A program made the translations under genes and the position numbers. The notes under the pieces were generated by a model, which had not been told where the DNA came from, did no database searches, and worked only from the letters and a program-made list of their open reading frames with translations. This document shows, piece after piece, positions 1 to 64,000 of a stretch of 64,000 bases of DNA (within the stretch, counting starts at the first letter, position 1; each line of letters starts with the position of its first letter). This DNA comes from Leucoraja erinacea (taxonomy: Eukaryota), in contig NC_073412.1 in the NCBI RefSeq assembly GCF_028641065.1, forward strand, positions 1,674,001 to 1,738,000, written 5' to 3'.

Positions 1-975
1 GTGAAGGAGATAGAGGAGGTGAAGGAGAGGAGAGGAGAAGGGAAAGAGAAGGTGAAGGAGATGGAGGAGGTGAAGGAGATAGAGAAGGTGAAGGAGATAG
101 AGAAGGTGAAGGAGATAGAGAAGGTGAAGGAGACGGAGAAGGTGAAGGAGATGGAGATGGGAGAAGGTGAAGGAGATGGAGGAGAAGGGATGGAGAGGAG
201 AGAAGGAGAAGGAGAAGGAGAAGGAGATGGAGAAGGTGAAGGAGATGGAGGAGGTGAAGGAGAAGGAGAATGGAGAGGAGAAGGTGAAGGAGATGGAGGA
301 GGTGAAGGAGATGGAGGAGGTGAAGGAGATGGAGAAGGTGAAGGAGACGGAGAAGGTGAAGGAGACGGAGAAGGTGAAGGAGACGGAGAAGGTGAAGGAG
401 ATGGAGAAGGTGAAGGAGATGGAGAAGGTGAAGGAGATGGAGAAGGTGAAGGAGATAGGAGAAGGAGATAGAGAAGGAAGGAGATAGAGAAGGTGAAGGA
501 GATGGAGAAGGTGAAGGAGATAGAGAGATGGAAAGAAGGAAGCAAAAGGAAGATGGAAGAAAAGAAAGAAAGAAGGGAAAGGAAGATAAAGAGAAGAAAA
601 AGGTCAAGAGAAAAAAAAAGAAAGGAAAAAAAAAGTTAAAGAGGAGTAAAAGGAAGGTAAAAAGAAAAAGAAAGAGGAAGATAGAGAAAAAGAAAGATGA
701 AAAAGGACGATAAAGAGAAGAAAAAGGAAGATGGAGGGAACGAAGAAAAATATGAAGAGAAGAAAAGGGAAGATGAGCAGAAAAAGAAGAGAAAGAAAGA
801 TAAAGAGAAAAAGAAAGAAAAAGGAAGATAAAGAGAAAAAAGAAAGAAAGAATGTGAAAAGAAGGAGAAAAAGAGAACGAAGAAAACGTCAAAGAGAAAG
901 AAGGGAAGGAAAAAGTAACATTTTAAAAGAGAGCAAAAAAAGAAAAAACAAAAAAGAAAAAAAGAAAAGAAAACT
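1..975. repeat. Purine-rich minisatellite (18-bp unit GGAGAAGGTGAAGGAGAT, about 1-530) followed by GA/A-rich low-complexity tract
   Basis: Tandem unit visible directly. The KE/GE-repeat ORFs over it are translations of the repeat. Confidence 0.95.
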
Positions 976-989
976 AGTGTAGCTGGGAC

Positions 990-1085
990 ATTAGTCTGAA
1001 GAAGGGTTTCGGCCCGAAAAGTCACCCATTTCCTTCGCTCCATAGATTATGCTGCACCCGCTGAGTTTCTCCAGCATTTTTGTGT
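990..1085 (+). mobile_element. Penelope-like element-derived terminal repeat fragment with hammerhead-like core
   Basis: CTGAAGA-AGGGT-TTCG-GCCC-GAAAAGTC at 996-1023, followed by the family tail ...GCTGAGTTTCTCCAGCATTTTTGTGT seen in many other copies. Confidence 0.6.
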
Positions 1086-1189
1086 AGCTGGGACATTGTT
1101 GGCCGGTGTGGGCAAGTTGGGCCGAAGGGCCTGTTTCCATACTGTATCACACTAGGACTGAAAAAGTAGAAAAAAAAACAAAGAAAATG

Positions 1190-1600
1190 AAGGAGAAGAA
1201 AATAGAATGCACTTGCAGAAGAGATAGTTGAGGCAGGTATAACATAATTTAAAAGGCATTTGGATGAAGGAATTGAAGACACTGTGGCCAAGTTTGCAGA
1301 TGATATGATGGGTAGAGGGGCAGGTGGTGTAGAGAGGTGGTGTAGGAATAAAGGCGTAGTCTATTTTCCAGATGGGGAGTGGATTCAGAAATTGGAGTTA
1401 CAAAGGGACTTGGGAGTGCTGGTGCAGCATTCACAAACGGTTAATTTGTAAGTTGAACCAGTAATAAGCAAGGCATAAGCAATGTTGGCATTTATTTTGA
1501 GACCAAGAATATAAATAGGGATGTGAAGCTGAGATAGCATTTAGAGTAAATATTGTGAGCAACTTTGGGTCCCATATCTGATGAAGGATGTTTTGGCGTT
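1190..1600 (+). mobile_element. Degenerate CR1-type LINE fragments
   Basis: Translates to CR1 RT-like motifs (VAKFADD, QRDLGVLV) broken by stops. Confidence 0.65.
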
Positions 1601-2081
1601 GGCATCACCATTTTGGGAGTGCCCTGTTACCACATCCTTAATATAGAATCTACTTCTTCAAGGGTCGACACTTAGTTTGGTGGAGAAACTTGATCCTGAG
1701 AGCTAACCGTCCGGAGGTGTGCTCCTGGCAGGGTCACCATGGTGGACAGGTCATGGAGGTTTCTGACAAAGCACGGACCAAGAAGAAGACCTCCGAGGAG
1801 TCCGTGCTGTTGGACGCAGGTCCATCTCTGGTGGCTGACCGTGCACCAATATCCCAAGTTGCTAATCCTAAAGTTTCTGGTAACAGCGTCCATTGTTTAA
1901 GGAATGCCACATGGAAAAATACGTATTAAGTTATTTCATTTGTCATTGTCTGCTTTGGAAGAATTTTGTTTTGCACATTCTAGTAGATTAGAATTCTAGT
2001 CAGAATTTATGGTGAATCATATCTGGAAGAATGGATTACAAAAGAGCACTGCTCATTCAAACAATTGTATTTTCTCATAAA

Positions 2082-2765
2082 AGGACACAAATTGCTGGAG
2101 TAACGCAGCAGGTCAGGCAGCATCTCTGGAGAACATGGATAGGTGATGTTTCAGGTCGAGACCCTTCTTCAGTTTGACTTGCAATATTCACAAAGCATCC
2201 AGCAACACATAACGTCCAGTTGCATTTGATGTGGGCTGGTACATACCTATTGGAGCAGTATTTATGTCGCACAGGGTGTAACGTAAATTGGAGGAACAGC
2301 ACCTCATATTTCGCTTGGGCAGCTTACAACCCAGCGGTATGAATATTGACTTCTCTAACTTCAAGTAACCCTCGCTTTCCCTCTCTCTCCATCCCTCCCC
2401 AACCCCAAGTTCTCCGACTTGCGTTTCTATCCTCATGATTACATTTTACTGATTGCATGTCTCATTGTCAGCTAACAATGATCCATTCTACATTTTCCTT
2501 CACTTTGTCCCCTTTGATCTTATTTTCACACCTTACCCTTCCATATCTCTATGTCTCCCTCTCCCCTGATTCTCAGTTTGAAGAATGGTCTCGACCACCA
2601 ATTCCTTCTCTCCAGAGAGGTTGAGTTACTTCAGCATTTTGTGTCTATCTAGGTTGTAACAGAGGGTTGTCAAAGCATGACAAGTGGAAGGACACAAAGT
2701 GCTGGAATATCTCTGGAGAAAATGGATAGGTAATGTTTTGGGTCGTGGCACTTATTCAGACCTGA
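2082..2765 (+). mobile_element. Penelope-like element 3' end (GIY-YIG C-terminal remnant plus terminal repeat) with inverted terminal copies
   Basis: 2282-2368 reads RKLEEQHLIFRLGSLQPSGMNIDFSNFK*, resembling the E..(W/L)I..L..L.P.G(L/M)N motif that ends Penelope endonuclease domains. It is followed by the family 3' repeat. Inverted copies of the terminal repeat lie at 2082-2172 and 2690-2765. Confidence 0.7.
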
Positions 2766-3849
2766 ATAGTGTCTATCTATTCCTCATATTCCAGCTGATG
2801 ATTCAGACTTTAATATATTAAACTTGGTTTTTTAAAGGTTCTTTCAAACGTCCTGTATCTTGATGGGATTCTGTTGTTTTTGAAAGAGTAGCAGAGTAAA
2901 ACCCATCACTGAGGTGGTGCAACGTACGTCTTTAGCAATGATGTCCATTGGCAGGTCAGGGTGCAGAAAGAGTTGCAAGGATTTAACTGGGACTGGAGGA
3001 CTGGATAGGCTGGAGCTATTCTACATTGACTACATCAGACTAAGGGAGACCTTATGCACACTTGGAATGAGCAGAGATAAGTAACCAGATTACTAGTTTT
3101 AGTAATATTTGGTAGGACATTAATTTTAGACATGATTCTTTGATAACTCATCTATTGCGCTTTGAAGAGTCCCACAAAATCATCTCTCTCTAACCAAGTG
3201 CAGAGTAAAATTGCTTGATGAGTCATTTAGTAAGACATCATCATTTGAGTGCCAGTGTACATGACATGCCCAATCTACAATCAAACTTGGCCCACTCAAC
3301 AAGGAGGCAGGATTCGGAGCAACATAGGTAAGGGGGTACAATATCTTCTGATGGGTAACACCACCAGTAATCTCCCACTGGGCAACAGGGAAGAAGTTTG
3401 GACATGATGCACTGAACCCAAGCATTTTCCTTTATAGTGCCATGGCAATTTATGAAATGTCACTATTTTTGGTACATTTCTTGACCCCCCCCCCCCAAGG
3501 CATATTTTCCAAATATGGGCTAAACTAAAAGTACAGGAATGGCAATGAACTCAAAAGCTGGAGTGCATTGCCACAAACGGCTGTGGAGGCCAATTCATCT
3601 GTGATGTTAATGAGAAAATAAAAGATTCATTTTAGCCATCTGATTATGGGATTTGACAATAGTGTAACTCTAACCACTTCAACATAGGCCAATGCTGGAT
3701 ATTTAAAAGACTTACTTATAGAAATGTTTGTGTTTGACTTAAACAGTTTTCTAGATAAGCAAATGTATTGTTCGAAATTCACAGTCCAAAGCAACACATA
3801 TTCATCTATAATATTCTATTATTTTCCTTCAACAAATCTCATGCCGATA

Positions 3850-4717
3850 TCGTGTTCATTTTTGTTGTTTTTTATTTTTTAAATCACAGTGGGTCCACAT
3901 GTACAATGAACTAGATGAAATTATAACCAAAAAAGTTAAATCTGGAACCTCATGCATTTGTACATTTTGGTTTTTTTTAAAAAGGAAAACTAACGTGAAA
4001 ATTTGATCCAAGGAGTCTAAAGAGGGCAGATTTCTGAATAATTTTAAAAAAAATTGAAACTAATCATGTTATTCCTTTAAACTCTAGGGCACAAACATGC
4101 CATACTTATACACAAAAGGTGACATCAAAAACAGGCGTAATTGCAGTGAAATAACTAGATAGTTCAGCATTAACCTTTACCAGATCAGTGGAATGGGACA
4201 AATGTAGATATATATATATATATATTTATTTATTTAGATTTTTTTAATATATATGTTTCAATTTAGCCAGCTCTAAAATCTGCAATATATACAAATTCAA
4301 ACAAACACTATTTGAGTGACATTAATTTATCAGCTGTATAAGGAGAGAATGAAAGATCACACTGTGGAGTTGCTTAAATAACATTACAAATGAGCATACC
4401 AGGAATAATAAACACTGCATGCATGATTTGTGCAGGGGAATAGAATCACAGGGCAAGAGAGGGCGAGTTTAGGGATGGGGAAACCAAGCATAAATAGCAC
4501 ATTAAGCACCCAAAGTACACCCTATCATTAAAACTCGCAAAGCAATCTTCTTAATACTTCATTCTTCAGGAGAAATTGAATAAGGCAAAACATGCTTCAC
4601 ACCGTCATCTTATTCCTGCTGAGACAAACAAGTTAAAACCTGCCCCATTTGGACAACATAACGCGAGTGTTCTTGGCTGAAACCCACTATCCGATAATGA
4701 CATTTTCTTCCAAAATC
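3850..4717 (-). other. NPTN: NPTN exon 9 (non-coding last exon, 3' UTR)
   Basis: Acceptor ...tttttgaacctctgcag at 4719-4718. The region is AU-rich and free of interspersed repeats, with AATAAA at 3876-3871. The exact 3' end is an estimate. Confidence 0.7.
3871..3876 (-). terminator. Putative polyadenylation signal AATAAA of NPTN
   Basis: tttatt on the plus strand at the distal end of the putative 3' UTR. Confidence 0.55.
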
Positions 4718-5328
4718 CTGCAGAGGTTCAAAAAGAGTCAATTAGTCTTTTGAATATGCAACAAATTAAAATTGCCATAACTTAGAAGAAAAGAAAGCAA
4801 AGTGACTTTCACAATGGTCAGGATTGATCGTAAAACATGCTGGTAATTTGGTTGAGTGATGTTTTCTGGACAAATAATGGCTGGGAATTTGCTACAGAGA
4901 GATGAGGAAGCCAAGGTGCAGCAACTTAGTTGTAGAGGCACATTTAGTTTAACTTCCAGAGATGTAATTAAAATATGCCAGATTAATGGGTGATCAGAAT
5001 TGGCATGGCAAAGGCCAGTATTAACTGTCCAGTTCTGTAGACGTTTTGAACCATTTTATGTCAGCATCAAATTAGTTAGAGATGGAAATGTATAAATGCT
5101 CCCACATGTCTCAATGACGAGACGTTGTGGACCCTACAACTGTTGCACCTCCTCCAAATTAAAATCTGGAAGCAATTTAAAAGAGTTGATGAGCACAGAA
5201 GAGAAAGGACTTGGTTCTTGCCAAATATTTGGATGAAGAACAAATCCTTACCAAAATGGAGAAGCTAACGTGCACATTTTGACATATTAATCCCAAATAT
5301 AGCAAACCACTTACTTGATGACCAAGGT

Positions 5329-5389
5329 TTAGTTGGTATTCCTCTGGCGCAAGTTCTTATCTTTATGATTATTTGTGGAATTAGTTTTC
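5329..5389 (-). CDS. NPTN: Neuroplastin exon 8 (C-terminus KTNSTNNHKDKNLRQRNTN*); exon continues to 5315 as UTR
   Basis: cag acceptor at 5391-5390, TAA at 5331-5329, gtaagt donor at 5314. Matches the vertebrate neuroplastin C-terminus. Confidence 0.96.
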
Positions 5390-6644
5390 CTGTTCGAAAT
5401 TGTTGCAAGTTATTGGTAATTTACGGTATTCATACACAAATACAACAATGCTTGAATGTAAAATGATCCAACATTGTGGAATGAAAGACAAACTTACATG
5501 TGCAAACAGGTTAGACTGTGCACAATCGTGATTATATTCAGTGTGCCTTCCCAACACGATAGAAGCAACCTGCAACCAGGCCTCTATTGCTAAATCAATC
5601 CATTCTTAGGATTGCCAAATCTATGTCAAAACCAAGGACATTTTTCTTAACACCCTATCCTGCCTCCTGTCTCAACTCTGTTATTTTATGGAGTTTAAGT
5701 GAGATCAATGAAAACTGTAACTGATGTTTTTAGGTGAATTAAGCCACTAAGGTGGTATTAATGTATTTTCTTTTGCTATTAAATCTGCTGCCTTAGATTC
5801 CTTTTGGGTCACAAACCTCTCCAGACACTCCACGGTGTCAGTTATTGCAAAGTAAACTGTACTTCACCCAGAGAAAACAATCTATGGGTATCTGTAAGGG
5901 ATAAAGGACGTAACCCTCTTTAGAAATGTAACTTTGCTGCTTGATCCTCAATGAGCAGCAAAAAAAACCCATTTATTTTTCTCATTTTAGCGTTGAACTC
6001 TGCTCGGTCAACAGCAAATTTAAAATCCCTACAATTTGTTAATTCCCAGAGTTTGCTGGTAAATGTTGTTTCTAAATGGCATTTACCCGATTGGGCACAA
6101 ACAGAAATAGGTATGCATAGATTACGTAGCAGAATAGACTCAATGGTGGAGCTATTGAGTACTACACTGCAAGACTATAAAGCTGACATTACAGAAAGGC
6201 ATGCAGAAAGTGGTAATGCAACAGGAAGAGGGATATTCACTGTTAAATCACGAGTGAAAGTTTCATGAGAATATCCTATAGCAACTTCTGACGAGGCCAA
6301 TATCCTACATAAATCCAACAAAAAGAACAAGTGTTAGAATTTCAGAAGGTTGTTGATTGGTGACGAGGAAGATCTATCCAGATCAGGTCTTGTGAACAAT
6401 TACCATTTGAGCAAATGAGGTTGTGGAATCTTAACTCAGCATTATGCAATTGTGTTACTCCTAAACTGACACTGAGTTGACAACTCACTCTGATTGGTGG
6501 TTAGAGATTCAGAACTGTACATCATGGAAATAGGCCCATTTGGCCTACTTGCCCACGTGGGGCAACCAAGTTGGCATTATGGGCTAGTCCCATTTGCCTA
6601 TGTTTGGCCCAAAGCCCTCCAAATCCTTCCTATCCATATATAGA

Positions 6645-6878
6645 TAGATGCTCCCCGACTTAGGTGACTTATGTAAACAATTCTGTGATCAGTACGTGGT
6701 GCCTACCCAGAAGACCCCACACTGTAGAAAGTGCCCCGGACACAGTCGTCTGCCACTGGGACAGTAAATACCGTCAGTAAGTTATTTTGTGCAGAGGATG
6801 CGATTCTAACTTACAGAAAATCTGACTTAAGCAGGATTCGCAGAATGCAACCCTTGCGCAAGTCCAGGAGTGGCTGCA
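6645..6878. mobile_element. Possible Tc1/mariner Tigger-like MITE remnant
   Basis: Ends AGATGCTCCCCGACTTAGG ... CGCAAGTCCAGGAGTGGCTG resemble degenerate Tigger-type terminal inverted repeats. Confidence 0.4.
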
Positions 6879-6894
6879 TCTGTCCTAATGCCCA

Positions 6895-7265
6895 AAGACT
6901 GAGGGGGAACCTCATTGAAATTTACCAAATAGTGAAAGGCTTGGATATGGTGGATGTGCAGAGGATGTTTCCACTAGTGGGAGAGTCTAGGACTAGAGGG
7001 CACAGCATCAAAATTAAAGGACCTCTAGGAAGGAGATGAGGAGAAATTTCTTCAAAGGGTGGTGAATAGGTAGAATTCTTTGCCACCGAAGGCTGTGGAG
7101 GCCATCAATAGATATGTTTAAGGCAGAGATAGATAGATTCTTGATTAGTATGGGTGTCAAGGGTTATGGGGAAAAGGCAGGAGAATGAGGTTAGGTGGAG
7201 AGATAGATCAGCCATGATTGAATGGTAGAGTAGACTTGAATTCTGGTCTTATCACATGATCTTAT
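6895..7265 (+). mobile_element. CR1-type LINE 3' fragment
   Basis: RLRGNLIEIYQIVKGLD...ESRTRGHS motif typical of the CR1 ORF2 C-terminus, followed by the family 3' UTR. Confidence 0.85.
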
Positions 7266-7399
7266 GACTGATGTAGAGAGGAGGAAGATTTACGTAGTAT
7301 CTCACTCACTTGAGCCGAAAAAACTCAGAGCAGTCTATATTTTAAACTGGCAACCTTATTATTGTACTACATTTTAAATATATATTCATGTATACTTAC

Positions 7400-7424
7400 A
7401 TTGGTCCAGAAACTGGCTCGTCGT
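7400..7424 (-). CDS. NPTN: Neuroplastin exon 7 (25 nt, DDEPVSGPM)
   Basis: ctgcag acceptor at 7426-7425 and gtaagt donor at 7399. Phase 1 in and phase 2 out join exons 6 and 8. Contains the neuroplastin DDEP motif. Confidence 0.93.
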
Positions 7425-10400
7425 CTGCAGCAGTTAACGAAGTTCACAAAGAGAAATTGGAGGAAAAGAGGATAAAGGAGAAGAAATTAGACTTGTGAAC
7501 AAAAAGAGTTGACGTGTTAGCACCAACTGCCTTTCGCTGTTCTACTTCAACAATACAATTGCTCATGGAGTTAGTCTCTAAATCATTACATTCAAATGGC
7601 AACAAAAAATTATTACATGGTCAGTTAACACCTTTGAGGCTCGTCATGAAATACTGCAACTATATGGACAGATCACGTAAGTTTAATGTTCATCTTGTCC
7701 CTAAGTTCCAGTTGTTCACTGTTTTAGACCAATGAGAAGACGTAACCCAACATCTAATTGTGGAATCCTGCTCAATAGAACTAGTTTATTTTTTAAGTTT
7801 CGATTAAGGTGGCGTTTGGGGGTATGGGGATAATAGGAATTGTGTACATGGTAGTCGTAGAGTGATGGGTGAGATAGGAATATAGCAGTGAAAGTAAAAG
7901 GGAGAGATAATGCAGGGTCAGGGATGGTGGAGACAGCACAGCTACTAAGTTTGAGGATAGATTAAGAACGCAAGCACAATGAGGCTGAGAAAGTAGAATG
8001 AGAGCAACAGGCAGAGGAGTTGCAATAATGTCAAATGTCAAATCAACTTGTGGTCCACAGGACAAAACAAATTCTTTGGTTCGTGTGTGGATGGAATTCA
8101 AGCAGATATATAATATATTGTTTAAATCGTACAGAAGTGAATATGGCTATTCATATGTATTTTTCATAAAAGTGATGATGAAAGTAACAATTAAAATGTT
8201 TTCTGACAATAATTCTGCTATGTTGGTCTGAGGTATACTTCAATTTTGACAATGGTGTACACAATACTAACAAGGCTAAATCATTTGTATTTTTTTTAAA
8301 AGATGTACTAATATTAGAGGACATTAAACCTAGAAGGGTTATGAATTATTCTGGCAATGTATATTTCTATAAAAAAATGAATAATGTATAGTTTTACGGA
8401 CTTTTTAAGAAAATACATTCCATAGATTTCAAAATATGCATTCTGGAATGATTCTGGAACCTCTTACACGTTTGCAATCTGCAGAGAATGTCTATCGTTC
8501 TTTAATGAATCAATTATTTATTCATATTTGGGGAAGAAAAAGAATTTGGGATTGTTTTATGTACATGACTATAAAAATAATGTTTAATAGTTTGGCTTGA
8601 AGTGAAAGGCAAGTCATTTGAAAGAATCGTGTCTGAGCTGCCCAAATCTTTTCTATCCAAGAAACAATGCATCTCGAGTGGTTAGGAAGAAGGATCACAG
8701 ATGGGTGTTCTTTGGACAAGTTCTGAATTGTGCCCAGTGGATTAAGCAGGATTCCACAAGGTGTCTGGTGTACATGAAGCAAGTATGGAGATTTATCGCA
8801 ACACAGCCACCTGACAGCACGCACCAGGAGTAATGGCAACATTTCCCGGGCTCCAGAAAGTGCCATTACTCCATCTGTACCTTGAGGCACGGAGAGAAAG
8901 CCACCGCCAGCACACACAAGTGTCTGGGAAGACCAAAAAATGAATCAAACCACAAACCAAGAGCTCACAGCGGAGAAACACCAGCAACACACCAATGACC
9001 ACAGGTCTCAGTCACTGGCAAGGACGCAATTGTCAAAGAATACTAGACCAGGTTGACAACCAGACAGAGTGTCGCAAAAATAGTGAAGATATATACATAG
9101 TTTATGCATATCAAGAGACGCATCAGGAATTGAGATAAGTACAGAGTATATAGGCTGGGTTTACTCCCCTCTACCACCTGCTGTTTATCCCCAGCGTTTG
9201 CTTAAGAAGATTCTAAATTATCAAATGAACTATATGACTTTTGATAGGACAGAGACCAAGCAATTGTTTGCATCAGAGGACTTGCATGGCAGATTAAAAA
9301 GCACCTTGTATCATCTGTGAAAACTGAATAGTTTCTTTCCAGATATTCTTGGCTGTTTCAATGGTGGTTGCTGGGGTGGGGAATGTACAGTACACTCCTT
9401 TTAAACTCAGGAGCCAAGCAAAATTCACAAATTAAAAGACCCGAGGGAGCAAAAGAACGTGCTTATTTAGTTTATTCCTATTTCAGGCTTAAGTTTCACA
9501 TAAAAACTGCAACCAACCTAAACTCCTAAAAATGCAGAGATGCGGGTCGGACCTTAAAAGGAGCGTATTCTACTTCTGGAATATTCTTCAAGTACAAGTG
9601 CACCAACTCTCAAAATGACTGTGGGGAATCACCTTGCTTTCCAGTTGAGACATTCAGGTGGAGTTGTCACAGAAGCTCGTTATTTGGAACTTTCAATCGA
9701 GCATTTATTTTTGTATGCGTGCTTTAAGGTAAAGTAATTAAGCTCTCTGTCCAAATTAAGTTATGGCATTGCTCATAACTCCTTGAAATGCAACTGTACT
9801 TGAACGGGAAAAAGAGATCCTAAGCACAATTGAAAGTGTTTGAACACTAACTCTACCAAATCCCAGTTTGCATTTCTTACAGATAAAAGATTGCTTTTGT
9901 GACCCAAAGATATATACTCTCAAGATATTTTGAACACTTCATTTCTATAGTGAATGTAATAGACAAAAAAAAAGCTTGGCCTTGTATAGTAAGCATTACA
10001 CCCAAAGGGTAGTCATTCAAACTTGTCCATTTGAAGCAATGGACAAGTTTTGTTGGTATAAAGCCTTGAATAAATGAAGCTTACCGCTTTTGTTTGATGC
10101 CAATTAAGTAAATCCAATTTTGGCAGAGATGGATGGATGCCCTCATTCTTAAATCCAAAATATACATATGCAGACTTGCACAAATCATCGTCTGTAAAAA
10201 TGTAGTTGCACTAAGCAAGGATGATTTCGACTGGTAGCTGGTTCTTAAAATTGGGGTCTAAGATCTAATAAGAAATGCAAGTTGTGGGAAGGTCATGTTC
10301 AGAAAAAAACCCCCCAAGAGAATGATTATTTCAATACTACACTGGCTAGAATGATTCCTGATTTGTTTCTTCACCATGTCACCCCCTGTGGTATGTACAC

Positions 10401-12409
10401 GGAAACTATTCAGATTTTACAATAGCTATCTGCCATGGCACATGCAGACACAGCAATACCCCTGATACAGACCATGGTATGGTTGAAATCCTCATCATAA
10501 GCCGTATAGCTCTAGAAGACAACTAGTTCAAACCTAGAAGCAATCTATGTTTGCAGGCCGTTAGTTCTGGCCAACTCCTGTGACATCCCCAGGACAGAAA
10601 CAGAGCAGACTAAACCCAAAAAAACTCAAACGCTGATTTAAAATCAAAAGAAAACAGAACTACAAATCCAGAAATGGGCAGCAGAAAAACGGAATGGAAG
10701 ATACGAAAAAAAGCTGCGAACGTAGATGAGGACTTGGAAAAAAGTTTTAACATCATGAACTGATGCACTTCAGACTTGAAGCTGAGGAGAAACAAACTCG
10801 AGCATGCAATTCTCTCACTTACCACCAGTTTTAGGGTATGATGCAATTGAGAGGGAAAGAAAAGAAGTCACAATAACCGACAAATATTAATACAAACCAT
10901 AGTTCTAATCTAGAGCGCTAGGATGAAGGTGTCCCTTTGGCCATCTGACCTTGTAGGAAACAGACACGGGGAAAATGGCCTGTATCCCTGGAAGAAGGAA
11001 CTGCAAAATTTGGAAAATTGCTGTATCTCGTATTTTCTCAAGGTGGGAGTTTTAACAAAAAATCATGAGTATTGTTTTATTCCTTGCCTTACTTTCCGTG
11101 ACTCCACTGCTAAAGTAGCCACACCTGTCAAACGCTTTACCTGGAGTCCATTTTGGCAACCTTTTAGTGTGGTTCAGGTTATTTTGAGTATTACAAGAGC
11201 ATTTAGAAATAAAACTTGATTCATAAACAAATTTAATTATCAAGACTATCATACGAACTGCAAATTCCTCCATGAACATCCATCAATAAAAACAAATCCT
11301 GCTCAACACCAAGTATTGTTCTCCCAACTCCCAAATATGCATGAACATTGAAAGCAAAGACTGTTTCAACAGACTTAACAAAGGTCTTTGTTTATTCATG
11401 TCCAGTATATGTACTATGCTCCGGTTGCATCTCAAATTAATTGCGACATAAAAGTTCTTCTAGCTGAAGACCTCAAATATCATCACTCCAACCTTGGAGA
11501 ATGACTGCTGGTTCAACTGCATTGGTGAGTGAATGTCCTATTATTCTGCAGGGCTTGATCAAGTAAATGTTGCTATTCTATATTGAGGAATGGAGCTGAT
11601 CTCAAGATTCTGAGGGAGCTTTACAGGATGGATAATAAACTCATTCCTTCTTTTGGAGTACTTAACCTGGGAGTGGTCCAAATACAAGGACAAGCCATTC
11701 ATTACTCTGTCAAAGTGACTTTTCTTCATGCAGATCATGAATCTTTGGAATTTTCCTTGAGATTGTGATCGCCTAGTCATTACATTATACTTTATTATAA
11801 ATGTAAGTTGTGGCTGATACTGGATATTGATATTGGACAATGGAACTGAGGGACAAACAGGTTGGCCAGGAAGTAGGATTACGGAACAATCTAACAATCT
11901 GGCCTTTTCCTCTTACTATTTTAGTTTTAACATCAATTCTGTAACAAACTGGAGCCATAAACACAAATCTACTGCGAATAATGCGAGATATTTACTAACA
12001 CTAACACTCTGCAATATTTTGATAAACTTTAAGATAATTAGATACATTTTTATTCTGAATAGTGAAAAGGTCCATTATCTTTGATAAATCAAAACATCTC
12101 CGAAAGTAGAGTGTAGCAAATTGTTATTATTCACTTAAACCTATGGTTTCAAATATTGTCTGAAACAATGCACACTTGAAGTAATTAATGCTGACACAAT
12201 AATGACCATGGCATTCTGCGCAAGTTGATCCAGGGTCTATCCCAATGGCCGGAATCAGGTGCAAATGTGCTATTTTCTTTTTCAGGGAACAGTAAACTTA
12301 AGTGCTTATTTTGGTACCTGGCATTAGTCATATTGGACAATGCAACCAAGGGGCAAACAGACTGGCCAGGAAGTCAGATTACCGAATGATCTAGCAAGGT
12401 CATTCCGCC

Positions 12410-12514
12410 TGCACAGTGGTGCAGCTGGCAGAGCTGCTGCCGCACAGCACCAGAGACCCAGCTTCAATCCTGTCTGTGTGGAGTTTACAGGTTATCTCTG
12501 TGACTGTGTGGCTC

Positions 12515-12550
<36 letters not shown>

Positions 12551-12700
12551 ACCAAGTGCTCCAGCTTCCTTCCACACCCCGAAGACATGCGGGAATGGAT
12601 AAGAAAGTGGGATAACATAGAACTAATGTATCTTCAGTGAATCGGTGATCGATGGCCAGTGTGGACTCAATGGGCTGAAGGGGCTGTTTCCATTCTGCAT
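12410..12700 (+). mobile_element. tRNA-derived SINE (HE1/V-SINE-like) with internal poly-C expansion
   Basis: A-box-like GTGGTGCAGCTGG head, CAGAGACCCAG-TTCAATCC B-box-like motif, family tail GGGCTGAAGGGGCTGTTTCC. Confidence 0.7.
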
Positions 12701-13857
12701 CTTTCATAAACCTCTCAAAGCAGCTTGGCATTCTCTTGGGTTTGTTTTCCATATCATACTTATCTGGCAATGCCCTGAAGCAAGTTTTCCAAGTGTAGCT
12801 TTCTATGCTGCTGCTGAATGCTTATTGTGGCACTCCCAATAATATTTCCGTTATTTTTTATTGCATAATACAGCTCTTAATTAACCAGGAACTGTCGACC
12901 CCAACAACTGCTAGTTAAGAGAGCTCTAAACTAATCCCGAGTTCTTTTCTGATGGACTTCAAATAAACGAATAAGGTAAATGGAGATTTTTGCACCAATT
13001 ACTGGAGAAACCATTCCTCTCAGTAAAGCAGACACAATGCGGAACGTGGAATAGATAAAATGATTAATATAAACATTTGTTGGGCCTGCTCGTTAACCTA
13101 ACCATCACAAATCTTGAATGATCTTCAATAGATGTACTGCTATTACTGCAGCAGGAACAATGATAGAGCTATCAATTGCTATTGGGTATTTCTAAAAGTT
13201 TTCATGGAACGGTTTATTTGTGTGAAGCCATTTCACAATGATGACCTTTTACAACTTAATCAATCATTCTGTCAATTTAAAATATTGACTCCATTTCCTC
13301 TCCTCACAGATTATGTAAACCTGAACAATTCCTGTGTTTTTTTTTTGGCTTTGAATCAAATTTACAGCATCTGCAGAGTTTTGCTCTGTATGAAGACTGA
13401 TCACATTTCTGAGACAAGTTATCAATCCATCAATAGCTGCCTCAAAGCTCTTTGTAGGGCAAGGCAGAAAAAATAAACATGAACGGATGTAAATTTAGAA
13501 AATAATTTGGTAAACAGAACAGAAGCCCTTTTGCTAACTACTAATTTGTATAGCCTTTAAAGTCATGGCGCAAATTATATACACAATTCAGTATCATTTC
13601 CTTTTGTTATACATTCCCACATCACTGCCTTCCATACTTTTGAACGGCTCTCCTTTTACCACATAAATTTTATTGTCCACTTGCACACTGCGGCCTCTTC
13701 CTTTAATCAATATCACTTTGTTTCCCACGGGAGCAACTTCTAATTCAGCAGGATATCATACCTCAGTCACACAAAATGACAAGGACAGCAAAACAAGGCC
13801 TCACACAAATTGCACTTCCTTGGTTCAAACTCACCCTCGTGCCAGGCATTTTTAAGA

Positions 13858-14195
13858 GCGCCTCGACCCAAAACGTCACCCATTCCTTCTCTCCAGAGAT
13901 GCTGTCTGTCCCACTGAGTTACTCCAGCATTTTATATCTATCTTCGTTATGAACATTGATTTCTCTAATTTCATAACCCTTGCATTCCCCCTCTCTCTGT
14001 CCCTCCCCTATCCAAGTCATCCTGCTAGTTTCACTGTTTGTATCCCTTCATTAGCACCTCTTCCACAGCCAACAATGGAACATTTTGGACTCCGCTTTTC
14101 TTGAGTCATCGGTCCCTCTCCCCTGACTCTCAGTCTGAAGAAAGGGTCTCAACCGGAAATATCACGTTCTTTTTCTCCAGAGATGCTGCCTGACT
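13858..14195 (+). mobile_element. Penelope-like element 3' fragment with tandem terminal repeat
   Basis: ATGAACATTGATTTCTCTAATTTC (MNIDFSNF remnant) between two copies of the terminal repeat. Confidence 0.65.
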
Positions 14196-15116
14196 TCTAC
14201 TCATTGTAAATATGTATCCGAGCACATTTCACTGAACACAGACATTGCCGAGTTGAATTGCTAATACAGGCTTCTGCCAAAAGGTAAGATGTCATTGTAT
14301 ATCCAATATGAAAGAGAGAGGAAAAAACAAGACTGGGAAATTTAATATCAACATAAAATTTAGAATCTAGAATGAATAAAATCTCAACTAATACTCTGCA
14401 AGTTCTATGGTGAAACACTGAAGGATACAACTGGAATCAATTGGATTATAATTTACAGCACTAACAACTGGATAATCTCAAATTTAATCATTCCATTAAA
14501 TGTAACTTTTTTTGTATTAAAACATTTAATGTTTGCTTTCTTTCTGTATAGTTACAATTTGCAGTGACAATCACAGACATGCATTTACACATGGAAGGGG
14601 TGTGAATAATGGCAGGATGCAGGTGAATTAGACAGACAAAGACATGAGCATTGTAGGAGAAAACAGATCTTAAATAAATCCTTAAAAAACATAAAATACC
14701 GACCACTCTGCGACTACATTCTCAAAATATTCTTGTAAACTGCCCTTGTGAAATACTTGGAACTGAGCATAGTTCCAGCTAACTACTGAGTTAGCAAAGA
14801 TCAATACCAGAGTGAATAGTTTGCATTCAGAATCCACTATTGTCTGCAATGGAAAAGGATTAAACAATGGAAATATGTAAAATGTTCCTCAGAAAAACAT
14901 GACGTCACTGTTCTACCGTCAGAAATCCTTCTTAAAATAATGAAGCAGAAACTACTGAACTAATGGAATGGGTTTGCTTGAAAAATCTAAATTATTAGCA
15001 AATTCAAACTGATGAAATTTTTCAATGTTCAAAAGGGAAAATCTTTACCTTCAGCATAAACAAATGAATGAAAAGCAATTGAATATCATTTAAAAAAAGG
15101 GTCAGGTAAAATTCTA

Positions 15117-15539
<423 letters not shown>

Positions 15540-16024
15540 CTATCAGAGAACAGGAGAAACAATTTTGAAATGGAATTTTTTTTTAACATAACCAATTTCT
15601 TTAATTCCAGAGAACAAAAGTGATAAACAACGTGTTGTAGAGGAACAACGTGTTGTCCAGGTGCTTAGGAAATAAGCAGAATGCTAAAGCAATTATTTGT
15701 CTCAAATCTGAGCTCAATCTTTTCTTTCTGGACATCAGTCACTGCCAAGTGTAGCGGGAAGCCTCTGCCTGAATCCAGAAACCTAGCTCACACAAGTGTT
15801 AATGCACCTTTGATGCAGTGGACTGGGTACAAGTAGGAATATCAGCCCTTTTGTCCTTGTTGTCTAGTCTGACAGCTGTGGAATTCAATTTCAATTTACT
15901 CAAACTATGAACATTTGATCAATATCTGTTACATTCTTTAATTGCTTTGTCATCTATTCTGGAGCTCGCTATCAAAAGTATTACACAACAATAATGCATT
16001 GACATGCTCGTTCATTCCAGGCTA

Positions 16025-16285
16025 CTTAGTTTAGAGATATAGAGTGGAATCACGTAGTCCGCGCAGCCCAGCGATCCCCGTACACTAACACTAACACTAC
16101 CCTACACACTAGCATCCTACACACTTTATCTTTTACCAAAGCCAATTAACCTACAGGCCTGTACATGAAAGACAAGGTCACGGGGATAAAGTCCAAACTC
16201 CATACAGACGGTATCCGCTGTCAGGATCAGACCCGGGTCTCTGCCACTGTGAGTCAGCAACTCTACTGCTGCGCCACCGTGCTGC
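16025..16285 (-). mobile_element. tRNA-derived SINE (HE1/V-SINE-like)
   Basis: Reverse complement of the GCACGGTGGCGCAGCAGTAGAGTTGCTG...AGACCCGGGTCTGATCC head, with (CTAAA)n-type tail. Confidence 0.8.
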
Positions 16286-16538
16286 TCCTTATTAAGTATA
16301 TTTGAAGCAACAATAAAAATGCAGCTTTCCTGTGTGGTCAGACATCCAACACTGGTTCCTCACCCTTTGTACAATTCACTTCTCTCTCCCCTATTTGCCC
16401 CAAAGCATAACAGCAGATACAGAACTTGAGTTTTTTGTTTGAGCATCTGTATTATGTACTAGTCAACCACATTATTTCAAGTGAAGAACTTGAATTCAAA
16501 TTAAAAGAAAATGACAAGCATTCCAAGCATGAGATTCA

Positions 16539-16757
<219 letters not shown>

Positions 16758-19700
16758 TTATTAATGCTTATGTAAACTACCAACTGATGGCAACATTCTT
16801 AGCACCCATTTCCCCCTCCCCCCCCCCCCCCCCCCCCCCCCCCACAATTTAAAACTTTGCTGACGTCAGTCCGTCATCTTGCTTCATTGTTGATTCAACA
16901 TTTATTTCAGCTGCTCTGAAAACTCAAAAATAACTTGCCAGTTCAACTCTATTATCACCACCTTCAATATGTTGTAGTCTCATCTTATCTGAATGTTCAA
17001 CCCCTCAGGTCAGATGTGGTTCTCTAAAATAATGCACTCTACTATATGAGCATCTTCAATTTCTTCCAAACCTGTATAGCCGTTAATGAAAAAGAACTTA
17101 ATTTTTATTATAATTCAATGTTTTCTAATGATGATTCTGAATTAAATTGTACGACTGGTAAATTCAGTCGTACTACTGGTAGACCTAATTCCTCCCTTCA
17201 ATGAGCAAAAGATGAACAGAATACACAATTTTAATACCATGGCCTTGGTTTGGCTTCCTTCCAACACATTTGTCTAGAGATTATTTGTTTGAATAAATCA
17301 AATGTTATATTCAGAAACCTCACAGTCTCGAACGCTATCTTAAATGTTTCGGTTTCCTAACTGCATTTCTTCAGTTACCAAGTAAGCCAATTCCAGAGAT
17401 CTATCTACAATGCAATTCTTTGTACCCTTGATCTACAGTTAGCAAGTTTAATGAACGGTTTACTAATCATGTTCTCCTGCCCGCTGAAAGGAAAATTCAT
17501 TGGAACATGTATACTAAACAGTCATAATACGTAGCAAAGTGGTGGATGTATCACACCTCGCTACCACCTGTCCCTGTCTGCCCACGCTCGCCTGTTCCTG
17601 AATGCAGAGAGCAGACCATGCTGACTGTGACACACATGGCCAGCTGGGGACAACAGCCAGGCATCAAGCAGCCCAGTTCTGATGTCTTATACTTTTCCAA
17701 ACCACAAGTAGAATTCTACTTAGGAGTTATACAATGCATGTATATACTTTTTTTTGGTTCTACTGTACTATTTAATTGTTTTCAATTAATCTAAACTAAC
17801 ATTTTTCCAAAGTATTTTCCATGACATTTAAATGTTGTTTATATGAATTTCTCCATTCCTTGAGGTAAATACCACACGGATGTTTTACATATCTCTTATT
17901 TTGGTCCTCCTGCCGGCAATGATACTTGGGCCCTTTATTCTAAGTGGCTGGGAAAAATGCAGCATTATTACTGAAAGAAGTGTTGCACAGAAAGGCAGCA
18001 GGCCTTTTTGGTGCAACATTAGTTCCTTTCTCTTCCCAGGGGTTTCTAGGGACTAAAGCAATCCAAGGGCAGTGCAGGAATTGAAATGAAGATCATGTAT
18101 GACATTGATGAATGGCAGAGCAAGCTCAAAGGAGTGAATGATCTAATCCTGCTCCAATTTCTTATTTTAAAGCCTTAATTATGAGAACAGAATTATCTAA
18201 CTTAAAAAGCAAATAAATTCCAATTCATCCATATTTCAACAACACTAAGACAGGAATTGCAGATGCTGGTTTAAATTGAAGATAGACACTAAAAGCTGGA
18301 GTAACTCAGTGGGTCGGACAACATCTCTGGCAAAAAGGAATAGGTGATGTTTTGGGTCGCGACCCTTCTTCTGTTACAGTTTAAAATGAATAAACCCGTC
18401 ATCTATACTGACATAGTGTAAGCAAATAATTACAGATTCACATTGTTAAACATTGTAAATAGGATGTGAGCAATACTAACATGGCTGGTGTTTATCGTCC
18501 ATTCACAGGAATGAACTAGATAGTTTTGGAATCGATTCACTTGTATGAACATTTTCTCTATTCTAAAAGGCTTCAATGTCATAACCAGTTTGTAAAATGA
18601 GGGCAGCTTGTGCTTCAAAGAACTGTCCCACTTTCACTAATTTCTATTTTAATAACAGCAGAGGTGGGATATGAACACATCTCTGGATTGCCTGTGCCAC
18701 AAATAACCTACTGCGGCTACTTCAAGACATCATTATTTTAGTTTAGACACAAAATGCTGGAGTAACTCAGCGGGTCTGGCAGCATCTCTGGAGAAAATAG
18801 TTGACGTTTCAGGTCAAGACTGAAGAAGGGTCTCGACCCGGGATGTGTGCACTCAGTGGGTCGAAGGGCCCGTTTCCATGCTGTATCTCTAAGTTAAAGA
18901 CGATTCCCTTACAGCTCTTCATTAAATACATCAAAATTATTGTTTTGCCTTTCCAAGAGATGAAAATCCCACGCACAGCTTGACACGAGTGAATTGCTTT
19001 CAGTAGTAACAGCAGTAAAATGGTATGAGATATAAAAGGCTCTCCCTAGCATCCACACAGAAAACAGATTCAACTCATTAGTTATTAATAATTACTATCT
19101 GGCAGAGGGCTTCCGATTCCAAGCTGCAAGACTAAACCTCAAGGACAAGTGAAGGTAAAATCTGGACAAGCTGTTTCCTCACACTGCAATGTTCATCTCA
19201 TTAAGCGTATCAAGTATCCATTTCTGTGGAGGGAATGGGCAGACGATGTTTTGTGTCGGGACCTTCCTGACCCAGAAAGTTGCAAGTCCATTTCCACCAC
19301 AATGTCACCTGACCCGCTGAGTTCCTCCAGCACTTTGCTTTGTGCTCAAGATTCCAGCATCTGCAGTTCCTTGTGTCTAAAGTCTCAATTTGTTGATTTC
19401 AAAGACAGCATTGACTAAAAGTGTTTCTGGAACTTTTAATATAATTTGTCACATATTTCTTCCCAGACGAATTATCTTGCACTTCCCTTATATCTACATA
19501 GAAATACAGAATGGAGTACTCAGCATGTCACGTATTGGTGCTCACAAATCTAGAACTTTGATTCATTCCTGAAGTCGCGTGCTGTCTCTGTGGAGTTTGT
19601 ACGTTCTCCCCATGTGCTTTTGACAGGTGCTCTCAATTATTCCCCAAAACATGCTGGCAAATGGCCACTATAAACTAATGTTTAGTGTAGGCAACTAATA

Positions 19701-20458
19701 ACATAAAAGGGGAGAGAATGGGCATGTAGGAGTGAATAAGTTGCAGGGCAAAGGGAAATGAGACTGCTCTGATGGGAGACAACATGAACTGGATGGGGCG
19801 AATGGCCTCTCTATGCCAAAGGAGGTAAACATTTACAACACGGAAATAGTCTAATTGATGCTACTGTTTGTTTTACAAGAACTACCAATAACTAGATTTC
19901 AATTGATGTTCAGAACATCCTTGCATTCTTCCCTTTATGTATACTAGCTAGTGAGAAATGCATGGTTCTACGGAAGATTAACTCACGAATGAAAATGTAC
20001 GGAAGTATTCTACGATCTTGAATTTGCTTCATATTATCAATATACTCCCTCTGCTCCAGCCCACATAATGGGAAGTCCTTTAATCATCAGCAACACAGAT
20101 ACCACACCCCATCCTTGCTGCAAAAAGCACCATTTTAGCCTTTGCATAAATCATGTCATCTATATATCTAAGTGCCATGTAAGGTCTCCATTTGCCCGTT
20201 TCACGACGTGCCTCCCTGACTGTCATTGTCTCTCTGTACATTTCTCCATTTATATAAAGAGGAAGGAGTTGAGGTACTGAGTTACCTAGTACTGATCACC
20301 ATGACACACCGCTCATTTCATGTTGCCAACAGAAGCTTTTGTGCTGATTTATTTTCCAGTGGCACACAGATGATGTCGCTGGATGATGAGACTTAAGCAC
20401 AGCGGGAGAGGGGGAGTGCAATGAGTAATTACTTGTATTCCCATAAAATGGAGACAGA

Positions 20459-20788
<330 letters not shown>

Positions 20789-23030
20789 TTACAAAGAAGA
20801 TAAAAAATGAGCAAATTATGATTAGATAAATTAAGTTCTTTGATTGTGTTAAATTAAATCACCTTTACAAATATACTGGGTGTTCATCAGTGGCAGGACA
20901 TCTCATATAAAACACGTGTGTATGTTTTAAGAAGGAATCACAAATGATTTTAAATATCTTTAACCGCATCAGAACGTAGATTATGTTTAAACATAGGCTC
21001 TTTAATAATAACGCAACCAATATTGGCCAATGGACCTATCAATGTCTGCACAACCACCCAGGATGTGCTCAATAAACCAACCTTCAGCTTAACCCATAAA
21101 TCTTTAAAGGAATTTGATGTTGAACTTAACAATTTCTGGTCAAAAAGATCAGATACTGTAATACACCCACTGTGGCTGAAAGGTGTGATCTTTAGCATGA
21201 AACCATCTACAGTAGGAAAGCCCCATATCACCACTCTTCCTCCTGTCATGCTCCATAGCACCAAAGCAAACATCATTTACTACATTCTGGGGAGGATAAA
21301 ACCAAATGGTTTGCAAATTATCATTACTATTCATTAATTACAATGGTTCTAGAACCCTAGTTTTATGAAGAGAAATGGCGTTTGACAAGTTTGTTACACT
21401 TCATTGAAGATGTAATTTAGAGTAGATGAGAGAGAACCAATTGATGGTACATATGGATTTCTAAAAGAGTTCCAATGAAAGGTTACATGAGATTGAAAAT
21501 AATGTCACAGAGAACTTTAAGAATAAACCCATTGTTAGATTGCCCATGCCAAACTAGAGCTGGGGCTTCATCTATATTAATGATTCGGATGAAGGGTCCA
21601 AATGTATCACATCTAGGTTTGCAACAATAGAAAGCAAGATAGAAAATAAAGCAATGAAGAGAAAAACAAGTTATGAGAGATTAAGAAAATGAACAAAAAT
21701 TTGGGCAAGCAGAATGCAATGGTTAATCATTTTGGAGGCGTTATAGAACATTTTAAAATGGAATTAAATATTAAATGCTGATGTGCAGACAAGTCTGGAC
21801 TCCCATGTACAGGCACAAAATTACAGCAGACAAGGCAAGGCAAATGCTAATTGGTCTTCATAGTAAAGGGGGAAGGAGTGCAAACATGAAAGAAGGAGAA
21901 CTAAAAGGAGGAGACATAATTCCAATGTTGTTCTCCCTATTTAAGAAAAGATGTACTTGCCCTTTAAATGATATATGACTCGATACACCAGGTTGCTTGA
22001 CCGTGCCCATAAAATGCACTCTTATCTCATTTCTATTTATATCACTTTGGGAATGGAAAAAAAAGCCCCTACTGACTTCATAAGAACCAACATCTTAACA
22101 TCTGCAGCATGAAGATGCCAGTGCTAGATAGAGTCACTAAAATAAACAATTGAATATTTGGACTAATACAGATGATATGCTGGCAAATGTATGTGATATT
22201 TCTGGGTGAGGAACTATTAGGCAAATAAAAGATCCTTTTAAAAAGCCCAATAAGTAGATTTAAATTTTTAAAGAGATAACTCAACTACATTAGCAATAGC
22301 TTATGTTGAAGTATTTGGTTAATTATGAAGGTGGACAAAAATGAAGGTTAATTATGAAAATGTATTTAAACAGAATAACTTTATTGGATTTAGTTTCCCT
22401 CTTCCCTTTTTGAGAAATGCTCCATTCCGTTAATTATATTTACTTTAAAAAAAAGGGAAAATAGGTAAAGGCAACTTTTCGACAATTTTCTGTCGCTCGC
22501 CAAAAAACCCCAGCCTATGACATTGAATGCAGTTATTGACTAGAGACATGATTACTGCTGTAAGACAGCTCAATAAGGCTGTTCACAAGCCTTTTCTCAA
22601 AAGTATCAAAAGATGGTTAATAAACACTGGCCTATTTGTTCTCGGTATACATGTGACAAACACGGATGGAAAGACGGAAGAAAGAAAGTTTCTCCGGGTT
22701 ACGAGCAACAATGCTTTTGCACAGATGATCACGTGGATTATATCACCATTTGTCATCGTGCAAAAGCAAATGTCTGACTGCACCTCAGATCACCACAATG
22801 GCATCATTTGCCATTGGCAAAATTAGTTGAATTAAATTTGAAAACAGTATAGGGCAGATTCAATTTACAAATTACTTAATGCATCCAATCATTGAATTTA
22901 CTCCAATGGACTTAATTCAAATGAGATAGTGTCCCATAACTTTACAGACATCCAGAGGAGATTACTCACACCTTTTAAAATTCCAAAAGTTGATACTTGG
23001 TTACACAAAGCCTAAAGATATAGTTCTCAC

Positions 23031-23202
23031 TTGTATTCAGTGCTGTTTGCGGCAACGTTCCTAGTCCCAGTAATCTCTTCTCCGTCTTTAATCCAGTAAC
23101 TGCCGTTGCAGGGACTTGATGTCAAAGTCAAGTTACAATACAGGTTGATTTCTGTGTTTGAAGGCTTTAAAATAACTTCTTCAGTCGAATGGATCTTTGG
23201 CT
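23031..23202 (-). CDS. NPTN: Neuroplastin exon 3 (Ig2 N-half)
   Basis: KPKIHSTEEVILKPSNTEINLYCNLTLTSSPCNGSYWIKDGEEITGTRNVAANSTEYK. tttcag acceptor, gtgaga donor, 172 nt. Confidence 0.95.
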
Positions 23203-24229
23203 CTGAAATGCACAGAGCAAAAATAGAGGTTGTTAGTTAATGTGATGCCAGTGCACAGCGAAAAACAGATGCAGCCAACTCTCAGTCACCAACCACTCGG
23301 AAATACAACTCTCTCTCGATGAACTGCTGGGTTTATTCTCTTACGACACTGCTATTAACCCAAAAACTGTGCCCACAGCTGACTATAAGCAAATTAGCAA
23401 ACACTATTCTGTACAAAAACCCTAATTGCCTTGCAAATTCACTCAATGTGGTTTAGAGCACAATTCACTGAGATTGTAAACGGCTTGAGATGACTGACAA
23501 GTTGAAGGTCATTTGCTGTCGCTCTATCTGGCTACAAATCTGGAGAAAATTGTTTTGTGAAAATGCTGACGCAAATGTGAACACCAGCATCATCACGACA
23601 TGACATGTCAGGCTGGTGTAGCTGCAAGCCAAGTCTGCACGTGGCAATGCTGAAATGTGACAATAAGGCAATTCTGTGTATTATGAATTTACTATCGACT
23701 CCACTACTATTAATTTAGCCCTGTGCGAGTTGAAAATGGCAGTTTACAGTAAGTGGAATTCCATGCATAAAACTCATTCTATGGGTTATATAAAGAAATG
23801 CTTCCATTACTGATTATTTAATTCATTCCCGTGCACCTGTTTGTAAATCTACCCTCCATTCTCAAAAGAGTTAAGTGATAAGTTAGCAGGATCTGTCTGG
23901 TAATGGTTAGGGTCTCAGGCTGGTTTAAATCAGGTGACAATGAGAACTGATTTAGTAAAGAAAAAAAAAAAAAAAAAAAAAGAATCGACAGGCCCAATGA
24001 ATAGAATTATTTGAAATTAGAAAATTAAATGATAGAATGAACAATCAAAAACCATTCACAAAATAAATATGGTGCAGGCAGAATACTAAACACCTCACCA
24101 TCACTGTACATTTATTACAGCATCCACAATCAAATCCAGGCAACATATACACAAATGTCCTACTTTCAATCTAGGAGAACTTGTACCTTCCGAAGAGTCC
24201 ACCAGGGACTATACTGGAAGTTGGACAAT

Positions 24230-24452
24230 TTTATACGGGACAATTTTTTTTTAACATTTATCAAGCCAATTAACCTACAAACCTGCACGTCTTTGGAATG
24301 TGGGTGGAAACCGAAGATCTCGGAGAAAACCCACTCAGATCACATGGAGAATGTACAAACTCCGTAGAGACAGTGCCTGTAGTCGGGATTGAACCCAGGT
24401 CTCCGGCGCTGCATTTTGCTGTAAAACAGCAACTCTACTGCTGCGCCATGGT
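24230..24452 (-). mobile_element. tRNA-derived SINE (HE1/V-SINE-like)
   Basis: Reverse complement of the SINE head, B-box GGTTCAATCC and central GGTTTCCACCCACATTCCAAAGAC domain. Confidence 0.8.
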
Positions 24453-26039
24453 GAACTTCTAGTTCAAATAGGTGGAACTAGGGATTTAACCCCACCCCCC
24501 AAAATATGAAAACTAAAAGATGCCATCAATGTTGGGATGTTTTTTGCTGAGTATAGTCTACACTCTACATGGTTGGTTACTAAACTGAACTGGAACCCGA
24601 TTATCCAACCCAAATCCAAAGGCTACGCGCTGGTTTTGGGGTCAGGTACACATCCAGACAAAACACTGGGGTCTAGGATCGGCCATGCCAGACCCAGACT
24701 GGATCGGTCAGTATTTTATTCAGGATGAGTTTCTCAGTATTACTACATATGCCTTCTGTTCATCCTCAAATATATCATCAGTATGTTGCAAAATAACAAT
24801 GCTAAAGGAACTCAGAAGGTCAGACAGCATCTATGGAGGTAGAGGGAAGGTGATTGACCATCCCTCTCCCTCCACAGAGTAAGCCTGACCCGCTGTGTTC
24901 CTCCAGCAGTGTGTTTTTTTGCTCCATGTTGCCAGTCCCGGACATCTTCAGTCGCATATTTCAGAATGTTACAATCGTACTCCACAATTTATTAAAGGAG
25001 TGCTTTCACAGAAAACTTGGTAAATAGTAAAGGCTCGGTAAAATGTATGGTGCTAATTTTTGGTACAGCATAGTCCAAAAGGTATAGAGCTGTACGTTAT
25101 TCACCAAAGTGAGAAAATAGATTTGGAAATCGAGGCACCCTAAAGATTCAGTCGTGTTAAGGAGAAAATTTGCAACCAAGACATGGATAAATCAAGGAAT
25201 ACCTACATTCACAATGACTGGGTCAGGTATGGGATAAAATTCTACGTAGTCGGGGCTGGTTTTATTTTCCCGAGCAAATCGTTAATCTGACTTACTGCTA
25301 TATGTCAGCTGCAAAACCCAATGCAGACACATAAACCAATTACCCTAATGAAAAAGCTTCAGCTACGTTTGAGATTAGTAAACTGTTTACTATATTTGTG
25401 TCAGTAACTGGTTTGCTTCCTCTGTAAAAAATATGAAGAGTGTGAGCTAATGAGTCTTCACTGGTGTTGATCATGAGGATTCATATGCTTAATGCTGTAC
25501 TTTAAAAAAAAAACTATTTCATGCAAGTCTATTATTATTTTTAACCAATATTCTTTATATATCACCAAAATTGTTATTGTCATGTCACTGAAAACTCAGC
25601 TTTTAAAGAGCTTATGACCTTCAATCCACTCTTTGACATAGATAACCTACTTCTACCTGCAGAACCAATTTTACCTTCCTCAACATAAGGGCTGGTCCCG
25701 CCTTTGAAAGCTTTCCATAATCATCTCCAGGCATATCCATACCAACACATTCGTAAACGACTTTCTGCTTAACCTTGCCTCTCCTTCTGCCAAAATTCAG
25801 CAGACTTGTAACTACCATTTTGTTGATCCATGAATTCCACTCTCTCAACAGCATTATTCAAACTCCACCTTCAAACAACTTTGTCATCCCTTATAGAAAT
25901 ACATTTACAAGTAGCAATCCTCTCCGCTCATATCTCCTTCAACCTGACCATATTCACACCAGTCTTTCTCCTTGCCATTGGAATCTTAGCTAAGACCGCA
26001 TGCTAACATTCTCTTCCGAAATATCTCAGATCAGTCCTC

Positions 26040-26645
26040 AATAAGGACCACTTCGCAGCAATCTTCTGCCAGCGTGATAGCATCCTGGGGAGTGTGGTAT
26101 AACGATGAAACCTTGAGGGACAGGCAAATAGTTCCCCGAAAGTGGTGTCAGAGGTAGCTTTTTGAACATTGGTCTTCATCAGTCAGGGTATTGTATAGAA
26201 GTTGGGACACTGTTACAGTTGTGCAATACATTGGCGAGTCCACACTTGGAGTAGTGAATAAAGCTATTCAGTTTTGGTTATCTTGCTGTAGGAAGGATGT
26301 GAGTAAACTGAAATGAGTGCAGAGATGAGTGCATGGATATTGCCAGGACCTGAGGGGCTGAGCTATAGGGAAAGGTTGGGTAGGCTAGGACTTTATTCCT
26401 TGGAGTGCAGGAGACTAAAGGGTAATCTTATAGAGGTGTATAAAATCATGAGGGGAATAGATAGGGTGAATGCCAAGGATAAGGGAATCAAAAACAAAAG
26501 GACGATGAGAGGGGTAAGATTTAATACACACCTGGGCAGCAACGTTTTCACTCAGAGGGTGGTGGGTGTGGGGAACAAGCTGTCTGAGGAGGTAGTTGAG
26601 GCAGATACTATCACAGCATTTAAAAGACACTTGGACAGGTACATG
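26040..26645 (+). mobile_element. CR1-type LINE 3' fragment
   Basis: LPGPEGLSYRERLGRLGLYSLECRRLKGNLIEVYKIMRGIDRV. Confidence 0.88.
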
Positions 26646-28930
26646 TATTTGTACACATGGCTATGTATTTTATACTCTAACCCCCCTTTCCATTGAAATT
26701 AAATATTGAATCTTCTGACCCATAGAAAGCAGGAGGGGAACAAGGTCAGTCAATAAGTCAAAACAGTAATAAAATCTCCCTTCACCACATATTTTCACAA
26801 ACGAGTCAAAATCTAATAGAAAGAAGCTTGAATAAATCATCCTTTAAGAATATAATAATATCATAACTTTTTAAAATTAATTCTAGAGAGTATCTAGTGT
26901 CCATTCATAACCATTTTGCAAGACTATCTGCCTGGCATAACAGACTGCAAGGACAGTAAACTATCCATCCCAATTCTGACCATTCATGAGCCAAGCACTG
27001 TCTCAACTGGCATTGCTTCAATGGAATGGAAGTTAAACCTCCAAAGTGTTTTCTTTGACCGGCATATTGCCTTGAAAAATAAGTTAATTTCAATCATGAA
27101 TACAATGTTTTACATATTTCAGTCTAGTTTGTTGAAATTTCCAATGCAATAAAAAAGAATAGAAGAAACAAGGTCAGATTTCCACCCACTCTCATCTCAG
27201 GAGCAAAGTTAGAGGTTTTACATCTATCTTTCTCTGTATCAGTTTATGTTTAGAACATTTTTTTCTTCCTCACATTAAAAAAAGTTTTTCTCCCCCCACA
27301 CAGGGGTTTACAGGAATATGTTGAAAAGATTCTAAATCAAAATGTCCTAAGACTATATATCACTGGACATCCCAAATAACAAATAAAGGAAACTCAGTAC
27401 AACTTAGATTGCTGAACATTAAATGGTCAAAGAAATAATATTCCATTTGTTGCACGATCTATGTGAAATAATAACAAATATGAACATTACCTTAAAGACA
27501 TGATCCCATTAAAATTAAGCAAACTATGCAGACTACATTAGGAAAAGGGATATTTATGAAAAGCTGATACGCTATAGGAGGCGAAAGTGAATATGGAAAG
27601 CAGAGTATAGTTATGGTGTGCTCTAGTCTGTGGGATGGGAAGAATAAGCATGTTGGGGTAGAGGTGCAGAGGATTAAGAAATAATTCTCAGTAGCAGGAT
27701 CACTGTCTTTAATGGTGTACTCACCATCCTGAATTGTGCTGTTCTTACAATTTTGATATCAAATAACTTACCATTAGTACTGAAAAATAAAGGATGAAGG
27801 GAATACCCTCAAATGAAGAATAATGCAACATTAAACTTTCCATTAACTACAGCAGAAGTCTAGAAATTATCAACAAATATTGTAAATATTCTCTGACATT
27901 TCCCACCACTTTAAAATGAAGACACTAACCCACATGACTTAAATCTTGCTGAGCAGCAACTTTTGGGAAAAGGTTATAATTCTAACGCATTTTCAAATGT
28001 AGATGAAATCTCTTCATGATGATAAAGGTTGTCCAGATCTCTGAGGTAAAAGGGTTCCACAAATCTAGCATGATTGCTAATACTTACATAGTCATTCTCT
28101 CTCTGAACTACCAGATTGAATGCACAAAACTTGATTAACATTTAAGTTCTTTTAAATGATTAGCAGGCTTCACTTTGTTTTAAGAAGATGATGAATAAAA
28201 TCTTTATGTTGGTTAACAATTTCAATGCTGTGCATTTGCACAATGATAACATGATATTAGCTCTCTATGGGGGTTATTAGTTAGTAGAAATAGCCATTCA
28301 GATACCATACAAATCTTGGGCTCAAAACATCTTCTCCCTCATACTCCCAATGAATTAATCTACACACAGCAAACCTCATGTTTATGGCTTTAAAAATAAA
28401 CGTTGTAAAAGTGGAATATACGCCCTTCAGCAAACTGCATTTAGCATCACTGCAATTCTATTTAAATTGAAATAACTTCTATATTTGTAATGTCAACTTT
28501 TATAAGGTTCAAAATATGCCTAGCTAGTAGAATGCACCATAAAATATTTAATATTCTATTACTTGGATTATGGGCGCACCAAATCTAATCAGTACCAGGA
28601 TTCAGTATCCAAAATAATTGTAAAATCGCTGTCCTGCACCATTTTGTAATGCCCCGCAGTTGCAGATGCCAATTAGCATGCGGAGCATCTCTCTTTGCAG
28701 TTCGCTATGCCATCTGTCTCGTATCCAGCAAACAGTAAAAATAAAACTTCACATGCACACCCACGCAGGCATTCATCAGCACTCTAGCGGCTGCCATGAC
28801 TGCTTCAAAAGAAAATGGATCTGGTTAGCAGCTTTGTGTCCCAAGCACTAAAAGGTTCAATACAATGATCGATTAAACACACAACTGCTCAGGCTACAGG
28901 GCTCACAATTTTCATGGGGAAAGTCAGGAA

Positions 28931-28934
28931 GAGG

Positions 28935-28983
<49 letters not shown>

Positions 28984-28990
28984 GGGGAGG
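28931..28990 (+). repeat. Poly-G tract
   Basis: About 45 consecutive G. The exact length may be an assembly artefact. Confidence 0.9.
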
Positions 28991-29303
28991 GTTTACTTAG
29001 ATGGCAAGGGATTTATGGGACACACACATTACAGTACATACTACACGATTAATACGGAACTCTGCGGAGTAGTATGGCTTCAATACTGCTTTTTTTTCTA
29101 ATGGAAGTTATTCACAAACTAGAGGCATCATGAGGGGGATAGGCAAGACAAGGTACAATAATCCAGGCATTTCTGGACGATTAAATGGGAGTGCAGGTCT
29201 ACAACATTGTAAATGAGGAGGGGTGGTGGGGAAGAATTAAGTAGAGACAAGAGGAAAGGAGCAAGGTCTCAATGACCAGCAGGAACTACTAATGGTACTA
29301 CTA

Positions 29304-29702
<399 letters not shown>

Positions 29703-31589
29703 TCAAAGCAGCCCTAAACTCTGAGAATAGTCTTAACTGTAGACATATAAACAGAAATTGTTCATTTCTACATTAGCTTAGAAAACAATACTAGAAAAGA
29801 ACAGTGTATATAATTCAAAGAAAATCACAATATTAGGTACAGACATGGAAAAAGGGTACATACAAAAAGTGGAGTATGGAATTTTAATTAATTGTAGGGT
29901 CAAACTGTCCTCAAAGAATTTGTTAGGAATTATTAAGAAAAGGACAGGCAATCTGAAGAATTTCACAGGACACAAATAATGTAGAAATGGCCAGGGATTT
30001 TTTGGAATTTTTAGAAATTTATGATATGTGCAAAAATTTAAAGAACAACAGGGCAAATAGTTTGTTGCGCTTTGTGTAACTGGCCATTTGAGATATATTG
30101 GAAATTTAATCACCTAGCTAGTATTAACTGACATGGATCCTTACCAATCAATACCCAAAACGCAGAGCTTTTTGGACTGTACGTGACTGGAAATACATCC
30201 GGAGCAGGAAAGTCCACTAACTTTCTCATAATAACTAACTAATATTCTTAAACTCCACAAAGTATACCCAACTCCATTATACCTCAACATCACAGAACAG
30301 TCATAAATAAATCACTTGATTCTTTTTATTGCACTGGGAAAGTCTAGTTAGAAGCAGGCATCTTACTGATTATCAACAAACTGAAAAGCGAGAATGTATT
30401 TCTCAAGGAACAATTCCATTTTGCCTGCCATGAATTGGTTTGAACAGATTCCTACATATTTTAGCACTTGCAAAATTCACAAAACACAACCACAACCATG
30501 TACACAAATAAATTGTAATTAAAATCAAAATAACAAATGTCAAGGGTCCTTTTCTAAACATTTATTCCAGTTTTTAGACAATCTCAATTGTTAATCAAGC
30601 TTTTATTCAAGCAATATACTTTGAAACTCTTCGATAAATAGAAATCATGGCCAATATATCCAAAGGGATACATTGAAGTGCATTTCTGAATATTGAGTTC
30701 AACTACCAATTAGCAGATTTAAAAAAACTGGTATTCAGTAATTGACATGAGAAATATCACTGGCACATTTATACCCTTAAGTTAGTTATATTGAAAAATA
30801 GACCAAAACTAATTGAATTTATTGTCTCAGTTTTAAATGTCTCGTTATTCTCATATTCCTCCATATTTCTCACCATTCATACTCTAAAAATCCTCAGACT
30901 TCTGCACATCTCTAATTCTGGACACTTACACTTTCAACTTTTAATGACTTCATCATGTTGGCACATTGCAACGGTTTAGGCCTGACATTTTGGAATTCCC
31001 TCTGTAAATCTCTTTGCCACTCAATCTTTCTCTATTCAGATACTTGTTATAACAGCAACCATTCACTCTAATATCTCCATTTGGTTCTCTATTAAATGGA
31101 GTTTTGACAACTTATTTGCATGTTCTTGTATCAATGATAATATCATTCATGCCATAGAGCTGAGCATTGAAATGTTGAACCATGTCATGCAATTGTTTGC
31201 AATCTAACGGACCAGCCTTACTGGCGCAGAATAGACAATTCTTAACCATGCCACATCTAGCCGAGGAGGCAGTAGCACAAACATATACAAGACTTTTAGT
31301 AATCCTAGTAACAAAATATCACTTGTGTATGGAATTGGACTAGCCGCTCGATTGGATCATAACAGTAGAAGAATATAGAAAAGGTGTACGGCGTTTTAGC
31401 ATTATAAAGGTGTACATCAAGAATGTACCTTATATTAGTAAATTCATACTAACTATGAATAACAGAAAAGGATGTACATTAATCATAGCTGATCAGAGAC
31501 CCAAACCCATGTACTGGATTTGCATCATTTCTCGATACCTTGAATTGACAAAATTCAAGGTTTAAAAATCTTAAATGTGGTGATTGATC

Positions 31590-31750
31590 AACTACCTTCT
31601 CTGGGAGCTTGTTCCATGCACCCACCACCCTCCATGTGTAAACGTTACCCCGCAGATTCCTATTAAATCTTTTCCCCTTCACCTTAAATCTATGTCCTCT
31701 GGTCCTCGATTCACCTACTCTGTGCATCCACGTGATCTATTCTTCTCATC
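31590..31750 (-). mobile_element. CR1-type LINE fragment
   Basis: RVGESRTRGHRFKVKGKRFNRNLRGN motif. Confidence 0.8.
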
Positions 31751-34700
31751 GTGTATGATTATTAAGATGGACGACTCCATAGTTACTAGATGTCAGAAAT
31801 CCATCTGAACTGACACCTGCCAGCAATCCATGTGAGGTGCCAGAGATTGCTGGATCTTGGATATCAAATTTAAGGTCAGCATAGAAAGCAAATGTTTTGC
31901 TTGTCAAAGTCCAGCCCAACATGCCTAAATAAAACACATACTTCCCATTAACAACATAAAAAACACGGACAGTGTGATAGGAAAGAGTATTTGAATGAGT
32001 AAAGAAGGCCTACTGCAATTGCATGAGGCCCAGGTGAGATTGTACCTGGTATTTGTGGACACAAGCTTGGTGTCCATATACAAGAGATATAGCCGTACAC
32101 CAATTTGATTCCTGATATGGAAGGTGTAGGAAAAACTGCAGATGCTGGTTTAAACTGAAGATAGACACAAAAAGCTGGAGTAAGTCAGCGGGTCAGACAG
32201 CATCTCTTGAGAAAAGGAGTAGGAGAAGCTTTGGGTCGAGACCCTTCTTCAGACCTGCCAAGTTCCTCCAGCTTTTTGTGTCTATCCTGATAAGGGGGGC
32301 TTGGATACTCTGTTTACTTCGAAATATGAGAGAAAATCTCAATAAAATGGGATTTGACATGGCAGATTCAGAATTGATGCTCCTGCTGGCTAGGGTGTCA
32401 AGCCTTAAATTAAGGGATCAGCTTTGAATCCTTTATTAGGGTATTGAATCATTGGAAATGTTTACCCAAGATGACTGTAAGGCTTAGAGCACGTTCACTA
32501 CAGAAGGAAATAGATTTTTAAATGTTATGGGAATTAAGGGATACGGGATCAGTGCAAGCACAAGGCCGTGAGATAAAAGGTGAGCTTTGACCATGTTGAA
32601 CAAGCAAGTAGTTATCAGGGATTGAATGGCTCACTACACTTCCTCTCTGATGTTATATTCTTAACTTGGTTTCATGCCACACCCAAGGTTCAAAAATATC
32701 CAAACCAGAAACAAGTCACATGAATCTGATCCGTCAAATTCAATTCCTGATTCATTCTGAGTTAACTGCAGAGGTTCAGCAGTAACACGAATCAGCAAAA
32801 AGACCTAATTCCATAGAGAAAATGAGCAGTGAAGAAATAAAACCCAACCAAGTTACCCAACCAGGCTGGAGCTCAGAAAACCTTCTAGAGACTCGGTTGA
32901 CTCTGCAATTATTTATTTTGCCATTAACTCACAGCTACAAAGGTAGCAAGAAAAACTAGGCATTCAGAAGAATGGATGATACAAGACTCTTCATTAATCC
33001 ATCAAGCAGAAAAACATGGAGATGGGAGGGGGGGGGGGGAGATAAAATGTAAGCTGCGAGGGCAGTCCAGACAATGTCATGACTGCTTCTCGTAGGCTGG
33101 AGTTCAAATAGATATTTGGTGCAGTGTCAAAGATTATCTGCGTCAATCTTATGCCAGACCTAACTTCACACTACATAATGCTGACACGAGCTGCATAAAA
33201 ATTCTTTGGATTAAAATAATATTGTGCTTTGCAGCTCAATGAAACCACAAACAGCTCACTTCTGTGAGAAATGAGCAGGGTATCTGGGGGAATGTCTTTT
33301 CTACAAACTTCTTCAATAAGGATCTGGCAATAAATTGATAATATTTAAACCAAACAAAAGCACTAGTTAACAGATACAAGTAGTCTGATTTTCCCATTAG
33401 TAATCAAATAACCAGATGTATTTTCTGTTAAGGATATAAGTGAACATGCACTGCATTTAGAATGGATAACAAATTTGAATCTATCCAACACCATCCATCC
33501 AGTACGGCAAACTCTGTTGAAAGTTGCAATAACTGATAAATCTGCATTGCTGCTCTTTGCCACTATTGTCCTAGATTCCTTGTTCATAGGCCGTTTAAAC
33601 AATCTGACTTGATGGAAAAAATTATACCACCTCAAATGGCACAAAGATCAATGCAACGATACTTCCATCCAGTGTGTCCTGAACAGTCATCTGTAGTTCC
33701 TTCCAAGTATTTTGGTCTTTCCATGCAGACATTTTTAAATTAGGCTTCCAATCAACTCAAGTGAAAGAGACCTTCAAATTTGGTACGACATGAATTAATG
33801 ATCCTACAAACGTCATTTTCTCCTCTCTTTGAGCAAGATGTTTCACCTATTTTCCCCCCAAAAAAGCAGTGTTCACAAGGTTAATGAACTGTAACCATTG
33901 CTATAACAAAAATACTGTATCCAACTTTGCCCCAGTAAGCTATCACAAACTACAACGTGATACTGCACAAATCTTATTTTAATGAATTTTTAAAAGATTG
34001 GCCTAGTTTCCCCCCCCAACCCCCTCCACAAAATATGTAGCACTAAACTTCTTGCATGTCTCAAGTAACTACTGAGCTCACCACAACGAGTGAGGCAAGT
34101 ACTGTCCATTGAGCAATGGTTGGGAAATCAGTTCTTGAATAATGACGTTTCTCTGAAAGTGAAGCACTAGTTAACGTCTAATTGCTATAAATTAATTCCC
34201 CTCTGGCTATATCTATACCAAGCAAGAACACTACTTTTGAGCAAAATTGCTACGGCATTGAATAAACTTGCTCTACGTAACATTGGCCTTGTGCTTCCAA
34301 CACTGCAACGCTTCTCAGAGCGCTAAAAGCTGTTTATATTCGGCAAGTGTGAATCCTGTTTATAGTTGGCACATAAGAACCATTGTCCTTTTATGGTAAT
34401 TGTAAGCATCTTAAGTACACTTCTAATACTGGCTTGTACAGCCGGCCAGAGATAAATGCCTGAGACATGAGGTAGATCTAAAGTGACGAACATCAGCTTT
34501 AACATTAAATAATGTGGAATTCATCATCCAAACTACAGAATTAGTTTCAAGAACTTAACTTGTGACCTTGCAAACTGCCGGTGTATCCTAAACCCCCCCC
34601 CACAAATTACCATTTTGTTCAAAAAATGGATCCAAATGAGCAAATCCCTATGTTTTATTTACATCTACACTGGTGAAAATCCCAATTTTAATAAAAATCT

Positions 34701-35659
34701 GAACAAATCTCATAAATATTCATGTTGCCTCCAACTCCCATGTCTATGAAACACTGATGTGAACAAATATCATTTCTGATGTTTCTTAAGTAAAAACACT
34801 AAAGACACTGGAGGGTTTGTATGTAATTTACTTGAAATACTCATCGGATGATCTGTTAGCATGTGAGCAGATAGAAATGGAGCAAAGGCTTTAGCACAAT
34901 ATTTCATCAGAATCATAAAAGATTGGAGAAAACAGAGGGAGACAGAAGGTGGAACTGAGAAAACAGAAATAAAAGTGTGACAGAATGAGTTGGATAGGAA
35001 AGATTAAAATAAAAGCAAGAAGAGCTGTTGCTTCAGAGCTCAGCCAATTCAGGATAAACCCCGACCTCCATACTGTATGGGTGGAGTTTGCATGATCTCC
35101 CTGCGATGGTGTGGGCATCTCCTCGGCTCTGGTTTTCTCCCATTTCCCAAAAATGCAGGTGGATAGGCTAATTGCCCACTCATCACCACCGCCTCTTTTC
35201 CATGCTCCATCAACCTACTGAGTTCTGATTTTTACAATATCAGTAGTATTATATTTACATCAACATCAGTGAAAGTTCATAGCAAGTTCAAATTAAATTA
35301 TATTTTTTTGAAATAGCTACATGTACTAGATGAACCATAAAGGTCATCCAATAAGCCTGGAAGCTGAATGCACATCACCATGGATGCTTGGTATATCATT
35401 TCTAATAGCAAAGGGTTTTCAACCACAATGTAAATTATGCCTTGAATGCAAATGGAAATGTTGAAAACTATACTGCAGTATAGTTTTCAAAACTAAAACT
35501 GGCATACACAGAAAATAGCATATCATATGGAAACATATGGGAAAATGGTAAAGTGACTGATGATTTATTTCCTAAACATCATTGCAATTATTGTAAAGAT
35601 GTATATAACAACAAAACTACCCTAAAGGGAATCGAGCTAAACAAAAGGGAAAACTAAAT

Positions 35660-36240
35660 TGTGTAGGAAGGAACTGTAGATGCTCGTTTAAACCAAAGAT
35701 AGACACAAAAAGCTGGAGTAACTCATAGACATAGAAAATAGGTGCACGAGTAGGCCATTTGGCCCTTCGAGCCTGCACCGCCATTCGATATGATCATGGC
35801 TGATCATCCAACTCAGATTCCCATCCCTGCCTTCTCTCCATCCCCCCGATCCCTTTCGCCACAAGGGCCACATCTAACTCCCTCTTAAATATAGCCAATG
35901 AACTGGCCTCAACTACCTTCTGTGGCAGAGAATTCCACAGATTCACCACTCTCTGTGTAAAAAATGATTTTCTCATCTAGCCTGTCCAACCCCTTAAGAA
36001 TTTTGTACGTTTCTATAAGATCCCCCCTCAATCTTCTAAATTCTAGCGTGTACAAGCCGAGTCTATCCAGTCTTTCTTCATATGAAAGTCCTGCCATCCC
36101 AGGAATCAGTCTGGTGAACTCAGCGGGTCAGACAGCATCTCTGGAGGAAAGGAATAGGTGAACAAAACGTCACCTATTCCTTTTGTTCAGAGATGCTGTC
36201 TGATCCGCTGTGTTACTCCAGCTTTTTGTGGCCGTCTTCG
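35660..36240. mobile_element. CR1 3' fragment (minus, about 35726-36116) nested in a Penelope-derived fold-back repeat
   Basis: GLSYEERLDRLGLYTLEFRRLRGDLIETYKILKGLD. The host repeat is split at duplicated AACTCA (35720-35725 / 36117-36122). Confidence 0.85.
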
Positions 36241-37769
36241 GAGAACTAAATGGATTAATAGAACTCTTATCAAAGTCATCAATAATTGCTTTTGTGAATA
36301 CCTGTATAACCATAGTAGTTGATCCCTTCCTAGCCTATTGGTGCCATTTGGTTGACAACATCATTCATCAGCAGTTCATAAGCTCAACGGGAATGGAACA
36401 TTGCAAGGGTGAGGGGTGATCCAATTAACCACAAACTAGTTTGACCTCAGTGCTGGGGACAATTTGAGAAACACAGAAATAACTCCAAAAAGAAAAAAAA
36501 AAAAATAAATAGTAAGTGTTGAGAAAAAGGCTGGAAATACTTAACAGGCAACATTTGTGGAAAACAAAATCTATCATAGTTCTATAAAAGATAGTCAATC
36601 TAAAACTTCAACTTTGTTTCTCCCTCCTTAGATAATGCTTGACGTTTAGTATTTCCAACATTTTCTAATGAAGTAACAGAGGTCAATGGGAGAAAAATAT
36701 GATTGATGTGTTATTAATGGACTTACCAAACTTAAGGTGCTACATAAAAGTCTTGTTGTCAAGATTACAGGTAATGGAATAAAATAGCACGGACAGAAAA
36801 TCTACCAACGAACTAGAGAGACAGTAGTAGTGAAGCTACTAGACTGTAGTAATTGTTTTTCATGCTGGAGATCAGTATACTGTGCTTCCAAGTTGGTTTG
36901 GGAACCACTGCCTTTCTTAATATATTATAATGATAGGGGCTTGGGTTTTCATTGCATTAACTCAAAATTTGTTAACAAAAATTGGGGGAACAGTGGGGAA
37001 GATAAAAATAGACTTGAAGGAGATATGGATGGTGGATTGTCCCAAAAGTGAAATTTAACCGAGAAATGCGAAGCATTACATTTCGATGTGAAAGAATGAC
37101 AATAGGTCAATGTACATTAGAGGGCAGAATGCTAAAAGATGTAGAAGAGAGATCGGGTGACGGGGGGGGGGTTATATGCATTGTTCATTGAAAGTGGCAA
37201 GGCAAATTATAAAAGTACATAAAAATATATTAGAAATTGGGCTTTATAAAGGCATAGAATAATACATGCAAGGAAGATACGATGAGCCTTTATAAAACAC
37301 CAATTTTGCCTCAACAGGGGTACTGTGTTCATTTCTGGGCATCACACTTGCTTATTCTGGCAGTAGAAACGCAAAAATTGATTGAAATCCCATTGACATT
37401 TTGGTCCCTTGCTATTAAATGGGCTAATAAATAATGCAGAGCTGGTCAGATGCATTCTAGTTAAGACCAGGAAAAGAGCAAAGATTCTAATCTGACAATG
37501 GCTGAAGCTTTTGCTGATACATAACTGAATTACTGAAAATAGCCAGACACATTAAAAAAATAAATGATGTAATGTGTGAAATTAAAATCAAGATTTTAAA
37601 AATAATAAATAAAAACAATAAATAATACACGCAAATAATACAAAGTTTCTTTTGCAAATAATCACCACAAATTTTATAAACGGTGATTTAAAAATTAGCA
37701 GGTTGCAATCACGACCACGAACTGCGTGCCATGTTAATGGAGACGAAGCAACATTGCTGAACAATGGTG

Positions 37770-37995
37770 TACAAAGGAACTGCAGAGGCTGGTTTAAACT
37801 GAAGATAGACACAAAATGCTGGAGTAACTCAGCATCACTGGAGAGAAGGAATGGTGAGAAAGAATGGGGGTCTCCCCCCCCCCCCCCCCCTTGACTCGCA
37901 GTCTGAAGAAGGGTCTCGACCCGAAACGTCATCCATTCCTTCCCTCCAGAGATGCTGCCTTTCCAGCTGAGTTACTCCAGCATTTTGTGTCTACT
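37770..37995. mobile_element. Penelope-derived fold-back repeat with intact hammerhead-like core (37903-37930)
   Basis: CTGAAGAAGGGTCTCGACCCGAAACGTC, flanked by inverted family arms. Confidence 0.7.
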
Positions 37996-39914
37996 GTAGT
38001 ACAATTCATTTGCTACTTGGTTATCTGGATCTTGCTTAGTGAGAACCTGTAGTTTCACATTACCAAAATGACAGTGTCTGATCTACCAGTAATTGCTTTG
38101 TTAGCAAAGACAGGTAAACGGAGAAACATAGTAAATATTACATGGGATACTGGAGCTCACTGCATTTTCCTGCAAACTATTTCCCCTTTACTTATTTAAT
38201 GGTTGTGGCATAACACTGCCTGGAGAATCCAATTTGTTCAAATTACAAATTTAAAATTACACAGCCTTCTGGGTGAGTTTTATAGCCAAATTTAATTTCA
38301 GATTATAGGACAACCTCATCTTATATCACATTAACAAAATTACTCCAATCACATGAAGATAAATCGTTTTTTGTGTATTAATTCTATTTTTAGAATTTTG
38401 CTCAAGCTGTCACGGCAGATGCTAGAATCCAATCTCTAAAATAACACAGCAACCCCACGTCATATTCAAGTGGGAACGGCCCAGATTTCACGTTATAAAT
38501 TCAAAAGGAGTGCAGGGAATTTGATAAAGGTTAAACTATCAAAAAATTAAATATTTAAAACACTTTGTATGCTTGCAAAGCCACCTGTTTTTAACCTGCT
38601 CTGTACTGCCCTTGTGTAGGCCCTGCATACTTAAATGCTCAAAGGGATCACAGCTACATACAGCAATTGGAAAAGCTAAAAATACGCTGAACATCAGAAT
38701 TCATCCACAGCGGCTTGTGAAATACAGACAACTCGGATTCAATCGGAACTTTAAATTACAAATATTGTAGAATATATATTGATATCAATTAATTGAGAAT
38801 ATAAGCTCTCAAATTCTGCTTAGATAAAGCAAAATCATATATACTATAGCATTTGAATGTATTGCTACACTTTTAGGTCTTGAAATCCTGCATAAAATAC
38901 AGTTTAATGCTTATAAAAAGAATGATTATTCAAATTTTTAATTAGGATTATATTTTTGCCTTAATTTGAAGGGATGACTGTATAAAAGATAATGACGGCA
39001 TTTACTGCATTCTATGAATGACAGAAGCAGACTAAACCAGCAACTGCGTGACTGCAGAATCATTCAAAGCCTGGAGCACAACTTTGGTCCTTTACAGCGC
39101 TGAAGGGGACTCTGATTAATGCGATGAATTAAAAACTTAAATTATTATTCAATACAAATATAAACTAAATCTCCCAAAATTCCGATGTTTTCAAACAAAG
39201 CACAGGCTTGCCTCAAATAATCACTCATGTTTGACATGTTTAATCTCCAAGCACATGAAAATAGGCCAAGAGGAAAAGAGAGGCCAAGCACATAGAATTT
39301 TAAAGCAAATATATTTAATTTATGCCTCAACACAGCTTTCAGGATTTATGTTTGTTACGGCAGGGCAATATTCCAGACAGATTTGATTGGAAATATAGTA
39401 TGGAATTTCCATTTTTCCCTCATTCTGCACGTCAGAATCATTATAATTTGCAATTTAAGTGGGCGTTACTATCCTGACAACACCTAATGCAACCCGTCTT
39501 CAAATTTGCACACCAACATTCTGAAGTTATCTTTCCATAAGTCTTGCATTCTAACTTTAATTATAATTTATTCTTTAACTGCTATTTATTCAATTAATGT
39601 CACCTAAACCAATAAACACCTTAACAACAAACACTAGGTTAATACTGCAACATGGGTAGCAACTGGAAAGGCAGAGATTCACTATGATTCAGCACATCGC
39701 CAAATCGTTCAAAAATATCTCATGCTTGATCGCCTCAGGATTTTCTTGTTTGTGGATTTGCACTTTAATTGCCCTTTAAACTCGTAGCAGAAAGCCAGCT
39801 TCCATTATTGAGCCTACATGTAACCTACAATAAATATTAATGACTGAATCAATCTCTGTCAGAAACTGTTCCGTGGATTCATTTCTCCAGTGCACGAATA
39901 GAAACGATTAAAAA

Positions 39915-40318
39915 GTTGTAGGAAGAAACTGATGCTGGTTTACACTGAAGATAGACACAAAATGCTGGAGTAACTCAGCGAGACAGGCAGCTTCTCTAGA
40001 TAGAAGGAATGGGTGACGTGTTGGTTCGAGACCTTTCTTCAGACTGAGTGTCAGGGGAGAGGGAAGACACAGAGATAAGGAAGTGTAAGGTGTGAAAATG
40101 AGATCAAAAGAGATGCGAATCAAGGAAATTGTAGAATAGATTATTGTTAGCTAGAAGAAGCAAACAGAGATAAAAATTAATCGACAATAGTCAGACTGGC
40201 CGGAGAATTGGGAAGGGGAGGGATGGATAGAAACCATAGAGGGAAGGCAAGGGTTACTTGAAGTTAGAGAAGCCAATATTCATACCGCTGGGGTGTAAGC
40301 TGCCCAAGCGAAATATGA
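39915..40318 (-). mobile_element. Penelope-like element 3' end
   Basis: Minus strand reads IFRLGSLHPSGMNIGFSNFK* followed by the same terminal repeat as at 2282-2650. Confidence 0.72.
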
Positions 40319-43300
40319 AATAAAAAGGTCATTGTTATTAAGATTTGTGGTCATCTTCCATTTTTTCTGTCCTTGAACATAATCATTTTTCCTTCACTTT
40401 GTTTCTATTTTTACACCTGCTTGGATAATGATTTCAACTACTCCATCTTTTCCTCAGTTCTTCCACTTTATATGTCAATCCTTTATCTTCATTCCTGAGG
40501 AAGATTTGCTTTGCCCGCCATTGAACTGGATACACAGATGCTCTGCTGCCTTCATTCTATGGGGAACTTGCATTTTAAATTCGCCAGACCAGGCTATGAG
40601 ATACCCCACTTCAGGGAAAATATGGTTCAAAATCTAAACTATCCACTATAATACTCAGTATTTTTTGTTATAACTGAGGGGACAAAAGAAAAACATGTTA
40701 ACATTAAACTTGTTCTCTACGCTGACAGCACATAGAATGTATAATAGGAAGCCGAAACAGCAAGACCACTAACCTATCACTCCTATGCTCAAGAATTCAA
40801 CTTACACATTTGCACAGTCCACATTAGATCCAACCAAATCATCACCTTAATGCTGCAAATTAATGCAGTTCAAAAAGGAATGGCACGGAAACAGGTCGAC
40901 ATCAGATATTCTAATAATGCCAATACATATTGCTAGAAGATGCACAGTTATTCTGCAGTGGCCATTATACAAGTTGACTTCAGGGAAAACTTGCTCTTGA
41001 ACAAAAGTGCAAAATACAAGAACTTCTAAGTGCTATAATGCCTAACAATTTAATGCTGTTTAAGACCCTCGGTACTTTTTTTATCTCAATGGAGCACCCA
41101 CACATACAAACATACCCAAAAACATTCATATGTATATACACACGAATGGAAACCTTAACATTTAGTTAGTTAATTTTACTATCTGGCCAAAAATGATAAA
41201 TGCTGCAGTATTCAAGTGAAGAAGGACTCCTACATATACTACCTATCAACATTACTGTGCTCTTGCTAAACAAAACAGCTGCATTTTGCAAAAGGAAAAC
41301 ATTTATTAATTAAGGCAGCTATAAACAAAGAAAAATAACTGGACACAATTACAGTACACAAATGCTACAGCTATTGGGGAATAAATTAAAATACTGCAAT
41401 AATTTTAAAATGAATCAAGTTTGACACTGTTAATACTGTACCTGGTTGTTAATTCTCAAAGAAAAGTCACCATAAAAAGCAACTTGCATTAGTCAAATGT
41501 TAAACCACATCTTTATGAAATATGAACATTTAAAGCAAAATATTAACGGTGAGCACATTAATTCTGAAAAATAACATTCTTAATTGATTCATTCTAATCA
41601 CCTCTGAAAAGTCATGTGAATATATTATTGCATTTATGTAACATTTTATGATGTTGTCACAGACCATCCAGTGAATGTGTCACTTACTGTGTTTACATGG
41701 TGCTCAATTTGTAGCATTTTGAATATGATTTGAACACTGAAACTGAACAATTCTGTATCAGACTACAAATATAAATAATAAATCTGACTCTAATCAGCAC
41801 ATTGAAATAAAGATGGATTTTCACGACATCATATAGGTCCCATTTGCACGCTTCAATATGTGCATGCAAATACATGCACACACATTTAATTTTGTAGCTT
41901 TGCAGAAAACATTTCTGGCTTTCATTACTGAGACTAAATGGGCTGGAATCAAAACAAAATTTAAAAAATCTCACAAGACATTGTACTTTTCTACATCGCA
42001 GACAGGGTTGTTGGTTGTGAAGCAGTCTGCACTCCCAACAGCACAGGCAACAATTATAATTAATCATAGGTTGCTGCTAAATTAGAGGGTCCTTTTCTGA
42101 AAAATTTGGGAGCTAAAATGCACCATAATTTAGACTGCACAAATAGTGTTTTAAACCAGCAGCAATTTTAGCTTGAAAGGAAAAGGATCTGCACTAAAAT
42201 GGACTTGTTACAGAAAACATTCAACTTTAAAATACATAAAGTTGAGGAAACGCTCAGCATGTGAAGAAGCTGCATTGAGAAAGAAACTGACTTAATGTTT
42301 CAAGTTAAAGACTATCAGAACTGGACAACTAACATTCAGTTTCCTCCACAAATTGAGAACATTGGGTTTTACTAGCAAATAGTTTAGTTAAATGCCATTA
42401 ACATTATAAAATCTAAATGACAATCTTCCACACACTAGCTAACAAGTCAATGGTAAGATTATGGATCGCATGCAGGTGGAAGAGATTAGATTAACTTGGA
42501 ATCATGTTCGGCAAGGACCTTGTAGGCCGCAGGGCCTGATCCCGTGCTGTATAGTTCTGCGGTCTATTATGGAAGATTAACACAACACAAAAAAAAAATG
42601 CTCATTTATCCTGGAACCACACAAATCAATTTCAAAAATAACATGACCGTGTTCTAAATAATAATGGACAATGGAAAGGAGAAAGTGACTGAAGAATTTC
42701 TCCTGGTTCACCTGAGTAAATCCGTCATCTTAGTTCAAATTAAAGCCTCAGCTGGCAAATGAAAACATGATTTGGGGGGAAGGGGGGAAAACAGCTTTTT
42801 TCTCCCCTCACCCCTCTTTCCACCCCCAAAACACCATCTATTTGTGATGAATGACTCCATATCCCTCGCAAGCTGTTGTTTTCCTGTTGATTTTCCAAAG
42901 TAAGCATGAGAGAAAGGCAAATTAGCCTGACATGCAAGTCACTTGCAGTTTCTACACCAATTATCCCAGTTCTCCGCAGGTGAAATTCGAAGTCTGGTGG
43001 AAGCACCATGTAAACAGAGTAAAGACAGTGAGCACACAAACAGAACTCAAAAATGCAAACTTCAAGCAGCAGTTGGATTTGATTATAAAGTTATAATCTC
43101 AATGACATTTCTTCAATGGGTCTGCCCCAGTTTATGCCCCTTTTGGGTGTGGACTGGACTACACACACAGAGGAGTGATCAGGGGTTCACTTTCCTTCCA
43201 CTGTGCTTCACTAAATTGGTAAGTCTCAGCAACTTTCTCTTCTCCAGTTCATGAAAGCAGCCAATGTCAGTGGACATTCCTAGTAATTCCCCATAGACAT

Positions 43301-43702
43301 CGGATAAGATCAGATGAGCCTAGGCTGCAAAGTCACTCAACCATCCTGCACTCATTAACCTGACAGTTTATGACAAACACAAGTCACTATGTCAAGAAGG
43401 AATTTGCAAAAGATTATTATAATTAAACAAGTAAATCTCCCTTTACAGCTTGAAACAATACTGAATGGCAGCAAATGCATTTGTCATCTTTGTTTTTTCA
43501 ATTAAGTTAAAAATCCAAATGCTACATTCTAAATGAATAAATACAATGTGTTCATAAATATGGGTGAAATGAATTTACTGGGCTTTTTGGATGCGGCCAA
43601 TCATTTCAATGAAATACTAACTGGAGACACAGCACCTTGGAGGACACATTTGGCATTATAACACAGGGAACAAATACCAAAGACTTGTTACCAGAGGATC
43701 AT

Positions 43703-43860
43703 TAAGGGCCTGTCCCACTTACGCGATTTTTTTCGGTGATTTGCCGGCACCCATCATAGTCGCAGCAGGTGGCCGACAATTTTCAACATGTTGAAAATCC
43801 AGCGGCGACCAGAAAAAGGTACAACTCTTTGGGCGACTACTCACGACCATACAGGAGTCA
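43703..43860. mobile_element. PIF/Harbinger-like MITE fragment
   Basis: TAA-GGGCCTGTCCCACT terminus resembling the TIR at 57319, and a shared internal palindrome ATTTTCAACATGTTGAAAAT. Confidence 0.55.
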
Positions 43861-43984
43861 CATTTCATCCCGTATTTATGATTAATAATGAATAAGGAAC
43901 AAAATATGAAAATAGAATATAGAACATCTGCATTCATAACCTGGCCTATTTTGTAAGCACTGAGTCCAAATTCAGGTTTAATTA

Positions 43985-44390
43985 AAGGGTGCAGAGAGGA
44001 TTTACAAGGATGTTGCCAGGACTAGAGGCCCTGAGCTGTAGGGAGAGATTGACAAGACTAGGACTTTATTCATTGGAACGGAGGAGAATGAGGGGCGGTT
44101 ATTTTACAGAGGTGTATAAGATAATGAGAAGAATATATAGGGTAAATGCACAGAGTATTTTACTCCGAGTAGGGGATCAAGAGGGGGGAAACATTTAATA
44201 GGAACCTGAGGGGCAAGGTTTTTTTTCACATGAATGGTGGCAGGTATATGCAGAGGAGGTAGTCGAGGCAGGTCTATCGCAACTTTAAAAAAAACATTTG
44301 GACAGGTACATGAATAGGATTAGAAGGATATGGGTAAACACAGGTGTGGGCAAGTTGGGCTGAAGCGCCTGTTTCCATGTTCTATATGGA
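43985..44390 (+). mobile_element. CR1-type LINE 3' fragment
   Basis: QRGFTRMLPGLEALSCRERLTRLGLYSLERRRMRG. Confidence 0.85.
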
Positions 44391-45879
44391 TTTTCAACAG
44401 TGTTTGTGGATTGTATTTCTGGGTCCACGCTGACAGTGTAATGCTTGCAATACTTCCTCACAATAGTCGCTGGAGTGCATCGAATTATCCAAAACGACTC
44501 CCAGAGAGGATAATTCTGACAGGACAAAAATAAAATGTGTATGAAAAACAATGGCTCAGACATCAGAATCCAGATATAGAATTTCATCAGTTTCAAATTA
44601 CTGTTGACAAAATAAAAATGATTAATAATGAATAAGGAACAAAATATAAAAATAGAATAATGAATCCTCTGCAGCCAGTTTATTACAGCTCAACAAGATG
44701 ATTTCAAATGCATTTGCTACTGCCTCAAACCACACAAAAGCCGCCTACTGATAACCTAGAAATGTTTAATTTCTAGTTCAAGTTATTGCCTTTCAATATT
44801 TTACCTTTCCAGCATGTTCTGGCCTAGATTGCAAAGTGGAATATGACAAGGAAATTAATAACATCACTGCACTGCAGTACTGTTCACCGTTTGCAAATGG
44901 ATCATTACTGCAGAACAGCCCTCAATCCAATTTTAATGCAATATCACAATTGTTCCAATTAGAAAATGCTACTGCATTTTGACCCTTTGCAGGCGCTTGG
45001 CCTGCATTTAATTGAAAGGTGGGAAGACATTGAAAACATTAAAAAGGTTGCAGGGCAAGGGGAGAGATGGAATTCCAGTGCATTGAGTTTGCATTTGTTT
45101 GTGTTGACAGTTATAAAATATAAAAAAAATACATGTATAAGGTGATGCATCATAGCTGGTTAAAATAAAGCATTTATATAAGACTCCACCCCATCCTTGG
45201 ATATTTGTGCAAAACCAAGGTTATCATTCACTAGGACAAGGGCATTCTTTCCTCCCTTGATATTGGATCTTCCTAGCTCCAATAACCCAGCACTCTCTGG
45301 TACACTGCAAGGCCCAAGACCTCACTCATCCACCTATCAAGGATACAGGTATTCTGCCAACCACCCCCCCCACCCCCCCCCCCCCCCCCCCCAATTCCTC
45401 ACTCCATCCAACATTGTGCCAGTCTTTGACTCCCCCACCCTTGCCCCTCATCACACACCTGGGAATCCACAACTCCAGGATCACCCCCCCTGCCAATGCA
45501 GGTTTCTCAGTCCTCTCATCGACACCCTCCCCTCTGGGTTTCCTCAGTTATTTTCTGACTGCCCTAGATCAAACCCACCCCAGTACTTTGCTCCTATCCC
45601 CTGACTGTCCGAGCACTCCAATCCCCCCTTCCAGCACCCACTCCTCCCCGTTTCCTGGCCATCCCTCTCTACAACATCCCCAGCAAATAATATCCTGCCT
45701 CCCATTCCACCACCTGCGTCCAACTCCTGTCTCTTTGCTCCTCCAGCCTCTCCACTCTCCCCCCATTGCACCCCTTCTCCACTCCCCGCAGCCCCTGCCC
45801 CTCCATCTCCTTCCCCCCACCTCTCCTGGTCCTCCAACCCACATCCCCATGTCCTGCAGCTCCCTTCCTCTTCCACCCT

Positions 45880-46560
45880 GGTTGTTCACCTCCCCTCCCC
45901 TCCCCCTTCTAGCCCACTCCCCTCACCTTTGTCCTTCCCCCGACCCCCACCGGGTCTTCCACCCCTCCCCTCGCCCCCAGTAAGTCCTCATACCAGTTCC
46001 CATTCTCTCCCCCTCTCCCATCTCTACCTGCTTCCTCCCCCCACTCTCCCCCTCCCTCCTCTCCCCCCCTCCTTCCTCTCCCCCCCCCCTCCCCCTCNNN
46101 NNNNNNNNNNNNNNNNNNNNNNNNNNNNNNNNNNNNNNNNNNNNNNNNNNNNNNNNNNNNNNNNNNNNNNNNNNNNNNNNNNNNNNNNNNNNNNNNNNNN
46201 NNNNNNNNNNNNNNNNNNNNNNNNNNNNNNNNNNNNNNNNNNNNNNNNNNNNNNNNNNNNNNNNNNNNNNNNNNNNNNNNNNNNNNNNNNNNNNNNNNNN
46301 NNNNNNNNNNNNNNNNNNNNNCCCTCCCCCTCCTCCTCTCTCCCTCCCCCTCCTTCTCCCCCCCTCCCCCTCCTCTCTCCCCCTCTCCCTCTCTCCCCCT
46401 CCTCTCTCTCCTCTCTCTCCCCCTCTCCTCTCCTCCCCCTCCCTGCCTCCTCCTCCTCTTCTCTCTCCCCCATCCCCTTCTCTCCCCCTCCCTCACCTCA
46501 ATTTCCCTCCTCTAACCCCCGTCTCCCCCCCCCCTCCTCTCTCTCTCCCTCTCCCCCTCC
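45880..46560. repeat. C/T-rich low-complexity tract (start of NPTN intron 1) containing an assembly gap
   Basis: Almost pure pyrimidine on the plus strand. Ns at 46098-46321. Confidence 0.9.
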
Positions 46561-46648
46561 CCGCCATCCCGGCCGGGCTCGGCCTCAGCCCAGGCCCCAG
46601 GCCCCCGCTCCCGGTGTCCAGGCCCCGGGCCCGCACTCCCTCCCTCAC

Positions 46649-46742
46649 CGCCCTGTCCGCGGACGGGCTCCGGCCGGAGTGAGAGCGCGAGGAGCGCGCA
46701 CACAGCGGCGCCGAGGCGAGCAGGGCCGCGAGCCGTTGCCAT
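46649..46742 (-). CDS. NPTN: Neuroplastin exon 1 (signal peptide MATARGPARLGAAVCALLALSLRPEPVRGQG)
   Basis: Strong Kozak context GCACCATGG, hydrophobic signal core, gtgagg donor at 46648. Phase 1 matches exons 2 and 3. Lies in the CpG island. Confidence 0.92.
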
Positions 46743-46936
46743 GGTGCTGGGGGGGACGGGGGAGGGGACGGAGCCGGGGCCGTCGCTGCTCAGGGCTCGG
46801 TGTGTCCGCGCGACCGACTGCCGCCCGCTCCGCACCGCTCCTCACGCACCGCACCGCACCGCCCGCCCGCCGTCGGCGCCAGCCCCGCCCCGAGCCCGCC
46901 CCGCTGTGGGCCGCGGTGACGCAGTGCTCCCCTCCC

Positions 46937-47222
46937 CGCCGCTGGGGGCGCTGCCGAGCTCACTCCGCGACCGGCCACTGGGGGCGCTGCTGAGCTCACT
47001 CCGCGACCGGCCACAAGAGGCGCTGCTGAGCTCACTCCGCATTCTACCACAGGAGGCGCTGCTGAGCCCACTCCGCACTCTGCCACCAGTGGCGCTGCGT
47101 TTCCGCACTCCCGCCGCCGGTGGCGCTGCCGAACTCACTTTGCTCCGCAACCTGCCACTAGAGGCGCTGCCCTGCGTTTCCTCGCTCCGCCACTGGTGGC
47201 GTTGCTGAGCTCACTCCGTGAC
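46937..47222 (+). repeat. GC-rich tandem array, 8 units of about 36 bp, each with a CTCF-like core
   Basis: Cores CC(A/G)C-N6-CG(C/T) at 46939, 46975, 47011, 47047, 47083, 47114, 47155, 47190. Confidence 0.85.
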
Positions 47223-47937
47223 CCGCGTGGGTTTACTCCGGGTGCTCCGGTTTCCAGATGCACAGGTTTGCAGGTTAATCAGTTTCTGTAAAAGTGTAAC
47301 TTGCCCTTAGTGTGTAGAGTTGTGCTATTGTTTGGGGTAATTGATGGACAGCATGGACCCGGTGGGCTGAAGGGCCTGTTTCCGTGCTGTATCTCTAAAG
47401 TCTAAAATAAAGTCTGAAAAAGCTGGGAAGGAACTGTCCCTGAATCTGGATGGATGTATTTTCAAGTTTCTGTACTTCTTGTAGATCTTGGTNNNNNNNN
47501 NNNNNNNNNNNNNNNNNNNNNNNNNNNNNNNNNNNNNNNNNNNNNNNNNNNNNNNNNNNNNNNNNNNNNNNNNNNNNNNNNNNNNNNNNNNNNNNNNNNN
47601 NNNNNNNNNNNNNNNNNNNNNNNNNNNNNNNNNNNNNNNNNNNNNNNNNNNNNNNNNNNNNNNNNNNNNNNNNNNNNNNNNNNNNNNNNNNNNNNNNNNN
47701 NNNNNNNNNNNNNNNNNNNNNNNNNNNNNNNNNNNNNNNNNNNNNNNNNNNNNNNNNNNNNNNNNNNNNNNNNNNNNNNNNNNNNNNNNNNNNNNNNNNN
47801 NNNNNNNNNNNNNNNNNNNNNNNNNNNNNNNNNNNNNNNNNNNNNNNNNNNNNNNNNNNNNNNNNNNNNNNNNNNNNNNNNNNNNNNNNNNNNNNNNNNN
47901 NNNNNNNNNNNNNNNNNNNNNNNNNNNNNNNNNNNNN

Positions 47938-49345
47938 CCACTCCATTGCCCTCACCTCCACTCCCCTTTGCTATTGTTTCCACTACCCTGGACCCTCCAC
48001 CTACCCTCCCCTCTACTCCACTCCATTACACTCAGCTCCACTCCACTCCCCTCCCCTCCACTCCCCTCCACTACCCTCCCCTCCCACNNNNNNNNNNNNN
48101 NNNNNNNNNNNNNNNNNNNNNNNNNNNNNNNNNNNNNNNNNNNNNNNNNNNNNNNNNNNNNNNNNNNNNNNNNNNNNNNNNNNNNNNNNNNNNNNNNNNN
48201 NNNNNNNNNNNNNNNNNNNNNNNNNNNNNNNNNNNNNNNNNNNNNNNNNNNNNNNNNNNNNNNNNNNNNNNNNNNNNNNNNNNNNNNNNNNNNNNNNNNN
48301 NNNNNNNNNNNNNNNNNNNNNNNNNNNNNNNNNNNNNNNNNNNNNNNNNNNNNNNNNNNNNNNNNNNNNNNNNNNNNNNNNNNNNNNNNNNNNNNNNNNN
48401 NNNNNNNNNNNNNNNNNNNNNNNNNNNNNNNNNNNNNNNNNNNNNNNNNNNNNNNNNNNNNNNNNNNNNNNNNNNNNNNNNNNNNNNNNNNNNNNNNNNN
48501 NNNNNNNNNNNNNNNNNNNNNNNNNNNNNNNNNCACTCCCTCCCCTCCCCCCCANNNNNNNNNNNNNNNNNNNNNNNNNNNNNNNNNNNNNNNNNNNNNN
48601 NNNNNNNNNNNNNNNNNNNNNNNNNNNNNNNNNNNNNNNNNNNNNNNNNNNNNNNNNNNNNNNNNNNNNNNNNNNNNNNNNNNNNNNNNNNNNNNNNNNN
48701 NNNNNNNNNNNNNNNNNNNNNNNNNNNNNNNNNNNNNNNNNNNNNNNNNNNNNNNNNNNNNNNNNNNNNNNNNNNNNNNNNNNNNNNNNNNNNNNNNNNN
48801 NNNNNNNNNNNNNNNNNNNNNNNNNNNNNNNNNNNNNNNCNNNNNNNNNNNNNNNNNNNNNNNNNNNNNNNNNNNNNNNNNNNNNNNNNNNNNNNNNNNN
48901 NNNNNNNNNNNNNNNNNNNNNNNNNNNNNNNNNNNNNNNNNNNNNNNNNNNNNNNNNNNNNNNNNNNNNNNNNNCTCACTCCACTCCACTCCACTCCCCA
49001 CTCCCCTCCCCCTCCACTCCCCCTCCCCTCCCCTCCCTCCACTCCATTCCACTCCCCTCCATTACACTCAGCTCCACTCCACTCCACTCCCCCCCTCCCC
49101 CCCCAACTCCACTCCNNNNNNNNNNNNNNNNNNNNNNNNNNNNNNNNNNNNNNNNNNNNNNNNNNNNNNNNNNNNNNNNNNNNNNNNNNNNNNNNNNNNN
49201 NNNNNNNNNNNNNNNNNNNNNNNNNNNNNNNNNNNNNNNNNNNNNNNNNNNNNNNNNNNNNNNNNNNNNNNNNNNNNNNNNNNNNNNNNNNNNNNNNNNN
49301 NNCTACACTCCCCTCCACTCCACTCCACTCAACTACAGTAAACTA
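47938..49345. repeat. (CACTC)n/(CCCTC)n pentamer microsatellite, largely within assembly gaps
   Basis: Repeat visible in all sequenced islands between N runs. Confidence 0.85.
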
Positions 49346-49689
49346 CACTCAACTAACAAAACTTTAAGGAAGGGAGATGGCAAAGTGCAGGAGTTTGCAA
49401 ACATACAAACCAAAACATGCCTCTCAGTATTAAAATAGCAGATGATATATTGCAGTTGTGATGATTCACATTGTTTTAGCGGAGGTTGTGTTTGTTCAGC
49501 TGCCGTTCCTCAGACATAGGGATCCACGTGTTGCTGGAATCACCGTCACGAGATAGTGGCAGCCAGCCGCTGAATCAGTGAGAACAGGAGCTACTGTTAA
49601 CCTACAAATCACACACAGAGGTAGGAGTAGGCCACTCGGCCCCTCAAGCCTGTCCTACCATTCAATACTGTCATGCCTCATCCACCTCC

Positions 49690-49990
49690 TCTTAGTTTAG
49701 AAACAGGCCCTTTGAGTCCACTGAGTCCGTACCGTCCAGTGATCCCTGCTTATTGATGCTATCCTGCACACACTAGGGAAATTTACATTCATACCAAGAC
49801 AATTAACCTACAAACCTGTACGTGTTTGGAATATGGGAGGAAACCGAAGATCTCAGAGGAAACACAACGCAGGTCACAGGGAGAACGTACAAACTCCGTA
49901 CAGACAGTACCCGTACTCGGGATCGAACCTGGGTCTCTGGTGCTGTAAATGTGGTAAGGCAGAACTCTACCGCTGCGCCACCGTGCCACA
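49690..49990 (-). mobile_element. Near full-length tRNA-derived SINE (HE1/V-SINE-like)
   Basis: TGGCACGGTGGCGCAGCGGTAGAG head, GGTTCGATCCC B-box, central conserved domain, GGGCCTGTTTCTAAACTAA tail. Confidence 0.85.
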
Positions 49991-50002
49991 ACTTTCCTTG
50001 TC

Positions 50003-50560
50003 ATAGAAACATAGAAACATAGAAATTAGGTGCAGGAGTAGAGGCCATTCGGCCCTTCGAGCCTGCACCGCATTCAATATGATCATGGCTGATCATCCAA
50101 CTCAGTATCCCGTACCTGCCTTCTCTCCATACCCCTCTGATCCCCTTAGCCACAAGGGCCACATCTAACTCCCTCTTAAATATAGCCAATGAACTGGCCT
50201 CAACTACCCTCTGTGGCAGAGAATTCCACAGATTCACCACTCTCTGTGTGAAAAAAGTTCTTCTCATCTCGGTTTTAAAGGATTTCCCCCTTATCCTTAA
50301 GCTGTGACCCCTTGTCCTGGACTTCCCCAACATCGGGAGCAATCTTCCTGCATCTAGCCTGTCCAACCCCTTAAGAATTTTGTAAGTTTCTATAAGATCC
50401 CCTCACAATCTCCTAAATTTTAGAGAGTATAAACCAAGTCTATCCAGTCTTTCTTCATAAGACAGTCCTGACATCCCAGGAATCAGTCTGGTGAACCGTC
50501 TCTGCACTCCCTCTATGGCAATAATGTCCTTCCTCAGATTTGGAGACCAAAACTGTACGC
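50003..50560 (-). mobile_element. Young CR1-type LINE 3' fragment with (TTCTATGT)n tail
   Basis: CVQFWSPNLRKDIIAIEGVQRRFTRLIPGMSGLSYEERLDRLGLYSL...SRTRGHSLRIRG. Confidence 0.92.
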
Positions 50561-51204
50561 AGTCATGTCCTCTTATGGTCCTATATGTTTCAATACGATC
50601 ACCTCTCATTCATCGACACCCCAGACGGGACGGAACAAACTTTTTTAGTAGTCCAAATAGCGGAGTCAGGGGATATGGGGAGAAGGCAGGAACGGGGTAC
50701 TGATTGGGGATGATCACATTGAATGGCAGTGCTGGCTCGAAGGGCCTAATGGCCTACTCCTGCACCTATTGTCTATTGTCTATATGTCCATGATGAGACA
50801 ACAACCTTTGTTGATCTGTATTGGATTGCAACAAACCCATCTCAGTCTGGTGGGTACATCCTAAAACAGTTTGTGGCGACCAGAAAATTGGGTGGTTTAC
50901 AACTGACCCTTTGAATAGTTGGGCAAATCCGATGAAGGAAAAAAAATACAGGTTGGCCTCACACCTCATGTCCTGCCAACATCATTCAATACAGTAGCTC
51001 CTCTGAGCCAAAGTCCTGGCTAATTAATCAACACTGCTTTTTAAAATAAACATTTGCTATGATACTGAAAACTATTTAAACTTAATTCAGTTTAGTTCCA
51101 GCCATTTCCATATAAAGAGAGATCCCAAGGCAGTCAGAAAACTTGGAATACAAATCGTCAAGTCATCAGCTCCACAGCGGGAGTCTCTCTTACACAAGGT
51201 TCAG

Positions 51205-51430
51205 GAAGGAACTGCAGATGCCTGTTTACACCGAAGATAGACACAAAATGCTGGAGTAACTCAGCGGGACAGACAGCATCTCTGGAGGGAAGGAATGGGT
51301 GACATTTCGGGTCGAGACCCTTCTTCAGACCCGAAACGTCGCCCATTCCTTCCCTCCAGAAATGCTGCCTGTCCCGCTGAGTTACTCCAGCATTTTGTGT
51401 CTATCTTTGATTTAAACCAACATCTGCAGT
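51205..51430. mobile_element. Penelope-derived fold-back repeat
   Basis: Arms of about 100 bp in inverted orientation around GTCGAGACCCTTCTTCAGAC. Confidence 0.72.
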
Positions 51431-51506
51431 TCGTTCCTGCACAAACCTACAAACCTGTTTCCGCCTTTGGAGTGTGGGAGGGAACCAGAGCGCCTGGAGA
51501 AAACCT

Positions 51507-51945
51507 ACTAGGCGTGTATTCACTGGAGTTTTAGAAGGATGAGTGGGGATCTTATAGGAACATATAAAATTATAAAAGGACTGGATAAGCTAGATGCAGG
51601 AAAAATGTTCCCAATGTTGGGCGAGTCCAGAACCAGGGGCCACTAACACAGTCTTAGAATAAAGGGGAGGCCATTTAAGACTGAGGTGAGAAAAAACTTT
51701 TTCACCCAGAGAGTTGTGAGTTTGTGGAATTCCCTGCCACAGATGGCAGTGGAGGCCAAGTCACTGGATGGATTTAAGAGAGAGTTAGATAGAGCTCTAG
51801 GGGCTGGTGGAGTCAAGGGATATGGGGAGAAGGCAGGTACAGGGTATTGATAGGGGACGATCAGCCATGATCACAATGAATGGCGGTGCTGGCTCGAAGG
51901 GCCGAATGGCCTCCTGCACCTATTTTCCATGTCTATGTCTATGTC
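51507..51945 (+). mobile_element. CR1-type LINE 3' fragment
   Basis: LGVYSLEF, GDLIGTYKIIKGLDKLD motifs, with an ATGTCT-repeat tail. Confidence 0.88.
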
Positions 51946-52957
51946 TAAGGCCATCAGCAGTCACCAACTTAATATTTGTCCATTGTTTAATGCACGCCAT
52001 TGCTTTTGGTTCTTTGAATGAGAGTGGAGGATATGGTGACAAGTTAGCTGGTGCTGTATCTTTGTGTCACTCCGGGCAGATGGCAGATTTCCTCTAGAGA
52101 ATGTCGGGAGGAAACAGCTGGGTCTACAACAATCACACCCACTTACTCATACCCCTCATGACAGATTCACTTGGCTAAATTTAAACGTTGCTAGTGCTGT
52201 GTGTGTATTTACATCATCCTGTCCTTGATCACTGTGTAACCATCTGTCTGCCATTCCCAGACAATATATAGAGTCATATACTTACCCACACCGGCCAACA
52301 TGTTTTGTTTTGTTTAGTTTAGAGATACAGCGGGGAAACAGGCCCTTCAGCCCACTGAGTCCGGGCCAGCCGTCAATCCCCACACACTAACACTATCCCA
52401 CACACACACACTGGGGGACAATTTACATTTATACCAATTAACCAAGCCAGAGGGTGGTGAATCTGTGGGATTCTCTGCCGCAGACGGCGGTTGAGGTTGC
52501 TAATGGAGCTGACCAGCGATCCCCGCATGCTAACACTATCCTACACACACTGGGGGACAATTTACTATCTTTACCGAAGCCAATCATGGCTGATCATCTA
52601 AAATCAGTACCCCGTTCCTGCTTTCTCCCCATATCCCTTGATTCCGCTACCCTTGTTTGACAGTCTCAATCTAACACTTTAAGACTCCCTCAGCACATAT
52701 TAATGTTGTTACATACAACATAGACCATTCAGCCCTTCGAGCTAGCACCGCCATTCAATATGATCATGGCTGATCATCTAAAATCAGTTCCCCGTTCCTG
52801 CTTTCTCCCCATATTCCTTTGTTCCGTTAGCCCTAAGAGCTAAATCTAACTCTCGCTTGAAAACATCCAGTGAATTGGCCTCCACTGCCTTCTGTGGCAG
52901 AGAATTCCACAGATTCACAACTCTATGGGTGAACAACAGGCCCTTTGACCCAACTCG

Positions 52958-53736
52958 CCCACACCGACCAACATGCCCCATCCACACTAGTCCCACACCG
53001 ACCAACATGCCCCATCTACACTAGTCCCACCGACCGACCAACATGCCCCATCTACACTAGTCCCACCCCGACCAACATGCCCCATCCACACTAGTCCCAC
53101 ACCGACCAACATGCCCCATCTACACTAGTCCCACACCGACCCAACATGCCCCATCTACACTAGTCCCACACCGACCAACATGCCCCATCTACACTAGTCC
53201 CACCCCGACCAACATGCCCCATCTACACTAGTCCCCACCCTGACCAACATGTCCCATTCACACTAGTCCCACACCGACCAACATGCCCCATCTACACTAG
53301 TCCCACACCGACCAACATGCCCCATCTACACTAGTCCCACCCCGACCAACATGTCCCATCTACACTAGTCCCACACCGACCAACATGTCCCATCTACACT
53401 AGTCCCACACCGACCAACATATCCCATCTACACTAGTCCCACCCCGACCAACATGCCCCATCCACACTAGTCCCACACCGACCAACATGCCCCATCTACA
53501 CTAGTCCCACACCGACCAACATGCCCCATCTACACTAGTCCCACACCGACCAACATGCCCCATCTACACTAGTCCCACACCGACCAACATGCCCCATCTA
53601 CACTAGTCCCACACCGACCAACATGCCCCATCTACACTAGTCCCACCCCGACCAACATGCCCCGTCTACACTAGTCCCACCCCGACCAACATGCCCCGTC
53701 TACACTAGTCCCACACCGACCAACATGTCCCATCTA
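52958..53736 (+). repeat. 34-bp minisatellite array, about 23 units (CCACACCGACCAACATGCCCCATCTACACTAGTC)
   Basis: ACTAGT recurs every 34 bp, with no spacers. Embedded in a minus-strand CR1 3' tail. Confidence 0.95.
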
Positions 53737-54105
53737 TATCCCTCTAAACCTGCCCTATCCATGTACCTGTCTAATTGCTTCTTACATTTTGCGATAGTCC
53801 CTGTCTCAACTACCACTAAACACCCACCACACTTTGTGTGAAAAAGTTACCCCTCAGATTCCTATCAAATCTTTACCCCTTCACCTTAAACCAATGTCCT
53901 CTGGTCCTCGATTCCCCTACTCTGGGCAAGAGACCCTGTGCGTCTACGCGATCTATTCCTCTCATGATTTTATACACCTCTGTAAGATCACCCCTCATCC
54001 TCCTGCGATCCAAGGAATAGAGACCCAGCCTGCTCAACCTCTCCCTGTAGCTCACACCCTCTAGTCCTGGCAACATCCTTGTAAATCTTCTCTGCACCCT
54101 TTCCA
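53737..54105 (-). mobile_element. CR1-type LINE 3' fragment
   Basis: QRRFTRMLPGLEGVSYRERLSRLGLYSLDRRRMRGDLTEVYKIMRGIDRV. Confidence 0.9.
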
Positions 54106-54365
54106 GCTTTGAACTGTGTTTGGTTATTGAACATGCAGGAGGGTGGTTCTGTTTTTAATTTTTTTTTATTAGAAGCAATTGTACAAGAATAAACCATTCG
54201 GCATGTAAAATTATACAACTGTTGTACAGCTTCAATTTTTAACCTTTTAACTCGAAAACGAGGGAAAAGTGGAGAAAAAGAACCTCCAGTTTAAATTCCA
54301 TTTGGAATATTTTGGAGGACCAAGAAACATGGGAGGGAAAAAATGAAAAGATAGGACCCCTAGAT

Positions 54366-54687
54366 CAGTGATTCCCAACCTGGGGCCATATCATGGGGTG
54401 GGGAGGCACAGAAAAATTTTGGGATCTAGGGGGCCACAGGTTCAATGAAGGGGGCCACAGAACTACCTCCTAAATTACAGTTCTAATACATTAAAATCTA
54501 TGTAGTTGAAATATTTTTGATGTTTGTGGAATAGAATAAAAGCGAATATATGTGCAATTAATACACACTGATATTTTTATGGAAGGTATAATATTGAGGT
54601 ACTTTTTGTCAGGGGGGGGGGGGGGGGGACAGAAAAATTAAAAGATCCCGGGGGGCCATGAGCTAAAAAAAGTTTGGGTAACCACTG
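54366..54687. mobile_element. hAT (Charlie-like) MITE
   Basis: TIRs CAGTGATTCCCAACC / GTTTGGGTAACCACTG. Flanking 8-mers CCCTAGAT / GTCTAGAC resemble the NTCTAGAN Charlie target site. Confidence 0.75.
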
Positions 54688-54805
54688 GTCTAGACCAAAG
54701 TAGTGTGGTCAAAGTGTGAATATAGATATAAGCGAAAAAAGCAAAAAGCATCGTACACTCACACCCTCCTGCATATTGGGGGAAATGAATGACTTTTACA
54801 CCAAC

Positions 54806-55236
54806 AGGATTGTGAAGACCGCCAGCAGGATTATTGGTGCTCCACTCCCTTTCCTGCTGGACATATACAGGACGAGATGTATCAACAGAACCATCTCCAT
54901 CATCAAAGACCCCTACCACCCATCGCATCATATATTCTCCATCCTGCCATCTGGGAAGAGGTACAGGAGCATTAGCTGCAAAACCAGCAGGATGCTCCTC
55001 AGCTTCTTCCCGCAGGCTATAAGACTGATAAACGGACTTTGCCCCCTGCCAAGTATCGCGCACCAACCACCAACCTGGGCACACTGCAGCAGCTGTCGAT
55101 CGGAACGCCTGTTGATGTTTAGTAGAGATTAGAGTGTTTAATTTAATTTGTTCATGATATATGTATTTTTATTTCTATTTATTTGTTGTTATTTGTACTG
55201 CACACTGAATGGACACTGGTTGAGCAACGTTTTTTT
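54806..55236 (+). mobile_element. Rex1/Babar-like LINE 3' fragment
   Basis: RIVKTASRIIGAPLP...DPYHPSHHIFSILPSGKRYRSI...SFFPQAIRLIN, typical of the Rex1/Babar C-terminus. Confidence 0.8.
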
Positions 55237-55543
55237 AGAAACATAGAAATTAGGTGCAGGAGTAGAGGCCATTTGGCCCTTCGAGCCTGCACCGCCATTC
55301 AATATGATCATGGCTGATCATCCAACTCAGTATCCCGTACCTGCCTTCTCTCCATACCCCCTGATCCCCTTAGCCACAAGGGCCACATCTAACTCCCTCT
55401 TAAATATAGTCAATGAACTGGCCTCAACTACCCTCTGTGGCAGAGAGTTCCAGAGATTCAACACTCTCTGTGTGAAAAAAGTTCTTCTCATCTTGGTTTT
55501 AAAGAATTTCCCCCTTATCCTTAAGCTGTGACCCCTTGTCCTG
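55237..55543 (-). mobile_element. Young CR1-type LINE 3' fragment
   Basis: Near-identical to 50011-50320. Confidence 0.9.
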
Positions 55544-56029
55544 GAGTTGTAGCAGGCTAGGTAGGAGGTAGCTCTGTGGCCCCCTTCATTGAACCTGTGC
55601 CCCCCTAGATCCCAACATTTTTCTGTGCCCCCCACCCCATGATATGGCCCCAGGTTGGGAATCACTGGTCTAGGTGTCCTGTCTTTTCATTTATTCCCTC
55701 CCATGTGTCTTGGTCCTCCAAAATATTCCAAATGGAATTTAAACTGGAGGGTTTTTTTTTCGCTTCTTTTCCCTTGTTTCCTCTGGGTATGTGAGTACTC
55801 AGGAAATGACAATAAAGATATACTGATACTGACACTGCTGGCCCACCTCGCCCAACCCAGAATCGGATTGAAATGTGTTTGTGATTTGTGGTGGAGTGGA
55901 GTTTGTACATAGTGTAGGCAGGACCAAAGATCCCATAGCAGAGCTCTGCAATAAGATCTTTGGGCAGGACGGAGACAGGGAGTGAGATATGGACCTGCTT
56001 TTAGAAACTCCTTCAAACTCTTGCCCTTA

Positions 56030-56290
56030 AAGTTGCAACCAATGAAAAGTAGCTGAGAACTATTTTTTCCCAGCGCGACACCACCGGCTCCGGGCAAGAT
56101 TGCAAGAAATCCACGTTGTTTGTTCCCCCCCCCTTGAAGTTTGGACCCTCCGGTTCTGTGTAGGGAGGGTCCCCGCTAAACCAGAGCCCGCTGAGCTTGG
56201 CTTTGATCAGCGCCCGGTGTTGGAGCCCCGCGGCCGCTCCACTCGCTCCGGACACAGCCACAGACACAGACACGCCTCGCAGGGTAAGGT
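56030..56290 (+). promoter_or_regulatory. Candidate CpG-rich promoter and non-coding first exon of a plus-strand neighbour gene
   Basis: Local CpG enrichment, CCAAT at 56039, strong donor CAGG|GTAAGG at 56283/56284, no repeat motifs. Confidence 0.45.
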
Positions 56291-56709
56291 CCGCTCTTTT
56301 GTCTCCATTAACGTTGAAAATGCTCCAGAAAAAAAAACTGGGAAGAGCTGGAGGGAGGGAGGGCTGACGGAAACGGTGGGGCATAAAGAGGAAGTCTGGT
56401 GGATCCAAGCTGAGGATATTTTTGCAATTGAGCTTAAAATGAAATTGCATGTTAAAGGAATATCAGCTTTGAATCAGTGAGCACCGGCAGTCAGTACAAC
56501 CCCTTTTATTTTTTTCTTTAGTTATAACACATTTGACTCTATTGACTAGTTCACGGTTCCTTTGTGTAGGAAGAAGCTGCTTTAAACAGTGGACACAAAA
56601 CGCTGGAGTAACTCAGCGGGACAGACAACATCTCTGGAGAGAAGGTCTACTTACTGTAGGTAATGTTTTGGGGTCGAAACTCTTCCTCGTTTTAATAACT
56701 GTCTTGTTG

Positions 56710-57075
56710 CAAGGGGTTGGACAGGCTAGATGCAGGAAGATTGTTCCCAATGTTGGGGAAGTCCAGAACAAGGGCTCACAGTTTAAGGATAAGGGGGAAG
56801 TCTTTTAGGACCGAGATGAGAAAAACATTTTTCACACAGTGAGTGGTGAATCTGTGGAATTCTCTGCCACAGAAGGTAGTTGAGGCCACACAGTTCATTG
56901 GCTATATTTAAGAGGGAGTTAGATGTGGCCCTTGTGTCTAAAGGGATCAGGGGGGTATGGAGAGAAGGCAGGTACAGGATACTGAGTTGGATGATCAGCC
57001 ATGATCATATTGAATGGCGGTGCAGGCTCGAAGGGCCGAATGGCCTCTACTCTTGCACCTATTTTCTATGTTTCT
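56710..57075 (+). mobile_element. Young CR1-type LINE 3' fragment
   Basis: Same subfamily as 50003-50560, in the opposite orientation. Confidence 0.9.
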
Positions 57076-57318
57076 TGGGGGATTGTTTCAGGAGCTACTA
57101 AAGAACGGTTCTGTGTGCCAGCAGAACTATTTCACCCCCAACTGTATCGGTCTGTAACGAGTTTGTAGGAGTTTGTAGCGATATCGTAATGGCTCGTAAT
57201 GCTGGCCGTAGGTACTCGTGGCATCAGGTAAGTCGGGACATTTTTTCCAGCCCAATAAAAAATGTCCACGAAGAAAAAAATGGTCGGGATGAAAGAAATT
57301 GCAACTTTTTACTCGTAA

Positions 57319-57621
57319 TGGCCCTGTCCCACTGTACAAGTTAATTCCAAGAGTCTCCTGAGTTTAAAAAAAATCAAATTCGTGGTAAGCACGTAGAATG
57401 TACGTAGCGGGTACGTCGGAGCTCGGGGATGTCTCTTAGCGGCTCGTAACGCTAACGGCAGGTACTCAGGTAAGCTCGGGAAGACTCGTGAAGATTTTTC
57501 AACATGTTGAAAAATGTCCACGAGAGCCCCGAGTACCGATTACTGTAAATCTCCGAGTTCGAATCAGGGGCAAACTCGGGAGAACTCTTGGAAATGAACT
57601 CGTACAGTGGGGGCAGGGTTA
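57319..57621. mobile_element. PIF/Harbinger-like MITE with TAA target-site duplication, nested in a related element (about 57130-57700)
   Basis: TIRs of about 36 bp (CCCTGTCCCACTGTACAAGTTAATTCCAAGAG and its imperfect reverse complement). TAA at 57316-57318 and 57622-57624. Confidence 0.75.
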
Positions 57622-57763
57622 TAAGGAGGGCATCGAAATAGTTGTGGGAATTCGTAGACGTACTTGTAGGAGTTCGTAGATTACCACGTTCTTGATTTTT
57701 TTAGGTCCTTTAAACTAGGCAGAGGTTTTGAATTAAGGTGAGAGAGGGAACCTGAGGGGCAAC

Positions 57764-57971
57764 TGGAGTAGTGATGAAGATGTGGGGCCTTGTGGACAGC
57801 GAGCATCTCCTGCGGGTGTGGGGACCCAACACAGACAGTGGAGCACATAGTCACCAGTTGCCCCAAACACCGGTTGGCCACCCAATGGTGAACGAGGTCT
57901 GATTGATCTGAACGTTGGCCTGGCTCGCCTCAACGGAGCTGCAGGTCTAAAAGACACACGACAGAAGAAGA
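57764..57971 (+). mobile_element. Ingi/Vingi-like non-LTR retrotransposon 3' fragment
   Basis: CCHC knuckle CGCGDPTQTVEHIVTSCPKHR from 57811, short 3' UTR, (GAA)n tail. 9-bp TSD AGGGGCAAC at 57755-57763 / 57972-57980, inside a CR1 remnant. Confidence 0.65.
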
Positions 57972-58120
57972 AGGGGCAACCTTTCTTGTGCTAAGGGGGT
58001 GGGCGTTTGGAATGAGGGGGCAGTTGTGGCAGGAACTATCACAATGATTAAAAAAAACATTGGGGCCGGAACATGGATCGGAAAGCTTTAGAAAGGTACT
58101 AGATGGGCTAAATGCAGGCA

Positions 58121-59006
58121 GGTGGGACTAGTGTAGATGGGGCATGTTGGTCGGGGTGGGACTAGTGTAGATGTGGCAGGGTGCTCGGAGTGGAACTAGT
58201 GAAGGACGGGCATGTTGGTCGGGGTGGGACTAGTGTAGATGGGTTATGTTGGTCGGGGTGGGACTAGTGTAGATGGGGCATTGTTGGTTGGGGTGGGACT
58301 AGTGTAGATGGGGCATGTTGGTCGGGGTGGGACTAGTGTAGACGGGGCATGTTGGTCGGGGTGGGACTAGTGTAGACGGGGCATGTTGGTCGGGGTGGGA
58401 CTAGTGTAGATGGGGCATGTTGGTCGGGGTGGGACTAGTGTAGACGGGGCATGTTGGTCGGGGTGGGACTAGTGTAGATGGGGCATGTTGGTCGGGGTGG
58501 GACTAGTGTAGATGGGGCATGTTGGTTGGGGTGGGACTAGTGTAGACGGGGCATGTTGGTCGGGGTGGGACTAGTGTAGACGGGGCATGTTGGTCGGGGT
58601 GGGACTAGTGTAGACGGGGCATGTTGGTCGGGGTGGGACTAGTGTAGGTGGGGCATGTTGGTTGGGGGTGGGACTAGTGTAGACGGGGCATGTGGGTCGG
58701 GGTGGGACTAGTGTAGACGGGGCATGTTGGTCGGGGTGGGACTAGTGTAGACGGGGCATGTTGGTCGGGGTGGGACTAGTGTAGACGGGGCATGTTGGTC
58801 GGGGTGGGACTAGTGTAGACGGGGCATGTGGGTCGGGGTGGGACTAGTGTAGACGGGGCATGTTGGTCGGGGTGGGACTAGTGTAGACGGGGCATGTTGG
58901 TCGGGGTGGGACTAGTGTAGACGGGGCATGTTGGTCGGGGTGGGACTAGTGTAGACGGGGCACGTTGGTCGGGGTGGGACTAGTGTAGACGGGGCATGTT
59001 GGTCGG
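58121..59006 (-). repeat. 34-bp minisatellite array, about 26 units, reverse complement of the 52958-53736 unit
   Basis: GGGGTGGGACTAGTGTAGA(C/T)GGGGCATGTTGGTC repeated without spacers. Confidence 0.95.
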
Positions 59007-59334
59007 CATGTGCCTTACAGTTCTCCCTGTGACTGCTGGGTTTTATCCGGGTGCTCCGGTTTCCTCCCACATCCCAAAGACCTGTAGGCTAATTGGCCCC
59101 TAGTGTGCAGGGAGTGGTTGAGAAACTGGGATACCACAGAACTAGCATCAATGGATTTGGCGGGCCGAAGGGCCTGTTTCCAAGCTGATCTTTCAATCCA
59201 TCAATTTGCCGTGATGTCTCGTCCACAAGGCACATTAAAGACCAGCAGTGTAATTGGTGTAAAAGTCATTAATTTCCCCCAATATGCAAGCGGGCGTGAG
59301 TGTACGATGCTTGCAAGCAACGAGCTGGTGAGAC

Positions 59335-59390
59335 GGGGGTGGGAGATTGCAACCTTCACGTGGTCCGCCCCTGTTTCGACGAATGCAATC
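59335..59390 (+). ncRNA. Minimal HDV/CPEB3-like self-cleaving ribozyme (predicted)
   Basis: P1 GGGGGUGG/CCGCCCCU, P2 GAUUGCA/UGCAAUC, P3 ACC/GGU, L3 UUCACGU, minimal P4 U-UUCG-A, J4/2 CGAA. Confidence 0.75.
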
Positions 59391-59466
59391 AACCTGGCGT
59401 GCACAATCAAATAGAACAAGTTGTCCTGCAACTTTAGGCTGTGCCCGCCACATGCAAGGAGAAGAC
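59335..59466 (+). mobile_element. Short retroposon headed by an HDV-like ribozyme (copy 1)
   Basis: Perfect 11-bp TSD GCTGGTGAGAC (59324-59334 / 59467-59477), AAG-type tail, homologous to 62510-62644. Confidence 0.8.
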
Positions 59467-59734
59467 GCTGGTGAGACCAGGAAAGCTACCTTCGGCAATC
59501 AGACTTGTGATGAAGTCTTAGCGAGACTTCATCATCCCCTGGCTCTGTGAAAGGAAATTAAAACATGTGCCAGAATTCTTCCCTCTCTATATCATCGTTC
59601 CTCAATTGCGATGTGAATAACAGAGTCTGTATCCAAGGCTGTGACCCCACCCATCAGTCCCCGCCAACTGACCTACTTTACATTCTGGCTCGGAAGAGCA
59701 GCTTTAAAACCTGCATTCTAGGTTCAAATCCTCT

Positions 59735-60180
59735 TAGAAACATAGAGACATAGACAATAAGTGCAGGAGTAGAGGCCATTCAGCCCTTCGAGCCTGCATC
59801 GCCATTCGATATGATCATGGCTGATCATCCAACTCAGTATCCTGTACCTGCCTTCTCTCCATACCCCCTGATCCCTTTAGCCACAAAGGCCACATCTAAA
59901 TCCCTCTTAAATATAGCCAATGAACTGTGTGGCCTCAACTACCCTCTGTGGCAGAGAATTTCACAGATTCACCACTCTCTACGTGAATTTTCTTTTTCTC
60001 ATCTCGGTCCTAAAAGACTTCCTTCCCCTTTATCCTTAAACTGTGTGACCCCTTGTTCTGGACTTCCCCAACATCGAGAACAATCTTCCTGCATCCAGCC
60101 TGTCCAACCCCTTAAGAATTTTGTACGTTTCTATAAGATCGCCCCTCAATCTTCTAAATTCCAGAGAGTACAAGCCGAGT
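59735..60180 (-). mobile_element. Young CR1-type LINE 3' fragment
   Basis: Same subfamily as 50003-50560 and 35726-36116. Confidence 0.9.
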
Positions 60181-61077
60181 CTCTTCCCTCACTGTTCCTC
60201 ATGATCATTTGTGTTTGCACAGTGAACAGGCAGGGCGGGGACTGCAGGCTCTCGTCTCTGAGTGCTATCAGTAAACCAGACAGCTTTCTACACCAATCTG
60301 GTAGTCTTGTAATTATTACCAATGACTATATAAATCGTAGGAGCGGAATTAGGCCATTTGGCCCATCACGGTGGATCTGTGACTCTTCATCAAAACCACA
60401 ACTGGTGCCAGGCTTCATGGCCTTGGTTTTTGATGCCTCAGATACAGTAAAAAAGTTGGAAGATAGACACAAAATGCTGGAGAAACTCAGCAGGTGCAGC
60501 AGCATCTATGGAGCGAAGGAAATAGGCAACGTTTCGGGCTGCAACCTGCTGTTTTAATCAGTATCCAAACTAGCCTGGTCAACATGGAGAGATAAAAATG
60601 CTGGAGTAACTCAGTGGGACTCTGGAGAGAAGGAATGGGTGACGTTTCAGATCGAGACCTTTCTTCGGTTTTCGACCCATTCCTTCTCTCCGGAGATGCT
60701 TCCTGTCCCGCTGAGTTACTCCAGCATTTTGTGTCTATCTTCCAATTTCTTTACTGTATCTGAGGCATCAAAAACCAAGACCATAAAGCTTGGCACCAGT
60801 TGTTGTTTGATGAAGAGTTGACCTCAGTTGTACTTGCTTTCCCTGCCTGGTTTGACAACGTCCTTCTTTCCTACCCGCTGGTCAGCACGGGTTCAGATTA
60901 AGGACGGAAAGTGACCTCATCCTGTTATTTTTAGACCTTGCATCTGGAGGAAAAAAAAGCTGACTGTTTCTTGAGAATCCAATCTTGCCTCTCCCTCCCT
61001 CACATGCTTTCAAAAAGTAATTGCACTGCGGAGTTGTTGGCAGGAGAAGAATATCGTTGCTCTGAAGAAAGTTAGAG

Positions 61078-61856
61078 AGTGGCACAGTGGTGCAGCGGTA
61101 GAGTTGCTGCCTCACAGCACCAGAGACCCAGGTTCGATCCTGACTACGGGTGCTGTCTGTGCAGAGTTTGTGCCTTCTCCTTCTTCTTTCAAAATCTTTT
61201 TATTTGTTTTTTTCAAAAGCAAAATAGCAATGATAAACATAACAGTGATATTGATCCAGAGGGATCAGGGTTACATTAATGGCAGGTAAAACCTAAATAT
61301 GAGCCCAGTGTCAACATACACATTGAATATAGACTTCCTGGTCTCCATGTAAATATAGTTACGTGTTTAAAAGAGCTTATATGTAAAAAACAAAAAGATT
61401 TTTTTTTAAAAAGATCGAAAAAACGAAATAACAAAACACCCCTAAACTAAAGAAGAAGAAGAAAAAAATAAATAAAAACTGAATCTGGACGGCAAAGAGT
61501 TTCAACAATTTAAGTCCTTGTTTGTCATCAAGTCCGTTGCACCGTATACCAGTAAAATAATTATAACAGTTGGAGAGGAGACAGTTCATGTCGTATGAAA
61601 ATGTTGAATAACTCTTCCCCAAGTCCGATCAAATTTAACCAAGGGTTCAACAATGTTTGTGTCTTCTCCCCGTGACCTGCGTGGGTTTTCTCCAAGATCT
61701 TCGGTTTCCTCCCACACTTCAAAGACGTACAGGTTTGTAGGTTAATTGGCTTGGTGTGAATGTAAATTGTCCCCAGTGTGTGTAGGGTAATGTTGGTGTG
61801 TGGGACTCGGTTGGCCGATGAGCATGTTCCCGCACTGTATCTCTAAACTAAACTGA
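61078..61856 (+). mobile_element. tRNA-derived SINE interrupted by an L1/Tx1-like 3' fragment (61181-61654, minus strand)
   Basis: SINE halves rejoin across a 15-bp TSD GTTTGTG(C/T)CTTCTCC (61166-61180 / 61655-61669). The insert reads VKFDRTWGRVIQHF and ends in AATAAA plus an A/G-rich tail. Confidence 0.75.
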
Positions 61857-62509
61857 AGTTGTTTCTTTGCTCTGCCTTTGATACTTCAGTTTGAAGGAAT
61901 CGGATGGAAGGAAGGACAAGGAATTAGTGAGACTGCCTCACCTTTACACCTGCACCTACTGCTGACACTAATTGAACCTTGCGGGCAGTATTGCAGTGAG
62001 TCATGCCCCATACATCCCACAAAGCTTTGCCCACCAGCTGACATCTGTGTGTTATATTGCTCTTAACTCCCTCTAAACGGTGATTATCTGTGTGTGCCTT
62101 GTGCTTAAATACATTTGCACTTTGTCAGGAGTGTCGAGAGAAAAAATACAGCGCAGTATTTGGATAGTGTCATTGGAAACATGAGCCACCAGAATGCACA
62201 CACATAACCTATGTCAAGAGCCAAGAGCTTCTTCAGATCCGATATTGAGGGGCAATCTTTTATCACAAATATTCAGTTTCCCTCCTTTTGATTTTCAAGT
62301 CTTTGGAAGGTTGATTGCTCAGGGTTTAGGGCATAAATAGAGTGGATGTGGAGAGGATGCTTCCACTTGTGGGAGAGTCTAGGACTCAGAATCGATGTGT
62401 CGAAAGGAACTGCAGATGCTGGTTTACACTGAAGAGTAATTCTTCGGAGTCTGCAGAAGTGTCTCGACCTGAACAGGTCACCTATTCCTTCTATCCAGTG
62501 ATGCTGCCT

Positions 62510-62564
62510 GGGGTGGGGAGATTGCAACCTTCATGTGGTCCGCCCTGTTTCGACTAATGCAATC
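62510..62564 (+). ncRNA. Minimal HDV/CPEB3-like self-cleaving ribozyme (predicted)
   Basis: 7-bp P1 GGGGUGG/CCGCCCU with G1-U wobble, P2 GAUUGCA/UGCAAUC, P3 ACC/GGU, L3 UUCAUGU, G-U-UUCG-A, J4/2 CUAA. Confidence 0.75.
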
Positions 62565-62644
62565 AACTCGACGTGCACAAACGGAAGATCAAATAGAACA
62601 AGTTGTCCGACAACTTTAGGCTGTGCACGCCACATGCAAGAAGA
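62510..62644 (+). mobile_element. Short retroposon headed by an HDV-like ribozyme (copy 2), inserted in a Penelope-derived repeat
   Basis: Imperfect TSD AGTGATGCT(GC/TT)CT at 62497-62509 / 62645-62657. AAGAAGA tail. Confidence 0.78.
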
Positions 62645-62824
62645 AGTGATGCTTTCTGATCCGCTGAGTTACTCCAGTATTTTGTGTTGAGTCTCAGAAT
62701 TTCGTTTAGTTATTAGAATGTTGGAACAGACTTGTTGGTCTGAAGGATTTTCTCTCAGTTCTATGTTTCTATATCCTTTCATTGGTGTATATTCACCCAA
62801 GAATAAAGGGCATTCAGGTGTTGT

Positions 62825-62980
62825 CATTTAGCTCTTAGGGCTAATGGAATCGAGGGATATGGGGGAAAAAGCAGGAATGGGGTACTGATTGGGGATGATC
62901 AGCCATGATCACATTGAATGGCGGTGCTGGCTCAAAGGGCCAAATGGCCTCCTCCTGCACCTATTGTCTATGTTTCTATG
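62825..62980 (+). mobile_element. CR1-type LINE 3' UTR fragment
   Basis: GATCAGCCATGATCACATTGAATGGCGGTGCTGGCTCAAAGGGCC family tail. Confidence 0.8.
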
Positions 62981-63127
62981 TCACAAGCTATATTGGACAG
63001 TCTGTTTAGAGACACAGCAGTGAAACAGGCCATTTGGCCCATCAAGTCCATGCTGGCCACTGACCACTAGTGACCACACCAGTTTTAGGTCATCCCATTT
63101 CCTCATCCATTCTCTCCACACTCGCGC

Positions 63128-63330
63128 TGACTACGGGTGCTGTCTGTGCGGAGTTTGCACGTTTGTCTGGGTGCTTCCTCGCACATTCACAAAGATGTGC
63201 GGGTTTGTAGGTTAATTGGCATCTGTGGATTGTCCCTAGTTTGTAGGATAGAACTAGTGTGTGGGGGATTGCCCCTTGGTGCAGACATGGTGGGCCGAAG
63301 GGCCTGTTTCAATGCTGTATCTATAAACTG
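63128..63330 (+). mobile_element. 5'-truncated tRNA-derived SINE
   Basis: CTGACTACGGGTGCTGTCTGTGCGGAGTTTGCACG...GGGCCGAAGGGCCTGTTTC...TATCTATAAACT. Confidence 0.75.
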
Positions 63331-64000
63331 CAGGCTTGGTTACTCTCTCTCCATTCTTTTCTCCCCAATGTGACCCATCTACCAATCAACCCCCCCCCCC
63401 CCCCACCTGGATCTACCTATCATAGGGTCTTACAGCATGGAAACAGGCCCTTTGGCCCAACCTGCCATAGACACAAAATGCTGGAGTAAGTCAACGGGAC
63501 AGGCAGCAACAGTCCAGGGATATGGTGAGACGGCAGGAATGGGGTACTGATTGTAGATGATCTGCCATGATCACAGTGAATGATGGTGCTGCCTCGATGG
63601 GCTGAATGGCCTACTCTTACACCTATTATCTATTGTCTATTGCATCTCTGGAGTGGAGGAGTGGGTGAAGTTTTGGGTCTAGTCCCTTCTTCACTTGCTA
63701 GCAATCCATCATTTTTCTCATTACTGCATTAGCCTGAAGAAGGGTCCTGACCCGAAACGTTGTCTGTCCAATTCCCTCGTTAGAGGGCGTTGGGGTGGTT
63801 TGGAGAGCGTTCAAGTGCGTTAGAGGCCGTTAGGTGGCATGAGTACTGTGGAGGTCATTCCAGGTCCTCCACTGTAAAATATTGCGGGAGGAATCCCTGA
63901 CATGACAGCACATCCAGATGTGAGCCTTCCTACCATTCCATGAGTTCTTGCTCGCAGTTAGTTCTGTATTTAGTTCAGTGTCCGCCTTCATCGCTGACTG

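Follow-up and report, generated by a model that had tools for sequence, protein, structure and literature searches.

A short retroelement built from both ends of a probable Vingi-clade LINE and headed by a predicted HDV-like ribozyme

Short non-autonomous retrotransposons headed by an HDV-like ribozyme are already known as a kind, represented by NARTc, RIME, SIDER and the R2 SIDEs. The first three are dispersed, combine both ends of a LINE and begin with an HDV-like 5' head (PMC4035085). The trypanosomatid heads are 77 nt long, contain P4 and have proven promoter and cleavage activity, and their partner carries an RNase H. R2 SIDEs have undergone an internal deletion that spares the ribozyme and the 3' end needed for recognition, and they are mobilised in trans (PMC6765202, PMC3414825); R2 is rDNA-specific, its endonuclease is of the restriction-like type and its ribozyme is large. 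HDV-like ribozymes are also used by some LINEs and SINEs of metazoans (PMC6765202), and ribozymes are known from lamprey, lancelet and sea urchin (PMC8256844). The L1Tc/ingi elements form the sister clade of Vingi (PMC5786205), whose members encode APE and RT domains, and no RNase H, in a single ORF of ~1000 aa (PMC13708176, PMC3708506). Bipartite derivatives of Vingi have been described, two of them (SINE2-1_ACar and SINE2-1_AMi) with an additional tRNA head, and Vingi is not among the six LINE clades named as having a 5' ribozyme in PMC5786205. Minimal HDV-like or theta ribozymes, which lack P4 and measure ~55 nt, are reported to occur to nearly 99% in phages, where they adjoin tRNAs and are active, the eukaryotic genomes covered being those of human, mouse and protists (PMC10879173).

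An earlier note, made from the letters alone, had drawn attention to an element at positions 59335-59466 of a 64-kb stretch of the Leucoraja erinacea genome (hereafter the window). Like NARTc, RIME and SIDER, this element is non-autonomous, dispersed and composed of both ends of a LINE behind an HDV-like head; however, the head is 54 nt long and nearly P4-less, the host is a vertebrate and the partner is without RNase H. The internal deletion and the likely mobilisation in trans liken it to the R2 SIDEs, whereas it would be APE-driven and is dispersed. Vingi-1_EE and Vingi-2_Gav (3,128 bp), with a single ORF of ~1000 aa, APE and RT domains, no RNase H and a length of ~3.1 kb, resemble its partner, and unlike SINE2-1_ACar and SINE2-1_AMi it has no tRNA head. 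In length and in the near absence of P4 the head is similar to the minimal HDV-like ribozymes. We propose, with a probability of about 0.8, that the element is a ~130-bp non-autonomous derivative of both ends of a ~3.1-kb, likely Vingi-clade LINE, and that its predicted ribozyme likely frees the RNA at the first nucleotide of the head (G1), after which the LINE protein copies it back into the genome.

The window copy and its family

The element lies between identical 11-bp target site duplications (TSDs) of the sequence GCTGGTGAGAC (Table 1), a perfect match as the earlier note had read it. Its other readings of the copy also held: the HDV parts are in place (P1 59335-42/59365-72, P2 59345-51/59384-90, P3 ACC/GGT, L3 TTCACGT and G59373), C59380 is found inside CGAA, and the AAG-rich tail at 59456-59466 is present in degenerate form. 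The window copy contains no tRNA-type A or B boxes at ≤2/≤1 mismatches, as had been stated, and a search of positions 58500-63500 for a tRNA found none. Three statements needed adjustment at the level of the family. The start at the predicted cleavage G is true of the family and off by one base here, where G1 is 59336, the family beginning GGGGTGG; all parts of the 56-nt head are present, the length of the family ribozyme being 54 nt; and the 8-bp P1 exists in the window copy, the family having the canonical 7 bp with a G1.U pair.

Table 1. Positions of the element, its parts and a second copy in the window
Feature	Position	Strand	Basis or remark
Left TSD, 11 bp	59324..59334	+	Same letters as 59467-59477
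G private to the window copy	59335..59335	+	Family begins with four G in 66/90 copies
Predicted HDV-like ribozyme, partner-LINE 5' end; G59336 = G1, predicted cleavage site	59336..59390	+	Descriptor, LINE heads, cross-family covariation, RNA ends
P1 5' strand	59336..59342	+	Partner 59365-59372, one extra C in window copy
P2 5' strand 59345-51; P3 59352-54 with 59362-64; L3 59355-61	59345..59364	+	
Single-P1.1-pair G, then one-pair UUCG remnant replacing P4	59373..59379	+	Read from sequence
J4/2 and predicted catalytic C59380; P2 3' strand 59384-90	59380..59390	+	
Remaining LINE 5' UTR	59391..59415	+	Corresponds to LINE nt ~55-81
Deletion junction with short inverted copy of adjoining 3' part, 7-bp hairpin	59416..59425	+	Unmatched in LINE copies
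Partner-LINE 3' end: final codons L-Q-L-stop (TAG 59435-37), short 3' UTR	59426..59455	+	298 matches vs 6 controls
(AAG)n tail, degenerate in window copy	59456..59466	+	LINE ends in same tail
Right TSD, 11 bp	59467..59477	+	Same letters as 59324-59334
Second copy, older subfamily, CTAA J4/2	62510..62646	+	TSD 62498-62509 / 62646-62657, 10/12 letters alike

The extra-C form of P1 occurs at just six places genome-wide. We considered that the extra G and the extra C might define a compensated subfamily with a shifted cut, and ruled this out because the other five of five extra-C copies have four G. Three of the six places sit on the window's contig, so a homopolymer assembly error is possible; the additional G59335 could also be a non-templated addition or a slippage product, and the 8-bp P1 would be a rare, private variant or an assembly slip. 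In the nested fold the upstream flank of the window copy is able to pair with 59373-77, lengthening P1 over the cut site. Because of the extra C in P1 and of this flank, which extends P1 across the cleavage site, the predicted ribozyme of the window copy is probably impaired and a poor cutter. The copy is also without ~10 nt of the 59391-59415 segment that most copies have.

A search of the 2.19-Gb genome returned 1,833 blast candidates, 380 exact 49-nt cores and 5,797 exact 19-nt middles, with 0 matches for the controls, and the copy number is at least 5,797. Loci selected by the core continued into the short body and AAG tail in 28 of 30 cases. Dividing 5,797 by 10 of 30 gives ~17,000 copies, 17 random 10-kb stretches contained none, and two were present in the loci retrieved for LINEs, which overlap in part and add up to 621 kb; we therefore give the copy number just as of the order of 10,000.

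The 5' ends were studied in 90 copies, which are the first among the 5,797 matches to the middle motif and come from one contig (C1); this motif lies outside the ribozyme, and the copies are therefore not selected on the head. Alignment began at G1 of GGGGTGG in 66 of the 90 copies and within the first five letters in 81, while nine were truncated or rearranged. A TSD of 7-17 bp was recognised in 67 of the 80 copies with a readable head and adjoined G1 in 58 of these 67, counts that carry no chance control. The checks on copy number, a common 5' end and TSDs proposed in the earlier note thus agree with its reading, the last two on copies from contig C1. Non-CpG change among the copies amounts to 3.3% in the head and 4.0% in the tail, the catalytic C is altered in 7 of 85 copies and the strict fold is unbroken in 25 of 81, indicating that copies decay neutrally after insertion, without selection. 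Covariation within the short family was looked for and none was found; as copies decay neutrally, it was set aside as a test of the fold. Three pairs of copies (L173/L174, L029/L030 and L039/L040) have near-identical flanks and are probably segmental duplications or assembly duplicates.

As regards the surroundings, neuroplastin exons were recognised on the minus strand at window positions 15114-15539 and 29301-29702, the second with an E value of 1e-72 to PDB neuroplastin; taken by itself, this gene marks the host as a vertebrate. A GC-rich stretch at ~46-47 kb is likely the neuroplastin promoter, which would place the element upstream of this gene, on the other strand. A 34-bp minisatellite (58121-59006; 26 copies, 94% matches) ends ~320 bp before the element.

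The partner LINE and its Vingi affinity

A motif for a LINE C-terminus ending in the 3' letters of the element had 298 genomic matches, compared with 6 for controls, and in 29 of 30 fetched loci a frame ending in WMSTLDLQL-stop was followed by the UTR of the element and the AAG tail. The head of the element was found in sense orientation on 12 distinct LINE copies among 30 loci, with starts at query letters 2-14. In one copy, L121, a TSD encloses both LINE ends; this copy measures 2.78 kb and misses ~335 bp present in others, hence our estimate of ~3.1 kb for the partner LINE. The single ORF of the partner encodes APE and RT domains and carries a Cys/His motif in its C-terminal part; none of the copies inspected has an intact ORF, the longest open piece being 345 aa. 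Its closest intact protein (P0001, 1,019 aa) is 75% identical. The best relatives are mostly APE-RT proteins of ~1000 aa, with PF00075 in none among the 120 matches listed, and one long gene model among the relatives has an LTR-type RNase H with an integrase.

A single ORF, APE and RT domains, no RNase H and a length of ~3.1 kb correspond to the Vingi architecture. The hedgehog element called 'Ingi' is presumably the one that was later named Vingi. Compared by eye, the RT of the partner is far closer to hedgehog and beetle 'Ingi' than to trypanosome Ingi (RTclass1 set, supplement of PMC3708506). Our RT tree took in no named Vingi reference, and the membership of the partner in the Vingi clade, based on its architecture and on the by-eye comparison, is likely.

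The short element corresponds to LINE nt 1 to ~81, a short junction holding an inverted copy of the seven letters that follow it, and the last ~45 nt of the LINE; it has no ORF, and the window copy is 132 bp long. Its 5' end, 3' end and tail are thus common with one LINE, and L121 carries both ends, features of a bipartite LINE. We had considered the whole 3' half to be a relic of the LINE C-terminus, and rejected this: just the last four codons are, and the middle has no LINE match. Shortness, TSDs, a simple-repeat tail and a large number of copies would also suit a classical Pol III SINE whose head is merely ribozyme-like, but neither A/B boxes nor a tRNA are present and the head comes from the 5' end of the LINE itself, which makes such an origin scarcely credible. 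By its sequence the element is instead an internally deleted LINE derivative (a SIDE, or bipartite LINE). Of the ribozyme-headed SINE described in the earlier note there remain the non-autonomous retroposon, the HDV-like head, the lack of Pol III boxes and the common start at G1; the term SINE gives way to deleted LINE ends.

Directly behind the ribozyme lies a region able to pair with the 3' UTR, over ~9 bp in young copies (L043:1550-1630), and in the window copy positions 59396-59404 could pair with the 3' end of the element, as in the fold of the natural copy L043. Such a 5'-3' panhandle behind the ribozyme may explain the deletion point. An inverted 5' piece, of the kind produced by twin priming, was seen in 9 of 33 partner-LINE loci (L091, L096, L097, L102, L108, L116, L117, L122 and L157); in four of them it starts at LINE nt 71-86, a zone that coincides with that of the deletion junction of the short element, and reaches to 6-17 nt from G1.

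The predicted ribozyme fold and the RNA 5' ends

Our own HDV descriptor matched exactly two places in the window, namely the window copy and the copy at 62510; there was no match on the minus strand or in four shuffled windows. A descriptor search had been proposed in the earlier note, as had a comparison with Rfam. With the Rfam CPEB3 model RF00622 the window head scored 13.6 bits (E 1.8), under the 35-bit cut-off. Four other loci of the partner LINE family (family A) or the short element had no Rfam ribozyme match, and we set Rfam aside as proof for the window head. The identity of L3, UUCACGU, with that of CPEB3 was confirmed on the Rfam consensus. Nested folding energy was likewise set aside, since five stretches folded with ViennaRNA, which cannot score the pseudoknot, were not more stable than shuffles (z from -1.2 to +1.1). 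Neither the Rfam score nor the nested folding energy counts as evidence alone. Three letters separate the heads of the LINE, the old copies and the young copies, namely one in J1/2, one that turns a U-A pair into U.G and the second base of J4/2 (CGAA in young short copies, CTAA in the LINE and older copies), and all three differences are neutral for the fold.

A protein search identified four more such LINE families in the genome. In the three whose 5' end was reached we found an HDV fold of differing sequence with a real P4, the P4 region of sister families measuring 18-45 nt. The comparison was widened to a metagenome set of 80 loci, 25 of which reach the N-terminus; four of these have too little upstream DNA, leaving 21. 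The fold stood directly upstream of the ORF in 9 of the 21 (six distinct families), versus 1 of 126 reversed or shuffled controls, and there was no match at this place in the other 12. Eleven heads were aligned with MAFFT, L306 being left out. In this alignment 87% of the cells pair, both sides have changed in 14 of 17 pairs, and the covariation score is 0.596, versus 0.221 for shuffled and 0.07-0.17 for slid alignments, values to be read with the fact that the heads were picked by a descriptor demanding pairing. For this reason the 9/21 count and the place of the fold at the element end outweigh the covariation score. The covariation in P1 and P2 that the earlier note had named as a check is thus present across families, in rows chosen by a pairing descriptor, and absent within the short family. 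Judged from these comparisons, the HDV fold is probably a trait of the Vingi-like clade. The window family is set apart by the reduction of P4 to a one-pair UUCG remnant, and this reduction is already seen in its LINE.

A near-intact Vingi-like element of another family (family B; L347, G000:C34:17696414-17702338) has a 1,086-aa frame with three stops, an HDV-like head and a TAAA tail. We also observed a second short family (L377-L379; G000 contigs C13, C2 and C22) of ~165-175 bp, whose P4-less HDV-like head scores above the CPEB3 cut-off. Its 3' end resembles LINE family C, an AAG tail is present in two of the three copies (L377 is without it), and L378 has a clear TSD.

Among the indexed runs we found no RNA match to the window stretch. 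Four raw-read RNA runs from two studies, tied to the species by label, were aligned onto the natural copy L043, in which G1 is position 1496. Between 3,521 and 4,381 reads aligned per run, nearly all of them on the element. Before position 1496 the top loose end, among the matches listed, ends in GGG and is what we take to be a template-switch adapter. It occurred at G1 in 1,554 and 1,282 reads of the two single-cell runs (agreement 0.80 and 0.76), and in the two bulk runs it was mixed with flank (505 and 649 reads, agreement 0.41 and 0.44). In all four runs, with two adapter variants and in two studies, the adapter was joined directly to G1, which places the 5' end of family RNAs at one defined point, the predicted cut site. 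Short cDNAs are over-represented among adapter-bearing reads, and the alignment's table of molecule starts contained no entries. Poly(A) was found after positions 1619-1626 and may reflect priming by oligo-dT within the AAG tail.

Since the adapter has GGG at its end and the element GGGG at its start, the pile-up, which concerns the top loose ends among the matches listed, might be a strand-invasion artefact at a G run, with a fold that is perhaps unused today. However, invasion would overlap the G run, whereas the GGG of the adapter precedes 1496 and comes on top of the element's own four G; this argues against invasion, and the recurrence of the junction with two adapter variants in two studies points the same way. 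We consider an artefact very unlikely.

After template switching a 5'-OH end and a capped start look alike, and template switching favours capped RNA. The discrete end would hence also suit the main rival to our reading, an internal Pol II promoter that sets the 5' end of the same bipartite element at G1, the fold being a relic weakened by the loss of P4, or a protective or protein-binding 5' cap. A T precedes G1 in 41 of 80 copies, as would also be expected of a pyrimidine-purine initiator, P4 is almost lost and the Rfam score is as low as 13.6 bits. There is also precedent, the Pr77 head of L1Tc acting as promoter and as ribozyme alike and some SIDER heads being inactive although they fold well (PMC4035085). 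On the other hand, three helices and the catalytic positions have been kept across unrelated heads, which a DNA promoter would not need, and the second short family, also P4-less, has its pairing unbroken. We regard a promoter in place of a ribozyme as improbable, but promoter and ribozyme may both act, as in Pr77, and the earlier note's view of a ribozyme used instead of a promoter is one possibility.

The 54-nt head is accordingly placed among the HDV-like ribozymes as a likely member with predicted cleavage; given one P1.1 pair and a near-absent P4, it may be a slow one. In the cycle that we favour, a host Pol II transcript would run through a copy, and the double pseudoknot would fold and cleave 5' of G1, leaving a unit RNA with a 5'-OH, the step to which the observed RNA ends at G1 correspond. 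The APE-RT protein of the LINE would bind the common 3' UTR and AAG tail and insert the RNA by target-primed reverse transcription; the common 3' end and the TSDs are observed, and mobilisation would take place in trans. The RNA being short, most insertions would be full length, and most indeed start at G1. Inserted copies then decay neutrally, as observed, and the window copy would be one such insertion, likely impaired.

Relation to the CPEB3 ribozyme and significance

Some relatives of the window head score far higher on RF00622. Heads of LINE family D and of the metagenome locus L319 reached 61.2, 56.0 and 55.6 bits; the RTs of family D and L317, which stands for the element of L319, group with support of 96/90, apart from the partner of the window element. 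In the genome 48 of 59 scored places were above the cut-off, compared with 0 in 14 control genomes, a weak control. Eight loci were fetched and comprised two family-D LINE heads, three members of the second P4-less family, one third short element, one locus that stops after the head, and L383 (G000:C19:8183423-8183823). In L383, 43 of 46 letters agree by eye with the Rfam CPEB3 consensus into P4; behind the head come the remnant of a Vingi-like C-terminus and an A-rich end. The third short element (L380, G000:C11:32942695-32943095) is ~235 bp long and has a CPEB3-like head of 64.9 bits, a Vingi-like ORF start, an AAG tail and a TSD; by its sequence it is a third bipartite derivative.

The 5' end of gharial Vingi-2_Gav, as given in the PMC5786205 supplement, agrees by eye with the CPEB3 consensus in 38 of 40 letters ahead of the P4 interior and in 14 of 14 behind it. 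The word 'CPEB3' does not occur in the text of PMC5786205, nor do 'transpos' or 'origin' in that of PMC8233481, and the human genome holds traces of Vingi (PMC5753468). Since P1-P3 vary freely among Vingi-like families, the likeness of the sister heads to CPEB3 points to common descent. The CPEB3 ribozyme is thus likely of retrotransposon origin, a suggestion in which direction and domestication are inferred from the retrotransposon heads. The window head itself shares with CPEB3 the topology, L3, the G1.U pair, the single P1.1 pair and a 2-nt J1/2; CPEB3, in contrast, is single-copy, intronic and has P4, whereas the window head is nearly P4-less and multi-copy, has little P1/P2 sequence in common with it (13.6 bits) and belongs to a LINE on another branch than the CPEB3-like families. 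A wider proposition, which we hold with less confidence than the origin of the short element but consider reasonably probable, is that Vingi elements carry HDV-like ribozymes as a clade trait and seed vertebrate genomes with thousands of minimal units, the CPEB3 ribozyme being a domesticated Vingi 5' end.

The literature search brought up no paper that deals with the window family, with a ribozyme in Vingi or with a descent of CPEB3 from Vingi. Relative to the literature examined, three things would be new: that Vingi elements carry a ribozyme, that a vertebrate has one with almost no P4, and that sister heads reach 56-65 bits on the CPEB3 model. Elements of Vingi type or from fish may already be treated in Ruminski 2011, Kojima 2011, Webb 2009, Webb and Luptak 2011 or in their supplements.

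These results would carry non-autonomous retrotransposons with a ribozyme head beyond trypanosomes and insect rDNA, to a dispersed vertebrate family of the order of 10,000 copies, and would add a eukaryotic case of an HDV fold with almost no P4. A 5' ribozyme in Vingi would explain the bipartite derivatives of this clade, a matter left open in PMC5786205, and it is relevant to Vingi-based gene-insertion tools that use native UTRs (PMC13708176). Copies lying in the sense strand of introns or UTRs could cut host RNAs, and the origin of the memory-linked CPEB3 ribozyme becomes directly testable.
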